From contig OZ240215.1 of the NCBI GenBank assembly GCA_965197585.1, positions 672,001 to 736,000 on the forward strand: 64,000 nucleotides of DNA, in the 5' to 3' direction. This stretch comes from Dehalococcoidia bacterium (GTDB taxonomy: Bacteria > Chloroflexota > Dehalococcoidia > Plut-88900). Below the pieces are notes generated by a model. That model was not told where the DNA came from. It worked only from the letters and a program-made list of their open reading frames with translations, and did not search any database. The number at the start of each line of letters is the position of its first letter. The first letter of the stretch is position 1. Made by a program: the position numbers and the translations under genes. Shown here piece by piece: positions 1 through 64,000 of this stretch.

Positions 1-46
1 AAGAAAAGGCCGGTGTGTCACTAATCTACCGAACGAGTACATGCTT

Positions 47-75
47 TTGACACCCCCCCAGCCATTAAATATAAT
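47..75 (+). promoter_or_regulatory. sigma70-type promoter of the sdhA-like operon
   Basis: Perfect consensus TTGACA(47-52)-17 nt-TATAAT(70-75); AGGAG RBS just before the TTG start at 131. Confidence 0.8.
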
Positions 76-130
76 CGCGCAGCGGCCACTATCCTGATAG
101 CCGCTTTCTATTTCCACACAGGAGTAGCCA

Positions 131-1789
131 TTGCCTCGATATGACGTAGTAGTAGTTGGCGGAGGCTTCGCTGGAATGAGCGCCGCCCTGTCGGCCCGAG
201 AGCAGGGAGCCAGCGTCTGCATACTTTCCAAGCAGCACCCGCTCCGCAGCCACTCATCGGGGGCTCAAAGCGGCATAAACGCGGGCCTCAGGGGTGACAA
301 TGCGTGGGAGTCTCATGGTCTCGACACCGTGAAGGCGGGAGCATATCTCTCCGACCAGGACGTGGTTGAAGCCATTTGCCAGGAGGCTTCCGCCCGAGTC
401 ATAGGACTCGAGCACATGGGCGTCCCATTTGACCGTAACGCCGAGGGCCGTATCCACCAGACCCGCTTTCCCGCCTCCTCCGAGCCTCGCACCTGCTACT
501 GTGCCGACGCCACGGGTCACAACATTCTGAATTCCCTGTTCGAACAGGTTCTCAGGATGCAGATACCGGTCTATCATGAATGGTCCGCCGTATCCTTGAT
601 TACGATGGATGAAGGCTCCTGCCAGGGTGTGTTCGCCCGCAACTTGAAGGACGGCACTTTGGCTGCCTACTCCTCGGGGGCAGTGGTCCTGGCAACCGGA
701 GGGATGGGCCGAATGTACCGCAACAGCACGGCGTCGACGGCTTCTACTGCCGACGGCCCTGCTATGGCTTATCGGGCAGGCGCCCCCCTGCGGGACATGG
801 AGATGGTCCAGTTCGCTCCAACGGCCCTGGCGCCCAACGGCCTCCTGATCACAGCGGCAGCGAGAGGCGAAGGGGCTATTCTGGTCCGCTCCGACAACGG
901 ACCAATCGCATCCGGCGACGCGGGCGCTGCCATTGCGCAATCTTCCAATGATGTAGTCACCCGAGCCGTGGCTGATGAAATTGCCAGTGCGGCCATCTTC
1001 CTTGACTTCCGCAGCCTTGACTCTGATCGGCTGGCCCAACGGCTTCCCGAGACCCGCCTCCTCGTCAAAGACCTAACCGGCATTGACATAACCAAGGACC
1101 CGGTACCAGTTCAGCCGGCCATGCATCGCCCCATCGGGGGCATCAAGATAGATGCATCCGGGGCTTCCCCGGTTACCGGACTTTTCGCCGCGGGTGAGTG
1201 TGCAAACTCAGGGCTGAACGGCGCCAACCGGCTTGGAGGCAACTCTTTGCTGGAGAGCGTGGCTGTCGGACGGCGCGCAGGAGCGTCAGCGGCGGGATTC
1301 ACAGGAACCGCAGGCCCCGCCCCCGACCTTTCTGTCCAGCAGGCAGACGAGGAGAGGAAAATAGCGGGAATATCGGCCAGGGAAAAGGGAGTCGAGTCTG
1401 CCGGTGTGATAAGACGGGAACTAGCCTCTCTGATGCAGGACAACGTGGGCATATACCGGGACGCCTCCGGCCTCAATGCAGCTGTAGAAAAGCTCTCAGA
1501 ATTGCGCGAGCGGTGTGACGCTGTCGGAATCCAGGGCCCTGCAACAGGTTACAACACGGAGGTTGCTTCGATAATCGAGTTGGGCAACATGCTGGACATA
1601 GCCCAGGTTACCGTAACATCCGCCCTGGCCCGGGAGGAGAGCCGCGGTTCTCACTCCCGCCTGGACTTCCCCAATAGAGACGATGAAAACTGGCTCAAAC
1701 ACACCGTGGCCCGGTCCTCGGGTGACGGGCCTCAATTGGAATATGAACCCGTGACGGTAACTCGCTGGAAACCGGAAGGGAGCAGCTAG
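131..1789 (+). CDS. sdhA: Succinate dehydrogenase/fumarate reductase flavoprotein-family subunit with atypical active site
   Basis: GGGFAG FAD motif, RSHS..AQSG covalent-FAD His motif, GANRLGGNSL, REESRG, RDDENWLKHT; several catalytic residues substituted. Confidence 0.85.
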   Translation: MPRYDVVVVGGGFAGMSAALSAREQGASVCILSKQHPLRSHSSGAQSGINAGLRGDNAWESHGLDTVKAGAYLSDQDVVEAICQEASARVIGLEHMGVPFDRNAEGRIHQTRFPASSEPRTCYCADATGHNILNSLFEQVLRMQIPVYHEWSAVSLITMDEGSCQGVFARNLKDGTLAAYSSGAVVLATGGMGRMYRNSTASTASTADGPAMAYRAGAPLRDMEMVQFAPTALAPNGLLITAAARGEGAILVRSDNGPIASGDAGAAIAQSSNDVVTRAVADEIASAAIFLDFRSLDSDRLAQRLPETRLLVKDLTGIDITKDPVPVQPAMHRPIGGIKIDASGASPVTGLFAAGECANSGLNGANRLGGNSLLESVAVGRRAGASAAGFTGTAGPAPDLSVQQADEERKIAGISAREKGVESAGVIRRELASLMQDNVGIYRDASGLNAAVEKLSELRERCDAVGIQGPATGYNTEVASIIELGNMLDIAQVTVTSALAREESRGSHSRLDFPNRDDENWLKHTVARSSGDGPQLEYEPVTVTRWKPEGSS

Positions 1790-2746
1790 ATGCAGGTTAA
1801 TCTGAAGGTACGCCGCTACGATCCCGTGTCCAATGGCAATGGCAGCCACCAGACTTACTCCGTAGAGGTGGACGAGCAAAGCTCGGTATTGGACGCCTTA
1901 ATCCAGGTCCGTGATGAACAGGACGCCACCCTATCTTTCCGAGGCTCCTGCCGCACGGGTTTCTGTGGCGACTGTACGATGGGTGTCAACGGCAAGGCCA
2001 AGTGGGCCTGCCGGATGCCGGTGGCGAAGGCCCAGGTCAAAGGCGAGATAACCCTGGCCCCGCCTAGGTTGGTCAAGGAGGTTAAGGACCTGATCTATGA
2101 CCAGGACCAGTTCCTGCTAGACAAGTACGCAGCCGTAAAACCCTGGATCGAAACATCACCGCCCAGCCCGACGGAAGAGCACATCGTCTCCCAGAAGAAA
2201 ACCAGGGAACTACAGGAAGCTTCCAGCTGCACCCTCTGCGGCATGTGCGACGAAGGCTGCACGGTACTGGTCATAGACAAGACGTTCCTGGGACCGGCGG
2301 CCCTCACCAAGGCCTTTAAATCGGTTGCCGACCCTCGGGACCGGGTGACTGTAAGGCGGCTCAACGAGCTTAGCCAGAAAGGTGGGATGTGGGACTGCGT
2401 CCACTGTTTCGAGGCGACGGAGCATTGCCCAAAGGGGATCGATCCAACGGACAGGATACTATCGCTGAGAGATGAGGCAATTAAGCGGGGCATCGGCACA
2501 CCGCGGGTGGTGCGCCACAACGACAGCTTCGCCAAGTCTATAAAATCCAGTGGTTGGCTGGACGAAGCCCGGCTCGCCATCGAGAGCGAGGGTTTAACCA
2601 ACATAGGCGGCCTAATGCACCTGGTGCCAACGGCTGTAAAGGCTATGGCACACCGCAAAGCGCCCCTGCCATACCTCCATAAGAAACGGCCCGGGGCCAA
2701 GCGGATCAAGCGTATATTTGAAAAATGGGAGGGAGACGGCAAATGA
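1790..2746 (+). CDS. sdhB: Succinate dehydrogenase/fumarate reductase iron-sulfur subunit
   Basis: [10 protein letters not shown] [2Fe-2S] motif, [23 protein letters not shown]; starts directly after the sdhA stop. Confidence 0.9.
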
Positions 2747-3627
2747 GATATGCATTCTATCCGGGTTGCGTCGCCAAAGGCGGATGCCCCGAGCTCTACC
2801 CCGCCGCCGTAAAGGTTGCCGACAGGCTCGGCATTGAGCTGGTGGAGATGGAAGATGTCGGTTGTACCGGCGCGGGCGTCCTCAGTCGGGAAGTATCCGA
2901 CCCGATCAATGCCCGGACGCTCGCCAAGGCCGAGGCTATGGGCCTCCCCATTATGACCATCTGCAGCACTTGCCAAGGGTGCCTTATGCAGGCAAACCAC
3001 CGACTTACCACCGACCCTGAATACCGAGCCAGGATCAACCACGAATACCTGGACGAAGAAGGTCTGGAATACAAGGGGACCACGGACGTGAAGCACTTCT
3101 TGTGGGTGCTGGAGGAGGACTTTGGGCTGGACAAGCTGAAAGAGATGGTGGTGAATCCGCTGGAGGAACTTAAGGTAGCGCCCTTCTACGGATGCTACCT
3201 CCGCCGTCCTCCTGAAGTCGTTGTGCCGAAGGGCAAGGAGAGCAGGAAAACTGCCCTGGAGGGCACTATTACAGCTCTAGGTGGGCAAGTGGTCGCGACG
3301 AAGGGCAAGGGCAAGTGCTGCGGTTTCCCCATCTTATACCCGAACGAAGAAAACTCGCTGGAGATGTGCGGCAACCACACGATAGAGGCGAAGGACAAGG
3401 GAGCGGATGCCATGGTCACCCCCTGCCCCCTCTGCCACTTGGAATTGGACGGGACGCAGAGTCGTGCGGAAGCCCATAAAGGCAGGAAGATCAACCTGCC
3501 AGTGCTGCATCTGCCCCAGCTTGTGGGTCTGGCCTTGGGCTTTACCCCCAAGGAGATGGAGATGCAGAGGCACCTTGTTTCCACCTCTCCAGTGGAGGCC
3601 AAGGCCAAGAAGAAGGCCAAAGTGTAA
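2743..3627 (+). CDS. CCG-domain HdrB/SdhE-like subunit (type E SQR anchor)
   Basis: [38 protein letters not shown]; ATGA overlap with the sdhB stop. Confidence 0.88.
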
Positions 3628-3660
3628 CCCTCGGTCTTGTTGCTTCTAGCTGAGCCACAA

Positions 3661-3700
3661 AAGGGGTCGGCCCCGCCATCGGCGGGCCGACCCCTTCGCT
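3661..3700 (+). terminator. GC-rich hairpin after the sdh-like operon
   Basis: AAGGGGTCGGCCCCGCC-ATC-GGCGGGCCGACCCCTT inverted repeat; weak U tail. Confidence 0.6.
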
Positions 3701-3777
3701 TGTCCCTGTTGACGGGCCAATGCTACAATCGCGCACCGGTTACCCGATAGCTCAACACCACAGGAGACACAGGAAAC

Positions 3778-5835
3778 ATGGTTCCACCAGGCGAAATCTT
3801 TGGCGTGATTCCCATCTGGATTGGCGTGTTCGCGTTCGCCGTCCTTGGATTCGGATTTGCCGGTTATGTGGTCTATTCCCGGGTATTCCGTCTGATCATG
3901 CTTGGCAAGAGCGAGAACCGCTTCGATCAACCTTTGAAGCGGAGTTTCAATGCCTTGGTGGTCGTATTGGCTCAAAGGAAGGTGCTTCAACGGGTGTCCC
4001 TGAAAGACAAGGCGGGGTTGGGGCACGTGTTCGTCTTCTGGGGATTCCTATGCTTCGCCCTTAGCTATGTTCTATTCGTATTCCTGGATTCGATTAACCC
4101 GAGTATTTCCGAGACCATCCTCACTGACACCGGCGTTAAAGTCTACGTCTTCGTACTGGATGCCCTAGGACTTGCCATCCTCACTTCCCTTACCTGGGCG
4201 CTTGTCCGGAGATGGCTGGCCAAGCCTCGGCGCCTGAGCTTCGACCTAACCCGCAGCTCCGATGCCGTAATCATCGTAGGCGCGATTGCCGGCCTGATGA
4301 TATTCACCTTCCTGGTGGAAGGTTTCTACAACGCGATGGCCAGTCAGGGCGTATTAGCCGAGCCCAGTCCTCACGTAGCCTCTCCGGTCGGGACGGCTCT
4401 GGGGAAACTCTTTGATGGAGCGAGCTTCGAAGTTGTAAACACGCTTCACGGCGTCTTCTGGTGGGCTCACGTAGCTCTCATCATTGGATTCAGCATGTAC
4501 ATCCCCTTCTCCAAGCACATGCACATGATTGGGGCTCCCATTAATGCCTTTCTTCACGACATCAACCCCAGAGGCACCCTCCACCCCATTAAGGACATGG
4601 AGACAGCCGAGAGCTTTGGGGCAAACTTTGTCCAGGAGTTCACCTGGAAAGAGCTGTTGGACGGCTACGCCTGCGCCGTATGCGGCCGCTGCTCCGACGC
4701 CTGCCCGGCAAATCTTACCGGTAAAGTGCTGTCACCCATGCACGTCATTGAAGGAATCAAGGACCACCTCCTGGATGTCGGGCCCATGCTGGCCAAAGGC
4801 GGCGATGGCAACGGTAACGGCGCGGCGCTCCCAGTCATTGGCAACATCGTCAGCGAGGAGGCCATCTGGGACTGCGTCACCTGTGGCGCCTGCGAGCAGG
4901 AATGTCCCGTCGCGATCGAGCACATTGACAGCATAGTAGATATGCGCCGACACCTCGTTCTGGAAGAGAGCAAGATGCCGGAGAGCGGCCAAAACGCTCT
5001 TCGCAGCATGGAGACGCGAGGTCATCCGTGGGCGGGCACAAAGTTTAGCCGTACAGACTGGACCGAGGGTGTCGACGTTAAGCTGATCGCCGATAACCCC
5101 CACCCCGACGTGCTGTTCTGGGTCGGGTGCACACCTGCACTGGAAGAGAGGAGCCAGGGGATAGCGAAGTCTTTGGCCTCAGTGCTGAACACTGCGGGGG
5201 TCAACTTCTCGATTCTCGGCGATGAGGAGACCTGTAACGGAGACCCGGCTCGCCGGATGGGCAACGAGTACTTGTTCCAGCTCTTGGCCGAGCAGAACAT
5301 CGAGACTCTCAAGAAGCACGGCATTAACCGCATCGTCACCGCCTGCCCCCACTGCTTCAACACGATGAAGAACGAGTACCCCCAGTTCGGCGGCAACTTC
5401 GAGGTCATGCACCACAACCAGTTCATTGACGAGCTCATGGATCAGGGCAAGATTAAGCCGAAGAAGCCCATAGACAAGAAAGTTGCCTACCACGACTCTT
5501 GTTACCTGGGTCGGCATAACGGCGTCTACGAAGAGCCGCGGAATATGATGAAGAAAATCCCAGGCATCAAGACCCTGGAGATGGCCCGGAACAGGAGCCG
5601 AGGCTTCTGCTGCGGCGCGGGCGGCGGTCACATGTGGATAGAAGAGTCATCAAAGGGGAAGAGGATCAACCATGTTCGAACCGAGCACGCCCTGGAAACG
5701 GGGGCCGAGGTGGTCGGGACGTCGTGCCCGTTCTGTCTGCAGATGTTTGAAGACGGGATCAGGGTGAAGGAGCAGGAGGGGAAGATCGTGGCCAAGGACC
5801 TGGTGGAGATTCTGGCGGAGTCGTTGGAGGAGTAG
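3778..5835 (+). CDS. Membrane-bound Fe-S oxidoreductase (FadF/HdrD-like; NarI-like membrane domain, 4Fe-4S dicluster, two CCG domains)
   Basis: N-terminal TM helices, PFSKHMH, CAVCGRCSDACP, CVTCGACEQECP, ACPHCF, HDSCYLGR, CCGAGGG. Confidence 0.88.
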   Translation: MVPPGEIFGVIPIWIGVFAFAVLGFGFAGYVVYSRVFRLIMLGKSENRFDQPLKRSFNALVVVLAQRKVLQRVSLKDKAGLGHVFVFWGFLCFALSYVLFVFLDSINPSISETILTDTGVKVYVFVLDALGLAILTSLTWALVRRWLAKPRRLSFDLTRSSDAVIIVGAIAGLMIFTFLVEGFYNAMASQGVLAEPSPHVASPVGTALGKLFDGASFEVVNTLHGVFWWAHVALIIGFSMYIPFSKHMHMIGAPINAFLHDINPRGTLHPIKDMETAESFGANFVQEFTWKELLDGYACAVCGRCSDACPANLTGKVLSPMHVIEGIKDHLLDVGPMLAKGGDGNGNGAALPVIGNIVSEEAIWDCVTCGACEQECPVAIEHIDSIVDMRRHLVLEESKMPESGQNALRSMETRGHPWAGTKFSRTDWTEGVDVKLIADNPHPDVLFWVGCTPALEERSQGIAKSLASVLNTAGVNFSILGDEETCNGDPARRMGNEYLFQLLAEQNIETLKKHGINRIVTACPHCFNTMKNEYPQFGGNFEVMHHNQFIDELMDQGKIKPKKPIDKKVAYHDSCYLGRHNGVYEEPRNMMKKIPGIKTLEMARNRSRGFCCGAGGGHMWIEESSKGKRINHVRTEHALETGAEVVGTSCPFCLQMFEDGIRVKEQEGKIVAKDLVEILAESLEE

Positions 5836-5844
5836 GGGGGCGAG

Positions 5845-5960
5845 ATGCTTGCCAGGGACAACTTGCACGCGGCACGGGACTTCCTGTAAGCGACATATCG
5901 GGAGTTCGAGGCCGGGGAAATTCCTCGGACATCAGAGAAGATGTGGGGCTCAAGCAAACC
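5845..5960 (+). pseudogene. Possible PaREP1/HEPN-like gene remnant
   Basis: Translates MLARDNLHAARDFL*ATYREFEAGEIPRTSEKMWGS with in-frame TAA at 5887; resembles the PaREP1 SEKxWG N-terminal motif (recognised by eye). Confidence 0.45.
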
Positions 5961-6207
5961 ACCGTTGTCTGATGATCGAAGACTTGGATCAATGAGATCT
6001 CCATATAAGTCGAAGAGCACCCCCCTGTCCCGAAGACACTGTAAGGGCAAATGCCAGACCGAGTGTTTGGGGAAGCCCTAACGGAATCCTTGGGCCATTA
6101 ATCCTAAACTTTTCTACTCGACTTCAGCTTCGTTTAAACAAACGGGAGCAATTCCTCCGTATATTAAGCTCCCACACTGATTACAAGCTCATCCGCTTTT
6201 CTGATGC

Positions 6208-6238
6208 GAATACTATGGGCTGTAGACCTTTGGTATTC
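6208..6238 (+). promoter_or_regulatory. Candidate double C-box operator upstream of the controller gene
   Basis: GAATACTATGGGCTGTAGACCTTTGGTATTC: imperfect palindrome with central TGTA, ~20 nt before the C gene; half-sites match the palindrome at 7871-7888. Confidence 0.65.
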
Positions 6239-6257
6239 ACGATAACACAATTCAATC

Positions 6258-6485
6258 GTGGAAAGCGTAAACGAGGCACTCGGTCGAACGATTAGCGGGC
6301 TCCGAGAATGCCTAGGCTTATCTCAAGAGGATCTTGCTGACCGGGCGGGCATTCATCGGACCTACGTCAGCCAACTGGAGCGAGGGATTAAGTCTCCTAC
6401 GCTCGTTGTTCTGATTAAGATCGCGAAGGCTCTTAACACAAGACTGAGCTCGCTAGTTCAGGCCTTTGAGGAGGAGCTTGGCTAG
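6258..6485 (+). CDS. XRE-family HTH, R-M controller (C) protein
   Basis: LSQEDLADRAGIHRTYVSQLERGIKSPTL; overlaps the downstream nuclease gene. Confidence 0.88.
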   Translation: MESVNEALGRTISGLRECLGLSQEDLADRAGIHRTYVSQLERGIKSPTLVVLIKIAKALNTRLSSLVQAFEEELG

Positions 6486-7149
6486 ATACAGAGTACGCGA
6501 CGATTTCAGAATCGACGTGGGGTTCGTAGTATCTGCAAAACAAATACTGGATGCCGTAAGCCTCACCAACTCAAACCTGATCAATCTACCTCTTGGACTT
6601 TATCAAAGCTTAGATTATAAGACTACTAGTGCTATAGTCGGTTCCATATTTTGCGACTCAGTCGCGAGAAATACTCTGGGCATCACAAATCCAATCGAGA
6701 AGGGGCACCCAGATGTTATCCCGGCTGCAGGCGCTTCAGCATCTGAAGAGCAACTTAGAAACTATCCCAAAGGCCTTGAGGTCAAATGCACGATCGGCAA
6801 TATAGAGCAAGGGGCTAACCTTAGAGCGGGGGAGCGGCGCGTAGAAAGGCTTACTGGAATATCATGGCAGGCTCACCATCGAGAAGTTGAAGAATTGATG
6901 GGCCTTGTCTGGGACTTCGTTCAAGCCAAGGCCGGTTTCAAATATCCAGGTATTACTGCGGTCTTCTATGCAGATACTTTAACCAGTGACGACTGGGGGC
7001 GGATCAGTGGGGTGACGGGCAGAAATACTAAGGTCACAGGAATGAGAACCAGTGGTAAGCGGAAAATGGCAACCGGCTGGGTACTGCTCACCGACGACCC
7101 GGCATACCTATCCGCCTATTCTCGCGTGTTAGGATTGGCCTTCGAGTGA
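6466..7149 (+). CDS. Putative type II restriction endonuclease (PD-(D/E)XK)
   Basis: GHPDVIP...LEVKCT motif; lies between C gene and convergent MTase; low GC; start codon uncertain. Confidence 0.7.
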   Translation: MRRSLARYRVRDDFRIDVGFVVSAKQILDAVSLTNSNLINLPLGLYQSLDYKTTSAIVGSIFCDSVARNTLGITNPIEKGHPDVIPAAGASASEEQLRNYPKGLEVKCTIGNIEQGANLRAGERRVERLTGISWQAHHREVEELMGLVWDFVQAKAGFKYPGITAVFYADTLTSDDWGRISGVTGRNTKVTGMRTSGKRKMATGWVLLTDDPAYLSAYSRVLGLAFE

Positions 7150-7845
7150 CTCTGGGCTGGTGGGTATTAACTCGAGTTGTCTTAGGACTGAACCTGGGCG
7201 ATAGAAGATCATTTCGTCACTGAGTTTCCCCGCAACGCCCCCTGCCCTTATTAGCGACCTGAAGGGCAGGTAGTCACCGTATGGTCCCTCACAGGAGATC
7301 ACTTCTCCACGCCGTGCTAAGATCCAATCCGCGAGTTCATTGTAGTCTAAATTGTCGCTCCCATGAGCATAACCTAATCCTGGGAGGGATTTATACGGCG
7401 GATCAATGAACCAAGTGGCTTCGATATCAGGTGCTTCCCGATAATCCCCACAGATAATCTGCCAATGCTTGATCTTGTGGACATTAGCCGCCATGACCCG
7501 TTTACTGATCTCCCAATTACGTTCCAGCACCGGGGTAACCTTGATGGTTCGGTACTTGAAGGCCATCTTCGTAGCAGCATGAATGATATGCAGGAAATCG
7601 GAACTTCTATCGCCCACCCTAAGGTTTGGAAGAGCGCTTATCTCTTCGGGCGTAGCCTCTCTAATGAGCCACTGCCAAATTCGTGCCACCCGTGGATCCT
7701 TCTCAATCAAGATGACCTTACGGCGCCACCTGTCACCAAATAACGAATAGGCGGCTGCCCCAGCAAAAGGCTCTATAACTGTGTCGTAGGCTGGCTCCGG
7801 ATAGTGCTTAGCAATCTGCTTTTTCCGACCATAATAATAGAACAC
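7129..7845 (-). CDS. N6-adenine DNA methyltransferase (Dam/D12-like)
   Basis: YYGRK, EPFAGAA SAM-binding motif, IDPPY catalytic motif; GTG start. Confidence 0.88.
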   Translation of the reverse strand: MFYYYGRKKQIAKHYPEPAYDTVIEPFAGAAAYSLFGDRWRRKVILIEKDPRVARIWQWLIREATPEEISALPNLRVGDRSSDFLHIIHAATKMAFKYRTIKVTPVLERNWEISKRVMAANVHKIKHWQIICGDYREAPDIEATWFIDPPYKSLPGLGYAHGSDNLDYNELADWILARRGEVISCEGPYGDYLPFRSLIRAGGVAGKLSDEMIFYRPGSVLRQLELIPTSPESLEGQS

Positions 7846-7870
7846 TCGTAGTTAGCTCCAAATTGGTATA

Positions 7871-7907
7871 TGAACACTATGGTATTCACACTGAACAAAT
7901 ATGTCAA
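7871..7907 (-). promoter_or_regulatory. Methyltransferase promoter with overlapping single C-box
   Basis: Minus strand TTGACA(7902-7907)-17 nt-TACCAT(7879-7884); palindrome TGAACAC-TATG-GTATTCA (7871-7888) covers the -10. Confidence 0.7.
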
Positions 7908-7988
7908 GCACTTGCTCGATCGAGAATGTGATGAAATCGGATAGTATGAATTCCCTAACCAAATCCAAGTGAGTTACATAGACCCATA

Positions 7989-8025
7989 ACGAATATGCCC
8001 CCACTACAAGTGGAGGCATATTCGT
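7989..8025 (-). terminator. Hairpin downstream of the 16S transcript
   Basis: ACGAATATGCC...GGCATATTCGT inverted repeat. Confidence 0.55.
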
Positions 8026-8035
8026 CTCAATAGGG

Positions 8036-8064
8036 CCTTAACAACTCAGTAGTGAAAGGAAGCC
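8036..8064 (-). other. 3' arm of the 16S processing stem
   Basis: CCTTAACAACTCAGTAGTGAAAGGAAGCC is a near inverted repeat of 9785-9813 (GGCTTCCTTCCACTATTCAGTTGTTAAGG, boxA-like leader). Confidence 0.75.
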
Positions 8065-8157
8065 GTGTCCTCCCAGTGGGAGGAAATGCTCCCCGGCGAA
8101 CCGGGGAGACCGACCTAGGAGATGTCTCCGCACCACGTGGGTGTGAGAAATGCTCCC

Positions 8158-9757
<1,600 letters not shown>

Positions 9758-9831
9758 AGTTTATCTTTTTCTTACCTAGCTATTGGCTTCCTTCCACTAT
9801 TCAGTTGTTAAGGTGCAAATGTGCAAGGGGT

Positions 9832-9860
9832 AATCTAACACGGGCGCCTACCTTAGTCAA
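9832..9860 (-). promoter_or_regulatory. 16S rRNA promoter
   Basis: Minus strand TTGACT-17 nt-TAGATT upstream of the boxA-like GCACCTTAACAA. Confidence 0.7.
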
Positions 9861-9959
9861 GCTAATGTACCCGTGCCAACTCACCTCAGCACTTGCGAGT
9901 TTGCGACACGCTGAAGCTGAACGGAGGAGGGTGGAGTCCCAGGTTAGGACAGCTGCCCT

Positions 9960-11348
9960 TTAGCCCACGCTCGGAGCCATGACGGGGGCGGATATGGTGG
10001 ACATAAGATCGCCGATGTCAGGCATGTCCTGGAGGGCATAGACCTGGGAAAGCGCCTGGTCTACTTGCGAGGAGTTCAAGGTCCTGCTGGCGCAGGAAGT
10101 GAACTTCTGGTTTAGTTCCTCGTCACTCAGGGGGTACTCGGGGGTGCCACTGGCCTGTTCGATACGGGTAGTGACCGAGCTCCCAGCAGACATGTTAATC
10201 GTGACGTCGACGTGGCCGCCGGCATTGACTACAACGGGATCCTGAGTGTCGTCGTACTCCAGTTTGACGAGGCCCGTCAGCCGCTGCACCTCGGGCCTGT
10301 CGACGCTGGTCTGGTCGAAGGTATTGAGGTCGACTCGACCGTCGAGGATGGCGGATGCGATGCAGTACTGCATGGAGAACTTTCCCTCTAGCCCGGTGGA
10401 GGCTCGGCTGTAGATCAGGGGAATGTCCTCGCCAGGGGGCATGGAGATGACTACGCTTTCGATTTCGGAGAGGGAAGGACTGTGTTCGGAGACGAGGCTT
10501 AGGGTCGCGTCGATGGTCCGGTGGGTGCTGTTGCAGCAGGGGTACTTCTTGACTACCAGGCCGGGGGATGCGATGTCCCAAGGACTGCCGAGGGTACCGA
10601 CGATACGGGATGCATCGGCCTCATCCTTATCAGCGAAGACGCGGGTGTAGTCGATAGGGTGGTCCAGAATGTCGGCGGTGGCAGTAAAGCCGTTGGAGGC
10701 CAGGAGGGCTGCCATGAGGCCGCCACGGGCTGCTTGGCCAACGTGGAAGGGCTTGGTCATGGTGCCGAAGTTGATCCTCATTCCGGCGGAGGAGGATGCG
10801 GCGATGCCGAGGGCCATGCCTATTTGCTCACGGTCCAGTCCGAGCAGCTTGGCGCATGCGGCCGCAGCAGCCATTGTTCCGGTAGTTGCGGTGGCGTGCC
10901 AACCCTTGGCGTAGTGGGCGTTGCCGATAGCAAGACCGAGCTTGCACTCCAATTCGAAGCCGATTAGGAAAGCCTCCAGGACTTGGGCGCCGGATGCTCC
11001 CAGTTCCTCGCCTAAAGCCAGGACGGCGGGTACGAGGGGTGCACTGGGGTGGCCCATACAAGAGTCGTTGACATCGTCAAAGTCGAGGGCGTGGGCGAGG
11101 ACGCCGTTGATGAGAGCGGCGGAGAGGGAGTCGGTCCGGTGGCTGCGGCCTATGACGGTGGCGGCCGAATTGCCCTCGCGACCGGCGAGGGTCTCGGCGA
11201 GGATGGCAACGGCCTCGTCCTTGGCTGCTGCTAGAGAGACTCCCACGGTGTCCAGAATCGCCCGCTTGCCGAGATGCTGGACATCGGCGGGGATGTCATC
11301 AAGTTGCGTGCGATGGATAAAGTCGATTGCGGCGTCGGTGGCCCTCAT
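9960..11348 (-). CDS. MmgE/PrpD family protein
   Basis: NGVLAHALDFDD, GHPSAP, GWHAT, TKPFHVG, KKYPCC motifs. Confidence 0.92.
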   Translation of the reverse strand: MRATDAAIDFIHRTQLDDIPADVQHLGKRAILDTVGVSLAAAKDEAVAILAETLAGREGNSAATVIGRSHRTDSLSAALINGVLAHALDFDDVNDSCMGHPSAPLVPAVLALGEELGASGAQVLEAFLIGFELECKLGLAIGNAHYAKGWHATATTGTMAAAAACAKLLGLDREQIGMALGIAASSSAGMRINFGTMTKPFHVGQAARGGLMAALLASNGFTATADILDHPIDYTRVFADKDEADASRIVGTLGSPWDIASPGLVVKKYPCCNSTHRTIDATLSLVSEHSPSLSEIESVVISMPPGEDIPLIYSRASTGLEGKFSMQYCIASAILDGRVDLNTFDQTSVDRPEVQRLTGLVKLEYDDTQDPVVVNAGGHVDVTINMSAGSSVTTRIEQASGTPEYPLSDEELNQKFTSCASRTLNSSQVDQALSQVYALQDMPDIGDLMSTISAPVMAPSVG

Positions 11349-11545
11349 AGCGTCTCTCCTCCCAAGATGTGCATTAAGGCGGCGGCTTGAGGGTCATTAT
11401 CGGGGATGGGGGGATGAGGGGGCAAGGGGGGCCGGGGGGTGGGGGTTTTTGATTGATGTGCGGCCTCAGGCGTGAATTCTGATTGTTTTCGGAAAATCCC
11501 CTTAAATGCCGAGGGGTTTTTGGCTTAGTCTGTGCCAAGAGCGGG

Positions 11546-12415
11546 CTATTCCCTTGACCGCTTAAGCTTGGGGGGTTGAAGGGCTTTGACGGTGCGATGG
11601 AGGTTTTGCATGGCGGGGTCGGTGAGTCGCAAAGAGTGGAGGGAAAGGCGGTCCATAAAGGCGGAGAGTGCGAGGGCGGGTATGGGGGACGAGGGCGAGG
11701 ATGGCTGCGAGTTCCCGCAGGCGGCGGGAGTTCTTGCCGTGCTTGAAAGCGTTGTAGTTTCCTTTGGGTGCGCCGGCGCCGGGCCGGCGGCCTCCTCTAG
11801 GCATGGGCGGCCTCCAATGGTCGGTGAGGGATATGCGGACTTGTGGGTGGGGGATGGGAGGGCGATGGAAGGTCCGAGACTCTTAACCAGGAAGACAACG
11901 ACACCTGCGTCGACGCGGTTGGTCCGCCTAAGCGGATGTTTTGCGTCGGCGGCAATCCTGGGTGATCCCCACGCGTGTCTGAGGAGACTTACCGAAGTCG
12001 AGGGGGTCTCTGCGTGGGGCTTATCCGTGCGCCGGCAGCGCTCGACCGCTCCGGGGGACGGGTGTATAGACTCGACGCCGTGGTTAGCCGAACGGGGAAG
12101 TCCGGGGGTGACGGGTGTGGAGTCGTAAAAGGGCACGATGGCCCTGAACCTGAGCCCGAGATTAGCGGGCTGAGGGTAAACGCCGACTATGCGGATAGCG
12201 GCGGAGTAAACGCGCCGGGTGAGTGGAGCGTTGAATCGGCAAAGGTCCTTGGAAAGGGGTTGCCGCATATAGCCTATGGACCTTCCATCGCTTGGTAGGG
12301 GGTTGCTGGGGGACACGGTGAAGGAAGAGGAAGTGGGGAGGAGGCGCGTGCCGGGTGCCGGGCGGTCCCACACCGCCCGGGGTCGATGGGGCCTATGAAG
12401 GCTTGTGCGACTCAT
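11546..12415 (-). CDS. Hypothetical ORF, N-terminus paralogous to 56128..56874
   Basis: AAAGGAGT RBS + ATG; RAVWDRPAxGTRLL shared with the second copy; remainder low complexity, extent uncertain. Confidence 0.35.
   Translation of the reverse strand: MSRTSLHRPHRPRAVWDRPAPGTRLLPTSSSFTVSPSNPLPSDGRSIGYMRQPLSKDLCRFNAPLTRRVYSAAIRIVGVYPQPANLGLRFRAIVPFYDSTPVTPGLPRSANHGVESIHPSPGAVERCRRTDKPHAETPSTSVSLLRHAWGSPRIAADAKHPLRRTNRVDAGVVVFLVKSLGPSIALPSPTHKSAYPSPTIGGRPCLEEAAGPAPAHPKETTTLSSTARTPAACGNSQPSSPSSPIPALALSAFMDRLSLHSLRLTDPAMQNLHRTVKALQPPKLKRSRE
11562..11804 (-). CDS. Small basic protein with a GAPKGNxNAxKHG motif (terminase small subunit-like N-terminus), possibly frameshifted
   Basis: GGAGG RBS then MPRGGRRPGAGAPKGNYNAFKHG; a more protein-like C-terminus continues in another frame to the stop at 11546. 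Confidence 0.6.
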   Translation of the reverse strand: MPRGGRRPGAGAPKGNYNAFKHGKNSRRLRELAAILALVPHTRPRTLRLYGPPFPPLFATHRPRHAKPPSHRQSPSTPQA

Positions 12416-12474
12416 GGGACTCCTTTGTTCCTTTCCTGATTGGGCTCGACGTAGGGTGTCGAGGTCTGAGGGGT

Positions 12475-12504
12475 AATATAGTACATATGTTCACATCAGG
12501 TCAA
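12475..12504 (-). promoter_or_regulatory. Promoter with LexA-like box
   Basis: TTGACC-18 nt-TATATT containing GAAC-ATAT-GTAC (12481-12492). Confidence 0.6.
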
Positions 12505-12538
12505 GGGGTTGATGTCACTTTTTGCCAAGTGGGATCAA

Positions 12539-12840
12539 CCTCATCCTAGCCCTCTCCCGTCAAAGGGAGAGGGGATAGGACTCCGCCCCCCAGATTCCTC
12601 GCGGGGCCTCGGAATGACAGTGTAGGGGGGCTTGGTTGGGACGACGGCGGGCGTGACGGATTGGCGGAGGTGAGCCGCCCCCCGCTCGATCGTTCGATCC
12701 GCCTCAGCGGACTTATAGCAGACTCAGGGTGAGCGGGCCATCGGCCGGGGGATGGATTCACGCCTCGGCGCATCTTCGACCGGCTCTCGGCGGCCGGAAT
12801 GATCCGCCTAAGGCGGACAGGCTTCCCTCGGGGGTGGGTG
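12539..12840. repeat. Cluster of REP-like palindromes (three families plus nested TCCGCCT..GCGGA hairpins)
   Basis: CCTAGCCCTCTCCC..GGGAGAGGGG; AGATTCCTCGCG..CCTCGGAATGACA; CCGCTC..TTCGA..CTCAGGGTGAGCGG; each recurs elsewhere in the window. Confidence 0.8.
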
Positions 12841-12898
12841 GTAGCAAAGGGGAATGGCGAAAGGTAGAATAGCCCAATACTTTCGCCGGAGGTCATTG

Positions 12899-13888
12899 AT
12901 GGCCAAACCCAAGATTTACGTTACAAGACAGATATTCGATGAGGCTGTCGACCGTCTAAGAGAGGCGACCGACATGAAATACTGGGACTCGGAGATGCCG
13001 CCCTCTCGGGACGAGCTTCTTAGGGAAGTCCAGGATATAGACGGGTTGTTCTGCTTGCTGACGGAGAAGATTGACGCAGAACTTTTCGATGCTGCGCCCA
13101 ATCTGCGGGTGGTCAGCAACATGGCTGTCGGCTTCGACAACATTGACGTAGCCGAGGCGACCAAGCGGGGTATCCCGGTGGGGAACACGCCGGGCGTTCT
13201 GACCGAGACGACGGCGGACTTCGCCTTTGCGTTGCTTATGGCAGCAGGCCGGAGGGTGTCGGAAGGAGACCGGTACACGAGGGCCGGAAACTGGAAGACC
13301 TGGGGACCGATGGTGCTGCTGGGACAGGACATCCACGGTTCGACGCTGGGGATCATCGGGTTTGGACGGATTGGGGTGGAGATGGCGAAACGGGCCAAGG
13401 GATTCGGCATGAACATCGTCTACTACGACGTGATTCGCAACGAGGAGAGGGAAAAAGAGTACGGGGCGACATACTGCGCCGACGTTAAGGAACTCCTTGC
13501 TCAGTCCGACTTCGTGAGCATTCACGTAAACCTTACCCCCGAGACCCGGCACCTGATAAACTCGGACACCCTTTCGGGGATGAAGTCGACGGCGGTATTG
13601 GTGAACACTTCGAGGGGCCCGGTTGTCGATCAGACGGCGCTGTACCATGCGCTGAAGGATGGGACGATAGGAGCGGCAGGGTTGGATGTGACAGAGGTAG
13701 AGCCTATCTCTATGGATGACCCACTGCTTACCCTGGAGAACGTGATCATTGCTCCGCACATTGCGAGCGGGAGCGTGGTGACGCGCACCAAAATGTCTCT
13801 GATGGCCGTCGACAACTTGATGGCGGGCCTGAATGGGGAGCCGCTGCCGAACACACCCAACCCTGAAGTCCGGGGCGCAAAGACGTAG
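12899..13888 (+). CDS. D-glycerate dehydrogenase/glyoxylate reductase (D-2-hydroxyacid dehydrogenase)
   Basis: NMAVGFDNID, NTPGVLTETTAD, GFGRIG, NTSRGPVV, EP, PHIAS; GGAGG RBS. Confidence 0.93.
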   Translation: MAKPKIYVTRQIFDEAVDRLREATDMKYWDSEMPPSRDELLREVQDIDGLFCLLTEKIDAELFDAAPNLRVVSNMAVGFDNIDVAEATKRGIPVGNTPGVLTETTADFAFALLMAAGRRVSEGDRYTRAGNWKTWGPMVLLGQDIHGSTLGIIGFGRIGVEMAKRAKGFGMNIVYYDVIRNEEREKEYGATYCADVKELLAQSDFVSIHVNLTPETRHLINSDTLSGMKSTAVLVNTSRGPVVDQTALYHALKDGTIGAAGLDVTEVEPISMDDPLLTLENVIIAPHIASGSVVTRTKMSLMAVDNLMAGLNGEPLPNTPNPEVRGAKT

Positions 13889-13893
13889 ATGGG

Positions 13894-16110
13894 TTGACCA
13901 AAGGCCGCGGGCGCCGTCCGAGAGTCGGGCCTGGGCCAAGGATGCTCCTCACGGCATCAGCGCTGCTGGCGCTGGCATTGGTGCTGGCCGTGTCTATAGC
14001 ATATGGGCAACCAGTAGCGGCAACGGAAGATGAGCCGGACTGGGTCCAGGCTCGGCTGGATGCCTACGCCACGCTGTTCAACATTACACCCGAGGGTCGG
14101 GACGTGATTGCTTCCCTTGATGTACGGCAGATAGAGGGGCGGCCCGCGTGGTACGGGAGCACGGGTTACCGGGGTTTCACGGGTATGGGGCAGGCGAGGC
14201 CCGACATCGTAGCTCACGAACTGGGTCATGCCTACTGGGGGGCATTCCCGGTAACGGGACACCCCGAACTCTCTTGGGAAGTGGCTCAAGGGGAAACGAT
14301 ACCGTCGGCGATGGAGCGGTATCACGAAGACCTGTTACGTTTCATGCTCCAGCCCCCGGACAGGTACGAGCCCTTGAGGGAGCGATTCAGGAATTTTCCC
14401 AACCTCAACCAGGGCCGGCTGCCGGACCTGATCCACGCGGGCGAAGCCGACATTCCGAGGCTCACAGCAGGAGACCTGGGACTGGTTCCGCCCATATTAC
14501 GGAAGTACTTCGACCAGTACATGTCTGACGGAGAGTACGAGACGTGGGCCGATTTGATGGGATGGTATGCGGATCTAGGGCCCGAGGATAAACGGCTAAC
14601 CGACGGCTATCTTCAGATTGCGCATATACCGAGGGATGCGTACTCGGGGGTGGGGAGGGGTGAGGGGTTGGGGTTGGACGAAGATGTGAGGGACATACTT
14701 GTCGGGGAGGAGAGGCAGCGGCTTATCGATTTCGTAGAGCAGTTTGGCTTGGTGCTCGGCGACGATGACAGCCTGAGGGACGCCGTAAACGTAGACCGGG
14801 GATTTCCGTTCTGGAGGAGTTACCTGCGTGAGATGTTCGCAATCTACAAGCGGCACCCGGGCTTGGTTGAGGAATACGAGAGCGCCGGGACTGAAGACTC
14901 AATTGCGGTTGCATTCGAGGCGCTGGAGTCGGCGATGGGGCGGGGGCATGGCGAGGCGGTTGAGTATCTGACCAAGAAACTTGAGGAGGACGCTTTCCTC
15001 TACAACTTCCTGCCGGTCCTGGACAACCGACTTCTTTTGGCGGTGCTGGAACCGGAGGAGGAAGACGTAGCGACACACGCCCTGCCGAAGGGAGCCTCAG
15101 CGTTTGTGGAAGAGCTGCGTCATCATATTGGTGACGTTGAGATGATCCTCGAGGCGGGGGAGGGGGACCCGGAAGCCGGGGCACGGGCGCTGGAGCAGCA
15201 TGTGAGATCGCTGGGGCTGAGCGATCCGACGAAACTGCAGCAGAACGTGGACACGATCCTGGAACTGCTTTTCAGCACCGACAGGCAGGCAGCAGAGGCA
15301 ATTCTGGAAAACATAAGTGATGAGGCCGTGGTGGATTTCCTAGAGTTGAGCCCGGCCCAGGCCCGACAGAGGTTGCGGCCAGCGAAACTTGTCGATGCTC
15401 TGGGGATTAATGGAGATGCCGGGTCGGAGGAGTTCACGGAGGGACTCAGGATGCTTTTTGACAACAGCTCAGGGAACTTTGTAATCGACAGGGCGGCGAA
15501 TGAGGAGGCTTATGAGAGAGTCGTGGCAAGGGGGTCAAATGACCCGGAGGGGACACTCGCGATTATCAGGGAAGTGAGGCCGCGGGTGTCGGAGCTCATA
15601 GCATATAAGCCGGAGGAGGTGTTGGAGATTCTGAGTTCGGACTTGGAGACGACGTTGGACCTGGTGTTGGAGTCGGGGCCTGTGCGGGTACCTCCGGCTC
15701 GGCTCATATATTGGATTGCGTACTTCGACGCCGATTTCGCTGCCGAAATAGTGTCGGGGCTGAGGGCTCGGGGGGAGGACGAGGTGGTGTATGAGTCGGT
15801 GGCCTACTTCGCCTACGACCTGGAGCGGTCTCGGGAGTACCCGAACCAAAGGATATCCTTAGAGCGAGACGGGGAGTTTCTTCTGGGACTACTCAGCAGA
15901 AATGGGGCCTGGAGATTGAGCAGGATGATGAATGGAGCGATCGAGAAGTACCGGATGGAAGTCTGGATAGGAAACGTCGACGGGGACTTTCTGGACGCCT
16001 ACGGAGAGACGTTGCTGGAGGCGGTGTCGACAATATCGGGAGCGAAGGACAGGGTGTTGCTGGAACGGGTGATTGGGGAGGCGTTTGGGGTGGGGAGGCC
16101 GCATTTATGA
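13894..16110 (+). CDS. Large secreted hypothetical protein with HExxH motif
   Basis: Signal-like LLALALVLAVSIA, AHELGH motif, acidic helical C-terminal region; start may be the ATG near 13942. Confidence 0.75.
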   Translation: MTKGRGRRPRVGPGPRMLLTASALLALALVLAVSIAYGQPVAATEDEPDWVQARLDAYATLFNITPEGRDVIASLDVRQIEGRPAWYGSTGYRGFTGMGQARPDIVAHELGHAYWGAFPVTGHPELSWEVAQGETIPSAMERYHEDLLRFMLQPPDRYEPLRERFRNFPNLNQGRLPDLIHAGEADIPRLTAGDLGLVPPILRKYFDQYMSDGEYETWADLMGWYADLGPEDKRLTDGYLQIAHIPRDAYSGVGRGEGLGLDEDVRDILVGEERQRLIDFVEQFGLVLGDDDSLRDAVNVDRGFPFWRSYLREMFAIYKRHPGLVEEYESAGTEDSIAVAFEALESAMGRGHGEAVEYLTKKLEEDAFLYNFLPVLDNRLLLAVLEPEEEDVATHALPKGASAFVEELRHHIGDVEMILEAGEGDPEAGARALEQHVRSLGLSDPTKLQQNVDTILELLFSTDRQAAEAILENISDEAVVDFLELSPAQARQRLRPAKLVDALGINGDAGSEEFTEGLRMLFDNSSGNFVIDRAANEEAYERVVARGSNDPEGTLAIIREVRPRVSELIAYKPEEVLEILSSDLETTLDLVLESGPVRVPPARLIYWIAYFDADFAAEIVSGLRARGEDEVVYESVAYFAYDLERSREYPNQRISLERDGEFLLGLLSRNGAWRLSRMMNGAIEKYRMEVWIGNVDGDFLDAYGETLLEAVSTISGAKDRVLLERVIGEAFGVGRPHL

Positions 16111-16230
16111 GTCGGGGATGGTTTGGTCGGGGGCGTAGAGATGTGTAGAATTGCGGGGAGTGATGAGGGCATTTTGCGAACGTTGTCAGCGGGTGAGGCG
16201 CGCGACGCTCAGTACAAAGCGATCCCGCAT

Positions 16231-16334
16231 CGCTCGACCCTTCGAGGGCCTCAGGGTGAGCGGCCCCACCGCCACGCAACCCTTAGACAGGGTGAGAGTG
16301 GAGCGTCGGGCGGTTCACGAACCGCCCCTACGGG
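16231..16334. repeat. REP-like palindromes including a GTAG-type REP
   Basis: CGCTCGACCCTTCGAGGGCCTCAGGGTGAGCGG; minus strand GTAGGGGCGGTTCGTGAACCGCCC (16307-16331). Confidence 0.7.
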
Positions 16335-16367
16335 GGAGATGGCCAGTACAGATAGATGGGAGATATT

Positions 16368-17066
16368 GTGAGCGATAGTAATAACGGCAGATCGTATGTT
16401 AAATACACGTTCTTCAAGGCTGACAGGTCGTGGCGCGGGCTTTCGGATGGTGAAAAGTCACAGGGCAGGGGGCAGTTCCTGGCGATTCTCGACGAGTTTT
16501 CGGACAGGATGATGGTGAAGAGCTACAGCACCGTCGGGACCAGGGGAGATGCAGACCTGCTGATCTGGAACGCCTGCGATCAGCTGGAGCCGATTCAACA
16601 GCTGACCTCGGCATTACTTTCGACGGGCTTGGGCTGCCACCTGGAGACGCCGTATTCCTACCTTGCGATGACCAGGAAGTCGATATACACGGATAAGCAC
16701 CGGCACCCGGGACAAGAGGGAAGCAGGCTGAAGATCACACCGACGGAGGCGAAATACCTGTTCGTCTACCCTTTCGTGAAGACTCGGGCCTGGTACGCGC
16801 TGGACAAGTCGACTCGACAGGGAATGATGGACTCCCACATCACCATGGGACACAAGTACCCTTCGGTGAAAATCAATACCAGCTATTCATTCGGGCTGGA
16901 CGACCAGGAATTTATGGTGTCCTTCGAGACGGACAGCCCTTCCGACTTTCTGGACCTTGTGATGGCGCTGCGGGGGACGGAAGCGAGCTCCTACACCCTT
17001 AGCGACACACCCATATTCACGTGCGTATCCATGAGCCACATGGAAGCGCTGGAGATGCTCGGCTAA
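16368..17066 (+). CDS. Chlorite dismutase family protein, probable coproheme decarboxylase (ChdC/HemQ)
   Basis: YSTVGTRGDAD, FVYPFVKTRAWY, distal HITMG, YSFGLDDQEF, DTPIFT; start may be 16356. Confidence 0.85.
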   Translation: MSDSNNGRSYVKYTFFKADRSWRGLSDGEKSQGRGQFLAILDEFSDRMMVKSYSTVGTRGDADLLIWNACDQLEPIQQLTSALLSTGLGCHLETPYSYLAMTRKSIYTDKHRHPGQEGSRLKITPTEAKYLFVYPFVKTRAWYALDKSTRQGMMDSHITMGHKYPSVKINTSYSFGLDDQEFMVSFETDSPSDFLDLVMALRGTEASSYTLSDTPIFTCVSMSHMEALEMLG

Positions 17067-17076
17067 CGCTGTCGCA

Positions 17077-18231
17077 CTAACCGACGGCGGCTTGCGGAGC
17101 CTCGACGAGGGGAATGACCTTCTCGGCGAAGAGCTCAATGGAGCGCATCACGTCGCGATGGTCTAAGCCGGGCATAGCCATGAGTGTTAACAGGCTCTCA
17201 AGCTGGTACTCCCGCCCAATGCCCCGGATCTTCTCGGCGACAAACTCCGGGTCTCCGATGAGGATGTGGTCCTTGTCCATCAGGAAGTCGAACCACGGCT
17301 TGGCGTTGTCTTCGTCGGTAAGCTCTTCGCCAGGGTCCAGATAGATAGAACGGGCACGGACACCACCAACATATTTGCAGAGTTGGTTGAGAGGTCCTTC
17401 GGCGATTCTGCGGGCCTCCTCCATAGTCTCGGCGACGAAGGTGGTGCGAAGAAGTGCGCAGTCTTCGCCGAGGGCCATGGGCCGGCCGTTGACGCGGGTT
17501 GCGGCCTCCTGGTAGGTGGAGAAGGCCTCTCGGAGACCGTTGCGGGCCCGTAGCCAAGTCATGGGCTTGAGCCCGAGCTCTGCGGCGACGACAAAACCGG
17601 GAGTCTTGTCGACCACGTTCCAGAGTGGGGGGGTGGGGGTCTGGAGGGGCTTGGGCTGAACGGACATGCCTATGTACTCGCCCGTATCGGAGCGGTACCT
17701 GGGGTCTCGGGGGAGCCAGGAGTGGCTGTCCTGGACGCCGGGATGGGGAAACTTGTAGAACTCCCCGTCCCAGGTGAACGGGTCTTCTGTCCAGGCCCGT
17801 TTCATGATCTCTACGGTTTCGGTGAAGAGACGCCAGTTCTTCTCGTCATTACGGCGGTCGGCGTCGATGTTGAGGTTGGTGAGTTCTCTGGGGAAGATGC
17901 CTCGTCCGACACCGCACTCGACGCGGCCGCCGCTTAGCTGGTCGAGCATGGCGACATCTTCGGCGATTCGAAGAGGGTGCCACTGGGGTACTATTACGGC
18001 GGCAAGGCCCAGCCGGATGGTGGTGGTCTGAGCAGCGAGGTGGGAGAGAATCATCAGCGGGTTGGGGATGCAGTCATATCCCTCTCCTCCGAAGTGATGT
18101 TCTCCGAGCCACACGCCGTTGAATCCAGCCTGCTCGACGGCTTGGGTCTGTTCGGAAAGCTCGGTCAGGATCTGGTTATAGGGAATTTCAAGTCCAGGGT
18201 TATCCAGGACGGAAAAATATCCGAATTGCAA
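17077..18231 (-). CDS. LLM-class flavin-dependent oxidoreductase
   Basis: WLGEHHF, HPLRIAEDVAMLDQLSGGR, QPKPLQ.P.PP. Confidence 0.93.
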   Translation of the reverse strand: MQFGYFSVLDNPGLEIPYNQILTELSEQTQAVEQAGFNGVWLGEHHFGGEGYDCIPNPLMILSHLAAQTTTIRLGLAAVIVPQWHPLRIAEDVAMLDQLSGGRVECGVGRGIFPRELTNLNIDADRRNDEKNWRLFTETVEIMKRAWTEDPFTWDGEFYKFPHPGVQDSHSWLPRDPRYRSDTGEYIGMSVQPKPLQTPTPPLWNVVDKTPGFVVAAELGLKPMTWLRARNGLREAFSTYQEAATRVNGRPMALGEDCALLRTTFVAETMEEARRIAEGPLNQLCKYVGGVRARSIYLDPGEELTDEDNAKPWFDFLMDKDHILIGDPEFVAEKIRGIGREYQLESLLTLMAMPGLDHRDVMRSIELFAEKVIPLVEAPQAAVG

Positions 18232-18392
18232 GGGCGCACCCCCTGTTTACTGGTCTTTTGGAAGGTCAAGCTTAGCATAGCCGGATATTTGCGTCCATGA
18301 ATGAAGAGTGATGGTGAAACGAGGCCATTGGGCCCGATCCCTGTGCTAAAATCGCCCAATCCGTCCGGCATCGAACTGCTGGAGCTTTCAGG

Positions 18393-19157
18393 ATGCAATA
18401 CCGTTACATAAACCTCCAACTAAATGGCTCCGTCGCCCTAGTTACATTGAAGGGGGACGATGCGTCGAACCGCGTGAACGCGCAGATGTCCGAGGACTTG
18501 AGCGTTGCATGTGAATCTATTGTGGATGGGGGAATCGTTCGGGTGGTGGTGGTGATGGGGGAGGGGTCAATGTTCTCCGGAGGGACGGAAGAGGCGGTGA
18601 GAGAGATGCGAGAGGGGGGTGGGGAGGGGATGATCGGAGCTTCGGGGCATATTGCCCGGCTGCCGATGCCGGTCATCGCAGCGATGAACGGGGATGTATC
18701 AGGTTTGGGGCTGGAGCTGGCCCTGGCCTGCGACCTGCGTGTCGCATCCGACGAGGCGGCTTTCGCAATGGACCAGATCCGGTTTGGGATGATGCCCTGG
18801 GACGGGGGAACACAACGGCTTCCGAGGCTGGTGGGGAGGGGACGGGGGGCGGCGATGGTTTTGACAGGGATGAAGGTGAGCGCCGAGGAGGCCCTGGGTA
18901 TGGGGCTGGTACATGCCGTGTTTCCGAAGGACACTCTCTGGGATGAGGCCCTGAGTTTAGCCCGCAAGATAGGCGAACATGCTCCGATAGCCTTGGAGTA
19001 TGCAAAGGAAACCATAGGCAAGGGCATGGACATGACTCTGGACCAGGGCCTCAGGCTGGAGCAGGACCTGACGGTAATCCTGCAGTCGACAGCGGACCGG
19101 GCCGAAGGGATAAGGTCATTCCTTGAGAAGCGAAAGCCCGAGTTCCACGGTGAATAG
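18393..19157 (+). CDS. Enoyl-CoA hydratase/isomerase family protein
   Basis: GLGLELALACDLR, GGTQRLPRLVG, EGIRSFLEKRKPEF. Confidence 0.9.
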   Translation: MQYRYINLQLNGSVALVTLKGDDASNRVNAQMSEDLSVACESIVDGGIVRVVVVMGEGSMFSGGTEEAVREMREGGGEGMIGASGHIARLPMPVIAAMNGDVSGLGLELALACDLRVASDEAAFAMDQIRFGMMPWDGGTQRLPRLVGRGRGAAMVLTGMKVSAEEALGMGLVHAVFPKDTLWDEALSLARKIGEHAPIALEYAKETIGKGMDMTLDQGLRLEQDLTVILQSTADRAEGIRSFLEKRKPEFHGE

Positions 19158-19164
19158 CGACTCC

Positions 19165-19896
19165 ATGAGCAGCTTCGAGACTGTAATTTATGAAAGGCAG
19201 GGGCCTTTGGCCCGTATCGAGCTGAACAGGCCACGGGTCCTTAACGCGTACAACGTGCAGATGCGGGACGACCTATATGAGGCGTTGACCGCGGTCTCCA
19301 TCGACCCGGACGTGAGGGCGCTGGTGATCTCCGGGGCGGGGGATAGGGCGTTCTGTGCGGGGGCGGACCTCACGGAGTTCGGGACTGCGCCTTCACAGAG
19401 GATAGCGAGGCAGGTGCGGTGGGAGCGGGATGTGTGGGGGCTGCTGATGGACCTTCCCATACCGACGATAGCCGCTCTCCATGGGTACGTTTTTGGGTCG
19501 GGGCTGGAGCTTGCGCTTTGCTGCGACATAAGAATTGCGGCGCCGAATGCGATATTCGGACTGCCGGAGACTTCGCTGGGTTTCATCCCGGCGGCGGGGG
19601 CGACTCAGACTTTGCCAAGGGCCGTAGGCTCGGGGTCTGCGCTGTGGGCCTTACTTACAGCAGAGCGGATGAACGCGACGCGGGCCCTTTCGATGGGCCT
19701 GATCAGCGAAATTACGCCGGAGGGCGGGCTTTTGACGCGATGTGATGAGATGGTCCTGGGGTTCTTAGACTCGGGAGCCGAGGCTCTTGGGGCGGCGAAG
19801 GCAGCCATGCGCCGGGGTTTAGACATGCCGTTAGGGGAGGGGTTGGGGGTGGAAGTCGGGCTGGCGCGCGGGTTGCTGCGGGTCTGCAATAGATAA
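19165..19896 (+). CDS. Enoyl-CoA hydratase/isomerase family protein
   Basis: LNRPRVLNA, AFCAGADL, GSGLELALCCD, GLPE. Confidence 0.9.
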   Translation: MSSFETVIYERQGPLARIELNRPRVLNAYNVQMRDDLYEALTAVSIDPDVRALVISGAGDRAFCAGADLTEFGTAPSQRIARQVRWERDVWGLLMDLPIPTIAALHGYVFGSGLELALCCDIRIAAPNAIFGLPETSLGFIPAAGATQTLPRAVGSGSALWALLTAERMNATRALSMGLISEITPEGGLLTRCDEMVLGFLDSGAEALGAAKAAMRRGLDMPLGEGLGVEVGLARGLLRVCNR

Positions 19897-19952
19897 TCCT
19901 TGATGACCGCGATAGAATAGTTGCCCAAAGCCTAAAAACCGAGGAACGCGGA

Positions 19953-21506
19953 ATGAATACGCCCGAATTTCTTCTTATATCCAGCTCCATATGTCCCGAC
20001 CGGGAATCGATCATATTTGAGGGGAACCGCTGGAGTTTCTCAGACCTGGCTGATCGGTCTAACCGGCTGGCCAATGCGCTTGCGGGAATGGGTGTGGGGC
20101 AGGGAGACAAGGTGGGGATGCTGCAGGTCAACTGCAACGAATGCATTGAGGTCTATTTCGCAACGGCGAAGCTGGGAGCGACTTACGTACCCCTCAACTT
20201 CCGCGCCAGAGCCGAAGAGCTGGAGTTCATGATCAATTTCTCGGAGGCTTCGGCTCTATTTTTGGGGCAGCGCTACGTCAAAATGATTAGTTCGATGCGA
20301 GAACAGATTCCGGGAATGAAGAATTTGGTCTCGGTGGAAGGGCCGGCGGAAGGAATGCTGGACTATGAGTCGGTCATCGCCGAGGCGGACTCCGAAGAGG
20401 TGTTCACGGACATAGACGACAACGACACTTCCATTCTGATGTTTACCGCCGGTACTACGGGTCAGCCCAAAGGTGTGATGTTGACTCACGACAACCTGGC
20501 GACATACGTGCTAAACAACGTGAGCCCTGCCGACCCGGATATCGAGGAGAAGAACATCCTCACCGTGCCCTTGTATCACATAGCCGGAATGCAGGCGGTG
20601 CTGGCCGCAGTGTACGGAGGCCGGACCCTGGTTGTACAGCGACAGTTTGATCCGAGCGACTGGATGACCCTTGTGGAGACGGAGAGCGTGACCCGGGCCA
20701 TGATGGTTCCTACCATGCTTAAGCAGCTAATGGAACACGAGGAGTTCCCCAAGCGGAACCTGAGCAGCCTGCAAGTCATCACCTACGGCGCGGCCCCTAT
20801 GCCCGTGGAAGTGATAACAAAAGCTATCGAGGTGTTTCCCGGCACGAGGTTTATCAATGCCTTCGGGCAGACGGAATCGGCGTCGACGATTACGATGCTG
20901 ACTCCGGAGGACCACGTTATCGAGGGTTCGCCGGGGGAGAGGGCGATCAAACTGAAGAGGCTGGGGTCGATAGGGCGAGCACTGGGCGACACGGAAGTGA
21001 AGATATTCGACGAGGATGGGAGCGAGCTGCCGGTGGACGAGGTTGGGGAGATCGTGGCTCGGGGGCCGAGGGTTATGAAGGGCTACTGGAAGGCTGAAGA
21101 GGCAACCAACAGCACAATCCGAAACGGCTGGTTGTATACCGGGGACATCGGTTACATGGACGAGGCCGGGTATATCTTCTTGTCGGGTCGGGCGAAGGAC
21201 ATCATCATCCGGGCCGGGGAGAACATCTCGCCTGAGCAGGTGGAGGCGACTCTGCACTCGCACCCGGCCATCGACGAGGCGGCGGTTATCGGGGTGCCCA
21301 ACCCGCAGTGGGGCGAAACGGTCCGTGCAATAGTGGCGCTAAAGGCTGGGGCTCAGACTTCCGAGGCAGACATAATCGAACATTGCCGGGGCCAGCTGGC
21401 CAGCTTCAAGAAGCCGGAGTCGGTGATTTTCGTGGACTCTTTGCCCCGTAACCCATTGGGGAAGGTGCTGAAGCGTGTGTTGCGGGAGGAGTACGGGAAG
21501 GCGTAG
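19953..21506 (+). CDS. Long-chain acyl-CoA ligase (AMP-binding family)
   Basis: FTAGTTGQPKG, FGQTE, TGDIG, GRAKDIIIRAGENI, PRNPLGKV. Confidence 0.93.
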   Translation: MNTPEFLLISSSICPDRESIIFEGNRWSFSDLADRSNRLANALAGMGVGQGDKVGMLQVNCNECIEVYFATAKLGATYVPLNFRARAEELEFMINFSEASALFLGQRYVKMISSMREQIPGMKNLVSVEGPAEGMLDYESVIAEADSEEVFTDIDDNDTSILMFTAGTTGQPKGVMLTHDNLATYVLNNVSPADPDIEEKNILTVPLYHIAGMQAVLAAVYGGRTLVVQRQFDPSDWMTLVETESVTRAMMVPTMLKQLMEHEEFPKRNLSSLQVITYGAAPMPVEVITKAIEVFPGTRFINAFGQTESASTITMLTPEDHVIEGSPGERAIKLKRLGSIGRALGDTEVKIFDEDGSELPVDEVGEIVARGPRVMKGYWKAEEATNSTIRNGWLYTGDIGYMDEAGYIFLSGRAKDIIIRAGENISPEQVEATLHSHPAIDEAAVIGVPNPQWGETVRAIVALKAGAQTSEADIIEHCRGQLASFKKPESVIFVDSLPRNPLGKVLKRVLREEYGKA

Positions 21507-21524
21507 GGGTCGGGCCGGCCTCGG

Positions 21525-22202
21525 CTAAGATCCGGGGCCCAACTCCCGAGGGGTGGATTGGTCCGTACCCGCCTTTTCACTCTTGCCAAGCCGACGGTAA
21601 AGACTTTCACGGTCATCGTAGGCTTCGGTGTAGGACTTGTCCAGGTTAATTGCCTGGGTTAGGTCTTTAATTGCCTCGGGCAGACGGCCCTTATCGGCGA
21701 GCAGCAGTGCTCTCTCGTGGTAGGCCTCCGGGAGATTTGGATCGCTGATAATGGCCTTGTCCAGGGACTCGAGGGCTCGGGCGACGAGCCTTGGCTCGGA
21801 TCTGGGTGGAGCCGTTTCTGCCTGTTTGGCATAGACGATTCCTACGTTAAGCAGGGCTCGGGCGTCCTTCGGATTTATTTTCAAGGCCTTCTTGTATTCC
21901 TTGAGCGCGGAAGAAAAATGCCCTTTCCTGAGGTAGCAGGTGCCGAGGTTGCTGAGGAGAGCGCTGTCTTGCGGGCCGAACTTTTTGGCCGAGTTCAGGT
22001 CCCGGATGGCGGCGTTCAGGTTGCCGAGCCCGCCGTGAGCGAGACCTCGGTAGAAGTATGCGTGGGCATCCTTGGAGTTAAGGGCAAGGGCTTCATCAAG
22101 GTGGACTAGGGCATCTTCAAAGCGCCCATCTTTGACGGCTTTTTCGCCTTTACGGGAGCCGACGACCCAACTGAGGCCCCGGATTTTGTCAAGGATGCCC
22201 AT
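21525..22202 (-). CDS. Tetratricopeptide repeat protein
   Basis: Repeated TPR signatures (AYFYRG, NLGTCY, ALKINP, AYHERA). Confidence 0.85.
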   Translation of the reverse strand: MGILDKIRGLSWVVGSRKGEKAVKDGRFEDALVHLDEALALNSKDAHAYFYRGLAHGGLGNLNAAIRDLNSAKKFGPQDSALLSNLGTCYLRKGHFSSALKEYKKALKINPKDARALLNVGIVYAKQAETAPPRSEPRLVARALESLDKAIISDPNLPEAYHERALLLADKGRLPEAIKDLTQAINLDKSYTEAYDDRESLYRRLGKSEKAGTDQSTPRELGPGS

Positions 22203-22225
22203 AAAATAAAGAGGCCTAACGCGAG

Positions 22226-23227
22226 TCAGCCCGTTGACGCAACGTCGAAGATGCGGGGGGCCACGTGGGCGAGAAGGAGGTCGGTGGACATGATCATGGA
22301 GCGGCCTGAGGGGTCGATACGGGGAGATACTTCTACGAGGTCCATGGCGCCTATGGGATAGGCAGAGAGGACGCGGAGGATTGTCGCCATGATGTCAGGG
22401 GTGATGGCGTCGTTGACTACGGAGCCGGTGGCTGGGAAGAAACCGGTGTCTATAAAGTCGATGTCGACGGACATGTATATGTAGTCGCAGCCTGCGGCAG
22501 CGCGCTCACCGGCGCGTCTAGCGACCTCTTCGGGACCAATCCTTAGAACGTCGGCGGCGGTGAAGATGAGACCTCCGTGGGAGTCGATGGCGCTGATGGG
22601 CTCCTCGTCGGACCAGCCCTGAATTCCGATCCAGACCATGTTTGCGGGGCTGACAAGGTCGAGCTCGGAGATGCGGCGGGCGTTGGTGCCGTGGTTGTAC
22701 TTGCCCCAGACAGGGGTGTCGTCTCGGAAGTCGAGGTGGCCGTCGATGTGGATGTAGCCAATCTTGGGTTTCGGAGACATCTCGGAGACGGCTCGGGTGT
22801 AGCCTAGGCAGGATGGGTAGCCGACGTAGTGGTCGCCGCCCAGGCAGACGGAAAAGCCGCCCCGACGCACCACCTCTGCCACTCCACCGGCTATGCCCTC
22901 GGTGGACTTCATCACGTCGGTTGGGTAGACGTTGTAGTCGCCTACGTCTACGAGTCGGTTGGAAGCGGGGGTGGTGAGCCGGTTGCCGGATGTGACTTCA
23001 AGGATGCCGTCGGGGCCTGCGCTGCTTATGCGGTCGGCCATGGCGAGGGAGCCTTCCCTGATGCCTCGGGGGCCCATTCTGGTGCCGAAACGGCTGGTGT
23101 GGGTGCTGTCGTGGGGGGCTCCGCCGATCACGACCATCCCGCGCTCAACTTTGTCCAGGGCAACGTAGGGCGAGCCAAGGAAGGTGGCTGCGCCGATGTC
23201 TTCTACGTGTTCCAGCAATTCACTCAC
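22226..23227 (-). CDS. Ureohydrolase (arginase/agmatinase family), intact metal ligands (gene E)
   Basis: GGDHY, HIDGHLDF, NHGT, SVDIDFID; GTG start overlaps the upstream TGA. Confidence 0.9.
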   Translation of the reverse strand: MSELLEHVEDIGAATFLGSPYVALDKVERGMVVIGGAPHDSTHTSRFGTRMGPRGIREGSLAMADRISSAGPDGILEVTSGNRLTTPASNRLVDVGDYNVYPTDVMKSTEGIAGGVAEVVRRGGFSVCLGGDHYVGYPSCLGYTRAVSEMSPKPKIGYIHIDGHLDFRDDTPVWGKYNHGTNARRISELDLVSPANMVWIGIQGWSDEEPISAIDSHGGLIFTAADVLRIGPEEVARRAGERAAAGCDYIYMSVDIDFIDTGFFPATGSVVNDAITPDIMATILRVLSAYPIGAMDLVEVSPRIDPSGRSMIMSTDLLLAHVAPRIFDVASTG

Positions 23228-24219
23228 TTGGCGGCCTCGGCTACTCTGATTTTCTCGTCGATGAAGCGGACCAGCATCTCTGCGCCGCAGCGCTGGCCGG
23301 TCTTGGACAGGCTCATGGTCTCGATGAGAGGGTTTAAGCCACATAGGCTGACGCCGCCGACCGGGCCCCGGGCCAGGAGGGTTAGGGCCTCGAACAGGTC
23401 TACATTTCGGAGGCCGTCGAAGTGGGGAGTTCCGGTCATGGCTACGTAACCGCCGTCCATGACATCAATGTCAACGCCCACGAAGATACCGGAGCAGCCG
23501 TTGGAGGCGCGTTCCAGGGCTTCAGCTATCACATCGGGGATGCCGCGGCGGCGGACTTGCTCCGCGTCGATCATAGTAGCCGGCAGTCTGTTTGCAATCT
23601 GCCACTGGTCGAGCGGTACGTAGCCGTTTGCGCCGATCCATACCAAGTTCTTCGGGTGGACGGCCCCCGAGTCCAGGAGGCGGCGAACCGTCGCTCCGCG
23701 CCATACGTCTCCCCAGGCTGGGTCTCGGAGGCCGAGGTCAAGGCGGCTGGAGAGCTGGATGTAGCCAATATTCCCGCCGGTTGCTTCCCGGTAGCCCTGG
23801 GCCAAGGCGGAGGCGATGAAATGGTCGCCGCCGAGGGCTATGGGCACGGCACCCAGGCCGCTGATGCGTTTTGCTGCGTCCCGAAGGGTGGAAGACAGTA
23901 TCTCCCAGTCGACGTGGGAGACGGGTAGGTCACCCAGGTCACGGACACGTTCGCGGATGACGTTGGTGTCGGTGGGGAGCCGGGAGTTGATCTCGACGAG
24001 GGTTGCGTCCTGGGCGGTCATCATCTGGAAGTAGGTGGAGGTTTCTCGATAGGCCTTGGGCGCAAGGCGAGGGCCGAGCTGGTCGGGGGCGGATACATCG
24101 TAGGGCACGCCGAATACGCCGAACATGCCGGGTGTCAGCTCTTCGATAGTCCCTGTCGGGGCACCGATGAAGGTGAGCAAGCCACCTGTTTTGGGTGTCG
24201 GTCCTCTGCGGATTGGCAT
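23224..24219 (-). CDS. Ureohydrolase-fold protein lacking DxHxD ligands (gene D)
   Basis: GGDHF and VDIDVMD kept; DxHxD replaced by QLSSRLD. Confidence 0.88.
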   Translation of the reverse strand: MPIRRGPTPKTGGLLTFIGAPTGTIEELTPGMFGVFGVPYDVSAPDQLGPRLAPKAYRETSTYFQMMTAQDATLVEINSRLPTDTNVIRERVRDLGDLPVSHVDWEILSSTLRDAAKRISGLGAVPIALGGDHFIASALAQGYREATGGNIGYIQLSSRLDLGLRDPAWGDVWRGATVRRLLDSGAVHPKNLVWIGANGYVPLDQWQIANRLPATMIDAEQVRRRGIPDVIAEALERASNGCSGIFVGVDIDVMDGGYVAMTGTPHFDGLRNVDLFEALTLLARGPVGGVSLCGLNPLIETMSLSKTGQRCGAEMLVRFIDEKIRVAEAAK

Positions 24220-24309
24220 TACGGCCTCGTCATCCTAAGCATCAGACTGTCTGCCAGATTTGCTTGATGTGGAGGGGATTGGGGGGAGAGAGGCGTGAGT
24301 GCACAAGTC

Positions 24310-24340
24310 CTAGATTCCTCGCGGAGCCTCGGAATGACAC
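24310..24340. repeat. REP-like palindrome between ureohydrolase pairs
   Basis: CTAGATTCCTCGCGGAGCCTCGGAATGACAC; similar copies at 12592, 57127 and 63039. Confidence 0.75.
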
Positions 24341-24448
24341 GGGGTGAGGGAGAGGGGATATGACTGCTGTGCTCACCCTGAGTGGCCAGACGACGGGGAG
24401 CATGGGCCAAGTGATTACGCTCTTCTTCATGCCAAATTGGTCGTGTTC

Positions 24449-25420
24449 TCAATAGATATCAAATATTCTTGGGGCGATTAGCTTGATTAGGGCCTCGGCG
24501 GCGAAACGGGGGGTGCGGCTGCCGGCGTCGAGGGGTGGGGAGGTCTCGACGAGGTCCATCGCACCGATGGGGAATTCGGAGAGGGGTCCGAGGATGCGGA
24601 ATAGGGTGGAGGCGGTCATGGCTCCCATAGTGACCGAGCCTGTGCCGTCGGAGAAGCCGGCGTCAATGACGTCGATATCGAAGCTCATGTAGATGGAGTC
24701 ACAGCCCTTGAGGGCTAGCTCGGCTGCGCGGCGTCCGACGGTCTCGGGGCCCATCTCCTCTACGTCTTCGCTGGTGAAAATCGTGCCTCCGTAGCGGCGG
24801 ATGAGCTCGACCTGGTCCAGGTAGCAGGGGCCCTGGATACCTATGAAAACCATGTTGGCGGGTTCCATGGCGTCCAGCTCCGAGATCCGGCGGGCGTTGG
24901 TGCCATTCATGTACTTGCCGTAGGGGCCGTAGGAGTCGGCGAAGTCGAGGTGGCCGTCTATGTGAATATAGCCGACCCGGGCGTTGGGCCTGAGTTGTCC
25001 AAGGGCACGGGTGTAACCGAGGCAGGATGGGTAGCCGACGTAATGATCGCCGCCCAGGCAGACGGAGAAGCCGCCCCGCAGCACGACTTCCGAGACGCCG
25101 CCGGCGATGCCCTCGGTAGCTTTCATAACGTCGGAGGGGTAACTGTTGAAATCGCCGACATCTACGAGGGGGGATTGGGTGGGGCGAATCAGGGTGCGCC
25201 CGGTGGACACGTCTATCAACCCCTCTTCGGCGCGGTCGAAACTCTGGGCCAGGGGCAGGGAGTGCTCGCGGATGCCTCGGGGGCCGTACCTCTCGCCGAA
25301 GCGGTCTCGGAGGCTGTGAGGAGCGCCGCTTATTACTGTCATGCCGGGCTGGACATCGGAGAGGCCGACGAGTGGGGCTCCCATAAAGGTGGGAGACGAT
25401 GTGTATGCGTAGTCTTGCAT
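24449..25420 (-). CDS. Ureohydrolase (arginase/agmatinase family), intact metal ligands (gene C)
   Basis: Start MQDYAY; GGDHY, HIDGHLDF, SFDIDVID; strongly similar to gene E. Confidence 0.9.
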   Translation of the reverse strand: MQDYAYTSSPTFMGAPLVGLSDVQPGMTVISGAPHSLRDRFGERYGPRGIREHSLPLAQSFDRAEEGLIDVSTGRTLIRPTQSPLVDVGDFNSYPSDVMKATEGIAGGVSEVVLRGGFSVCLGGDHYVGYPSCLGYTRALGQLRPNARVGYIHIDGHLDFADSYGPYGKYMNGTNARRISELDAMEPANMVFIGIQGPCYLDQVELIRRYGGTIFTSEDVEEMGPETVGRRAAELALKGCDSIYMSFDIDVIDAGFSDGTGSVTMGAMTASTLFRILGPLSEFPIGAMDLVETSPPLDAGSRTPRFAAEALIKLIAPRIFDIY

Positions 25421-25434
25421 AGTTAAATCATGGC

Positions 25435-26418
25435 CTAGGGATAGGCAAGGGCCTCGCCGGCCAGGAAGCGGATGACTATCCAGGCCCCGAGTCGGGGGCC
25501 GGTAGCAGATAGCATGTTCACGGTGGGATTCATGCCCACGAGGTCGAGGGCGCCGGCCTTCTTTCGGCGGAGGATGTCGACGGCTTTGAGAAGCTCGACG
25601 TTGGTAAGGCCATCGAAGCACGGGTCTGCGGTGGCGGCGACGATACCGCCGTCCATAACGTCGAAGTCGATGCTGACGTAGACGGAGTCGCATCCATCTC
25701 CTGCAACTTCCATTGCGTTTTCGACCACGTTCTGCGGGCCTCGGCGGCGCACGTCTTCGAGAGTGAAGACGGACAACTCCCTTTCTTGTGCGAAGTCCCA
25801 CTCCTCTCGGCGGAGGTAGCCGCTCACGCCAATCCAGACCATATTCTTCGGGGCAACGGCCCCGGAGTCCAGGATGCGCCGGGCGGTTGCGCCCCGCCAA
25901 ACGTCTCCCCAGACCGGGTCCCGGGTCCCGAGATCAAGGCGGCTGGAAAGTTGGACGTAGCCGATGCCTCGGCCCGTACGCTCGCGGACGGCGTCGGCGT
26001 AGCCGAGGCAGAGGGGGTAGGAGACGAAATGGTCTCCGCCGAGGACCACGGGAGTCGCACCTGTGGAGGCTACTTCGTTGAGAGAGCGTCGGAGCTCTTT
26101 TTCGGTGCGGGGCCAGTCGAGGGGGTAGGCATTGAAGTCGCCGAGGTCGAGGATTTGCGAGCGACGGGCGCCGCTCATGCGGTCGCCGGTGGTGATTTCA
26201 ACGAGGTCGGAGCGGGAGAATGCGCCGGCGTAGTAGCCGGAGCTATCCCGGATGGCTCGGGGGCCGAATCTCGACCCAATCTTGGTAGTGCAGGACAGAT
26301 CATAGGAAACGCCGCAGATTGCAGCCATCCCTTCTTTGAGGTGCTCCAAGTCGCCTCGGGGCAGATCCATGAAGGTTGTTATGCCCGGTGTGGATACGGG
26401 GGCCGACTGTGTGGTCAT
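25435..26418 (-). CDS. Ureohydrolase-fold protein lacking DxHxD ligands (gene B)
   Basis: GSRFGPRAIR, GGDHF, QLSSRLD, SIDFDVMD; similar to gene D. Confidence 0.88.
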   Translation of the reverse strand: MTTQSAPVSTPGITTFMDLPRGDLEHLKEGMAAICGVSYDLSCTTKIGSRFGPRAIRDSSGYYAGAFSRSDLVEITTGDRMSGARRSQILDLGDFNAYPLDWPRTEKELRRSLNEVASTGATPVVLGGDHFVSYPLCLGYADAVRERTGRGIGYVQLSSRLDLGTRDPVWGDVWRGATARRILDSGAVAPKNMVWIGVSGYLRREEWDFAQERELSVFTLEDVRRRGPQNVVENAMEVAGDGCDSVYVSIDFDVMDGGIVAATADPCFDGLTNVELLKAVDILRRKKAGALDLVGMNPTVNMLSATGPRLGAWIVIRFLAGEALAYP

Positions 26419-26431
26419 AAGGGTCTCGGAC

Positions 26432-27412
26432 TCACGCCCCGAAAACGGAGGGCGCCATAAGTTCGATAACGGCCTGGGCTGCGAGTCGTTCGGAGCGGCC
26501 TCGGACGTCGAGCCCAGGGGCTACCTCGACGACGTCAAGGGCGGCTATCCTTGGGAACTCCGAAAGCTCACGCGTGATAGCGAGCAGGTCGCGGGGAGTA
26601 AGGCCACCAACTACAATCTCGGCGGTTCCGGATGCGTAGCCGGAGTCGACAACGCCGATGTCGAGGCTAAGGTAGACGGCGTCGCAGTCCTGGCCGGCGA
26701 TTTCCAACGCCCGGCGTACTGTCGCCTCGGGGCCTTCGGCTTTAACTGAGTCGGCGGTTATTACGGTGACGCCCTGTGAGCGAGCGTATTCCCACTCCCG
26801 GTAGGGTATATAGCCCTGGGTACCGACAAATACCGTGTTACGGGCCTCGACGGCGCCGGAGTCCAGGATGCGGCGTACTGAAGCGCCGGACCAATCGGGG
26901 CCGTATTGGGAGCCGGGGTCGGCCAGGGAGAGTTCAGCGGAGATGCGTATCAGGCCGAGACTGCGGCTTGAACCCGCCTTCACGCCTTCCATCAGAGGGA
27001 ATGTGATAAACCGGTCTCCGCCGAGGGCCACGGGGCAGGCACCGGACTCGGCTATTCGGGAGAAGGCGGACCGGCAAGCATCAAGGTTGCCGGGAAGGTC
27101 CAGAGGAGAAAGGGTGAGGTCTCCGAGGTCGAGAAGGGATGAGGGTTGAGGTACGTGGAGCACCCGGCCAGATATGACGTCGATGAGGGCGCCGGACTCG
27201 GAGGCCTCGAGCTCGTAGATGAAGTCGGCGCTGGCTTCTCGGATGGCCCGGGGGCCCTGCCTGACGCCTTGGCGGGAAGTGGAGGAGCCGTCGTGGGGGA
27301 CGCCGATGACGGCTACGCAACCGGGCCCGACGTCCTGGAATCCGGCTCTCGGGGCACGGGCGAAGGTGTTGATACCGGCGAACGAGGGCAGAAGGTCTCG
27401 TTGGTAGGGCAA
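26432..27412 (-). CDS. Ureohydrolase-fold protein lacking most metal ligands (gene A)
   Basis: GVPHD, GPRAIR, GGDRF (His lost), RISAELS, SLDIGVVD, DVVEVAP; TTG start with GGAGG RBS. Confidence 0.88.
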   Translation of the reverse strand: MPYQRDLLPSFAGINTFARAPRAGFQDVGPGCVAVIGVPHDGSSTSRQGVRQGPRAIREASADFIYELEASESGALIDVISGRVLHVPQPSSLLDLGDLTLSPLDLPGNLDACRSAFSRIAESGACPVALGGDRFITFPLMEGVKAGSSRSLGLIRISAELSLADPGSQYGPDWSGASVRRILDSGAVEARNTVFVGTQGYIPYREWEYARSQGVTVITADSVKAEGPEATVRRALEIAGQDCDAVYLSLDIGVVDSGYASGTAEIVVGGLTPRDLLAITRELSEFPRIAALDVVEVAPGLDVRGRSERLAAQAVIELMAPSVFGA

Positions 27413-27520
27413 AGCCGCCTCCCTTCTAGGGTTCGGATTATAGCATGGGGGTGGGGGAGGAATTTGAGTCAGTACTGTGTGTATGCCAGGGCCGGGGTGA
27501 CGGATTGGCAGTGCGGGGCC

Positions 27521-27710
27521 GCCCCCCGCTCAACCCTTCGATCCGCCTCAGCGGACTTACAGCAGGCTCAGGGTGAGCGGCCCCTCCCCACGGGATGGAT
27601 ATGCGCTTCGGCGCATCCTCCGTAGGCGGACGTTTCGCTTACAGCCGGCACTCGGCGGCCAGAATGATCCGCCTTAGGCGGACAGGCTCCCCTCGGGTGG
27701 GGGAGGGGTT
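27521..27710. repeat. Composite REP-like cluster homologous to 12679-12840
   Basis: CCGCTCAACCCTTCGATCCGCCTCAGCGGACTTACAGCAGGCTCAGGGTGAGCGG ... GAATGATCCGCCTTAGGCGGACAGGC. Confidence 0.8.
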
Positions 27711-27712
27711 CG

Positions 27713-27741
27713 TTGACTGAGGTAGGGGGTTTGCCTACAAT
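27713..27741 (+). promoter_or_regulatory. alaS operon promoter
   Basis: TTGACT-17 nt-TACAAT. Confidence 0.65.
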
Positions 27742-27785
27742 CGTGAGACCAGTAATGTGGGCGTTACACAAGGAAAAGAGCAGAG

Positions 27786-30572
27786 TTGAATAGCGACGAG
27801 CTAAGGCGAACATTCCTGTCATTCTATGAATCGAAGGGACATCTGGTCATACCCAGCTCGTCTCTGATACCCATTGGGGACCCGACCCTGTTGTTGACCA
27901 GCGCAGGGGTGGTGCAGATCAAGCCGTTCTTCACGGGAGAGGCCAAGGCGCCCGCGCCTCGGATAGCCTCGTGCCAGAAGTGTTTTCGCACCACGGACAT
28001 CGACTCCGTGGGAGATGCAGACCATCTGACCTTCTTCGAGATGCTGGGCAATTTCAGTGTTGCGGACTACTTCAAGAAGGAGGCGATAGACTGGGCGTGG
28101 GAGCTAGTGACGGAGCGGCTTAAGCTGCCGCCGGAAAAACTCTGGGTAAGCGTTTTTCTGAGTGACGACGAGTCGTACGAATTGTGGCGGGCCTTAGGGG
28201 TGCCGGAAGAACGGCTGGTGCGGTACGACGAAAGCGAGAACTGGTGGGGGCCTCCGGGGGACTCGGGGCCGTGCGGGCCGTGCACCGAGATCTACTACGA
28301 TTTCGGGGAGGAGCTTTCGTGCGGCAAGCCTGACTGCGGCCCGGCCTGCGACTGCAACCGATTCACGGAGTTCTACAACCTGGTACTCACCGAGTATTAC
28401 CAGGATACGGGGGGCAATCGGACGCCCCTGCCGAGCGGGAACATAGACACGGGGATGGGGCTGGAACGCACGGCGGCGATTATGCAGGGCGTTACCAACG
28501 TCTACGATACCGACGGGTTCCAGGCCATCATGGGGAAGGTGTCGGGGGTGACCGGGCGCACGTATGGGTCGGACAAGGAAACGGATGCGGCGATGCGGGT
28601 GCTGGCGGAGCACGCCCGGGGCACAACGTTCCTGATCAGTGACGGCGTGGTGCCGGGTAACGAGGGCCGGGGGTACGTGCTGCGGAGGATACTGAGGCGG
28701 GCGGTGACGTTTGCGCGGAAGCTCGGGGTCCGGGAGCCGGTGCTGGTGACGATAGCCGAGACGGTTATCGCGAATATGGAAGAGGCTTACCCGGATTTGG
28801 GGAGGAACCGGGAGTTCGTGTTGAAGGTTATCGAGCAGGAAGAGGCTCGGTTCCACGATACGCTGGACGCGGGGTTAGAGATACTCGACGGCATGGTTGG
28901 GTATAGACACTATTTTGCTCCAGTTGTAGAAAAAATTCTGAATGGGGATACGGATGCGAATGCTCCCGATTCAATCGATAATTTGATGGAAGCCGATCAC
29001 CTTTTGGAAGTGATGCGTGAATCGGGCAGCAACATTGGTGATAAAGGCAATCACATTGAGATGCTCAGATGGTCAGAGAACCTGCTAGGGAAAGAAGTGT
29101 TTGGGCTATATGACACTTATGGGTTCCCGCCCGAGTTGACGGAGGAAGTAGCTGCGGGCCACGGGTTCGGGGTGGACATGGAGGGGTTCGAGCGGGAGAT
29201 GGAGGCGCAGAGGGCGAGGAGCAGGTCGGCGAAGGCGTTTGGGAAGGACAAGATGTCGGAGGCGTATGCGGCTGTGGGGCTGGGGGCGACCCGGTTCACG
29301 GGGTATGAGACGCTGGCCGGTGAGTCGGTGGTGGTGGGGCTGCTGAGGGAAGGGGTGTCGGTGCAGAGGGTTGGGGGAGGGGAGGAGTTGGAAGTGGTGA
29401 CGATGGAGACGCCGTTCTATGCGGAGGGCGGAGGACAAGTCGGGGACCGAGGTGAGATCACAGGATCGGTCGGCCGGTTTATTGTCGAGGACACGCAGGC
29501 TACGATGTTGGGGTTCTACGTGCATCGGGGGAGGGTTGTCGATGGGGAGATGGTTGTTGGGGACCCGGTGACGATGGAGGTGGACATAAGGCATCGGAGG
29601 GAGTCGGCGAGGAACCACACGGCGACACACTTGCTGCACGCGGCGCTGAGGCAAGTGCTAGGGCAGCACGTCAGGCAGGCGGGGTCGCTGGTTGCGCCGG
29701 ACAGGCTGAGGTTCGACTTCACGCATCCGGTCGGGCTAGGAAGAGCCGACCTGCACGACATCCGAAACCTGGTGAATGAAAAGATCAGCTCTGATCTTGA
29801 GATTACCAAGGATGAGGCCCCGTATGCGGAGGCGATATCGAGGGGGGCGCTGGCGTTCTTCGGGGACAAGTATCCGGACGTGGTCAGGCTGGTGTCGATG
29901 GGGGATGGGGATGACAGATTCAGCTTCGAGGTTTGCGGCGGAACGCACGTGGCCCGGACGGGAGAGGTGTGGAATTTCCAGGTAACGGATGAGGGGAGCA
30001 TAGGATCGGGGCTGAGGAGGATCGAAGCGGTGACTGGGGGCTCGGTGCAGGACCTGCTGGTGCGGCGGTACGACCTGGTCGAAGAGCTATCGGCGCAACT
30101 GAAATCGCCGGCGGAAGAGATCGCCGACAAGGTAGCGGCCTTAGTGGAAGAGCGAGACTCGGAGCGCAGGCGGGCTGACCGGCTGGAGAGGGATGCAGCG
30201 CGTCGGGAGGCAGAGGGGCTGCTGGGCCGGGTGCAGGACGTGGATGGAGCAAAGGTGGTTGCGGCTCGGGTGGACGCGCCGAATGTTGAGACGATGCGAG
30301 AGATGGGCGACTTTCTGAAGGCTAAGCTAGGGAGCGTGTTCGTGGTGCTGGCGTCGGTGATCAACGACAGGCCGATGTTCGTCGCAATGGCGACGCCTGA
30401 CCTAGTGGCCAAGGGAGTACACGCCGGGAATATCGTGAAGCAAGTGGCGAAGGTAGCGGGAGGGGGTGGGGGTGGGAGTCCAGAGATGGCGCAGGCGGGT
30501 GGCAAGGACAAGAGCAAGGTGTCGGCAGCGTTGGAGGAAGTGGCAAGGTTGGTGAGAGAGGGTGGGAGCTAG
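27786..30572 (+). CDS. alaS: Alanine--tRNA ligase
   Basis: DPTLLLTSAG, TFFEMLGNFS, DTGMGLER, LYDTYGFP, NHTATHLLH, CGGTHV, GGGGG DHHA1 domain. Confidence 0.98.
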   Translation: MNSDELRRTFLSFYESKGHLVIPSSSLIPIGDPTLLLTSAGVVQIKPFFTGEAKAPAPRIASCQKCFRTTDIDSVGDADHLTFFEMLGNFSVADYFKKEAIDWAWELVTERLKLPPEKLWVSVFLSDDESYELWRALGVPEERLVRYDESENWWGPPGDSGPCGPCTEIYYDFGEELSCGKPDCGPACDCNRFTEFYNLVLTEYYQDTGGNRTPLPSGNIDTGMGLERTAAIMQGVTNVYDTDGFQAIMGKVSGVTGRTYGSDKETDAAMRVLAEHARGTTFLISDGVVPGNEGRGYVLRRILRRAVTFARKLGVREPVLVTIAETVIANMEEAYPDLGRNREFVLKVIEQEEARFHDTLDAGLEILDGMVGYRHYFAPVVEKILNGDTDANAPDSIDNLMEADHLLEVMRESGSNIGDKGNHIEMLRWSENLLGKEVFGLYDTYGFPPELTEEVAAGHGFGVDMEGFEREMEAQRARSRSAKAFGKDKMSEAYAAVGLGATRFTGYETLAGESVVVGLLREGVSVQRVGGGEELEVVTMETPFYAEGGGQVGDRGEITGSVGRFIVEDTQATMLGFYVHRGRVVDGEMVVGDPVTMEVDIRHRRESARNHTATHLLHAALRQVLGQHVRQAGSLVAPDRLRFDFTHPVGLGRADLHDIRNLVNEKISSDLEITKDEAPYAEAISRGALAFFGDKYPDVVRLVSMGDGDDRFSFEVCGGTHVARTGEVWNFQVTDEGSIGSGLRRIEAVTGGSVQDLLVRRYDLVEELSAQLKSPAEEIADKVAALVEERDSERRRADRLERDAARREAEGLLGRVQDVDGAKVVAARVDAPNVETMREMGDFLKAKLGSVFVVLASVINDRPMFVAMATPDLVAKGVHAGNIVKQVAKVAGGGGGGSPEMAQAGGKDKSKVSAALEEVARLVREGGS

Positions 30573-30574
30573 GG

Positions 30575-31018
30575 GTGCGGTTGCTTGGTCTGGACGTGGG
30601 AGATATCAGGATTGGTGTGGCGGTGAGCGATCCGACCGGCACTGTGGTAGAGCCGCTCACCACAATAAGAGCCGGGACCCGGGCCGCGGCGATAGAGAAG
30701 ATAGCGGAGTTGGTGGAACTGGAATGCGTTGGGGAGGTGGTCGTGGGTACGCCGGTTTCGTTGGATGGGGAGGTCGGGCCGCAGGCGCGGAAGATACGAG
30801 CGTTTACGGACCTGCTGGCTAAGCGGATATCGAAGCCGGTGCGGATGTGGGATGAAAGCTATTCGTCAGTTGCGGCGGACAGGATCATGGGGGAGTCGGG
30901 GGTGGGGAGGAGGAAGAAGAAGGGGAAGCGGGACTCGGTGGCGGCGGCGGTAATTCTGCGGGAGTATCTTCAGGGGACTCGGAGCATGGGTGCCCCCCAG
31001 CCGGTTGATAGCTTATGA
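30575..31018 (+). CDS. ruvX: Holliday junction resolvase-like YqgF/RuvX
   Basis: LGLDVGDIRIGVAVSD, WDE..S, D..AAAVIL; typical position after alaS. Confidence 0.93.
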   Translation: MRLLGLDVGDIRIGVAVSDPTGTVVEPLTTIRAGTRAAAIEKIAELVELECVGEVVVGTPVSLDGEVGPQARKIRAFTDLLAKRISKPVRMWDESYSSVAADRIMGESGVGRRKKKGKRDSVAAAVILREYLQGTRSMGAPQPVDSL

Positions 31019-31857
31019 GCAAGTCCCTCGGGATCATCGGGTATCCACTTGGGCATTCGATTTCTCCCGTGTTCCAGCAGGCGGCGTTGGACGCCCTAGG
31101 AATCGATGCTCGATACGAGGGCTGGGAGACTGCGCCCGAGGATTTGGCGAAACGGCTGGAAAGCTTCCGCTCAGACGGGGTGCTCGGGTCGAGTGTGACC
31201 ATCCCTCACAAAGAGTCGGTGATGCCGCTGCTGGACGAGGTGAGCGATACGGCGAGGAAGATAGGCAGCGTAAACACCATAGTTTCGCGAGGGGGCAGGC
31301 TGACGGGGCACAACACTGATGCGCCGGGCTTTCTGCGAGGGTTGAGGGAGAACGGCGGGTTCGAGCCACGGGGGAAAGACGTGGTGGTGGTGGGGACGGG
31401 AGGTGCGGGCAGGGCGGTGGCCTTTGGGTTGGCGGGGGAGAGCGGTGCATCGATGATGCTGGTGAATCGGACGGTTGCGCGGGCGGAGAGGTTGGGGGAA
31501 GAGGTTTCGGCGGCATATCCGGATGTGAAAGTGTCGGTGATGGGGGAGATACCGGAGGGATACAAATACGACTTGCTGGTCAACTGCACGTCGGTGGGGA
31601 TGCGGCACACGGCGGTGGAGGATGCATCGCCGGTGAGCCGAGACCGGATCGTGCCCGGAGCCCTGGTATACGACCTGATATATAATCCTGAAGAGACCGT
31701 GCTGCTGAAGCAGGCCAAGGAGGCCGGGGCGCAGACATTGGGCGGGCTGCCGATGCTGGTATTTCAAGGGGCGGAGGCGTTCGAGCTGTGGCTCAGGCGT
31801 TGGGCCCCGGTGGACGTGATGTTCCGAGCGGCGCGAGAAGCGATGGCAAATAGATGA
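31015..31857 (+). CDS. aroE: Shikimate dehydrogenase
   Basis: HSISP, VTIPHK, NTD, GTGGAG, NRT, DLIYNP. Confidence 0.96.
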   Translation: MSKSLGIIGYPLGHSISPVFQQAALDALGIDARYEGWETAPEDLAKRLESFRSDGVLGSSVTIPHKESVMPLLDEVSDTARKIGSVNTIVSRGGRLTGHNTDAPGFLRGLRENGGFEPRGKDVVVVGTGGAGRAVAFGLAGESGASMMLVNRTVARAERLGEEVSAAYPDVKVSVMGEIPEGYKYDLLVNCTSVGMRHTAVEDASPVSRDRIVPGALVYDLIYNPEETVLLKQAKEAGAQTLGGLPMLVFQGAEAFELWLRRWAPVDVMFRAAREAMANR

Positions 31858-33044
31858 GTAAAATAAGGTTTCTGACCAGCGGAGAGTCCCACGGGCAGGG
31901 ACTCTCGATCATTATCGAGGGTATACCTGCCGGGCTTCGACTGAGTGAGGACTACATCCAGAAGGACCTGGCGCGCCGGCAGAAGGGTTACGGGCGCGGG
32001 GCTCGGATGAAGATAGAGAAGGACCGGGCGTTGATCAAGTCGGGTGTGAGGCACGGGGTGACGCTGGGCAGCCCGATAGGGTTGTGGATACAGAACAGGG
32101 ACTGGGAGAATTGGCAGGAAGTGATGGCTGTCGAGGCAGTAAATGGGCAGGTGAAGAAGGTGACACGGCTGAGGCCGGGCCATGCCGACATGCCGGGCAT
32201 CCTGAAGTACAAACAGGACGACGTACGAAACATCCTGGAGAGGGCCAGCGCCCGGGAGACGGCGGCTCGGGTGGCGGTGGGTGCAGTATGCAGGGCTTTA
32301 CTGAGCGAACTTTCGATTGAGATACATAGCAACACGCTGTCTATAGCCGGTCATGGTGTAAAGAACCCGATGCCGGAGGACTGGGGAGTGGTGGAGGAGT
32401 CGGTGGTGCGGTGCCATGAGCCGAATGTTGAACAGAGGATGATAGGGGCGATAGACGCTGCAAAGGAGTCGGGGGACACGGTGGGCGGGGTGTTCCAGGT
32501 GGTGGTGTCGGGGGCGCCGATAGGACTAGGGAGCCACGTGCACTGGGATAGAAAGCTGGATGCCAACCTGGCACAGGCCATGATGAGCATCAATGCGGTG
32601 AAGGGCGTCGAGATTGGGCCGGGGTTCGAGCAGGCGCAGATGGTGGGGTCGCTGGTGCACGATGTCATAGAACCTTTCGACGGGACACGGGAGCGGAAGT
32701 GGAAGCGGATGTCGAATCGGGCGGGGGGTATCGAGGGGGGGATGAGCAATGGTGAGGACATCGTGGTACGGGTGGCCATCAAGCCGATATCTACACTGGC
32801 AAAGCCGCTTCCCTCGGTAGACCTGGCAACGGGTGAGAAGATACAGGCCCATTATGAGCGGAGTGACGTTTGTCAGACCCCGCCCGGTGGCATAGTAGGC
32901 GAGGCGATGATGGCCATAGTGCTGGCGGACGCGGTAATGGAAAAGTTCGGTGGCGATCATGTCGAGGAGACGGTGCGGAACTGCAGGTCTTATTTGGAAA
33001 CCGTGGAAGCGCCGGTCGAAGCGAGAGCGCCTGCGGAGTCGTAG
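31854..33044 (+). CDS. aroC: Chorismate synthase
   Basis: TSGESHG, RPGHAD, ERASARETA, GGIEGGMSNG, ERSD. Confidence 0.97.
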   Translation: MSKIRFLTSGESHGQGLSIIIEGIPAGLRLSEDYIQKDLARRQKGYGRGARMKIEKDRALIKSGVRHGVTLGSPIGLWIQNRDWENWQEVMAVEAVNGQVKKVTRLRPGHADMPGILKYKQDDVRNILERASARETAARVAVGAVCRALLSELSIEIHSNTLSIAGHGVKNPMPEDWGVVEESVVRCHEPNVEQRMIGAIDAAKESGDTVGGVFQVVVSGAPIGLGSHVHWDRKLDANLAQAMMSINAVKGVEIGPGFEQAQMVGSLVHDVIEPFDGTRERKWKRMSNRAGGIEGGMSNGEDIVVRVAIKPISTLAKPLPSVDLATGEKIQAHYERSDVCQTPPGGIVGEAMMAIVLADAVMEKFGGDHVEETVRNCRSYLETVEAPVEARAPAES

Positions 33045-33110
33045 AGCCGAGTCAAAGCAAGACACGGCAAACGCAAGTATTTTCATTGAATCTTTTGATT
33101 GCGGACGCGC

Positions 33111-34859
33111 ATGAATAATCGAGGTCAAATTAAGATCGGGGACTGGAACGTATACCTGATCGGGTTTTCAGGGAGCGGGAAGTCGGCTATCGGGCGCCGG
33201 TTGGCGAGGCGGATGCGTCGGAAGCACGTGGACATGGACGACGAGATTGTCGCGAGGTCAGGGACGCCGATACCGGAGATATTCCGTCGGGAGGGGGAGC
33301 CGGGCTTCAGGTCTAGGGAGAAGGAGTTGCTGGAGGAGCTCAGCGGACGGAAGAGGCTGATAGTGTCGACGGGGGGTGGAGTGCCCCTGGCCCCGGGTAA
33401 CCGAGCGGCGATGGCAAAGAGTGGCGTGATCGTGTGCCTGGAAGCCAAGCCGGACTTCCTCTACGGGAGGCTTAAGAGGCACCTGGGGGACGAATCGAAA
33501 GGGCAGGTGCGCCCGCTGCTGGAGGGGGACGAACCGAAGAAGAGGATCGAGGCGCTGAAGGAGTACCGGCAGCGCTTCTACGCAACCGCTGACTGGACCG
33601 TACACACTGACGACCTGACGACTGATGAAGTGGTGAGGGAAGTGATCAGAGGAGTCCGATTCGCGCAGCGCAGGTTCGGGCGGCGGAAAGATGCGGGCTC
33701 GGTGTTTCCGCCGGAGGGATCACTAGGACGGGAGTCGGAGGCACCGTACTGCCGGGACATGGGAGCTTCCTTCGTTGTAGAGACGCCTGGGGGAAGATAC
33801 CCGGTGTTCGTCGGGTGGGGAACACTTTCGGAGCTGGGCCAGCGGATGAGAAACCTGGGGCTTTCAGGGAAGGCGGCTTTGATATCCGACGCCGCAGTTT
33901 ATGAGATTCACGGTGTGAAGGCGCTGGAGTCTCTGAGGTCGGCGGGATTTGAGGCGGCCAGCTATGCCGTGCCTGCCGGGGAACGGAGCAAGTCTGAGGA
34001 CGCGCTCACCAGGATATACGACTGGATGGTGGAGCAGAGGTTGGAGCGGGGAAGCACTGTGGTGGCGCTGGGGGGTGGGGTGGCGGGTGACCTGGCCGGG
34101 TACGCCGCAGCGACGTTCCTGCGAGGTGTGCCTTTAGTGCACGCACCGACTAGCCTATTAGCCATGACGGACTCGGCGATAGGTGGGAAGGTTGCGATAA
34201 ACCATCCGCGGGCGAAAAACCTGATCGGGGCGTTCTACCAGCCGCGCATGGTGCTATCGGACGTGGAGACTTTGACAACGCTGCCGGCTCGGGAGCTGGC
34301 GTCGGGGTGGGCGGAGACGATAAAGCACGGGATGATCATGGACCCGGAATTGCTGGACGCGCTTGAAAAGGACTTGGAGAAGGTGTTGGCCCTGGACCCT
34401 GAGATGACGACGGATATAGTGAAGCGGAGCTCGGGGCTGAAGGGCAAGGTGGTGAGCGGCGATGAGAAAGAAGCCGGGTGGAGGATGATACTCAACTTCG
34501 GGCACACGATAGGGCACGCCCTGGAAGCGGCGACAGAATACGGTACTTTGCTGCACGGAGAGGCGGTGTCCATCGGGGCAGTGGGGGCGGCGAGGCTGAG
34601 CAGGGAGCATGCGGGGTTGGGGGATGAAGTGGTGGATCGGCTCTTGGGCTTGCTGAACAGGTTCGGGCTGCCAACGTCGATGCCCGACTTGGACGCAGAC
34701 AGGCTGATAGAGGCGATGTTCCTGGACAAGAAGGTGCGGGGCAAGGCGATCCGCTGGGTTCTGCTGGAGGATATCGGGAAGCCGGTGATCAGAGACGACA
34801 TTCCGATGGAGTCGGTGAGGGAGGTGTTGGCAGGGCTCGCGGAAGGGGAGAAAACATAG
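33111..34859 (+). CDS. aroB: Bifunctional shikimate kinase / 3-dehydroquinate synthase
   Basis: GFSGSGKS, GEPGFR, STGGG, RPLL followed by GGGVAGD, PTSLLAMTD, LNFGHTIGHALE, HGEAV. Confidence 0.95.
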   Translation: MNNRGQIKIGDWNVYLIGFSGSGKSAIGRRLARRMRRKHVDMDDEIVARSGTPIPEIFRREGEPGFRSREKELLEELSGRKRLIVSTGGGVPLAPGNRAAMAKSGVIVCLEAKPDFLYGRLKRHLGDESKGQVRPLLEGDEPKKRIEALKEYRQRFYATADWTVHTDDLTTDEVVREVIRGVRFAQRRFGRRKDAGSVFPPEGSLGRESEAPYCRDMGASFVVETPGGRYPVFVGWGTLSELGQRMRNLGLSGKAALISDAAVYEIHGVKALESLRSAGFEAASYAVPAGERSKSEDALTRIYDWMVEQRLERGSTVVALGGGVAGDLAGYAAATFLRGVPLVHAPTSLLAMTDSAIGGKVAINHPRAKNLIGAFYQPRMVLSDVETLTTLPARELASGWAETIKHGMIMDPELLDALEKDLEKVLALDPEMTTDIVKRSSGLKGKVVSGDEKEAGWRMILNFGHTIGHALEAATEYGTLLHGEAVSIGAVGAARLSREHAGLGDEVVDRLLGLLNRFGLPTSMPDLDADRLIEAMFLDKKVRGKAIRWVLLEDIGKPVIRDDIPMESVREVLAGLAEGEKT

Positions 34860-34872
34860 GAGGCCAGACCGA

Positions 34873-36606
34873 ATGTCATTGAGCAGCAGGCTTAGAGTCA
34901 GCAAGGACGAAGTTGTCGCCGAGAACGGTGTGGTCACGGCGAACCACCCGCTATCGTCGGAAGCGGGGCTGGAGATGTTGAAGAGGGGCGGCAACGCCGT
35001 CGATGCGGCGGTGGCGACGGGTTTCACGGCGTGCGTGGTGGAACCGATGATGACGACCATCGGCGGGTGCGGGTTCATGCTGGTGCATCTGGCCCAAGAG
35101 GGGAAGTCGGTGGTCATAGAGTTCAGCCCTCGGGCGCCGGGAGCGGCGGGGCCGGAGATGTACACGGTGGAGGACTCGGCAATCCTAGACATAGGACTGC
35201 AGAGCGTTGCCAACTCGGAGAACATAATCGGTCCGAAGTCGGCCAGCGTACCGGGTACCGTGGCGGGATTCTGCATGGCCCACAGCAAATACGGGTCGCT
35301 GCCGCTAGAGCAGGTAATGGAGCCAGCCATCCACCACGCGGAGCAGGGATTCGAGGTGGACTGGTACACGGCTATGTCGATAGCCGATGAGATGGAGCGG
35401 CTAGTCAGATATCCGGGGATATCGGGGCTTCTTTTGAATGGAGGATTTCCTCCTACTGTGGGATCAAGGCTGGTGCAGAAGGACCTGGCTCAAACTCTTA
35501 GGGCCGTCGCGAAGTCCGGGGCAGAAGCGTTCTACAATGGTGACATTGCGGACGCCATCGCCAGCGATGTGCAATCGAGCGGGGGAATCCTGTCCAGAGA
35601 GGACCTGGAGAACTACCGGGCGGAGGAAGTCGAGCCGGTATCGATAACTTATCGGGGGCACACGGTGCTCGCGGCGAGAGCGGTGAACGGTGGGACGACG
35701 GCACTGGAGACGTTATCGGTACTGAACAACCTAGACCTCGGGGCACGGGGGCACAATAGCGCGGAGGCGCTGCACCTGTTCATAGAGGCGACTCGGCACG
35801 CGTTTGCGGACAGGTACCGGTTCCTGGGCGATCCCGATTTCGTGTCCGTTCCAGTAAGGGGCCTGCTGTCCGCGGGATACGGGGCGGCGCTGGCAGCCGA
35901 GATGGACCGTGCGAACGCTCGGTTGGAACCCGATGGGAATACTCCGCCGTGGCTGGCCTACGCTGATACGGCGATCCACGACCCGTGGGCCTTCGACCCG
36001 GGAGAGAAGGGTGAGAAGTACGGGATGTCGGGGTCTTCGCCCAAGTCGAGCACGACGCATTTGAGCGTAGTCGACAAAGACCGGAACATGGTGTCGTGCA
36101 CGCATACGGTTGTGAACTCTTTCGGATCGATGATGGCGTGTCGGGGCACGGGGGTAGTATTGGCTGACGGGATGCTGTGGTTTAACCCGAGCCCCGGCCG
36201 GGCGAACTCGATATCAGGGTGGAAGAGGCCGCTGGTAAACATGTCGCCGGTGCTGGTGCTGAAGGACGGGCGACCCGTTATGACAGTCGGGGCCCCGGGC
36301 GGCAGGAAGATCATCAACGCGGTGACGCAGGTTGTGATGAACGTAGTGGACTTCGGGATGGGGATGCAGGACGCGATTGCCGCGCCGAGGGTGGACGCGA
36401 GCGGATTGGACACTTTGTATAGCCAGGCCCTGGACCCCGAGACGGTAGCTGGGCTTAGAGCCCGAGGACATCGGATGGCGGTGGGGCCGGAAGACTACGC
36501 CAATCACAGCTTCGCCCGGCCCGTGGGCGTGCTGATTGACGAGGAGTCGGGGAGGCTGCGGGGAGGGGTGGACATGCTGCGTCGGGCGGAGGCTCGGGGG
36601 TACTGA
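34873..36606 (+). CDS. ggt: Gamma-glutamyltransferase family Ntn-hydrolase
   Basis: GGNAVDAAVA, VPGTVAG, catalytic TTHLSVVD, GAPGG. Confidence 0.9.
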   Translation: MSLSSRLRVSKDEVVAENGVVTANHPLSSEAGLEMLKRGGNAVDAAVATGFTACVVEPMMTTIGGCGFMLVHLAQEGKSVVIEFSPRAPGAAGPEMYTVEDSAILDIGLQSVANSENIIGPKSASVPGTVAGFCMAHSKYGSLPLEQVMEPAIHHAEQGFEVDWYTAMSIADEMERLVRYPGISGLLLNGGFPPTVGSRLVQKDLAQTLRAVAKSGAEAFYNGDIADAIASDVQSSGGILSREDLENYRAEEVEPVSITYRGHTVLAARAVNGGTTALETLSVLNNLDLGARGHNSAEALHLFIEATRHAFADRYRFLGDPDFVSVPVRGLLSAGYGAALAAEMDRANARLEPDGNTPPWLAYADTAIHDPWAFDPGEKGEKYGMSGSSPKSSTTHLSVVDKDRNMVSCTHTVVNSFGSMMACRGTGVVLADGMLWFNPSPGRANSISGWKRPLVNMSPVLVLKDGRPVMTVGAPGGRKIINAVTQVVMNVVDFGMGMQDAIAAPRVDASGLDTLYSQALDPETVAGLRARGHRMAVGPEDYANHSFARPVGVLIDEESGRLRGGVDMLRRAEARGY

Positions 36607-36698
36607 GCCGGGGGTTGGGGTTGGGGTATAATCACTCGCGCCGCACGAAAATTACGCATTGACCATTTGACAGGTAGTTCAGCAGACCCGGAGGAGAT

Positions 36699-37892
36699 AT
36701 GCGCTTCGACAGCAACATCTATTACCACGAAGTAGAGCAGTACCCGGCGGACAAGCTGATGCAGGAGTGGAAGGAGACCGCACTGCTTTACGACCAGACG
36801 GATTTCACAGGAGTCTGGGTGGGGGAACACCACTTCTGGTACAGCGGGTGGCCGGTAGCGGCGCCGAACCCCGTGCAGGTATGCACTTTCTTCGCGGGGC
36901 TGACGGAGAGGATTCGGGTCGGGCAGACGGCTTGCATTCTGCCCGACTGGAACCCGATCAGGCTGGCGGAAGAGCTGGCGATGCTGGACAACATGACGAA
37001 GGGTCGGCTGGACGTGGGGATAGCCCGGGGGACGGACAGCACGGCTAGCATCCAGTTCAACGTGAATGCCAACAGGCGGGACAGGGAGACGAACTACGCG
37101 CTGTTCAGCGAGACGCTGGACATTCTCCTAAAGGCGTGGGGAGACGGCTCCTTCAGTCACGAGGGCCGGTTCTACACGTACCCGGTCCCGGGATGGAAGG
37201 AAAAGGACCCGGAGATATATTCCGGCGACACGAGTCACTTTGGCCCGGATGGGGAGCTGATAGGGTTGCACGTAATGCCGAAGCCTTATCAAAAGCCTCG
37301 CCCGCCGATATACCAGGCTGCGGACAGCACAAGCTCGTACACATTTGCCGGGACTCGGGGGATATGCACGACTACCGTGGGCCGGACCTTCGACGGAGTC
37401 AGGGAGGCGTGGAACGCGTATCAGGCGGCGGCGTCCAAGGCGTTCGGGCGGGATATTCCCTTTGCGAGGACGCCGGATGGCAAGAGCCTGAATGTCATGA
37501 GGCTGACGCATGTGGCTGAGACTCAGGAGCAGGCAGAGAGGGAAGCAAGGGCAGGGGTGAATGCGTTCTTCAGGGCTGCAGTGGGGATAAACGACAGATG
37601 GGGGAGGACGGGCTCGGCGGCAGTGGACGAAGAGCTAACGAACGACGAGTTGAACATGGACTGGTTCGACTTCGCGCAGGAGAAGGAAATTACGTGGATC
37701 GGGTCGCCGGACTACGTGGCGGAGAAGATCGCCAAGTTGCAGGAGGAGTTGGACTGCCAGCACGTGACGCTCTGGCCGAACCCGGGCTTTGTGCCATTCG
37801 AGACCGTGTACCACAGCCTGGAGCTATTTAATGACAAGGTCATACCGCGGTTCCAGCGGGAGTCGGCTAGGGCGCCGATAGCGGCTTCTTAG
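36699..37892 (+). CDS. LLM-class flavin-dependent oxidoreductase
   Basis: WVGEHHF, NPIRLAEELAMLD, PKPYQKPRPP. Confidence 0.93.
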   Translation: MRFDSNIYYHEVEQYPADKLMQEWKETALLYDQTDFTGVWVGEHHFWYSGWPVAAPNPVQVCTFFAGLTERIRVGQTACILPDWNPIRLAEELAMLDNMTKGRLDVGIARGTDSTASIQFNVNANRRDRETNYALFSETLDILLKAWGDGSFSHEGRFYTYPVPGWKEKDPEIYSGDTSHFGPDGELIGLHVMPKPYQKPRPPIYQAADSTSSYTFAGTRGICTTTVGRTFDGVREAWNAYQAAASKAFGRDIPFARTPDGKSLNVMRLTHVAETQEQAEREARAGVNAFFRAAVGINDRWGRTGSAAVDEELTNDELNMDWFDFAQEKEITWIGSPDYVAEKIAKLQEELDCQHVTLWPNPGFVPFETVYHSLELFNDKVIPRFQRESARAPIAAS

Positions 37893-37932
37893 AGTGCAAG
37901 TCTCGGATTTCCAACCGACCAGGTGAAATATC

Positions 37933-37971
37933 AAGGCCGGATGCTCATTGAGCATCCGGCCTTTGCATTTC
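37933..37971 (+). terminator. Rho-independent terminator
   Basis: AAGGCCGGATGCTCA-T-TGAGCATCCGGCCTT perfect hairpin followed by a T-rich tail. Confidence 0.8.
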
Positions 37972-38068
37972 TAATATGAACGGACCATTGCGAGCTTTGC
38001 CGATTGCTCACCATCGGATCACCCTCGCTAGCCTCGGCGAGTCTTAGCCCCTAGCCCTCCACCATCAA

Positions 38069-38194
38069 GGTACCTTTTTGTGACTTCAGATTGCATCTTT
38101 AGTGCTATCCAGATCACCTAACCCCCCGCTCATACTTCGAGAGCCTCAGCACGAGCGGCCCCCGCCCCTCCAACACTGGTTATGCAAATGTCTC
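38069..38194. mobile_element. ~126-bp MITE-like element, copy 1
   Basis: Right end TATGCAAATGTCTC, internal CCGCTCATACTTCGAGAGCCTCAGCACGAGCGG; homologous to 52508 and 57251. Confidence 0.6.
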
Positions 38195-38327
38195 GACCAG
38201 TAGGGGATGTAGGACGCCCGCCAAGCTCTCCGGTAGGGTTAGGCAAAGGCCTCACCCAGGAAGAACTGAGAGGGATGGATTCCTGCCCCCGCAGAGGAAT
38301 GACGGAATGGGGTCGGAGGCCGGGGGT

Positions 38328-38603
38328 CTAGCCGCCTGCGACGGCAGGGACGATGCTGACCTCGTCGCCGCTGTTGACGGCGGTGGTGATGCCGTCCTTG
38401 AAGCGAATGTCCTCGCCGTTGACGTAGACGTTGACGAATCGGTGGAGTTCCCCGCTGTCGGCGACGAGTCGGGCCTTGATCCCCGGGTGAAGTGCGTCGA
38501 GCGAGTCTATACACTCCATGATGTTCGTCCCTTCAACGGTGGCACTGCTCTCTCCGTTGGTCATACGGCGAAGGGGCGTAGGGATCTTAAGGCTGACGCT
38601 CAT
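38328..38603 (-). CDS. MoaD/ThiS-family ubiquitin-like sulfur carrier (CysO-like)
   Basis: IPTPLR, RFVNVYVNGEDIRF, C-terminal PAVAGG. Confidence 0.92.
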   Translation of the reverse strand: MSVSLKIPTPLRRMTNGESSATVEGTNIMECIDSLDALHPGIKARLVADSGELHRFVNVYVNGEDIRFKDGITTAVNSGDEVSIVPAVAGG

Positions 38604-38661
38604 TTAAGGGACCTCCTAAGTACTATTCCGCGAATCTAATGTCGTCAGGATAGGGGCTAAA

Positions 38662-38904
38662 TTAACCTTCTACAATATCGCCGACGATGGGGTCGACTCG
38701 GACGCCTGTCTCGGAAACCCAGGCGAGGCCGCGATTAATCTGCTCTTCCTCGCCCTCGAGTTCGAGGATAACCCAACCCTGGGTCTCGGTGACGTCAGCG
38801 CGGCGGATGTTGGTAATGACGTCGAAATTCTTGCCAAGGCCGTATATTACGGGCTCGGTGACGAGGTCCGTGGGGAAGGTGAACTTGGCTTTCATCTTTA
38901 CCAT
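38662..38904 (-). CDS. NIL-domain protein
   Basis: FTFP..VTEPVIY.LG..FDVITNIRRADV...GWVILELEG. Confidence 0.85.
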   Translation of the reverse strand: MVKMKAKFTFPTDLVTEPVIYGLGKNFDVITNIRRADVTETQGWVILELEGEEEQINRGLAWVSETGVRVDPIVGDIVEG

Positions 38905-38925
38905 GTCGAGTCCTCTTGGGGTCGG

Positions 38926-40176
<1,251 letters not shown>

Positions 40177-40272
40177 GTTGGGCTGCCGTTTTCCGGGCCG
40201 GTGGCTGATGGGCGTAGGTAGGAGGGAACGCTTTCCAAGCGGGCTTTGATATATAGGTGAAATCCGTGCTAG

Positions 40273-40301
40273 ATGCTAGCAAGGGGTAGGTGGTATGTCA
40301 A
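40273..40301 (-). promoter_or_regulatory. thrC operon promoter
   Basis: Minus strand TTGACA-17 nt-TAGCAT. Confidence 0.6.
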
Positions 40302-40303
40302 GG

Positions 40304-40341
40304 AAAAAGACTCACGGGCAGGTACTGAGCCTGCCCGTGAG
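40304..40341 (-). terminator. Terminator after hsp20
   Basis: CTCACGGGCAGG..CCTGCCCGTGAG hairpin followed by TCTTTTT on the minus strand. Confidence 0.8.
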
Positions 40342-40367
40342 CATGAGGGACGAGATCGGTCTGGGGG

Positions 40368-40823
40368 CTAGCCGGTCTTGATCTCGATGGTCTTGGCCTT
40401 GGGCTTGACCTCGACGGTACGAGGGACGGTGAGGGTGAGTACGCCGTTTTCGAAACGGGCCTCGATATTGTCCTCTTCGAGCCCCTGGGGCAGGGTCAGG
40501 CTCCTGTGGAATGCGCCGGAGCGCCGCTCCCGGATGACGTACCTTTCGTTCTCGGACTCCTCGGTGGAATGGGCCTCGCCTTCGATGGTGAGGCGGTTGT
40601 CTTCTACCGAGACGTTGACGTTGTCGGGTTTGACACCGGGGAGGGAGGCCTGGATGACCACCTGCTTGTCATCGGCGGTAACGTCGATGGGCATAGGGTT
40701 GGCCTGATGGGTCGGGGCGGAGTACCTGTGGATTCCGAAGAACCGGTCATCGAAGAATCGGTCCATAAACCTCTTCATGCCGTTCATTCCTGCGAGCGGA
40801 TCCCGTCGTACTATAGCGTTCAT
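40368..40823 (-). CDS. Hsp20/alpha-crystallin small heat shock protein
   Basis: ASLPGV, ERRSGAFHRSLTLP, ARFENGVLTLTVP; AGGAGG RBS. Confidence 0.95.
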   Translation of the reverse strand: MNAIVRRDPLAGMNGMKRFMDRFFDDRFFGIHRYSAPTHQANPMPIDVTADDKQVVIQASLPGVKPDNVNVSVEDNRLTIEGEAHSTEESENERYVIRERRSGAFHRSLTLPQGLEEDNIEARFENGVLTLTVPRTVEVKPKAKTIEIKTG

Positions 40824-40896
40824 GCTTGGTCCTCCTTTTGGGTGCTACTTAGCTTTTCCTGGCTGGTGGGGGGCCACGGGCCCCCCACCGCATTTC

Positions 40897-41028
40897 CTAA
40901 AAGAATCTGATCCCGATCCCGGTGGTCTGAGCAACGGCTCCCAGAATGCCGAAGAGTGTGGAGAGAGATCCTCGGGTCCCGGGGGACTGCGCTGTGACCT
41001 GATTGCGTCCGGCTCTCTTGATGACCAT
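40897..41028 (-). CDS. Candidate 43-aa small protein upstream of hsp20
   Basis: Strong AGGAAGGAGG RBS before the ATG, directly downstream of the hsp20-side promoter. Confidence 0.5.
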   Translation of the reverse strand: MVIKRAGRNQVTAQSPGTRGSLSTLFGILGAVAQTTGIGIRFF

Positions 41029-41053
41029 TTGAAACCTCCTTCCTACAATGACG

Positions 41054-41157
41054 TTATCAACTATAGTGATATCATAGACATTAACTAAGGTGTTGTCAAG
41101 GGTGTTTACTAAATAGTTGATAAAGACGTTGACAGGTAAAGTGACAGGACTTAACAT
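41054..41157. promoter_or_regulatory. Divergent heat-shock promoters with candidate operator repeats
   Basis: Minus TTGACA(41094-41099)-17-TATGAT(41071-41076); plus TTGACA(41129-41134)-17-TAACAT(41152-41157); inverted repeat TTATCAACTAT/ATAGTTGATAA. Confidence 0.7.
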
Positions 41158-41191
41158 ATAGTTGCACTGGAAAAGGCAAGGAACACACCAG

Positions 41192-42115
41192 ATGGCGAAA
41201 CGGAGTTATTACGATGTCCTAGGCATCAAGAAGGATGCCTCGCAAGAGGAGCTTCGGCGCGCTTTCAGGAAACTGGCCCGGAACTACCACCCGGACGTGA
41301 ACCCTGGCATGGCGGATGCGGCGGAGAAGTTCAAGGAAGTGAACGAGGCGTACCAGACGCTTTCGGACCCGGAGACGCGCCTAGACTATGATGAAGGAGG
41401 ACGGCGGCCCAAAGGTGGGGGTTGGGGTAATGGAGATGGGGTAACCCGGACGTGGTCTTTCTCTAAAGGCGGCGGCGGGCCATCGGCTTTCGGGTTCGGG
41501 GGGGAGCCGCTGGACGAGATACTCCAGAGTTTCATGGGACGCAGAGGCAGAGGACCTGCTGGAGGGGCTCCTTTCACTCGGTCACATGTTGCTCCCAGAG
41601 AACACAAGTTGGACGTGACCCTTGAGGAGGCTTACCGGGGAACTACCAGGCTTGTTGAGATGTCAGGGGCCGATGGCAGGAAACATAGGCTGGAGGTAAA
41701 GGTGCCGCCGGGGGTGTGGACCGGTTTTCGGATGTCGGTGGACCCGGACAAGGGGCGTCCCGGGGCGGGGGGTGGAGAGATTATTTTTTCGATCAACGTA
41801 TTACCGCACGACCGGTTCAATAGAGTCGGGAACGATGTTCACGTCGAGACGCCGGTCTCTCTATACGACGCGATGCTGGGCGGGGAGATCCCTGTGCAGA
41901 CCTTGAAAGGCTCGGTTGCTCTGAAACTTCCCAAAGGGACACAGAACGGACAGAGTTTCCGGTTGAAAGGCAGGGGAATGCCCATTTATGGGCAGTCGGG
42001 AGAGGGAGATGCGTACGCGACAGTGAAGGTTACGCTGCCGACGGAGTTGTCGGAGGCAGAGTCGAAACTAGTAGAGCAATTGAAAGAACTAGCAGGCGGG
42101 AAGGGGGCAGCGTGA
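41192..42115 (+). CDS. DnaJ-class chaperone (CbpA-like, no Zn finger)
   Basis: J domain with HPD, G/F-rich region, DnaJ C-terminal domain. Confidence 0.93.
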
Positions 42116-42489
42116 ACCTCCATGACGAATCGGAGCCGCGCTACGTGATAAGCATCGCGGCGCGGATGGTGGGCGTACACGTGCAGACGTTGCGCTACTA
42201 CGAAAGAGCCGGACTTATCAAGCCGTCCAGGTCGGGGGGGAACATGCGGTTTTACTCGGCTAAGGACGTGGCACACCTTCAGAGAATAAGGTCGCTGATC
42301 GAAGACCTGGGGGTGAACCTGGCGGGAGTCGATGTGATTATGAGGATGTCCAGGCGAATGCTGGACATGCAGAATGAGCTGAATGCGGTAAAGGAAGAAC
42401 TGAACCGGCTGATGACCGGATCTCGGGGCCCGGGCGACCGCTCGGCAAGAAAAACAGACGGTCGGGATTCAGGGGGTGAAGAATGGTAA
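42112..42489 (+). CDS. hspR: HspR-like MerR-family heat shock repressor
   Basis: [30 protein letters not shown]; lies between dnaJ and clp. Confidence 0.88.
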
Positions 42490-44930
42490 TGAGACCGGAC
42501 CAATGCACAGAACAGGCCCAAGAGGTCTTGAGGGCTTCCGAGGCGCTTGTACGCGATATGCAGCACAACCAGTTGGATGTCGAACACCTGGTTCTGGCGA
42601 TGCTGGACCAGCACGACGGGTTAGTTCCCAAAATAATGGAGAAACTGGGCACCGACACAACTGAACTGATCAGCAAATTCCGGCAGGCTCTGACGAAGAC
42701 ACCAACGGTAGTCTACCCGAGTCAGACCATCTATATAACGCCGAGAATATCGATGCTGCGGGATAGGGCGGTGTCAGAGATGAAGCGATTAAGGGACGAG
42801 CTTGTTGGAGTAGACCACTTGCTGGTAGCGGCCGTCGAGGAAAGGGATGGAGACTCACCGGTAATCTTCAAGGAGTTCGGAATAGAAAAGGAGAAGGTGT
42901 ACCAGGCGCTGCAGGAGATCAGGGGCACACACAGGGTGACCGATCCCAGGGCGGAAAGTAGGTACCAATCTCTGCAGAAATACAGCACCGACCTGACGGA
43001 ACAGGCGGAACGGGGGAAACTGGACCCGGTGATCGGGCGGGACATGGAGATAAGGCGGGTTATTCAGATCCTGACCCGTAGGACCAAGAACAACCCGGTG
43101 ATCATAGGTGAGGCCGGTGTGGGGAAGACGGCCATAGCCGAGGGGCTGGCCCAGAGAATTATCGCGGGCGACGTACCGGACTCGGTTAAGGGACGGAAGG
43201 TGATATCCCTGGACATGGGGTCGATGGTGGCGGGGAGCAAGTTCAGGGGCGAATTCGAAGAGCGGCTGAAGGCGGTAATGGACGAAATCCGTAGGGCAGG
43301 GGGGGAGATCATCCTGTTCATAGACGAGATACACCAGGTTGTCGGGGCAGGGGCGGCGGAGGGGGCGATAGACGCGAGCACGATGCTCAAGCCGGCGCTG
43401 GCAAGGGGTGAATTGCAGTGTGTCGGGGCTACGACCCTGGATGAGTACAGGAAGTACATAGAGAAGAACGCCGCCCTGGAGCGTCGGTTCCAGCCGGTGT
43501 ACGTGGAAGAACCTTCGGTGGAGGACGCAATAGAGATCCTTCGGGGACTGAGGCCGAGGTACGAGGCACATCACAAAATCACCATCGCGGATTCGGCCCT
43601 TTCCGCTGCGGCGAAATTGAGCCAAAGGTACGTTTCCGACCGTTTCCTGCCGGACAAGGCCATCGACCTGATCGACGAAGCGTCGAGCAAACTTAGGATA
43701 GAACTGGAAGGCGCGCCGCCCGAACTAAAGGAAATGGAGAAGGAGGTGCAATACTTGGCCGACCAGGAAGACAGCGCCTCCCAGAGGGACGACTTCCAAA
43801 GGGCTGCGGAGTTGAGGGCAGAACGTCTCGCCCTGCAGGAGAAAAATGAGAAGGCGAGAGATGCATGGCTTAAGCGCGAAAAGTTGGACGGGACCGTGGA
43901 TGAGGAGGACATTGCGGAAACCGTGGCGCTGATGACAGGAATACCTGTGACCCGCATGTTGGAAGGTGAGACCGAGCGGCTGCTCAACCTGGAGAAGAGC
44001 CTCGGGGAGAGAGTGATAGGACAGAAGGAGGGGATCGCCGCTGTCTCTGAGGCGATACGCAGGGCGCGAGCTGGGCTTAAGGACCCGAAACGGCCCATAG
44101 GGAGCTTCATATTCCTCGGGCCCACGGGGGTGGGTAAAACGGAACTGGCCCGTGCTCTGACGGAATACCTGTTCGATGATGAGGATGCGATGGTGCGGAT
44201 CGACATGTCGGAGTACATGGACAAGCACACCGTGTCTCGGATGGTCGGAGCGCCTCCTGGCTACATCGGCTTCGACGAGGGAGGACAGCTGACGGAGGCC
44301 GTGCGGAGACGGCCCTACCGGGTGCTGCTATTCGACGAGATCGAGAAGGCCCACCCGGACGTGTTCAACGTGCTTCTGCAACTGCTTGAGGACGGTCGTC
44401 TGACCGACGGACAGGGCCGAACGGTGAATTTCGCCAACACGGTGGTAATAATGACCAGCAACCTGGGGACGTCCCATGTGCAGGAGGACCCGGTAGGGTT
44501 CCTAAAGACCAACACGAACGGGATGGACAACCATGAGATCAAACGGAACGTGGAACGGGCCTTGCGCCAGGAGTTCAGACCGGAGTTCCTGAACCGGATC
44601 GACGAGATTGTGATCTTCAAATCGTTGGGTCGGGAAGAGATAGTGCAGATAGTTGACCTGCTGGTGGAGGAAGTCCAGGAGCGGTTGTCGGACCGAGGGA
44701 TCAGCATAGAGCTGACTGAGAGGGCCAAGGAGTGGATTGCTGAGAAGGGGTTCGACCCGGCATTTGGGGCGCGGCCGCTGCGCAGAACCGTTCAGCGCTA
44801 CGTGGAGACTCCCCTGGCCCGCAAGGTGCTGGCAGGCGAGATCGGAGATGGAGGACGACTCACCGTCGATGCAGTCGAAGGCGAACTCATATTCGACATT
44901 GCCTCCGTACAGGCGGCGATGCCGGTCTAA
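42483..44930 (+). CDS. ATP-dependent Clp chaperone (ClpB/ClpC family)
   Basis: Clp N domain, two AAA+ modules ([16 protein letters not shown]), short middle domain. Confidence 0.95.
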
Positions 44931-44952
44931 AACCACAGTTCCAGGAAGAGAG

Positions 44953-44993
44953 AAAGGGTCCGGCGGGCAATTCAACCGCCGGACCCTTTATTT
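44953..44993 (+). terminator. Rho-independent terminator
   Basis: AAAGGGTCCGGCGG..CCGCCGGACCCTTT followed by ATTT. Confidence 0.8.
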
Positions 44994-45065
44994 GTCTGTG
45001 ATATCATCGACGAGTTGCGCATTTTCCATAGTATCCCGGCCACAGGTATAGGAGAGCTTAAAGAG

Positions 45066-46208
45066 ATGACTTCCAGCCACGATCCGTCCCAAGTGTACCG
45101 TTCACTCGGGGTTAAGCCGATCATCAACGCCGCCGGTACAACGACCCTGTTTGGGGGGACCAAAACAAGGCCGGAGGCCCTGCAGATAATGGCCCAGGCA
45201 GCACGGGTCCTGGTGAACGTAGACGAGCTGAACATGCAGGCTGGGAAGGTGATAGCGGAGCTCACGGGGGCGGAGTCGGGACTGGTAACCAACGGCGCCG
45301 CGGCGGGGCTTGTGCTTCAAGCGGCTGCGTGCATCGCAGGGTCGGACATGAAGAAGATGGCACGTCTGCCGGATACCGAAGGAATGAAAAACGAATTCAT
45401 TATCCAGCGGTGTCACCGGTTTCCTTACGACCAGGCGTACAGGTTGGCGGGGGCGAAGATGGTAGAGATAGGGGACGGGCGGCGGTGTGCACCGTGGCAG
45501 CTGGAGGCGGCGTTTACGGAAAAGACGGCAGCGGTGTCCTACCTGCACGCCAACTTCGTGTCCAGACGGGCGATTCCGTTGGACCAGGTGTGCGAGATAG
45601 CCCACGCCCGGGGCGTGCCGGTGATAGTAGACGGGGCTTCGATGCTGCCGCCGCGGGAGAACTTGAGGAAGTTCATCGCCGAAGGCGCGGACATGGTGAT
45701 ATTCAGTGGTGGCAAGGGTGTGAAGGGGCCGCAGGGGTCGGGGATATTGTGTGGTCGAGCCGATCTCATCGAGGCGGCGTTTGCCAACGCGAGTCCGCAC
45801 CAGTTTATCGGCAGGTCTATGAAGGTGGCGAAGGAAGAAGTGATCGGGTTGCTGACAGCGCTACAAATATTCGTAGAAGAAGACGAAGAAGAGGAAAACG
45901 CCCGGTACACGGCCATGATGCAGCAGGTGGTCGACGCGCTGATCGAGGTCCCGGGGCTGAAGTTGCAACTGGAGCACGACGGCTACGACTACACCGTTCC
46001 ATCGGCACGGATAAACTTCACCAGAGACTGGATGGGGCCGACTCCGAGCGAAGTCTTCGCTGAAATGGCGTCGGGAGAGGAGCCGATATACCTGAGCGAC
46101 CTGGGCAACCCCGACGACCTGACGGTTATCCCCACCAACCTGGAAGACGAAGACGTGGAGAAGGTGATAGCACGGCTGAGGGAAGTGCTTCTCGGGGGGC
46201 GGGGATGA
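45066..46208 (+). CDS. SelA-like PLP-dependent enzyme (DgaE/SelA-related)
   Basis: IINAAGTTT, VIVDGAS, FSGGKGVKGPQ, GRSMKVAKEE. Confidence 0.85.
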   Translation: MTSSHDPSQVYRSLGVKPIINAAGTTTLFGGTKTRPEALQIMAQAARVLVNVDELNMQAGKVIAELTGAESGLVTNGAAAGLVLQAAACIAGSDMKKMARLPDTEGMKNEFIIQRCHRFPYDQAYRLAGAKMVEIGDGRRCAPWQLEAAFTEKTAAVSYLHANFVSRRAIPLDQVCEIAHARGVPVIVDGASMLPPRENLRKFIAEGADMVIFSGGKGVKGPQGSGILCGRADLIEAAFANASPHQFIGRSMKVAKEEVIGLLTALQIFVEEDEEEENARYTAMMQQVVDALIEVPGLKLQLEHDGYDYTVPSARINFTRDWMGPTPSEVFAEMASGEEPIYLSDLGNPDDLTVIPTNLEDEDVEKVIARLREVLLGGRG

Positions 46209-46317
46209 GCGGGGGCTATGCTATAATCGGGGATAGGCGGAGACCAGTTTCTACAGGCGCGATGCTTTTCCCCTGCTTTATAACCAGTCATGTAATCCGT
46301 TCCGAGGGAGTGCCGGG

Positions 46318-47259
46318 GTGAGAGATGAACTCAAAATCTTTACCGGCAATGCTCACCCGAAACTAGCCGAGGATATCTGCAGCTATCTTGGCTTGGGACT
46401 CGGGCAGATAGAAGTATTCGAGTTCAAGAACGAGAATATCTTCGTCCGTATTCAGGAGAACATCCGAGAGAGGGACGTCTTTCTGGTACAGCCCATAGTA
46501 TCGCCGGTCAACAACAACCTTATGGAGTTGCTGATCATGATAGATGCGGCGAAGCGGGCATCGGCGGGGCGGATCACCGCGGTGTTGCCCTATTACGGGT
46601 ACGGGCGAACGGACAAGAAGGACCAGCCTCGGGTGCCAATAACGGCGCGACTGGTGGCTGACCTGATAACGGTGGCAGGCGCCGACCGTGTGCTTACGGT
46701 GGACCTCCACGCCGGCCAGATACAGGGCTTCTTCAACATCCCGGTAGACGAACTCACCGCCCTCCCGATAATCACCGGCTATTTCGAAGAGAAGGCGCTG
46801 GACGACCTGGTGGTTGTGGCGACGGATGTGGGCATTGCGAAGAAGGCGCGGGACATGGCGGAACGGCTGAATGCGCCCCTGGCAATCATCGAGAAGCGGA
46901 GGGTCGGCAACGGAGACTCTGCACAGAGCCTGAACGTCATTGGGGACGTGAGGGGTAAAACTGCCATAACATTCGACGACGAAATAGATACCGGGGGCTC
47001 GCTGGTGGCGGCAATAGAGGCACTCAGGGAGAGAGGGGCTGAGGACATATATTCAAGCTGCACGCACCCGATCTTCTCGGGCAACGCGACGAACGTGCTG
47101 TCGGACACGATAGTCCAAGAAGTGGTAGTGACGGACACGGTGCCGCTGCCCGACCAGAAGAGGAACAGCAAGGTAACGAGCCTGTCCATGGCTCCGCTGT
47201 TGGGGGAAGCGATACGAAGGATCCACGGCGGGGAGTCGGTGGGGGCGTTGTTCGGATGA
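46318..47259 (+). CDS. prs: Ribose-phosphate pyrophosphokinase
   Basis: NNLMELLIMIDA, DKKDQPRVPI, DLHAGQIQGFF, DDEIDTGGS. Confidence 0.97.
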   Translation: MRDELKIFTGNAHPKLAEDICSYLGLGLGQIEVFEFKNENIFVRIQENIRERDVFLVQPIVSPVNNNLMELLIMIDAAKRASAGRITAVLPYYGYGRTDKKDQPRVPITARLVADLITVAGADRVLTVDLHAGQIQGFFNIPVDELTALPIITGYFEEKALDDLVVVATDVGIAKKARDMAERLNAPLAIIEKRRVGNGDSAQSLNVIGDVRGKTAITFDDEIDTGGSLVAAIEALRERGAEDIYSSCTHPIFSGNATNVLSDTIVQEVVVTDTVPLPDQKRNSKVTSLSMAPLLGEAIRRIHGGESVGALFG

Positions 47260-47269
47260 AGGGCGCCCG

Positions 47270-49924
47270 ATGCTTAATTGGCTATCAAAACTAGCAGGGA
47301 ACAGCAACGAAGCGGAACTCCAAAGATTCCAGCCGGTAGTGGACGCTATAAACGGGCTTGAGCCCGAGTTCGAGCGTCTGCAGGACCACCAACTAAAGGC
47401 CAAGACCGACGAGTTCAGGGCCCGCCTCGGAGAGGGGGAATCCCTGGACTTTTTGCTTCCCGAGGCCTTCGCGCTGGTGAGGGAGGCGGCCAAGAGGACG
47501 CTGGGCCAGCGCCATTTCGACGTACAGCTTATGGGCGGGATGACGCTGCACGCCGGAAAGATTGCCGAGATGAAGACCGGCGAAGGGAAGACTTTGGTCT
47601 CCACCCTCGCTGCGTATCTCAACGGGCTGCCGGGTGAGGGTGTACACCTAATTACGGTTAACGACTACCTGGCGCGTCGGGACTGCCAGTGGATGGGGCC
47701 TATCTTCCACTTTCTCGGACTGACGGTATCCTGCCTTCAACATGAAGCATCCTTCCAGTTCGCACCAGGGGCCGAGGACGGGCCTTTCGAGGACCTGATA
47801 CCCCTGACCCGCAGGGACGCCTACGCCACCGACATCACTTACGGCACCAACAACGAGTTCGGGTTCGACTACCTTCGGGACAACATGGCCGGCGACCTGT
47901 CACGTACGGTGCAGGGAGATCTGAACTACGCGATAGTCGACGAAGTAGACAATATCTTGGTAGACGAGGCTCGGACGCCCCTGATCATAAGCGGACAGGC
48001 AGAAGAGTCGACGAAGCTGTACTCGACCTTCGCGCAGCTGGCGGCTCGACTTACTCGGGACACCGACTATACGATTGACGAGCAGCACAAGTCGGTGGCT
48101 CTTAACGCCGTAGGCTATGCCAAGGTGGAGAAGAGCCTGAACATCGACAACCTGTTCGCTCCGGAGCACTACGCCCTGACCCACTACATGGACAATGCTC
48201 TGAAAGCGCACGTTTTCTTCGAAAGGGACAAGGATTACGTGGTGAAGGACGGGGAAGCGACGATAGTCGATGAGTTCACGGGAAGGCTGATGCCGGGGAG
48301 GCGTTACTCGGACGGGCTGCACCAAGCCATTGAGGCGAAGGAGAAGCTGGAGATCAGGCGTGAGAGTGTGACGCTGGCGACTATCACCCTTCAGAACTAC
48401 TTCCGTCTGTACGAAAAGCTATCCGGCATGACGGGCACGGCGGTCACCGAAGCGGAGGAGTTTGACAAGATATACAAGCTGGACGTGGTGATGATCCCCA
48501 CTCATCAGGAGATGGTCCGAGAGGACAATCCCGACCTGATATTCAGATCGGAGAAGGGGAAGTTCGATGCACTGGTATCGGACCTGAAAGAACTTAGCGA
48601 ATCGGGTAGGCCGGTGCTGGTAGGGACCACGTCTGTGGAGAAATCTGAGAGGCTTAGCGAAAAGCTTATGAGGACAGGGGTTCGTCATGAGGTCCTGAAT
48701 GCCAAACACCACGAGAGGGAAGCGGGAATAATATCGCAGGCGGGCCGAATTGGGGCAGTGACGGTGGCGACAAACATGGCGGGGCGGGGCACCGACATCA
48801 TCCTCGGAGGGAACCCTGAGGGACGGGACGAGAGAGAGTGGGAGGACGAGCATCGGAAAGTGGTGGAGATGGGAGGCCTGCACATCATAGGGACGGACAG
48901 GCACGAGTCCCGAAGGATAGACAATCAGTTAAGGGGCCGGGCGGGGAGGCAGGGCGACCCGGGGAGCAGCCGGTTCTACATCTCGGTGGAAGACGATCTG
49001 ATGCGCCGGTTCGGCGGGGACAAGATAAAGACCGTGATGGAATGGGCGCGGATGGATGAGTCGACGCCGATGGAGCATTCGTGGATATCAAAGTCGGTGG
49101 AGAATGCCCAGAAGAAGGTGGAGGGAATCAACTTCGACATACGTAAACGGCTGGTGGACTACGATGACGTGGCGAACAACCACAGAGACATGATCTACGG
49201 GCAGAGGCGGAAGGTGCTGGAAGGGTCTGACGTGGATGCCAGCATACATGGCCTGGTTGAGGCTGAGATCACTGAAACGGTACACCGCTACTTACGGGAC
49301 GAGCATGGAGACGCGTGGGACCTGGAAGGGCTGCTGACCGCAATGGAGAGACTGTTCCCCCTTCCCGCGGAAGCTGATGCCGAACACCTTGGTCAGTTGC
49401 ACCGGGACGAAGTCACAGCCTTCTTTATGGAGCATTTGGACAAGCGGTACCAGAACATAGCGGAAAAGTTAGGCGAGCAAGGGGCCCGGGCGGTGGAACG
49501 GCACGTGATGCTGAGGACAATCGATACGCACTGGATGGACCACCTGACGGCGATGGAGAACTCGAGGCAGAGCAGCGGGCTGGAGGCGTTTGGGCAGAGG
49601 GACCCGCTGGTGGCCTACAAACGCCGGAGCCACGAGATGTTCGAAGACCTGACGACCAGGATTCGCAGCGGAATAGTGCGGACACTGTTCCATCTTGATA
49701 TAAAGCATCGGGACGCATTACGGGCAGCCACCGCGGCGCCGAGTGCGGCGAACGGCAACGGCCGGGCGCAGCCCAACGGGGCGACAGCGCGTCAGCCGAC
49801 GGTGGGAGGCCGGGCCCCGGTCCGGTCCCGGGACAAGGCAAGGGCGGCGGTGGGGAAGGTCGGGCGGAATAATCCGTGTCCTTGCGGGAGCGGAAGGAAG
49901 TACAAGCGCTGCCACGGCAGCTAA
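47270..49924 (+). CDS. secA: Preprotein translocase subunit SecA
   Basis: MKTGEGKT, DEVD, TNMAGRGTDI, QLRGRAGRQGDPG, SEC-C motif CPCGSGRKYKRCHG. Confidence 0.98.
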   Translation: MLNWLSKLAGNSNEAELQRFQPVVDAINGLEPEFERLQDHQLKAKTDEFRARLGEGESLDFLLPEAFALVREAAKRTLGQRHFDVQLMGGMTLHAGKIAEMKTGEGKTLVSTLAAYLNGLPGEGVHLITVNDYLARRDCQWMGPIFHFLGLTVSCLQHEASFQFAPGAEDGPFEDLIPLTRRDAYATDITYGTNNEFGFDYLRDNMAGDLSRTVQGDLNYAIVDEVDNILVDEARTPLIISGQAEESTKLYSTFAQLAARLTRDTDYTIDEQHKSVALNAVGYAKVEKSLNIDNLFAPEHYALTHYMDNALKAHVFFERDKDYVVKDGEATIVDEFTGRLMPGRRYSDGLHQAIEAKEKLEIRRESVTLATITLQNYFRLYEKLSGMTGTAVTEAEEFDKIYKLDVVMIPTHQEMVREDNPDLIFRSEKGKFDALVSDLKELSESGRPVLVGTTSVEKSERLSEKLMRTGVRHEVLNAKHHEREAGIISQAGRIGAVTVATNMAGRGTDIILGGNPEGRDEREWEDEHRKVVEMGGLHIIGTDRHESRRIDNQLRGRAGRQGDPGSSRFYISVEDDLMRRFGGDKIKTVMEWARMDESTPMEHSWISKSVENAQKKVEGINFDIRKRLVDYDDVANNHRDMIYGQRRKVLEGSDVDASIHGLVEAEITETVHRYLRDEHGDAWDLEGLLTAMERLFPLPAEADAEHLGQLHRDEVTAFFMEHLDKRYQNIAEKLGEQGARAVERHVMLRTIDTHWMDHLTAMENSRQSSGLEAFGQRDPLVAYKRRSHEMFEDLTTRIRSGIVRTLFHLDIKHRDALRAATAAPSAANGNGRAQPNGATARQPTVGGRAPVRSRDKARAAVGKVGRNNPCPCGSGRKYKRCHGS

Positions 49925-49930
49925 TTCGAT

Positions 49931-51679
49931 ATGGACAACGCTCAAATAGCTTCGGTATTCAACAACATCGGCGACCTGCTGGAACTGAAGGGCGAGGTGG
50001 TATTCAAGACCCGCGCTTACAAGAAAGCGGCGAGGGCGATCGAGCATCACCCGACCGAGCTTTCGCAGATTTTCCGGGAGGAGGGTGATGAGGGGCTGAG
50101 CAAGGTGCCGAGTGTCGGGCAGGCGATCAACAAGAAAGTACAGGAGCTGCTTTCGACAGGGCAACTGGAATACTACGAAAAGCTCAAGGGGGAGTTCCCG
50201 GAAGGTGTTGTGGAGTTGAAGGACGTGCCGGGTGTCGGGCCGAAAACTGCACTGAAGATCAGCCGGGACCTGGGGGTGACGAATCTGGAGGGGCTGGAGG
50301 CGGCGCTGAAAGAGGGAGCGGTGGCCGCATTACCGGGACTGGGGGAGAAGGCGGCAGCCAACATCCTGCGGCATCTGCAGACCCTGAGGACCAAGGACAG
50401 GCGAATATCGCTTGGCCGCGCGCTGTCGATGTTCGAGGACGTTGCGTCGGCGCTGAGGGGAGTACCCGGACTGCACCGGCTGGAGGCGGCGGGCAGCCTA
50501 CGGAGGCGGCGAGAGACTATCGGGGACATAGACCTGATGGGGACTGCGGACGACCCGGAGCCCGTGCTCAGGGCCCTTACCGAGCTCCCACAAGTTGCGG
50601 AGGTGCTGGTCCACGGGCCTAAGAAGGTAAGCGTGCTGCTTCAGCGAGGGATACAGGTGGACCTACGGATAGTTGAGGAGCGGGTCTACGGATCATTGAT
50701 CCAGTATTTCACGGGGAGCCAGCAGCACAACGTTCTGCTGAGAGAACGGGCGCGGCGGGCGGGGTTGAGCATCAACGAGTACGGGATCACGAATCTCGAT
50801 ACTGGGGAGGTGGAGATATTCGCTGATGAGGAGTCTCTGTATGAGCGGCTTGGATTGCAGTTCATCCCCCCGGAGCTAAGAGAAGGGCAGCACGAGATCG
50901 AGCGGGCGGCGGCGGGGGATATACCTGTGCTCATCGAGAGTAAGGACATTAGGGGAGACCTGCACGCGCATACCAACGAAAGCGACGGTCGAGACACACT
51001 GATGGAGATGGCGCTGGCGGCGAGGGCGGCGGGGCTGGAATACCTGGCGATTACCGACCATTCCTCGGGGCGGGGGATTGCCAACGGGCTGAGCAATGAG
51101 CGGCTGCGAGACCACATCGCCAACATCAGGGCGTTGAACGAGAGCCTGGACGGCATTGATCTGCTGACAGGCTCGGAGGTGGACATCAGGTCGGACGGAA
51201 GCCTCGACTATCCGGATGAGCTGCTGGAGCAGCTGGACGTGGTGGTGGCGTCGGTACACTCGGCGATGGGACAGCCGGAAGAAGTGATGACAGACCGTAT
51301 AATCAAGGCGATGCACAACCCGAACGTTCACATCATTGGCCACCCGACGTGCCGGCTGATTGGGGAGCGGGAACCGGTTCAGATGGACATAGAGGCTATA
51401 TTACAGGCGGCACGGGAGACGGGGACCGCAATGGAAATAGACGCACAGCCGGGGAGGTTAGACCTGAAGGACAAGCATATTCATCGGGCCAGGGAGTTGG
51501 GGGTTAAGCTGGTTATAGACTCGGACTCTCACACCACCGAGCAGTTCGGGAACTTGGGGTTGGGTGTGTCGATGGCCAAAAGAGGCTGGTGTGAGTCGAA
51601 AGACATTCTGAACACCATGCCAATGAGAGAATTCAGAGCCGCGCTAAAAGGCGGAGCGGTGATTGCGAGGGGAGGATGA
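49931..51679 (+). CDS. polX: DNA polymerase X / PHP 3'-5' exonuclease
   Basis: GSLRR..GDIDL, YFTGS, DLHAHT, ITDHS, DSDSH. Confidence 0.95.
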   Translation: MDNAQIASVFNNIGDLLELKGEVVFKTRAYKKAARAIEHHPTELSQIFREEGDEGLSKVPSVGQAINKKVQELLSTGQLEYYEKLKGEFPEGVVELKDVPGVGPKTALKISRDLGVTNLEGLEAALKEGAVAALPGLGEKAAANILRHLQTLRTKDRRISLGRALSMFEDVASALRGVPGLHRLEAAGSLRRRRETIGDIDLMGTADDPEPVLRALTELPQVAEVLVHGPKKVSVLLQRGIQVDLRIVEERVYGSLIQYFTGSQQHNVLLRERARRAGLSINEYGITNLDTGEVEIFADEESLYERLGLQFIPPELREGQHEIERAAAGDIPVLIESKDIRGDLHAHTNESDGRDTLMEMALAARAAGLEYLAITDHSSGRGIANGLSNERLRDHIANIRALNESLDGIDLLTGSEVDIRSDGSLDYPDELLEQLDVVVASVHSAMGQPEEVMTDRIIKAMHNPNVHIIGHPTCRLIGEREPVQMDIEAILQAARETGTAMEIDAQPGRLDLKDKHIHRARELGVKLVIDSDSHTTEQFGNLGLGVSMAKRGWCESKDILNTMPMREFRAALKGGAVIARGG

Positions 51680-52443
51680 CTTCGAAGGAGAGTGGAGACG
51701 TGGTAACCGAAGAGCTGCATGAGGAGGTGTCCTGGGAGTCGGGGATGTCTGAGGAAGGGACGCAAGCGGCGGAGGCGGCGATAGCGCACCTTAGAGAAGC
51801 GATAGAGGAAGGGAAGCACTGGTACCCGGCTCTCCTGGAGGCCATAGGGCTATGGGCCGCGCCGGAAGAGTTGTACCAGGGTCAACCGTTGTGCTATCTG
51901 ATAGCTGGGGAGGCCTTTGACTGGATGGTCTTGGCCCGTCGTTTGTGCGACAGCGTGGACGGGTTGATACCCAAGGAGGAGTTGGCCCAGCTGTTGGAGC
52001 GGACACATCCGCCGATAGAGGTGAGCAACGACGACTTCAAGAATATGGTCGGCGGGTCCAAATACCGGGCGCTTTTGAACTACTGGTATGGGGTGGACGT
52101 AGAGGAGGCGCTGGTGAAGGCCCTGGTGGAGTCGATTAGCAAGGAGCGAATGGCGGCGGGCCTGGCTTCGAAGAGGGACGTGTCGGACATGGCTTTTCAG
52201 AGGGCTTACGGCGGCACACGGGCCGCGTTGCTGGAGGAATTCGTTAAGGGTCGTGGGCAGGCTGTGGGGAAGGTGCTTTCGGAGACAGAGGCTAAAGAGT
52301 TCACCTACTGGCTCTTCAAGTACCGATTGGAGAACCACGACAAGGCAAGGGTGGCGAGCGATACGAAGCGTGGTCTCCAGTACCTCAAACGGCTTTCGCA
52401 GAAGAAACCGCCGGTGCGGATGCCTCCGATCAACGGTCGTTAG
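51676..52443 (+). CDS. Hypothetical protein
   Basis: ATGA-coupled to polX, GGAGG RBS, native codon usage; no family recognised. Confidence 0.75.
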   Translation: MTSKESGDVVTEELHEEVSWESGMSEEGTQAAEAAIAHLREAIEEGKHWYPALLEAIGLWAAPEELYQGQPLCYLIAGEAFDWMVLARRLCDSVDGLIPKEELAQLLERTHPPIEVSNDDFKNMVGGSKYRALLNYWYGVDVEEALVKALVESISKERMAAGLASKRDVSDMAFQRAYGGTRAALLEEFVKGRGQAVGKVLSETEAKEFTYWLFKYRLENHDKARVASDTKRGLQYLKRLSQKKPPVRMPPINGR

Positions 52444-52507
52444 GGGTCGGGGGCTTTGGGGTCAAGCCGGTGTTGATGCCATAGCCAACCTCATCCTCTC
52501 CCCTTTA

Positions 52508-52653
52508 GCGACCCTTGCATAGCTACAAATCGCACCTGTTGTGTCACCCAGATGACCTCCCCCCCGCTCATACTTCGAGAGCCTCAAGCCTCGGCGGATT
52601 TACGACAGCACGAGCGGCCCCGGCCCCTTCATTGCACGTTGTACAAAGGTCTC
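52508..52653. mobile_element. MITE-like element, copy 2, with a ~21-nt nested insertion
   Basis: Ends GCGACCCTTGCATAG / TTGTACAAAGGTCTC; internal palindrome interrupted by AGCCTCGGCGGATTTACGAC. Confidence 0.6.
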
Positions 52654-52668
52654 ATCTATGGAGACGGG

Positions 52669-53373
52669 TTAAGAGGCATGTCTAATCTTCTGGGCGTTCT
52701 TTAAAGCCTCGCGGCGGCTTAGTGGGCTTATGCGGTCTCGGTTGCGGGCTATGTAATCTTCGACCGTATCAAGATCCGTCCAAGCGAGAGAGCGAAGGGC
52801 CCAGCCGATGCCCTTGCGGATGAAGAAGTCGGGGTCGGAGAGGTTGGGGTCGATGCAGTCGAAGAGGAGGGCGAGGTCGGTGTGGGACTTGCGGTTGAGT
52901 TGGCAGATTATTGAAGAGCGGCGCTTCCACATATCACGGTCACGGCTCCATGCTCTCATTTCCTGAGACATCTCGGCGGGGTACTTCTCAAGTAGCTCTC
53001 GTAGGCGGCGGGAGGCGATGGAGTCAACGTAGTCCCACCAGGCGCCTGTTACTATCATCTCCTCGAAAAGGGTCCGGGTATCGAGGGTGCGGAAAGGCTC
53101 ATAGCGTTTAGCCCCGGCGAGATCCATAGCCGCATAGCGCTCCTCGCGATAAGAGGCGTTTCTCCACAAGTCCAGGACTGCGGCCATCCAATCTTCCTTG
53201 TCCCTGAAGGGGTGCCGCCGAAATACATCTTTGCAGAGTCGGCGCAACAGGGGCGTCTGGACGCCGCGGTAGGGCATATCCGACTTCATGTAGCGTTTCA
53301 TGCCCTCAGCCTTGGCGGGGTCTGCGTGCTCGGCGAGGGCCTGGCGGATTTCAGTGACCAGATCGAGGGTCAT
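52669..53373 (-). CDS. DNA alkylation repair protein (AlkD family)
   Basis: YMKS, REERY, WWDYVD, W..D..MWKRR, FFIRKGIGWALR, LSRREALK. Confidence 0.9.
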   Translation of the reverse strand: MTLDLVTEIRQALAEHADPAKAEGMKRYMKSDMPYRGVQTPLLRRLCKDVFRRHPFRDKEDWMAAVLDLWRNASYREERYAAMDLAGAKRYEPFRTLDTRTLFEEMIVTGAWWDYVDSIASRRLRELLEKYPAEMSQEMRAWSRDRDMWKRRSSIICQLNRKSHTDLALLFDCIDPNLSDPDFFIRKGIGWALRSLAWTDLDTVEDYIARNRDRISPLSRREALKNAQKIRHAS

Positions 53374-53385
53374 GGGATCTGGGAT

Positions 53386-54459
53386 CTAGTCGGCCGGACC
53401 CATACCGTACATCCGGCGGGTGTTGTCTGAAAGTATGGCCTTCTTGGCACTGTAGCTCAGGTCGTCCCGATTCCAGAACTGGCTTACGTTATCGGGGTAT
53501 TCGTTGTCCCAGTGAGGCCAGTCGGAGGCGTAGAAGAGGGAGTTTTCGCCGAGCAGCTCGACGACCTGGGGTATGAGATCCTCGGAGGGTTCGGCATGGA
53601 AGAAGACCATGTCGGACTTGATGTATTCGCTGGGCTCTTTCTTGCAACTCTTGGCTTCAAGATGCCCGCGCTTCTCCCACTCCTCATCCATCCGATTCAT
53701 GAAGAATGGGACCCAAGTGCAACCCCCCTCCAGGTATCCCACCCGGAGATTCGGGAACCTTTCGAAGATGCCTTCGTAGGTCATATGCACAAGCTGAAGC
53801 ATGTTAGACATGGGGAAAGAGGCGGTGTGCTTCTGGATGAACTTGTTGAAGCGCATGTACTCCGGGGTGTTTCCATGCACGGCAACCAGGCACCCCAAGC
53901 TCTGGGCCTCTTCATAGAAAGGATCGTACCTCCTGTCTCCCAGCCCCCCGAATCCGTGTGCGGGGAGCGTCACTCCTGAAAACCCCAACTCAGTTATGGT
54001 GCGCCGCATTTCCTTGACGCCTTCGCCGACATCTAGCAAGGGCACGAGTGATACGGCTCTCAAACGGGGACTCACCTTCAACCATTCATCGGAGACGTAG
54101 TTGTTGTAGGCGCGGGTGAGGGCAAGCATATAGTCAGGGTCGAAGATGTTGCCGTATCCGAGCAGGTTGGTCGGGAACAGGAAGGTGGTGTCCATCCCTC
54201 CCCATTCGAGGGCATCAAGCCAGTCCTTCGGAAATGGGTAACCCGGAGGCCCCACGCTTCCCATGCTTCCGCCCATAGTAGTGTCTACGAACGACGTATC
54301 GGCCAGACTGGTGGCGTGGCCGACGCGACCCTGACTATCGGGTACGCCTACCCAAAGGTTGTCGTTGTAGGGCGGTTCCAAATACTCCTTGATCCGGGAG
54401 ACGTCCTCAGCTATATGGCCATCGGCATCCATCACTTTAAACGGCAGTTCCATGTTCAA
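53386..54459 (-). CDS. Amidohydrolase_2 family protein
   Basis: DADGH, AYNNY, VH, LEGGCTWVP, ASDWPHWD. Confidence 0.9.
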   Translation of the reverse strand: MNMELPFKVMDADGHIAEDVSRIKEYLEPPYNDNLWVGVPDSQGRVGHATSLADTSFVDTTMGGSMGSVGPPGYPFPKDWLDALEWGGMDTTFLFPTNLLGYGNIFDPDYMLALTRAYNNYVSDEWLKVSPRLRAVSLVPLLDVGEGVKEMRRTITELGFSGVTLPAHGFGGLGDRRYDPFYEEAQSLGCLVAVHGNTPEYMRFNKFIQKHTASFPMSNMLQLVHMTYEGIFERFPNLRVGYLEGGCTWVPFFMNRMDEEWEKRGHLEAKSCKKEPSEYIKSDMVFFHAEPSEDLIPQVVELLGENSLFYASDWPHWDNEYPDNVSQFWNRDDLSYSAKKAILSDNTRRMYGMGPAD

Positions 54460-54525
54460 CCTCCTCCACTAAAGTCATCCAAGGCGTATTCGGACTAATG
54501 GTTGCTGTGGACCCGAACTATGAAG

Positions 54526-55974
54526 CTAGTGGGCGCCGTTTGTTCCGTTGACCCGAGCTATGGAGGTGGGGGGCGACTTGTGGAAGGAGATGGAAGCGTC
54601 CTTCCCAAGGCGGTTTTCCGCCTCAGCGATGGCGTCTTCTACTGTGTGGAAAGGCTCGAATCCCATGTGGCGGGCGACATCAAAGTCGGTGGCGCCGGCC
54701 AGGAACATGCCGGAGAGGTGTCGGGAGGGGGCGCCTCGGGTATTCCACATGAAGAAGGGGTGGGAGCCGTGGTAACCGTAGCCATAGCGGTACTTGTGGA
54801 TGAACTCGGGACGGTGGGCGAAGTCGTCGGAGAAGAGGTTCCAGAGCTCGTAGGGGTCCAGGGTCACGGGCAGAAGGCGCTCGTAGAATTCCCGGTAAGA
54901 GGGGTGGTGGATGTCGTCGAACTGGTTCTTGCAGGGGTGGGCGAGGATGATGATGCCCCCCGGTCGGATCAAGGGCTGATTCTGGAACATGCTGTAGGTG
55001 TACTCGAATCCCTGGTCGGTGACCAAGAGGGGATTGATGAAGGAGTTATGTGCGTAGCCCGTTTTGCTGGTGACGCCGTACAGGCCGATATCGCTCTGCC
55101 CATCGACATCCAGGACCTGGAGTGAGCTGAGGGCATCGAGAGTGTGGTTGTGGACGTCAGGGGTGTGGCCTGCGAATACGGCGGTTACCTCGGGGGGTTC
55201 GGTTGCGGTGACTACCGACTCGATGCTGAAGATGCGTCGGCCCTTTTTCGCCAGGTGATCTTCAATAACCTTGCCCTGCTCCCAGACGAGCTTGTGGAAG
55301 GATGAGATTTTGGGGTCCATTACGGACTTGCCGGAGGCGAAGGGGAAGGGCCTGTGGTGGTGCCTGATGCTGCGGAAGGTTCCGAGGCCGACGGCGACGG
55401 ACTTCCAGCCGCCGCCGAAGGGGATATGGGTGATGTTTAGGTAAATTAAGAGGTCGGAATCGGTGACGGCGCGGTTGACCTCGACCTCGAAACCGCGGTG
55501 GGTCTCGCCGAGGAATATCAGCTCGTCGGGGTTTTCGGCGTCGTGGCAGCGTAGGCGCTGGGCGGGCCAGAGTACGCTGATGCGCTCGCCGACGATGGGC
55601 GCCAGCTCAGAGCGGGTCCACTTGCGGTGGAGGGCGTTGGCGCAGAGGAGGAGGATGTCGGAAAGTTCGACGCCTGCCTTCTTGAGCTCTTCGAGCAAGA
55701 CGCTGATGGCTACTTGCCGGAAGTCGACGCCCTTGGTCTGGACGCCGCCGGGGTCGTCGAAGGCAATAGTGACCTTGGCGCCCTTGCCGACCAGCTTGTG
55801 GATGGGGTCATGGGCGATGGGGTTGGCGATGGCTTCCCTGATGGAGGCTTCCAAGTTCGCGACGGGCTTGGCGGAGGAGTGTCCGTTGGCCTGGAGGACC
55901 CTTGTGCGTTCCGGGAGGTCGACGTCCATCCAGTGGTCGCCGTACCAGAGCTGTTCCTTGATAGTAGATCCCAT
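54526..55974 (-). CDS. LarA (lactate racemase)-domain protein
   Basis: IAFDD, ANALHRK, HDAENP, FGGGWKS, HPSY, YHGSHPF. Confidence 0.82.
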   Translation of the reverse strand: MGSTIKEQLWYGDHWMDVDLPERTRVLQANGHSSAKPVANLEASIREAIANPIAHDPIHKLVGKGAKVTIAFDDPGGVQTKGVDFRQVAISVLLEELKKAGVELSDILLLCANALHRKWTRSELAPIVGERISVLWPAQRLRCHDAENPDELIFLGETHRGFEVEVNRAVTDSDLLIYLNITHIPFGGGWKSVAVGLGTFRSIRHHHRPFPFASGKSVMDPKISSFHKLVWEQGKVIEDHLAKKGRRIFSIESVVTATEPPEVTAVFAGHTPDVHNHTLDALSSLQVLDVDGQSDIGLYGVTSKTGYAHNSFINPLLVTDQGFEYTYSMFQNQPLIRPGGIIILAHPCKNQFDDIHHPSYREFYERLLPVTLDPYELWNLFSDDFAHRPEFIHKYRYGYGYHGSHPFFMWNTRGAPSRHLSGMFLAGATDFDVARHMGFEPFHTVEDAIAEAENRLGKDASISFHKSPPTSIARVNGTNGAH

Positions 55975-56127
55975 TGGAGGTCTCCTTCAGTGATGAGTTG
56001 TGGGTGTTGGGGAAGTATACAACACGGGGAGGGGATTCTCAGTATGCCTGGGGTTCGGGAGACGGCGTATTTAGTCCTCCTGAGGCGGATCTTCGACTGT
56101 GTGGGAATGAGTTGGAGGTGTGGGTGG

Positions 56128-56874
56128 TTAGGCGGGCTCCTTTCTGTGTGTGGGGGGACCGGAGACCGCACTCACATTCCGCTCTTGAGACCCTTCGATC
56201 CGCCTCAGCGGACCCGCTATAGCGGATGTTCCACTTTCAGCAAGCTGAGGGCGAGCCGGAATGCTCCACCCCAGGGCGATCGGCCGGTCGCCCCTGCGGA
56301 AGGATGACGGACACAGGGAAAGGGATGGGGACAGGGTGAGGATGAGGGTTGCCAGCGCTCCCTCTGCGGCCCGTGCCGCTGCGCGAAGAGTCGGGACGCG
56401 GGAGGTCATCCGCGGCGCAATGCCGCAGGCATCCGCTTCTACGCCGAGGAGGGTGAAGCGGGAGGTCATCCGCGGCGCAATGCCGCAGGCATCCGCTTCT
56501 ACGCCAAGGAGGGTGAAGCGGGAAATCATCCGCGGCGCAATGCCGCAGGCATCCGCTTCTACGCCGAGGAGGGCAGAGCGGGAATTCATCCGCGATAAAA
56601 CGCGGGCATCCACGGTCGTTGGGCAAGCTCGCTGGGGGTATGAGCCGTGGGTTATCATCCGCGGCGAGGGTACGCGGGCATCCGCGGCGCGATGGCGCTG
56701 CGGGGAATTGGGCCGAGAGGGAGCGCTGGCTATTAGGGACATCCTCAATGGGTCTAAGGGGTTGCCAAGGGACACGGGGTAGGGTTGGGGCCAAAGGAGG
56801 AGGCGCGTGCCGGTGGCCGGGCGGTCCCATACCGCTCGGTTACGACGGGCCGATTTGTGGGCCATGCGACTCAT
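56128..56874 (-). CDS. Hypothetical ORF with 20-aa repeats, N-terminus paralogous to 11546..12415
   Basis: AAAGGAGTCCC-ATG; MSR...RAVWDRPATGTRLL; GVEADACGIAPRM repeats; coding status of the 3' part uncertain. Confidence 0.35.
   Translation of the reverse strand: MSRMAHKSARRNRAVWDRPATGTRLLLWPQPYPVSLGNPLDPLRMSLIASAPSRPNSPQRHRAADARVPSPRMITHGSYPQRACPTTVDARVLSRMNSRSALLGVEADACGIAPRMISRFTLLGVEADACGIAPRMTSRFTLLGVEADACGIAPRMTSRVPTLRAAARAAEGALATLILTLSPSLSLCPSSFRRGDRPIALGWSIPARPQLAESGTSAIAGPLRRIEGSQERNVSAVSGPPTHRKEPA
56398..56690. repeat. 60-bp tandem repeat (three near-identical units plus two degenerate cores)
   Basis: GGAGGTCATCCGCGGCGCAATGCCGCAGGCATCCGCTTCTACGCCGAGGAGGGTGAAGCG at 56401, 56461 and 56521; TCATCCGCG..CGCGGGCATCC cores near 56586 and 56655. 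Confidence 0.92.
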
Positions 56875-56959
56875 GGGACTCCTTTGGTTCCGCCAGGGGG
56901 GCGGATGTTCCACCTTTCCTTTAATAGGGCCGATGTACTAGATCGACACCTGAAGATTT

Positions 56960-56989
56960 AAAATAGCACGTATGTTTTATTCATGTCAA
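56960..56989 (-). promoter_or_regulatory. Promoter with degenerate LexA-like box
   Basis: TTGACA-18 nt-TATTTT containing AAAC-ATAC-GTGC; same geometry as 12475-12504. Confidence 0.55.
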
Positions 56990-57250
56990 GGAGTCGGTGC
57001 TACATTTTGGGGCAAATGCCCCCATACCCCCCGGGAATAAATCGGCGCCCGCCCACCCGCTATTTTGATTTGTTCGAGGGGGAGGGTAGGGAATTGAGGG
57101 CTCAAAGTGAGGTGAGCGGGCAAATCCTAGATCCCTCGCAGGACCTCGGGATGACGTGGGGTAAGGGCGTCTGGAAGTAGTCGGGGATGGCCTCCAGGGT
57201 ATATGCCTACCAGGGAGGCAATCATCCTCACTCTAGCCCTCTCCCGCTGA

Positions 57251-57378
57251 AAGAACTTTGAGTAACTACCCACGCGGTTGCTATTGCCACCCTGACCCCA
57301 ATACTCCCCCGCTCATACTTCGAGAGCCTCAGCACGAGCGGCCCCACGCCCCTCCAACACAAATTATGCGAAGGTCTC
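57251..57378. mobile_element. MITE-like element, copy 3, inserted in a CCCTCTCCC-type REP
   Basis: Ends AAGAACTTTGAGTAA / TTATGCGAAGGTCTC; flanked by GCCCTCTCCCG and GAGAGATGGG half-arms. Confidence 0.6.
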
Positions 57379-57404
57379 TTGACGAGAGATGGGATATGAA
57401 AGGA

Positions 57405-58409
57405 TTAAGCAACGAAGGGGAGGACTTCTTCGGCGAAGTAGCGAATGGTCTCGTCGACCGTGGGGCCGGGGACCTCGGGGATGTGCTGGGGTGCGAGGAT
57501 TATCTCGTCCAGGCCCTCGACCGTGGACAACTGCTTTATGCAGGATATGGCATCTTCCCGGTCACCGCCGAGGGCGAAGCGGTCGATGTACTTGTCCGGG
57601 ATGCGGAACTCGTCCGAGACGTAGGAGCGGGAGTGCTTTGACGGGTTGTAGTTGGCCTTGAGCCTAGCGATCAAGGGAAGGTCTTCTTCGTCGAAAAGGG
57701 TGGGGTTGGACATGTTGATGATGACGCCGACGGGGCCGTTGAGCTTGCGTCTGGCGAGGGTGCGGTCGGGGCCGAGGCAGGCCTGAAGCCAGCAGGACAA
57801 CTTGGTGTCGGCGGGTTTTTTGCCTGCAGCCCTTGCGGATTCCTTGAACATCTCGACGCCTGCCGACATTTGGGCAGGGTCTCGTTCTCTGAGGAGGATA
57901 GCGCCGTCGGCCATGCGACCTGCGGCTCGGGTGAGCCGGGGGCCGGTGGCGGCTACGTAAATGGGTATGTCAGTCGGGGATTGCAGCCAGGCAAGTTTGG
58001 CCTTGCCGCCTTCGTCGAACTCCACGACCTCATTTTGGAGCAGGCCCTTGACCTGGCCGATGTAGGACTCGAGGCTGGCGATAGACTCGGGGCGGCGGCC
58101 TATGGAGCGCACTCCACTATCACCGGTGCTGATGCCGGCGCGGATGCGGCCGGGGGCCAGATCGTGAAGGGAGGCGAAGGCACTGGCCGTGACGCTGGCG
58201 TGTCGGGTGGTAGGCATGGTGACGCCTATACCGAGGGTGATGCTAGAAGTGTTGAGCGCGCAGGCCGTCATCTCCACGTAGACCTCTCGGCATATGCGTT
58301 GGAGGTCTCCGAACCAGACGGCATCGAAGCCCATGGCCTCGATATTCTTGACGCGTTCGACGATCTGGGGCATGGGCTGGTTGCCGAAGACACTGACGGC
58401 GAACTTCAT
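57405..58409 (-). CDS. LLM-class oxidoreductase (Mer-like, possibly F420-dependent)
   Basis: GFDAVWFGD, GIGVTMPTTRH, GISTGDS, PIYVAATGPR. Confidence 0.88.
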   Translation of the reverse strand: MKFAVSVFGNQPMPQIVERVKNIEAMGFDAVWFGDLQRICREVYVEMTACALNTSSITLGIGVTMPTTRHASVTASAFASLHDLAPGRIRAGISTGDSGVRSIGRRPESIASLESYIGQVKGLLQNEVVEFDEGGKAKLAWLQSPTDIPIYVAATGPRLTRAAGRMADGAILLRERDPAQMSAGVEMFKESARAAGKKPADTKLSCWLQACLGPDRTLARRKLNGPVGVIINMSNPTLFDEEDLPLIARLKANYNPSKHSRSYVSDEFRIPDKYIDRFALGGDREDAISCIKQLSTVEGLDEIILAPQHIPEVPGPTVDETIRYFAEEVLPFVA

Positions 58410-58511
58410 GAGTTATGACCTATGGGGGCATTGGACAAGTCTTGATGTGTAGGCATATTGCGATGAGTAGACATACTATCCAAAGTGGCCGCTTGTCTAA
58501 TCCTTCCTCCG

Positions 58512-58659
58512 CCCCCCGCTCATACTTCGAGAGCCTCAGCACGAGCGGCCCCACCCCGGGGAGGGGATCACCCTCACCCTAGCCCTCTCCCGTCGAGGGA
58601 GAGGGGATGGGATCCCGCCCCGCGCCACCCCTGGATTCCCGACTTCTCGGGAATGACGG
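58512..58659. repeat. Cluster of three REP-like families
   Basis: CCGCTCATACTTCGAGAGCCTCAGCACGAGCGG; CCCTCACCCTAGCCCTCTCCCGTCGAGGGAGAGGGG; TGGATTCCCGA..TCGGGAATGAC. Confidence 0.8.
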
Positions 58660-58673
58660 CTGTAGAGCGTTGG

Positions 58674-61385
58674 CTATTGGCCGAGTTCGGAGAGGCGTTG
58701 GAGGAGGTTGGACTCTTCTTCTTGCCAGCCGGAGAGGCGGGTGCGTTCCTTTTCGACAACGTCGGCGGGAGCTTTGGAGAGGAATTGATTGTTCTCAAGG
58801 CGAGACTCGATCTGACCGATTCTCTTGTGAAGTTCTTCCAGGGACGACTGGAGCCGCTGGCGTTCACCAGCGAAGTCGAAGAGGCCGGCGAGGGGCAGGA
58901 AGATTCGGGTGGCCTTTTCGACGACCATGATGGAGTTTTCGGGTTGGGGGGCGTCGCCCGCCCGTGCCTCTACGGAGCATTGGGCTAGGGTTTCCAAGAA
59001 AGATCGGCCTCCGGGTCCGAGGGTATCACCGTCCAGTAATACAGCGGGGACCTTCTTGTTGGACTCGACCTTGCGCTCAGCGCGGACATTGCGTACACCG
59101 CGAACGAGGGCCATGAGAAGGCCGGCCCACTCCTCGGCTTCCGGGTCGACGGCAGTGGGGTTGGGGGTGGGGTATGCGGCGACCATTATGGAGTCGGGTC
59201 GATCACCGGATGCGGGCATTCGTTGCACGAGGGATTGCCAAATCTCCTCAGTTATGAAGGGCATGAAGGGGTGGAGGAGGCGAAGAGCGCCGTCGAGGAC
59301 ATGAGCCAGGACGGGGGCCGGGGAGGGAGAGTCGGGCAGGTCGCGTAGGCGAATCTTGGCGATCTCGATATACCAGTCGCAGAACTCGTTCCATATGAAG
59401 TCGTGGACGTACTCCTGGGCGTCGCCGAGGCGGAAGCCGTTGAGGGCACGGGTGACGTCCTCGACGGTGCGTTGGAAGCGGCTCAGGATCCAGCGGTCTT
59501 CTATGGGGAGGGGGATGGCAGGGGAGTCACCCTCACCCTGACCCTCTCCCCTCAAGGGAGAGGGGACGGAAAGAACGGAGGGGGACTGGTCGAGGATGGA
59601 GATGACATAGCGGGAGGCGTTCCAGAGCTTGTTGGTGAAGTTGCGGCTGGACCGAATCTTGGCCTCGCTGAGACGGCTGTCGTTGCCGGGGGCGGTGCCG
59701 ACGGTGAGGGCGAAGCGGAGGGCGTCGGCGCCGTGCTCGTCGATGATCTCGAGGGGATTGAGTACGTTGCCCTTAACCTTGCTCATCTTATCGCCATGTT
59801 CGTCCTGGATGAGGCCGTGGAGATAGACGGTGTGGAAGGGTATATCGCCCATGTTCTGGATGCCGAGCATGATCATGCGGGCGACCCAGAAGAAGAGGAT
59901 GTCGTAACCTGTTTCGAGGACTGCGCCGGGGTAGAAATAGCGGAGGTCGGCGGTGTTGTCGGGCCAACCGAGGGTGGAATGGGGCCAGAGTCCGGAGCTG
60001 AACCAAGTGTCCAGGACGTCGGGGTCCTGGCGAATATCGGCCGAGCCGCAACCCTCACAGGTTATCGGGTCATCCAGCGCAACGGTGAGGTGTTCGCACC
60101 GGTCGCAGTACCAGACGGGGATGCGGTGGCCCCACCAGAGCTGGCGGCTGATGCACCAGTCTCGGATGTTGTCCATCCAGTTGAGGTAGACCTTGGTGAA
60201 GCGGTCTGGGACTATGCGGATTCGGCCCTCGGTTACGGCGTTGGCGGCGGCCTCAGCCATGGGGCCGACCTTGACGAACCACTGCTTACCGGCCATAGGC
60301 TCGACGACTGTGTTGCAGCGCTGGCAGTGTCCGACGGAGTGGGTGAGGGGCTCGGCCTTATCGAGCAGGCCATCGGATTCGAGATCCTGGAGGATGCGGG
60401 CTCGGCACTCTGCGACGGTCATCCCGGTGTATTGGGGCCCAGCGGCCTCGGTCATTGAAGACCGGGGCCCGATGACGGTGATCAGGGGGAGGCTGTGGCG
60501 CTGGGCGATATCGAAGTCGTTGGGATCATGGGCTGGTGTTACTTTGACGGCGCCGGTGCCGAACTCGGTGTCGACCGCTGTGTCGGCGACGACGGGGATG
60601 GGGCGGTTTAGACGGGGGAGGATTACGTTCCGGCCGACGAAATCGGCGAAACGTTCATCGTCGGGGTTGACGGCGACGGCGGTGTCGCCGAGGAGGGTCT
60701 CGGGGCGGGTGGTTGCTACGGTGAGGCAGCGGGTCGGGTCATGGGCGTGGGGGTAGCGGATGTAGTAGAGCTTGCTTTCGACCTCCTGGTGGATGACCTC
60801 GAGGTCGGAGAGGGCGGTGGAGCAGCGGGGGCACCAGTTGATAATGCGCTCGCCGCGGTAGATGAGGCCCTTCTGGTAGAGATTGACGAATGTGGTGCGG
60901 ACGGCTCGGCTGGGGCCTTCGTCGAGGGTGAAGCGCTCTCGGGTCCAGTCGCAAGAAGCGCCGAGCCGCTTGTGCTGCTCGGCGATGGTGCGGCCGTATT
61001 GGCGTACCCATTCCCATACCCTCGCAACGAAGGCTTCTCGGCCGATTTCCTGCCGATTCTTCCCCTCTTTGGCGAGTTGTCTTTCTACGACGACTTGAGT
61101 TGCAATGCCTGCGTGGTCACTGCCCGGGAGCCAGAGGGTTGGGTCGCCCATCATGCGATGCCAGCGGATGAGTGCATCCTCGGCGGCGGCGGTCAGTGCG
61201 TGGCCGAGGTGGAGTTCACCCGTAACGTTGGGTGGGGGCATGATGATGACGAACGGCTGCTTACCCTCTTCTATGGATGGGGTGAAGTAGCCGTTGTCGA
61301 GCCAAAATTTGTAGATTCGGCCTTCGATCTCGGTGGGGTCGTAGACCTTTGGGATGCGGGCGAGGTTTTCAGTGCGGGTGGTCAT
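58674..61385 (-). CDS. valS: Valine--tRNA ligase
   Basis: PPPNVTGELHLGHA, DHAGIATQ, ATTRPET, DWCISRQLWWGH, KMSK, C-terminal coiled coil. Confidence 0.98.
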   Translation of the reverse strand: MTTRTENLARIPKVYDPTEIEGRIYKFWLDNGYFTPSIEEGKQPFVIIMPPPNVTGELHLGHALTAAAEDALIRWHRMMGDPTLWLPGSDHAGIATQVVVERQLAKEGKNRQEIGREAFVARVWEWVRQYGRTIAEQHKRLGASCDWTRERFTLDEGPSRAVRTTFVNLYQKGLIYRGERIINWCPRCSTALSDLEVIHQEVESKLYYIRYPHAHDPTRCLTVATTRPETLLGDTAVAVNPDDERFADFVGRNVILPRLNRPIPVVADTAVDTEFGTGAVKVTPAHDPNDFDIAQRHSLPLITVIGPRSSMTEAAGPQYTGMTVAECRARILQDLESDGLLDKAEPLTHSVGHCQRCNTVVEPMAGKQWFVKVGPMAEAAANAVTEGRIRIVPDRFTKVYLNWMDNIRDWCISRQLWWGHRIPVWYCDRCEHLTVALDDPITCEGCGSADIRQDPDVLDTWFSSGLWPHSTLGWPDNTADLRYFYPGAVLETGYDILFFWVARMIMLGIQNMGDIPFHTVYLHGLIQDEHGDKMSKVKGNVLNPLEIIDEHGADALRFALTVGTAPGNDSRLSEAKIRSSRNFTNKLWNASRYVISILDQSPSVLSVPSPLRGEGQGEGDSPAIPLPIEDRWILSRFQRTVEDVTRALNGFRLGDAQEYVHDFIWNEFCDWYIEIAKIRLRDLPDSPSPAPVLAHVLDGALRLLHPFMPFITEEIWQSLVQRMPASGDRPDSIMVAAYPTPNPTAVDPEAEEWAGLLMALVRGVRNVRAERKVESNKKVPAVLLDGDTLGPGGRSFLETLAQCSVEARAGDAPQPENSIMVVEKATRIFLPLAGLFDFAGERQRLQSSLEELHKRIGQIESRLENNQFLSKAPADVVEKERTRLSGWQEEESNLLQRLSELGQ
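59527..59566. repeat. REP-like palindrome inside valS
   Basis: TCACCCTCACCCTGACCCTCTCCCCTCAAGGGAGAGGGGA matches the intergenic copy at 58568; translated as PSPLRGEGQGEGD. Confidence 0.85.
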
Positions 61386-61842
61386 GGTGAGTTACGGTAG
61401 TGAGGTTGTTGGTGAGAGGGGGGATAACGTATTCGGAACTTTCGCTAGGGATGTTGGCCGATTCTAACGTTGCGAGAATTGGGGAGTCAATTTGTGGCAC
61501 TTGTTCAGTCAATAGGCGGCAGTTGACATATAACTATGTAGACGCGTGGACTATCAAAGAAAATCGGGTTTGCGTTTGATTGTCTGCGGGGAGCAGGCAC
61601 GAAATTTGATAGTTTGTGGAAATCCCGCAATGCCGTATTAATCGTACGTCTGTATTCGCCTTGGAAGGGGTGTATTGCTCGGCTTAGGTTCGGCCGGCTT
61701 TGGTGGAAGGTATTACGTTGGGCTGATGCGGGTTTCACGTGGACAGGATATGGGTGAGGGGTGGTGAGGGGCAAGGGGGCCGGTGACACATCGGAGAAGA
61801 GGTGAGGGCGTAGCCTATGACAGGTGATGGGGCAAGTCCTAG

Positions 61843-63038
61843 GAAACCTCTGAACAAGTCTAAGGGCATAGGTAATAGGTAAGATAAGGAGAGTAAGGCC
61901 AAAGCTGAGGTGAGATTTGATGAAGCAGCCGACATTTGCAGACTTGGAATACGAGGGCAAGAAGCGAAAGACCCGCCGGGAGATATTTCTGGAGCGGATG
62001 GAGGACCTGGTTCCATGGGGAAAGTTAGAGGAGCGAATCCGGCCCTACTATTCCAGGGCAGGCCGTGGACGGAGGCCCTACGAGTTGTCGGTGATGCTGC
62101 GGATACACTGCGTGCAGTTGTTCTACAATCTGAGCGATCCGGGCATGGAGGACATGCTCTACGAGGTGGAGTCGGTGAGGCGGTTCGCAGGTCTGAGGCT
62201 GTCCGGCCCCTTGCCTGACGAGACTACGATACTGAACTTCCGCCATCTGCTGGAAGAGCAGGAGTTGGGTCGGGGGCTGTTCGAGGAGATCAACCGTCAT
62301 CTGGAGTCTCGGGGACTGAGGCTCAGGGAGGGTACGATTGTGGATGCGAGCATCATCGAGGCGCCGGCGTCTACGAAGAACCGTGCTGGAGAGCGAGACC
62401 CCGATATGCACCAGGTGAAGAAGGGGAAGGAGTGGCACTTCGGTATGAAAGTGCACATTGGTGCAGACGCTGACACGGGGGTGGTGCACAGTATGAGTAC
62501 GACACCTGCGAACGTGCATGACGTGACGGAGGCGCACCGGCTGCTGCATGGAGGGGAGAGGCGAGTGTGGGGAGATGCGGGATATCAGGGAGTGGAGAAG
62601 CGGGCGGAGAATCGGGATATGGATGTGGAGTGGCGGGTGGCGATGAGACCTGGACGGCGTCGGAAACTGAGGGCGGGGAGCTGCGAGGCCTTGGCGGAGA
62701 AGAGCAAATCATCCATCAGGGCTAAGGTGGAGCATCCGTTCCTGTACGTGAAACGGCACTTCGGCTACGCCAAGGTCCGCTACAGGGGCCTGTACAAGAA
62801 CACGCAACGGGTGGCGATGCTGCTGGGGCTGGCCAACTTGGTAAGGGCCGAGCGCCACTTAGCGGTGTGACGGAGGAGCAGTGTGGTCAAATCCGGGTTG
62901 ATGGTGACTGGATGCCCTGACAGGCCAGAACATAGGATGCAAATAAGCCACCGGGACGCAACATTACGACCCAACCTCTCCCCAAAACTCCATGCAAGAC
63001 AACCTAAGCTGGTTTACAGTGAGTTGTTCAGAGCTTCC
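61843..63038 (+). mobile_element. IS5-family insertion sequence (1196 bp)
   Basis: TIRs GAAACCTCTGAACAA / TTGTTCAGAGCTTCC; CTAG target duplication at 61839-61842 and 63039-63042. Confidence 0.93.
61920..62870 (+). CDS. IS5-family transposase
   Basis: KKRKTRREIFL, PDETTILNFRHLLE, VDASII, WHFGMKVHIG, GDAGYQG, RAKVEHPF, KVRYRGL. Confidence 0.96.
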   Translation: MKQPTFADLEYEGKKRKTRREIFLERMEDLVPWGKLEERIRPYYSRAGRGRRPYELSVMLRIHCVQLFYNLSDPGMEDMLYEVESVRRFAGLRLSGPLPDETTILNFRHLLEEQELGRGLFEEINRHLESRGLRLREGTIVDASIIEAPASTKNRAGERDPDMHQVKKGKEWHFGMKVHIGADADTGVVHSMSTTPANVHDVTEAHRLLHGGERRVWGDAGYQGVEKRAENRDMDVEWRVAMRPGRRRKLRAGSCEALAEKSKSSIRAKVEHPFLYVKRHFGYAKVRYRGLYKNTQRVAMLLGLANLVRAERHLAV

Positions 63039-63152
63039 CTAGATCCCTCGCGTGGCCTCGGGATGACACTGCAAATGGCGCCTCCGAGTCCAGGTGGTGA
63101 GGGAGGACATGGGGTACGGGACAGAAAGGAACGACGGCAGGAAAAGGGGTGA

Positions 63153-63905
63153 TTGCTGTGCTCCGGAGAATTGGCCTGTTTCTGCATTCCTTCGGTAAAT
63201 GCTCCGTTGAAGTACAATAAGTTCACCTTGAAGCAAGATCAACCGGGCTCCTGGGAGTTTTTCATCCCGCTGAATCGTGACCTGCCCAGCAACGAGCAGG
63301 AACGTGCCACGTCAGGACGAATCGCATCCAGGGTCGACATCCGACAACAGTTCTTCAGCCGGTGCAATGTTGATGGACTTGTATCGTGCCCCGGCTGTCT
63401 ACGCTCCTTCGCATGGCAATACTTGGATCTAATGGATGTGGATCATATCGTTCCGACAAGCAGAGGAGGAACGCACTCTTGGGACAACGTCCATTTGCTT
63501 TGCCGAACGTGCAACTCGAGCAAACAAAATGCTCCGCTGACATTCTTCCTTCAGAGAAAGACGATCCAAGATTGGGAAGAGGCGATCAAAGCCGCAGGAG
63601 AAGAACGGCCGAATGACCAACTGGATGGCCATTGGGCCTATTTTTTAGAATGCACCTTTTTTCTGAATGCTATCGACACCGACCCTGAATGGGGGCCTGC
63701 CTTCAATCTCATCGATCTATTCGCGCTGACGCTCGACGCCTTGCAAGGCATCATTTGGAAGCGACGCTCACAGGTCACTCAATCGACTCAAAAGAAACGG
63801 TTCACCAATGACATCGCCCAGCAGGGTGTACGGATCGCAATATCAAGAATTCGCAACTGCTGTGACAGTGGATGTAGGGTTTGTGCATCAGTGTCCCAAG
63901 ACTAG
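63153..63905 (+). CDS. HNH endonuclease domain protein
   Basis: CPGC...DVDHIVPTSRGGTHSWDNVHLLCRTCNSSK; lower GC; start uncertain. Confidence 0.8.
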   Translation: MLCSGELACFCIPSVNAPLKYNKFTLKQDQPGSWEFFIPLNRDLPSNEQERATSGRIASRVDIRQQFFSRCNVDGLVSCPGCLRSFAWQYLDLMDVDHIVPTSRGGTHSWDNVHLLCRTCNSSKQNAPLTFFLQRKTIQDWEEAIKAAGEERPNDQLDGHWAYFLECTFFLNAIDTDPEWGPAFNLIDLFALTLDALQGIIWKRRSQVTQSTQKKRFTNDIAQQGVRIAISRIRNCCDSGCRVCASVSQD

Positions 63906-64000
63906 CTCATGTTTGCCGTATTCGGCGCGCGATTGTGGGACAAGCGGCCTCTCACCTAGTTTGCTGCCATGAGTGTGACCAAATCGGCAGCCTTGTCTGG

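Follow-up and report, generated by a model that had tools for sequence, protein, structure and literature searches.

Five tandem arginase-family genes (A to E) of a Dehalococcoidia bacterium appear to encode a heteromeric ureohydrolase, a reading to which we give a probability of roughly 0.55: C and E would be catalytic, A, B and D would serve as their non-catalytic partners, and the system would have an origin independent of MefH/DmgH. ORF calling in the window, i.e., the whole stretch of 64,000 nucleotides that was analysed, placed the five intact genes on the minus strand, between positions 22226 and 27412:

26432..27412, minus strand: gene A, 326 aa, TTG start behind GAAGGGAGG; A-type non-catalytic arginase-fold subunit (putative)
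25435..26418, minus strand: gene B, 327 aa; B/D-type non-catalytic subunit (putative)
24449..25420, minus strand: gene C, 323 aa; catalytic subunit (putative)
24220..24448, no strand: C-D spacer, 229 nt, in which a 46-nt interspersed repeat occurs once
23224..24219, minus strand: gene D, 331 aa; B/D-type non-catalytic subunit (putative)
22226..23227, minus strand: gene E, 333 aa, GTG start; catalytic subunit (putative)

The initial annotation had described five ureohydrolases in tandem, and this was confirmed by the ORFs and by the Pfam model Arginase (PF00491), which matched all five with E-values from 7.6e-39 to 2.4e-58 (the latter for gene A) and with scores of 134-198 bits (cut-off 22). 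None of A-E reached the cut-offs of the NCBIfam equivalogs SpeB, HutG and RocF, the best score being that of gene A (126 bits vs. cut-offs of 229-302, with B-E lower), and the agmatinase model NF002564 gave 86-126 bits for A-E against a cut-off of 302. B and D share 45% identity, C and E 58%. Source databases currently label all five genes "agmatinase" or "arginase family", a warning for annotation, dead and live genes alike going under these names.

The six metal ligands, which we take to be His101, Asp124, His126, Asp128, Asp232 and Asp234 in arginase numbering, were read from one alignment of A-E, and the motif and ligand pattern previously claimed for the five genes was borne out. The first ligand motif is GGDH in B, C, D and E and GGDR in A; the DxHxD motif is DGHLD in C and E, SSRLD in B and D, and SAELS in A; the DxD motif is intact in B-E (DFD in B, DID in C, DID in D) and reads DIG in A. 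Five of the six ligands are missing in A and two in B and D, where the equivalents of Asp124 (bridging) and His126 are gone, and none is missing in C and E, the only genes with the full set expected of a competent catalyst; the pattern holds in the orthologues. The active-site motifs of C are near-invariant among 12 orthologues, and the difference noticed earlier between YMNGT in C and YNHGT in E is visible in the alignment, C having Asn where E and the chains 9fek_A and 7esr_A have His. A retains the VEV motif's Glu (VEVAP), which is replaced in B (VGMNP) and D (CGLNP), and gene D carries a conserved N-terminal tail, MPIRRGPxPKTGG. Judged by invariant columns, conservation in B and D peaks at the loop DPVWGxVWRGATARR beside the former active site; a DPxWGDVWRGAT loop had been ascribed to all the ligand-less copies, which is correct for B and D, while A has a diverged form (DPGSQYGPDWSGAS). 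The view of A as a separate third subunit needed refinement, A-type genes in other genera reading GGDH/SSQLD/DxD like the B and D pattern; on these sequences, the further degeneration of A is confined to the host's genus.

The array is kept as a unit, and its genes are under selection. All 12 GTDB-family genomes, representing 4 genera, have the identical order A-B-C-D-E, and in one of them (G007) the whole block is inverted as a unit, so that the synteny check proposed at the outset found the array staying together. All 60 orthologous ORFs are open across the 12 genomes, with dS up to >1, and the median dN/dS (NG86, taken over 55-64 of 66 genome pairs per gene) was 0.21 for A, 0.09 for B, 0.11 for C, 0.17 for D and 0.12 for E. 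All five genes are thus under purifying selection, and A, B and D are selected and not decaying, as had been supposed for the ligand-less copies; neutral evolution or absence of A, B or D was looked for in these 12 genomes, and neither was found. The loss of metal ligands could have suggested decaying pseudogenes, but the selection analysis has already refuted this explanation, which retains virtually no probability in view of the open reading frames, the dN/dS values and the age of the dead-type clades, which several families possess.

The four ligands left in B (the equivalents of His101, Asp128, Asp232 and Asp234) are invariant in 26 B-clade relatives, and four are retained in most of about 100 pseudo-type matches; among 221 aligned matches, 67 read HS[QR]DDD and 16 HSQDDN. 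It is not obvious why a mere scaffold should require these ligands, and a single-metal or ligand-binding function of B's own is possible on sequence grounds. Together with the dN/dS of B, the lowest of the five, these residues would favour the explanation that B and D, like A in other genera, have remained enzymes and use a single-metal site formed by the four ligands for a different step, with the array as a short pathway and not one complex. We regard this as improbable, because the metal-bridging Asp is gone from all of them, the VEV motif has had its Glu replaced too (xGxNP), A is nearly ligand-free in the host's genus yet under selection, and more distant B/D-type relatives have no ligands left at all. 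We know of no active family member with such changes.

The genes are also tightly linked. In the window, A and B are separated by 13 nt, B and C by 14 nt and C and D by 229 nt, and D and E share a 4-nt GTGA overlap, in agreement with the spacing claimed initially (about 14 nt within A-B-C and a D-E overlap). Across the family, A-B spacing is 13-17 nt in 11 of 12 genomes and B-C spacing 5-18 nt in all 12, and the D-E overlap is retained in 10 of 12; the widening of the C-D spacer is genus-specific, this gap measuring 9-17 nt in two of the other genera and 89 nt in the remaining one. The repeat core in this gap (46 nt, 24295-24340) has 93 further BLAST matches in the genome, and the "REP" reported there stands as a real interspersed repeat but not as a hairpin, its RNA folding no better than shuffles (z 0.36). 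An Rfam scan of positions 21400-27900 (E<=1) returned no riboswitch or other RNA family, 16S rRNA being the sole match above the gathering score in the whole window, and a promoter/terminator scan was uninformative, its 4 promoter-like sites (1.3 expected) including none on the minus strand directly ahead of A or D. RNA-library contigs from two studies, 90-95% identical, cover parts of all five genes, one bridging D-E and one A-B; deriving from relatives, and with DNA carry-over possible, they are a weak hint of expression and no proof of transcription. A TPR gene downstream of E (21525-22202) was considered as a member of the system and rejected, since in G007 it lies on the A side, divergent from A, and it is absent from the flanks in two genera. 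The flanks of related arrays hold no conserved neighbour, transporter or regulator, and the array itself no transporter, regulator or riboswitch that would give a clue to the substrate.

In the tree the dead copies form one clade, in which the A type (8 rows, support 99*) separated early from the B/D type (15 rows, 100*; D subclade, 99*), and the proposal that B/D and C/E are reciprocal paralogue pairs proved right. Each related array found contains a single A-type gene with 1-2 of the B/D type and 1-3 of the C/E type, and array size varies from 3 to 9 genes: two further Dehalococcoidia arrays have three genes (A-B-E, L043) and five genes (L044), and nine genes are present in 9 of the 10 loci L032-L041, L034 being cut by a contig end. 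Dead and live types always occur together, at 23 genome loci and in a class sample of 401 genomes, where B/D-type (E<=1e-70) and C/E-type (E<=1e-108) matches fall in the same 12 genomes; as all 12 belong to one family, the co-distribution in this sample is a single evolutionary event. Among 80 loci examined in marine metagenomes, 8 had two or more arginase ORFs, and in 7 of these 1-3 ligand-less paralogues precede one DGHLD-type catalytic gene, sister to C/E. At one metagenome locus (L076), the three dead genes have long branches and fall outside the A and B/D clades in a 39-row LG+G4 tree, and because this differs from their earlier placement, their position is model-dependent.

The host lineage is prone to paralogue expansion, so that tandem duplication by itself is unremarkable. 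The genome contains 10 further arginase paralogues besides A-E (15 in all), one other set being a tandem pair with both genes intact, and passages of PMC11271267 describe arginase-family enzymes as normally homomeric; the five proteins might accordingly be independent, C and E acting as ordinary homo-oligomers with different substrates and A, B and D as pseudoenzymes in separate roles that bind or sense a guanidino compound or regulate, adjacent only by tandem duplication. The conservation peak of B and D by the old active site would fit such a retained pocket. The strict gene order with 4-18 nt spacing or overlap despite saturated dS, the dead and live types that are never apart at the 23 loci or in the class sample, and the recurrence of the dead-plus-live layout in distant marine contigs make this explanation unlikely.

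The initial annotation had likened the array to MfmAB-type hydrolases, a likeness that survives in principle alone, the proteins lying outside the MfmA and MfmB clades. MfmA and MfmB, whose sequences were taken from CP098607 (accession given in PMC9800807), are sisters (support 90) inside a separate 10-row clade (95*), and the array proteins do not belong to the MetCa and MetCb clades. A tree holding MfmB with the dead subunits was 89.5 lnL worse (p-AU 0.001, in an AU test on the 39-row LG+G4 quick tree for a group named after earlier trees had been seen); the phylogeny check with MfmA/B thus placed the array proteins elsewhere, and a joint clade of the dead copies and the beta subunit of metformin hydrolase is rejected by this AU test. 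That the array belongs to the MfmAB/DmgH family proper, as a metformin or dimethylguanidine hydrolase, is in consequence highly improbable, even if the layout of live and dead arginase-family genes is the same and MfmB has Gln at the His126 position with the next Asp retained (GAQLD vs. SSQLD). PDB profile scores of the dead subunits are lower for MfmB (97-101 bits) than for the catalytic 7esr chain (129-182 bits), and the motifs SSQLD, SSRLD, GMNP, GLNP and HIDGHLD are absent from three supplementary text files of PMC11271267. No hypA or hypB was found among the neighbours of the array, as noted at first sight, and the whole genome (a 3.43-Mb single contig, 92% complete by markers) gave 0 matches to the HypA and HypB/UreG families (PF01155, PF02492); the metal is probably not chaperone-delivered nickel. 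A plasmid tblastn search with C returned only ordinary agmatinase-like genes (<=34% identity), MfmAB not being among them.

In the heteromeric ureohydrolase that we favour, the five genes would encode the subunits of one or more hetero-oligomers. C and E, as the bearers of the binuclear metal site, would act as hydrolases on a guanidino or a related amidino compound, with urea as the presumed product, and the dead paralogues A, B and D would be obligatory partners for folding, solubility, assembly or the shaping of the substrate entrance, a role likened to that of the beta subunit of metformin and dimethylguanidine hydrolase. Subunit ratios differ among arrays (3:2, 2:1, 2:3 plus extras, 3:1, 1:1) and no single stoichiometry therefore fits all of them; since a catalytic gene is most commonly matched by one gene of the A type and one of the B/D type, a trimer of catalytic, A-type and B/D-type subunits (A-B-C, A-D-E), doubled into a hexamer, would be a plausible assembly. 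A complex prediction for C, B and A (three alignments, A as partner, no controls) reached ipSAE values of 0.12 and 0.14, the mark being 0.32, and speaks neither for nor against binding, so that heteromer formation rests on analogy and linkage; binding, stoichiometry, metal and substrate of the putative complex are inferred. The partial correlations from a mirror-tree analysis of ortholog distances across 19 genomes (B-C 0.84, C-E 0.64, A-D 0.58, B-E 0.50, D-E 0.19) carry no weight, being confounded by rate classes and related genomes. A broader proposal, doubtful when all its points are taken jointly, would see in the array an old and hitherto undescribed multi-subunit ureohydrolase class independent of metformin hydrolase and made of catalytic, A-type and B/D-type subunits, with one A shared by alternative B-C and D-E (E') modules, one operon giving several enzymes for different guanidino substrates, and the more degenerate arrays of marine Proteobacteria as remote members.

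To our knowledge, the first descriptions of heteromeric ureohydrolases that include a dead subunit date from 2024 and concern a single clade, linked to a synthetic drug. Should the arrays form complexes, this solution would have a second and old origin and would have diversified into two specialised kinds of dead subunit and as many as nine genes in tandem. Dead paralogues would then be a recurring design principle of the arginase family, and new guanidino substrates might serve as nitrogen sources for uncultured Dehalococcoidia and possibly marine Proteobacteria.

Among known systems, "prozymes" such as those of the trypanosomatid polyamine enzymes, where the live paralogue depends on a dead one, which is retained for that reason, share the concept only, fold and organisms being different from those of the array. 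The structures 7esr/7oi1 ("Probable agmatinase 2"), presumably the guanidine hydrolase GdmH (Synechocystis Sll1077), rank first or second among solved structures for C, for B and for both dead-subunit profiles (110-182 bits); they belong to the same agmatinase-like branch, although the match is distant. GdmH, nickel-dependent with its own chaperones according to passages of PMC11399263, is encoded by a single gene accompanied by chaperones, whereas the array has none. C and E share fold and six-ligand site with guanidinopropionase/guanidinobutyrase (3nip, 3nio) and SpeB, which release urea from guanidino acids or amines, but those enzymes are homomers without dead partners and A-E score far under the NCBIfam cut-offs. 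As in MfmAB/DmgH, adjacent arginase-family genes include one with six ligands and one degenerate, the heteromer being known for those enzymes and putative for the array; unlike them, the array combines two distinct old dead types with two catalytic genes, array size ranges from 3 to 9 genes, B and D are without only 2 ligands where the metal-free MfmB is without 4-5 of six, hypAB is missing, the host is a member of the Dehalococcoidia, and the clades differ. In passages of PMC11399263 and PMC11271267, MefH/DmgH/MetCaCb are alpha2beta4 heteromers whose alpha alone is inactive or insoluble, two betas framing one alpha in the heterohexamer, and this trimer of two dead subunits to one live matches the minimal A-B-E array.

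The array lies at window positions 22226-27412, and its five genes, in order of transcription, are as follows:

Gene A, 26432-27412, minus strand: open reading frame of 326 aa, TTG start, GAAGGGAGG ribosome-binding site in front
Gene B, 25435-26418, minus strand: open reading frame of 327 aa
Gene C, 24449-25420, minus strand: open reading frame of 323 aa
Gene D, 23224-24219, minus strand: open reading frame of 331 aa
Gene E, 22226-23227, minus strand: open reading frame of 333 aa with a GTG start, which shares the four bases GTGA with the end of D

All five products matched Pfam PF00491 (Arginase; E-values 7.6e-39 to 2.4e-58), and none reached the curated NCBIfam cut-offs of the agmatinase, arginase and formimidoylglutamase models. 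In the five-protein alignment all three ligand motifs (GGDH, DGHLD, and DxD) are intact in C and E, DxHxD is replaced by SSRLD in B and D, and A reads GGDR, SAELS, and DIG; in arginase residue numbering, the equivalents of Asp124 and His126 are missing in B and D, and all ligands but the equivalent of Asp232 in A. The genes are spaced by 13 (A-B), 14 (B-C), 229 (C-D), and -4 nt (D-E). Reading frames, domain matches and alignment thus agree with the initial annotation, which had described five tandem ureohydrolases with these motifs and spacing, while the DPxWGDVWRGAT loop that it had ascribed to all ligand-less copies is shared by B and D, A being only loosely alike. The Glu of the VEVAP motif is kept in the A type, and the B/D type reads xGxNP there. 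B and D are 45% identical at the protein level, C and E 58%. C has YMNGT where E has YNHGT, the Asn of C being His in E and in the solved-structure chains 9fek_A and 7esr_A, and a difference between C and E in substrate or in details of catalysis is therefore likely.

The REP element claimed for the C-D gap is a real interspersed repeat, with a 46-nt core and 93 further BLAST matches across the genome, although its predicted folding was no better than that of shuffled sequence. Copies lie at window 24295-24340, at window 12592-12619 and at 4281-4307 of locus L011. Only the host genus has the long C-D gap (two other genera have 9-17 nt there and a third has 89 nt), and in the sister genome G001 it is the D-E gap, not C-D, that is widened by a copy of the repeat.

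The order A-B-C-D-E was identical in 12 of 12 genomes of the GTDB family (four genera, the host genome included), and all 60 orthologous frames were open, D in locus L013 having none of the usual start codons where its start aligns. Pairwise Nei-Gojobori dN/dS, taken over those of the 66 genome pairs with dS between 0.05 and 2, had medians of 0.21 for A (63 pairs), 0.09 for B (59), 0.11 for C (64), 0.17 for D (55), and 0.12 for E (64), A and D evolving at about twice the rate of B, C, and E. Medians of 0.09-0.21 mean purifying selection on A, B, and D; these are neither neutral nor absent in the family, and the dead copies are functional. The suggestion that they were selected rather than decayed is hence upheld by low dN/dS and by open frames in all 12 genomes, and the contrary reading of A, B, and D as decaying pseudogenes deserves practically no credence.

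Linkage was strict, with A-B spacers of 13-17 nt in 11 of 12 genomes, B-C spacers of 5-18 nt in all 12 and a D-E overlap in 10. In the related genome G007 the five genes are inverted together without leaving their place between alaS and the gene of a TPR protein (L017 3212-8887, with an acyl-CoA ligase on the TPR side); the block hence acts as one unit, and the TPR gene, considered as an array member, does not belong to it. One genus carries a sixth arginase-family gene, intact and of stand-alone type, directly upstream of A (genome G010, loci L020/L031; L031 3822-4901). Parts of all five genes were covered by RNA-library contigs (three libraries, two studies) with 90-95% identity to the window, one contig spanning the D-E junction and another the A-B junction; since they derive from relatives and DNA carry-over is possible, they give a weak hint that the array is expressed.

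The dead copies belong to two old types. FastTree (161 rows) placed the dead type in a single clade (34 rows, support 95), and IQ-TREE, run on 47 array members, resolved two groups within it, the A sequences (8 rows, 99) and the B/D sequences (15 rows, 100), the latter divided into sister groups B and D; the catalytic copies formed a clade of their own that unites C (98) and E (96). The A genes of the three genera farther removed have GGDH, SSQL[DA] or SSQID, and DxD (DIG in locus L019), a pattern shared with B and D. A is the same type in the host genus, and its further degeneration is limited to the host genus. Searches with B recovered the pattern His-Ser-[Gln/Arg]-Asp-Asp-Asp in about 100 clusters among 221 aligned matches, while at E < 1e-30 only 70 cluster representatives (50% identity) were found among 1.84 billion proteins. 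All 26 sequences of the B clade are identical at the four ligands that they retain and over most of the loop DPVWGxVWRGATARR. Invariance of the ligands would be expected if B and D were single-metal enzymes catalyzing a different step; that proposal is nonetheless improbable, given that the bridging Asp has been lost and that fully ligand-less relatives exist.

A pattern scan over one genome per species returned 23 array loci, all labeled Dehalococcoidia or Chloroflexota, 11 of them from the family's own genomes. Each had exactly one A-type, one or two B/D-type and one to three C/E-type genes, and no conserved flanking genes were found. Ten loci (L032-L041; e.g., L035 1641-11068), from another Dehalococcoidia group, have nine tandem arginase-family genes, all nine seen in nine of the ten (L034 stops at a contig end), in the order intact stand-alone type, extra intact/dead pair, A, B, C, D, E, third catalytic gene. 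The extra pair consists of an intact gene with DAHPD and a dead gene of a different kind (GGAG/DSRSD). One further genome has two arrays, of five genes (A-B-C-D-E; L044) and of three (A-B-E; L043). B/D-type and C/E-type genes occurred in the same 12 genomes of a 401-genome sample of the class, which, as these constitute one family, counts as a single event and not as 12 independent ones; in the phylum sample both were found in the host genome only.

Metagenome contigs gave 80 loci, eight with two or more arginase reading frames, and in seven of these one to three nearly ligand-less genes are followed by one DGHLD-type catalytic gene. The dead-plus-live contigs are marine (L055, L062, L068, L070, L072, L076, and L080; e.g., L076 3997-8005). 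The catalytic gene of these contigs groups as sister of C/E with support 97 in two trees; the dead genes joined the A and B/D clades under a mixture model and formed unstable long branches in a smaller LG+G4 tree, so their link to these clades is tentative. One metagenome dead gene has 172 relatives below E 1e-20, assigned in the source records to Gamma- and Alphaproteobacteria, Ruegeria, Rhodobacteraceae, and Desulfococcaceae; ligands were lacking in each of the 20 most frequent motif patterns (54 of the 120 relatives listed) and in all 11 examples looked at. For one dead arginase-fold gene of the marine set, no solved structure matched at E <= 1e-10.

The window is part of a 3.43-Mb single-contig genome, whose close relatives are labeled Dehalococcoidia or Chloroflexota by source. 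On one side the array is flanked by alaS, ruvX, and shikimate-pathway genes, divergently transcribed, and on the other by the TPR protein, an acyl-CoA ligase and enoyl-CoA hydratases; no transporter, regulator, riboswitch or nickel chaperone is adjacent. Elsewhere in the window, aroK and aroB are fused in a single 586-aa reading frame with shikimate kinase and 3-dehydroquinate synthase domains (window 33099-34859, plus strand), and a complete bacterial 16S rRNA gene (window 8161-9758, minus strand; RF00177, 1514 bits) is the sole Rfam match above gathering score in the window. The lack of HypAB chaperones beside the array, already remarked upon, extends to the whole genome, where HypA (PF01155) and the HypB/UreG/CobW family (PF02492) had no match, and this argues against chaperone-delivered nickel for the array. 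Manganese is the default metal of the arginase family. The genome also encodes the urease subunits ureABC, and urea released by a ureohydrolase could therefore be used by the host; the three genes (G000:C1 about 3324495-3326861; L045 5496-7862) are flanked by cadherin-domain reading frames, without accessory genes. Arginase-family genes number 15, array included. Among them is a tandem pair of intact, closely related genes (G000:C1:597005-599105; L046), live-live unlike the array, adjoining a DAO-family oxidase, an amidohydrolase and a PhyH-family dioxygenase, and two stand-alone degenerate paralogues with GQNSP for GGDH (G000:C1:1461164-1462273 and 1080429-1081619), sisters on a long branch (support 100).

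According to the published descriptions, metformin hydrolase (MefH/MfmAB/MetCaCb) and dimethylguanidine hydrolase (DmgH) are alpha2beta4 hexamers in which only alpha binds the two nickel ions; beta lacks four to five of the six ligands, alpha alone is inactive or insoluble, and hypAB chaperone genes are part of the operon (PMC11399263, PMC11271267, PMC11647477). This precedent, together with the selection acting on A, B, and D, their strict, close linkage to the catalytic genes and the recurrence of the three types across array sizes, leads us to favor, with a probability of about 0.55, a heteromeric ureohydrolase in which C and E would be the catalysts and A, B, and D required non-catalytic partners. 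That C and E work as independent homomeric enzymes, the dead copies being pseudoenzymes with a binding or regulatory role of their own, appears rather unlikely. Within the heteromeric reading, the two non-equivalent beta places of the MefH trimer would be filled by two specialized proteins, possibly in A-B-C and A-D-E trimers with A in common. Sharing of A would explain why it is always single; this arrangement is nonetheless doubtful, because the 3:1 and 1:1 ratios of the marine contigs would be left unexplained.

The initial annotation had likened the array to MfmAB-type enzymes, and the likeness stands in principle but not as kinship. MfmA and MfmB (plasmid CP098607, an accession given in PMC9800807) pair as sisters in a clade apart from the array proteins, which belong with neither, and forcing MfmB with the array dead subunits was 89.5 log-likelihood units worse (p-AU 0.001; 39 rows, LG+G4, the tested group having been named after earlier trees had been seen). 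Scores point the same way for C (110.6 bits to 9fek_A and 109.5 to 7esr_A vs. 59 to MfmB and 51 to MfmA), for the B-clade profile (129 to 7esr, 101 to MfmB, 83 to MfmA) and for the A-clade profile (182, 97, and 73, respectively). Membership of the array in the MfmAB family proper is accordingly most improbable. Given the separate clades and the rejected joint clade, ligand loss was independent, a similar local pattern (GAQLD in MfmB, SSQLD in array dead copies) being reached separately. Judged by title and abstract, no paper among those listed by full-text literature searches describes arrays of this kind. A survey of MetCaCb-like pairs by Li et al. reports 56 in four phyla (PMC11271267); a Chloroflexota pair of MetCa/MetCb type (MBL77342.1 and MBL77343.1) is also present in supplementary file 2, the text listing four other phyla. 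SSQLD, SSRLD, GMNP, GLNP, and HIDGHLD were absent from the three supplementary text files of that paper, in a search that a motif interrupted by a line break or gap would escape. The MefH trimer is composed of one live and two dead subunits, a makeup mirrored by the minimal array A-B-E. The system would work like metformin hydrolase in principle, yet represents a lineage that is separate, older and more elaborate.
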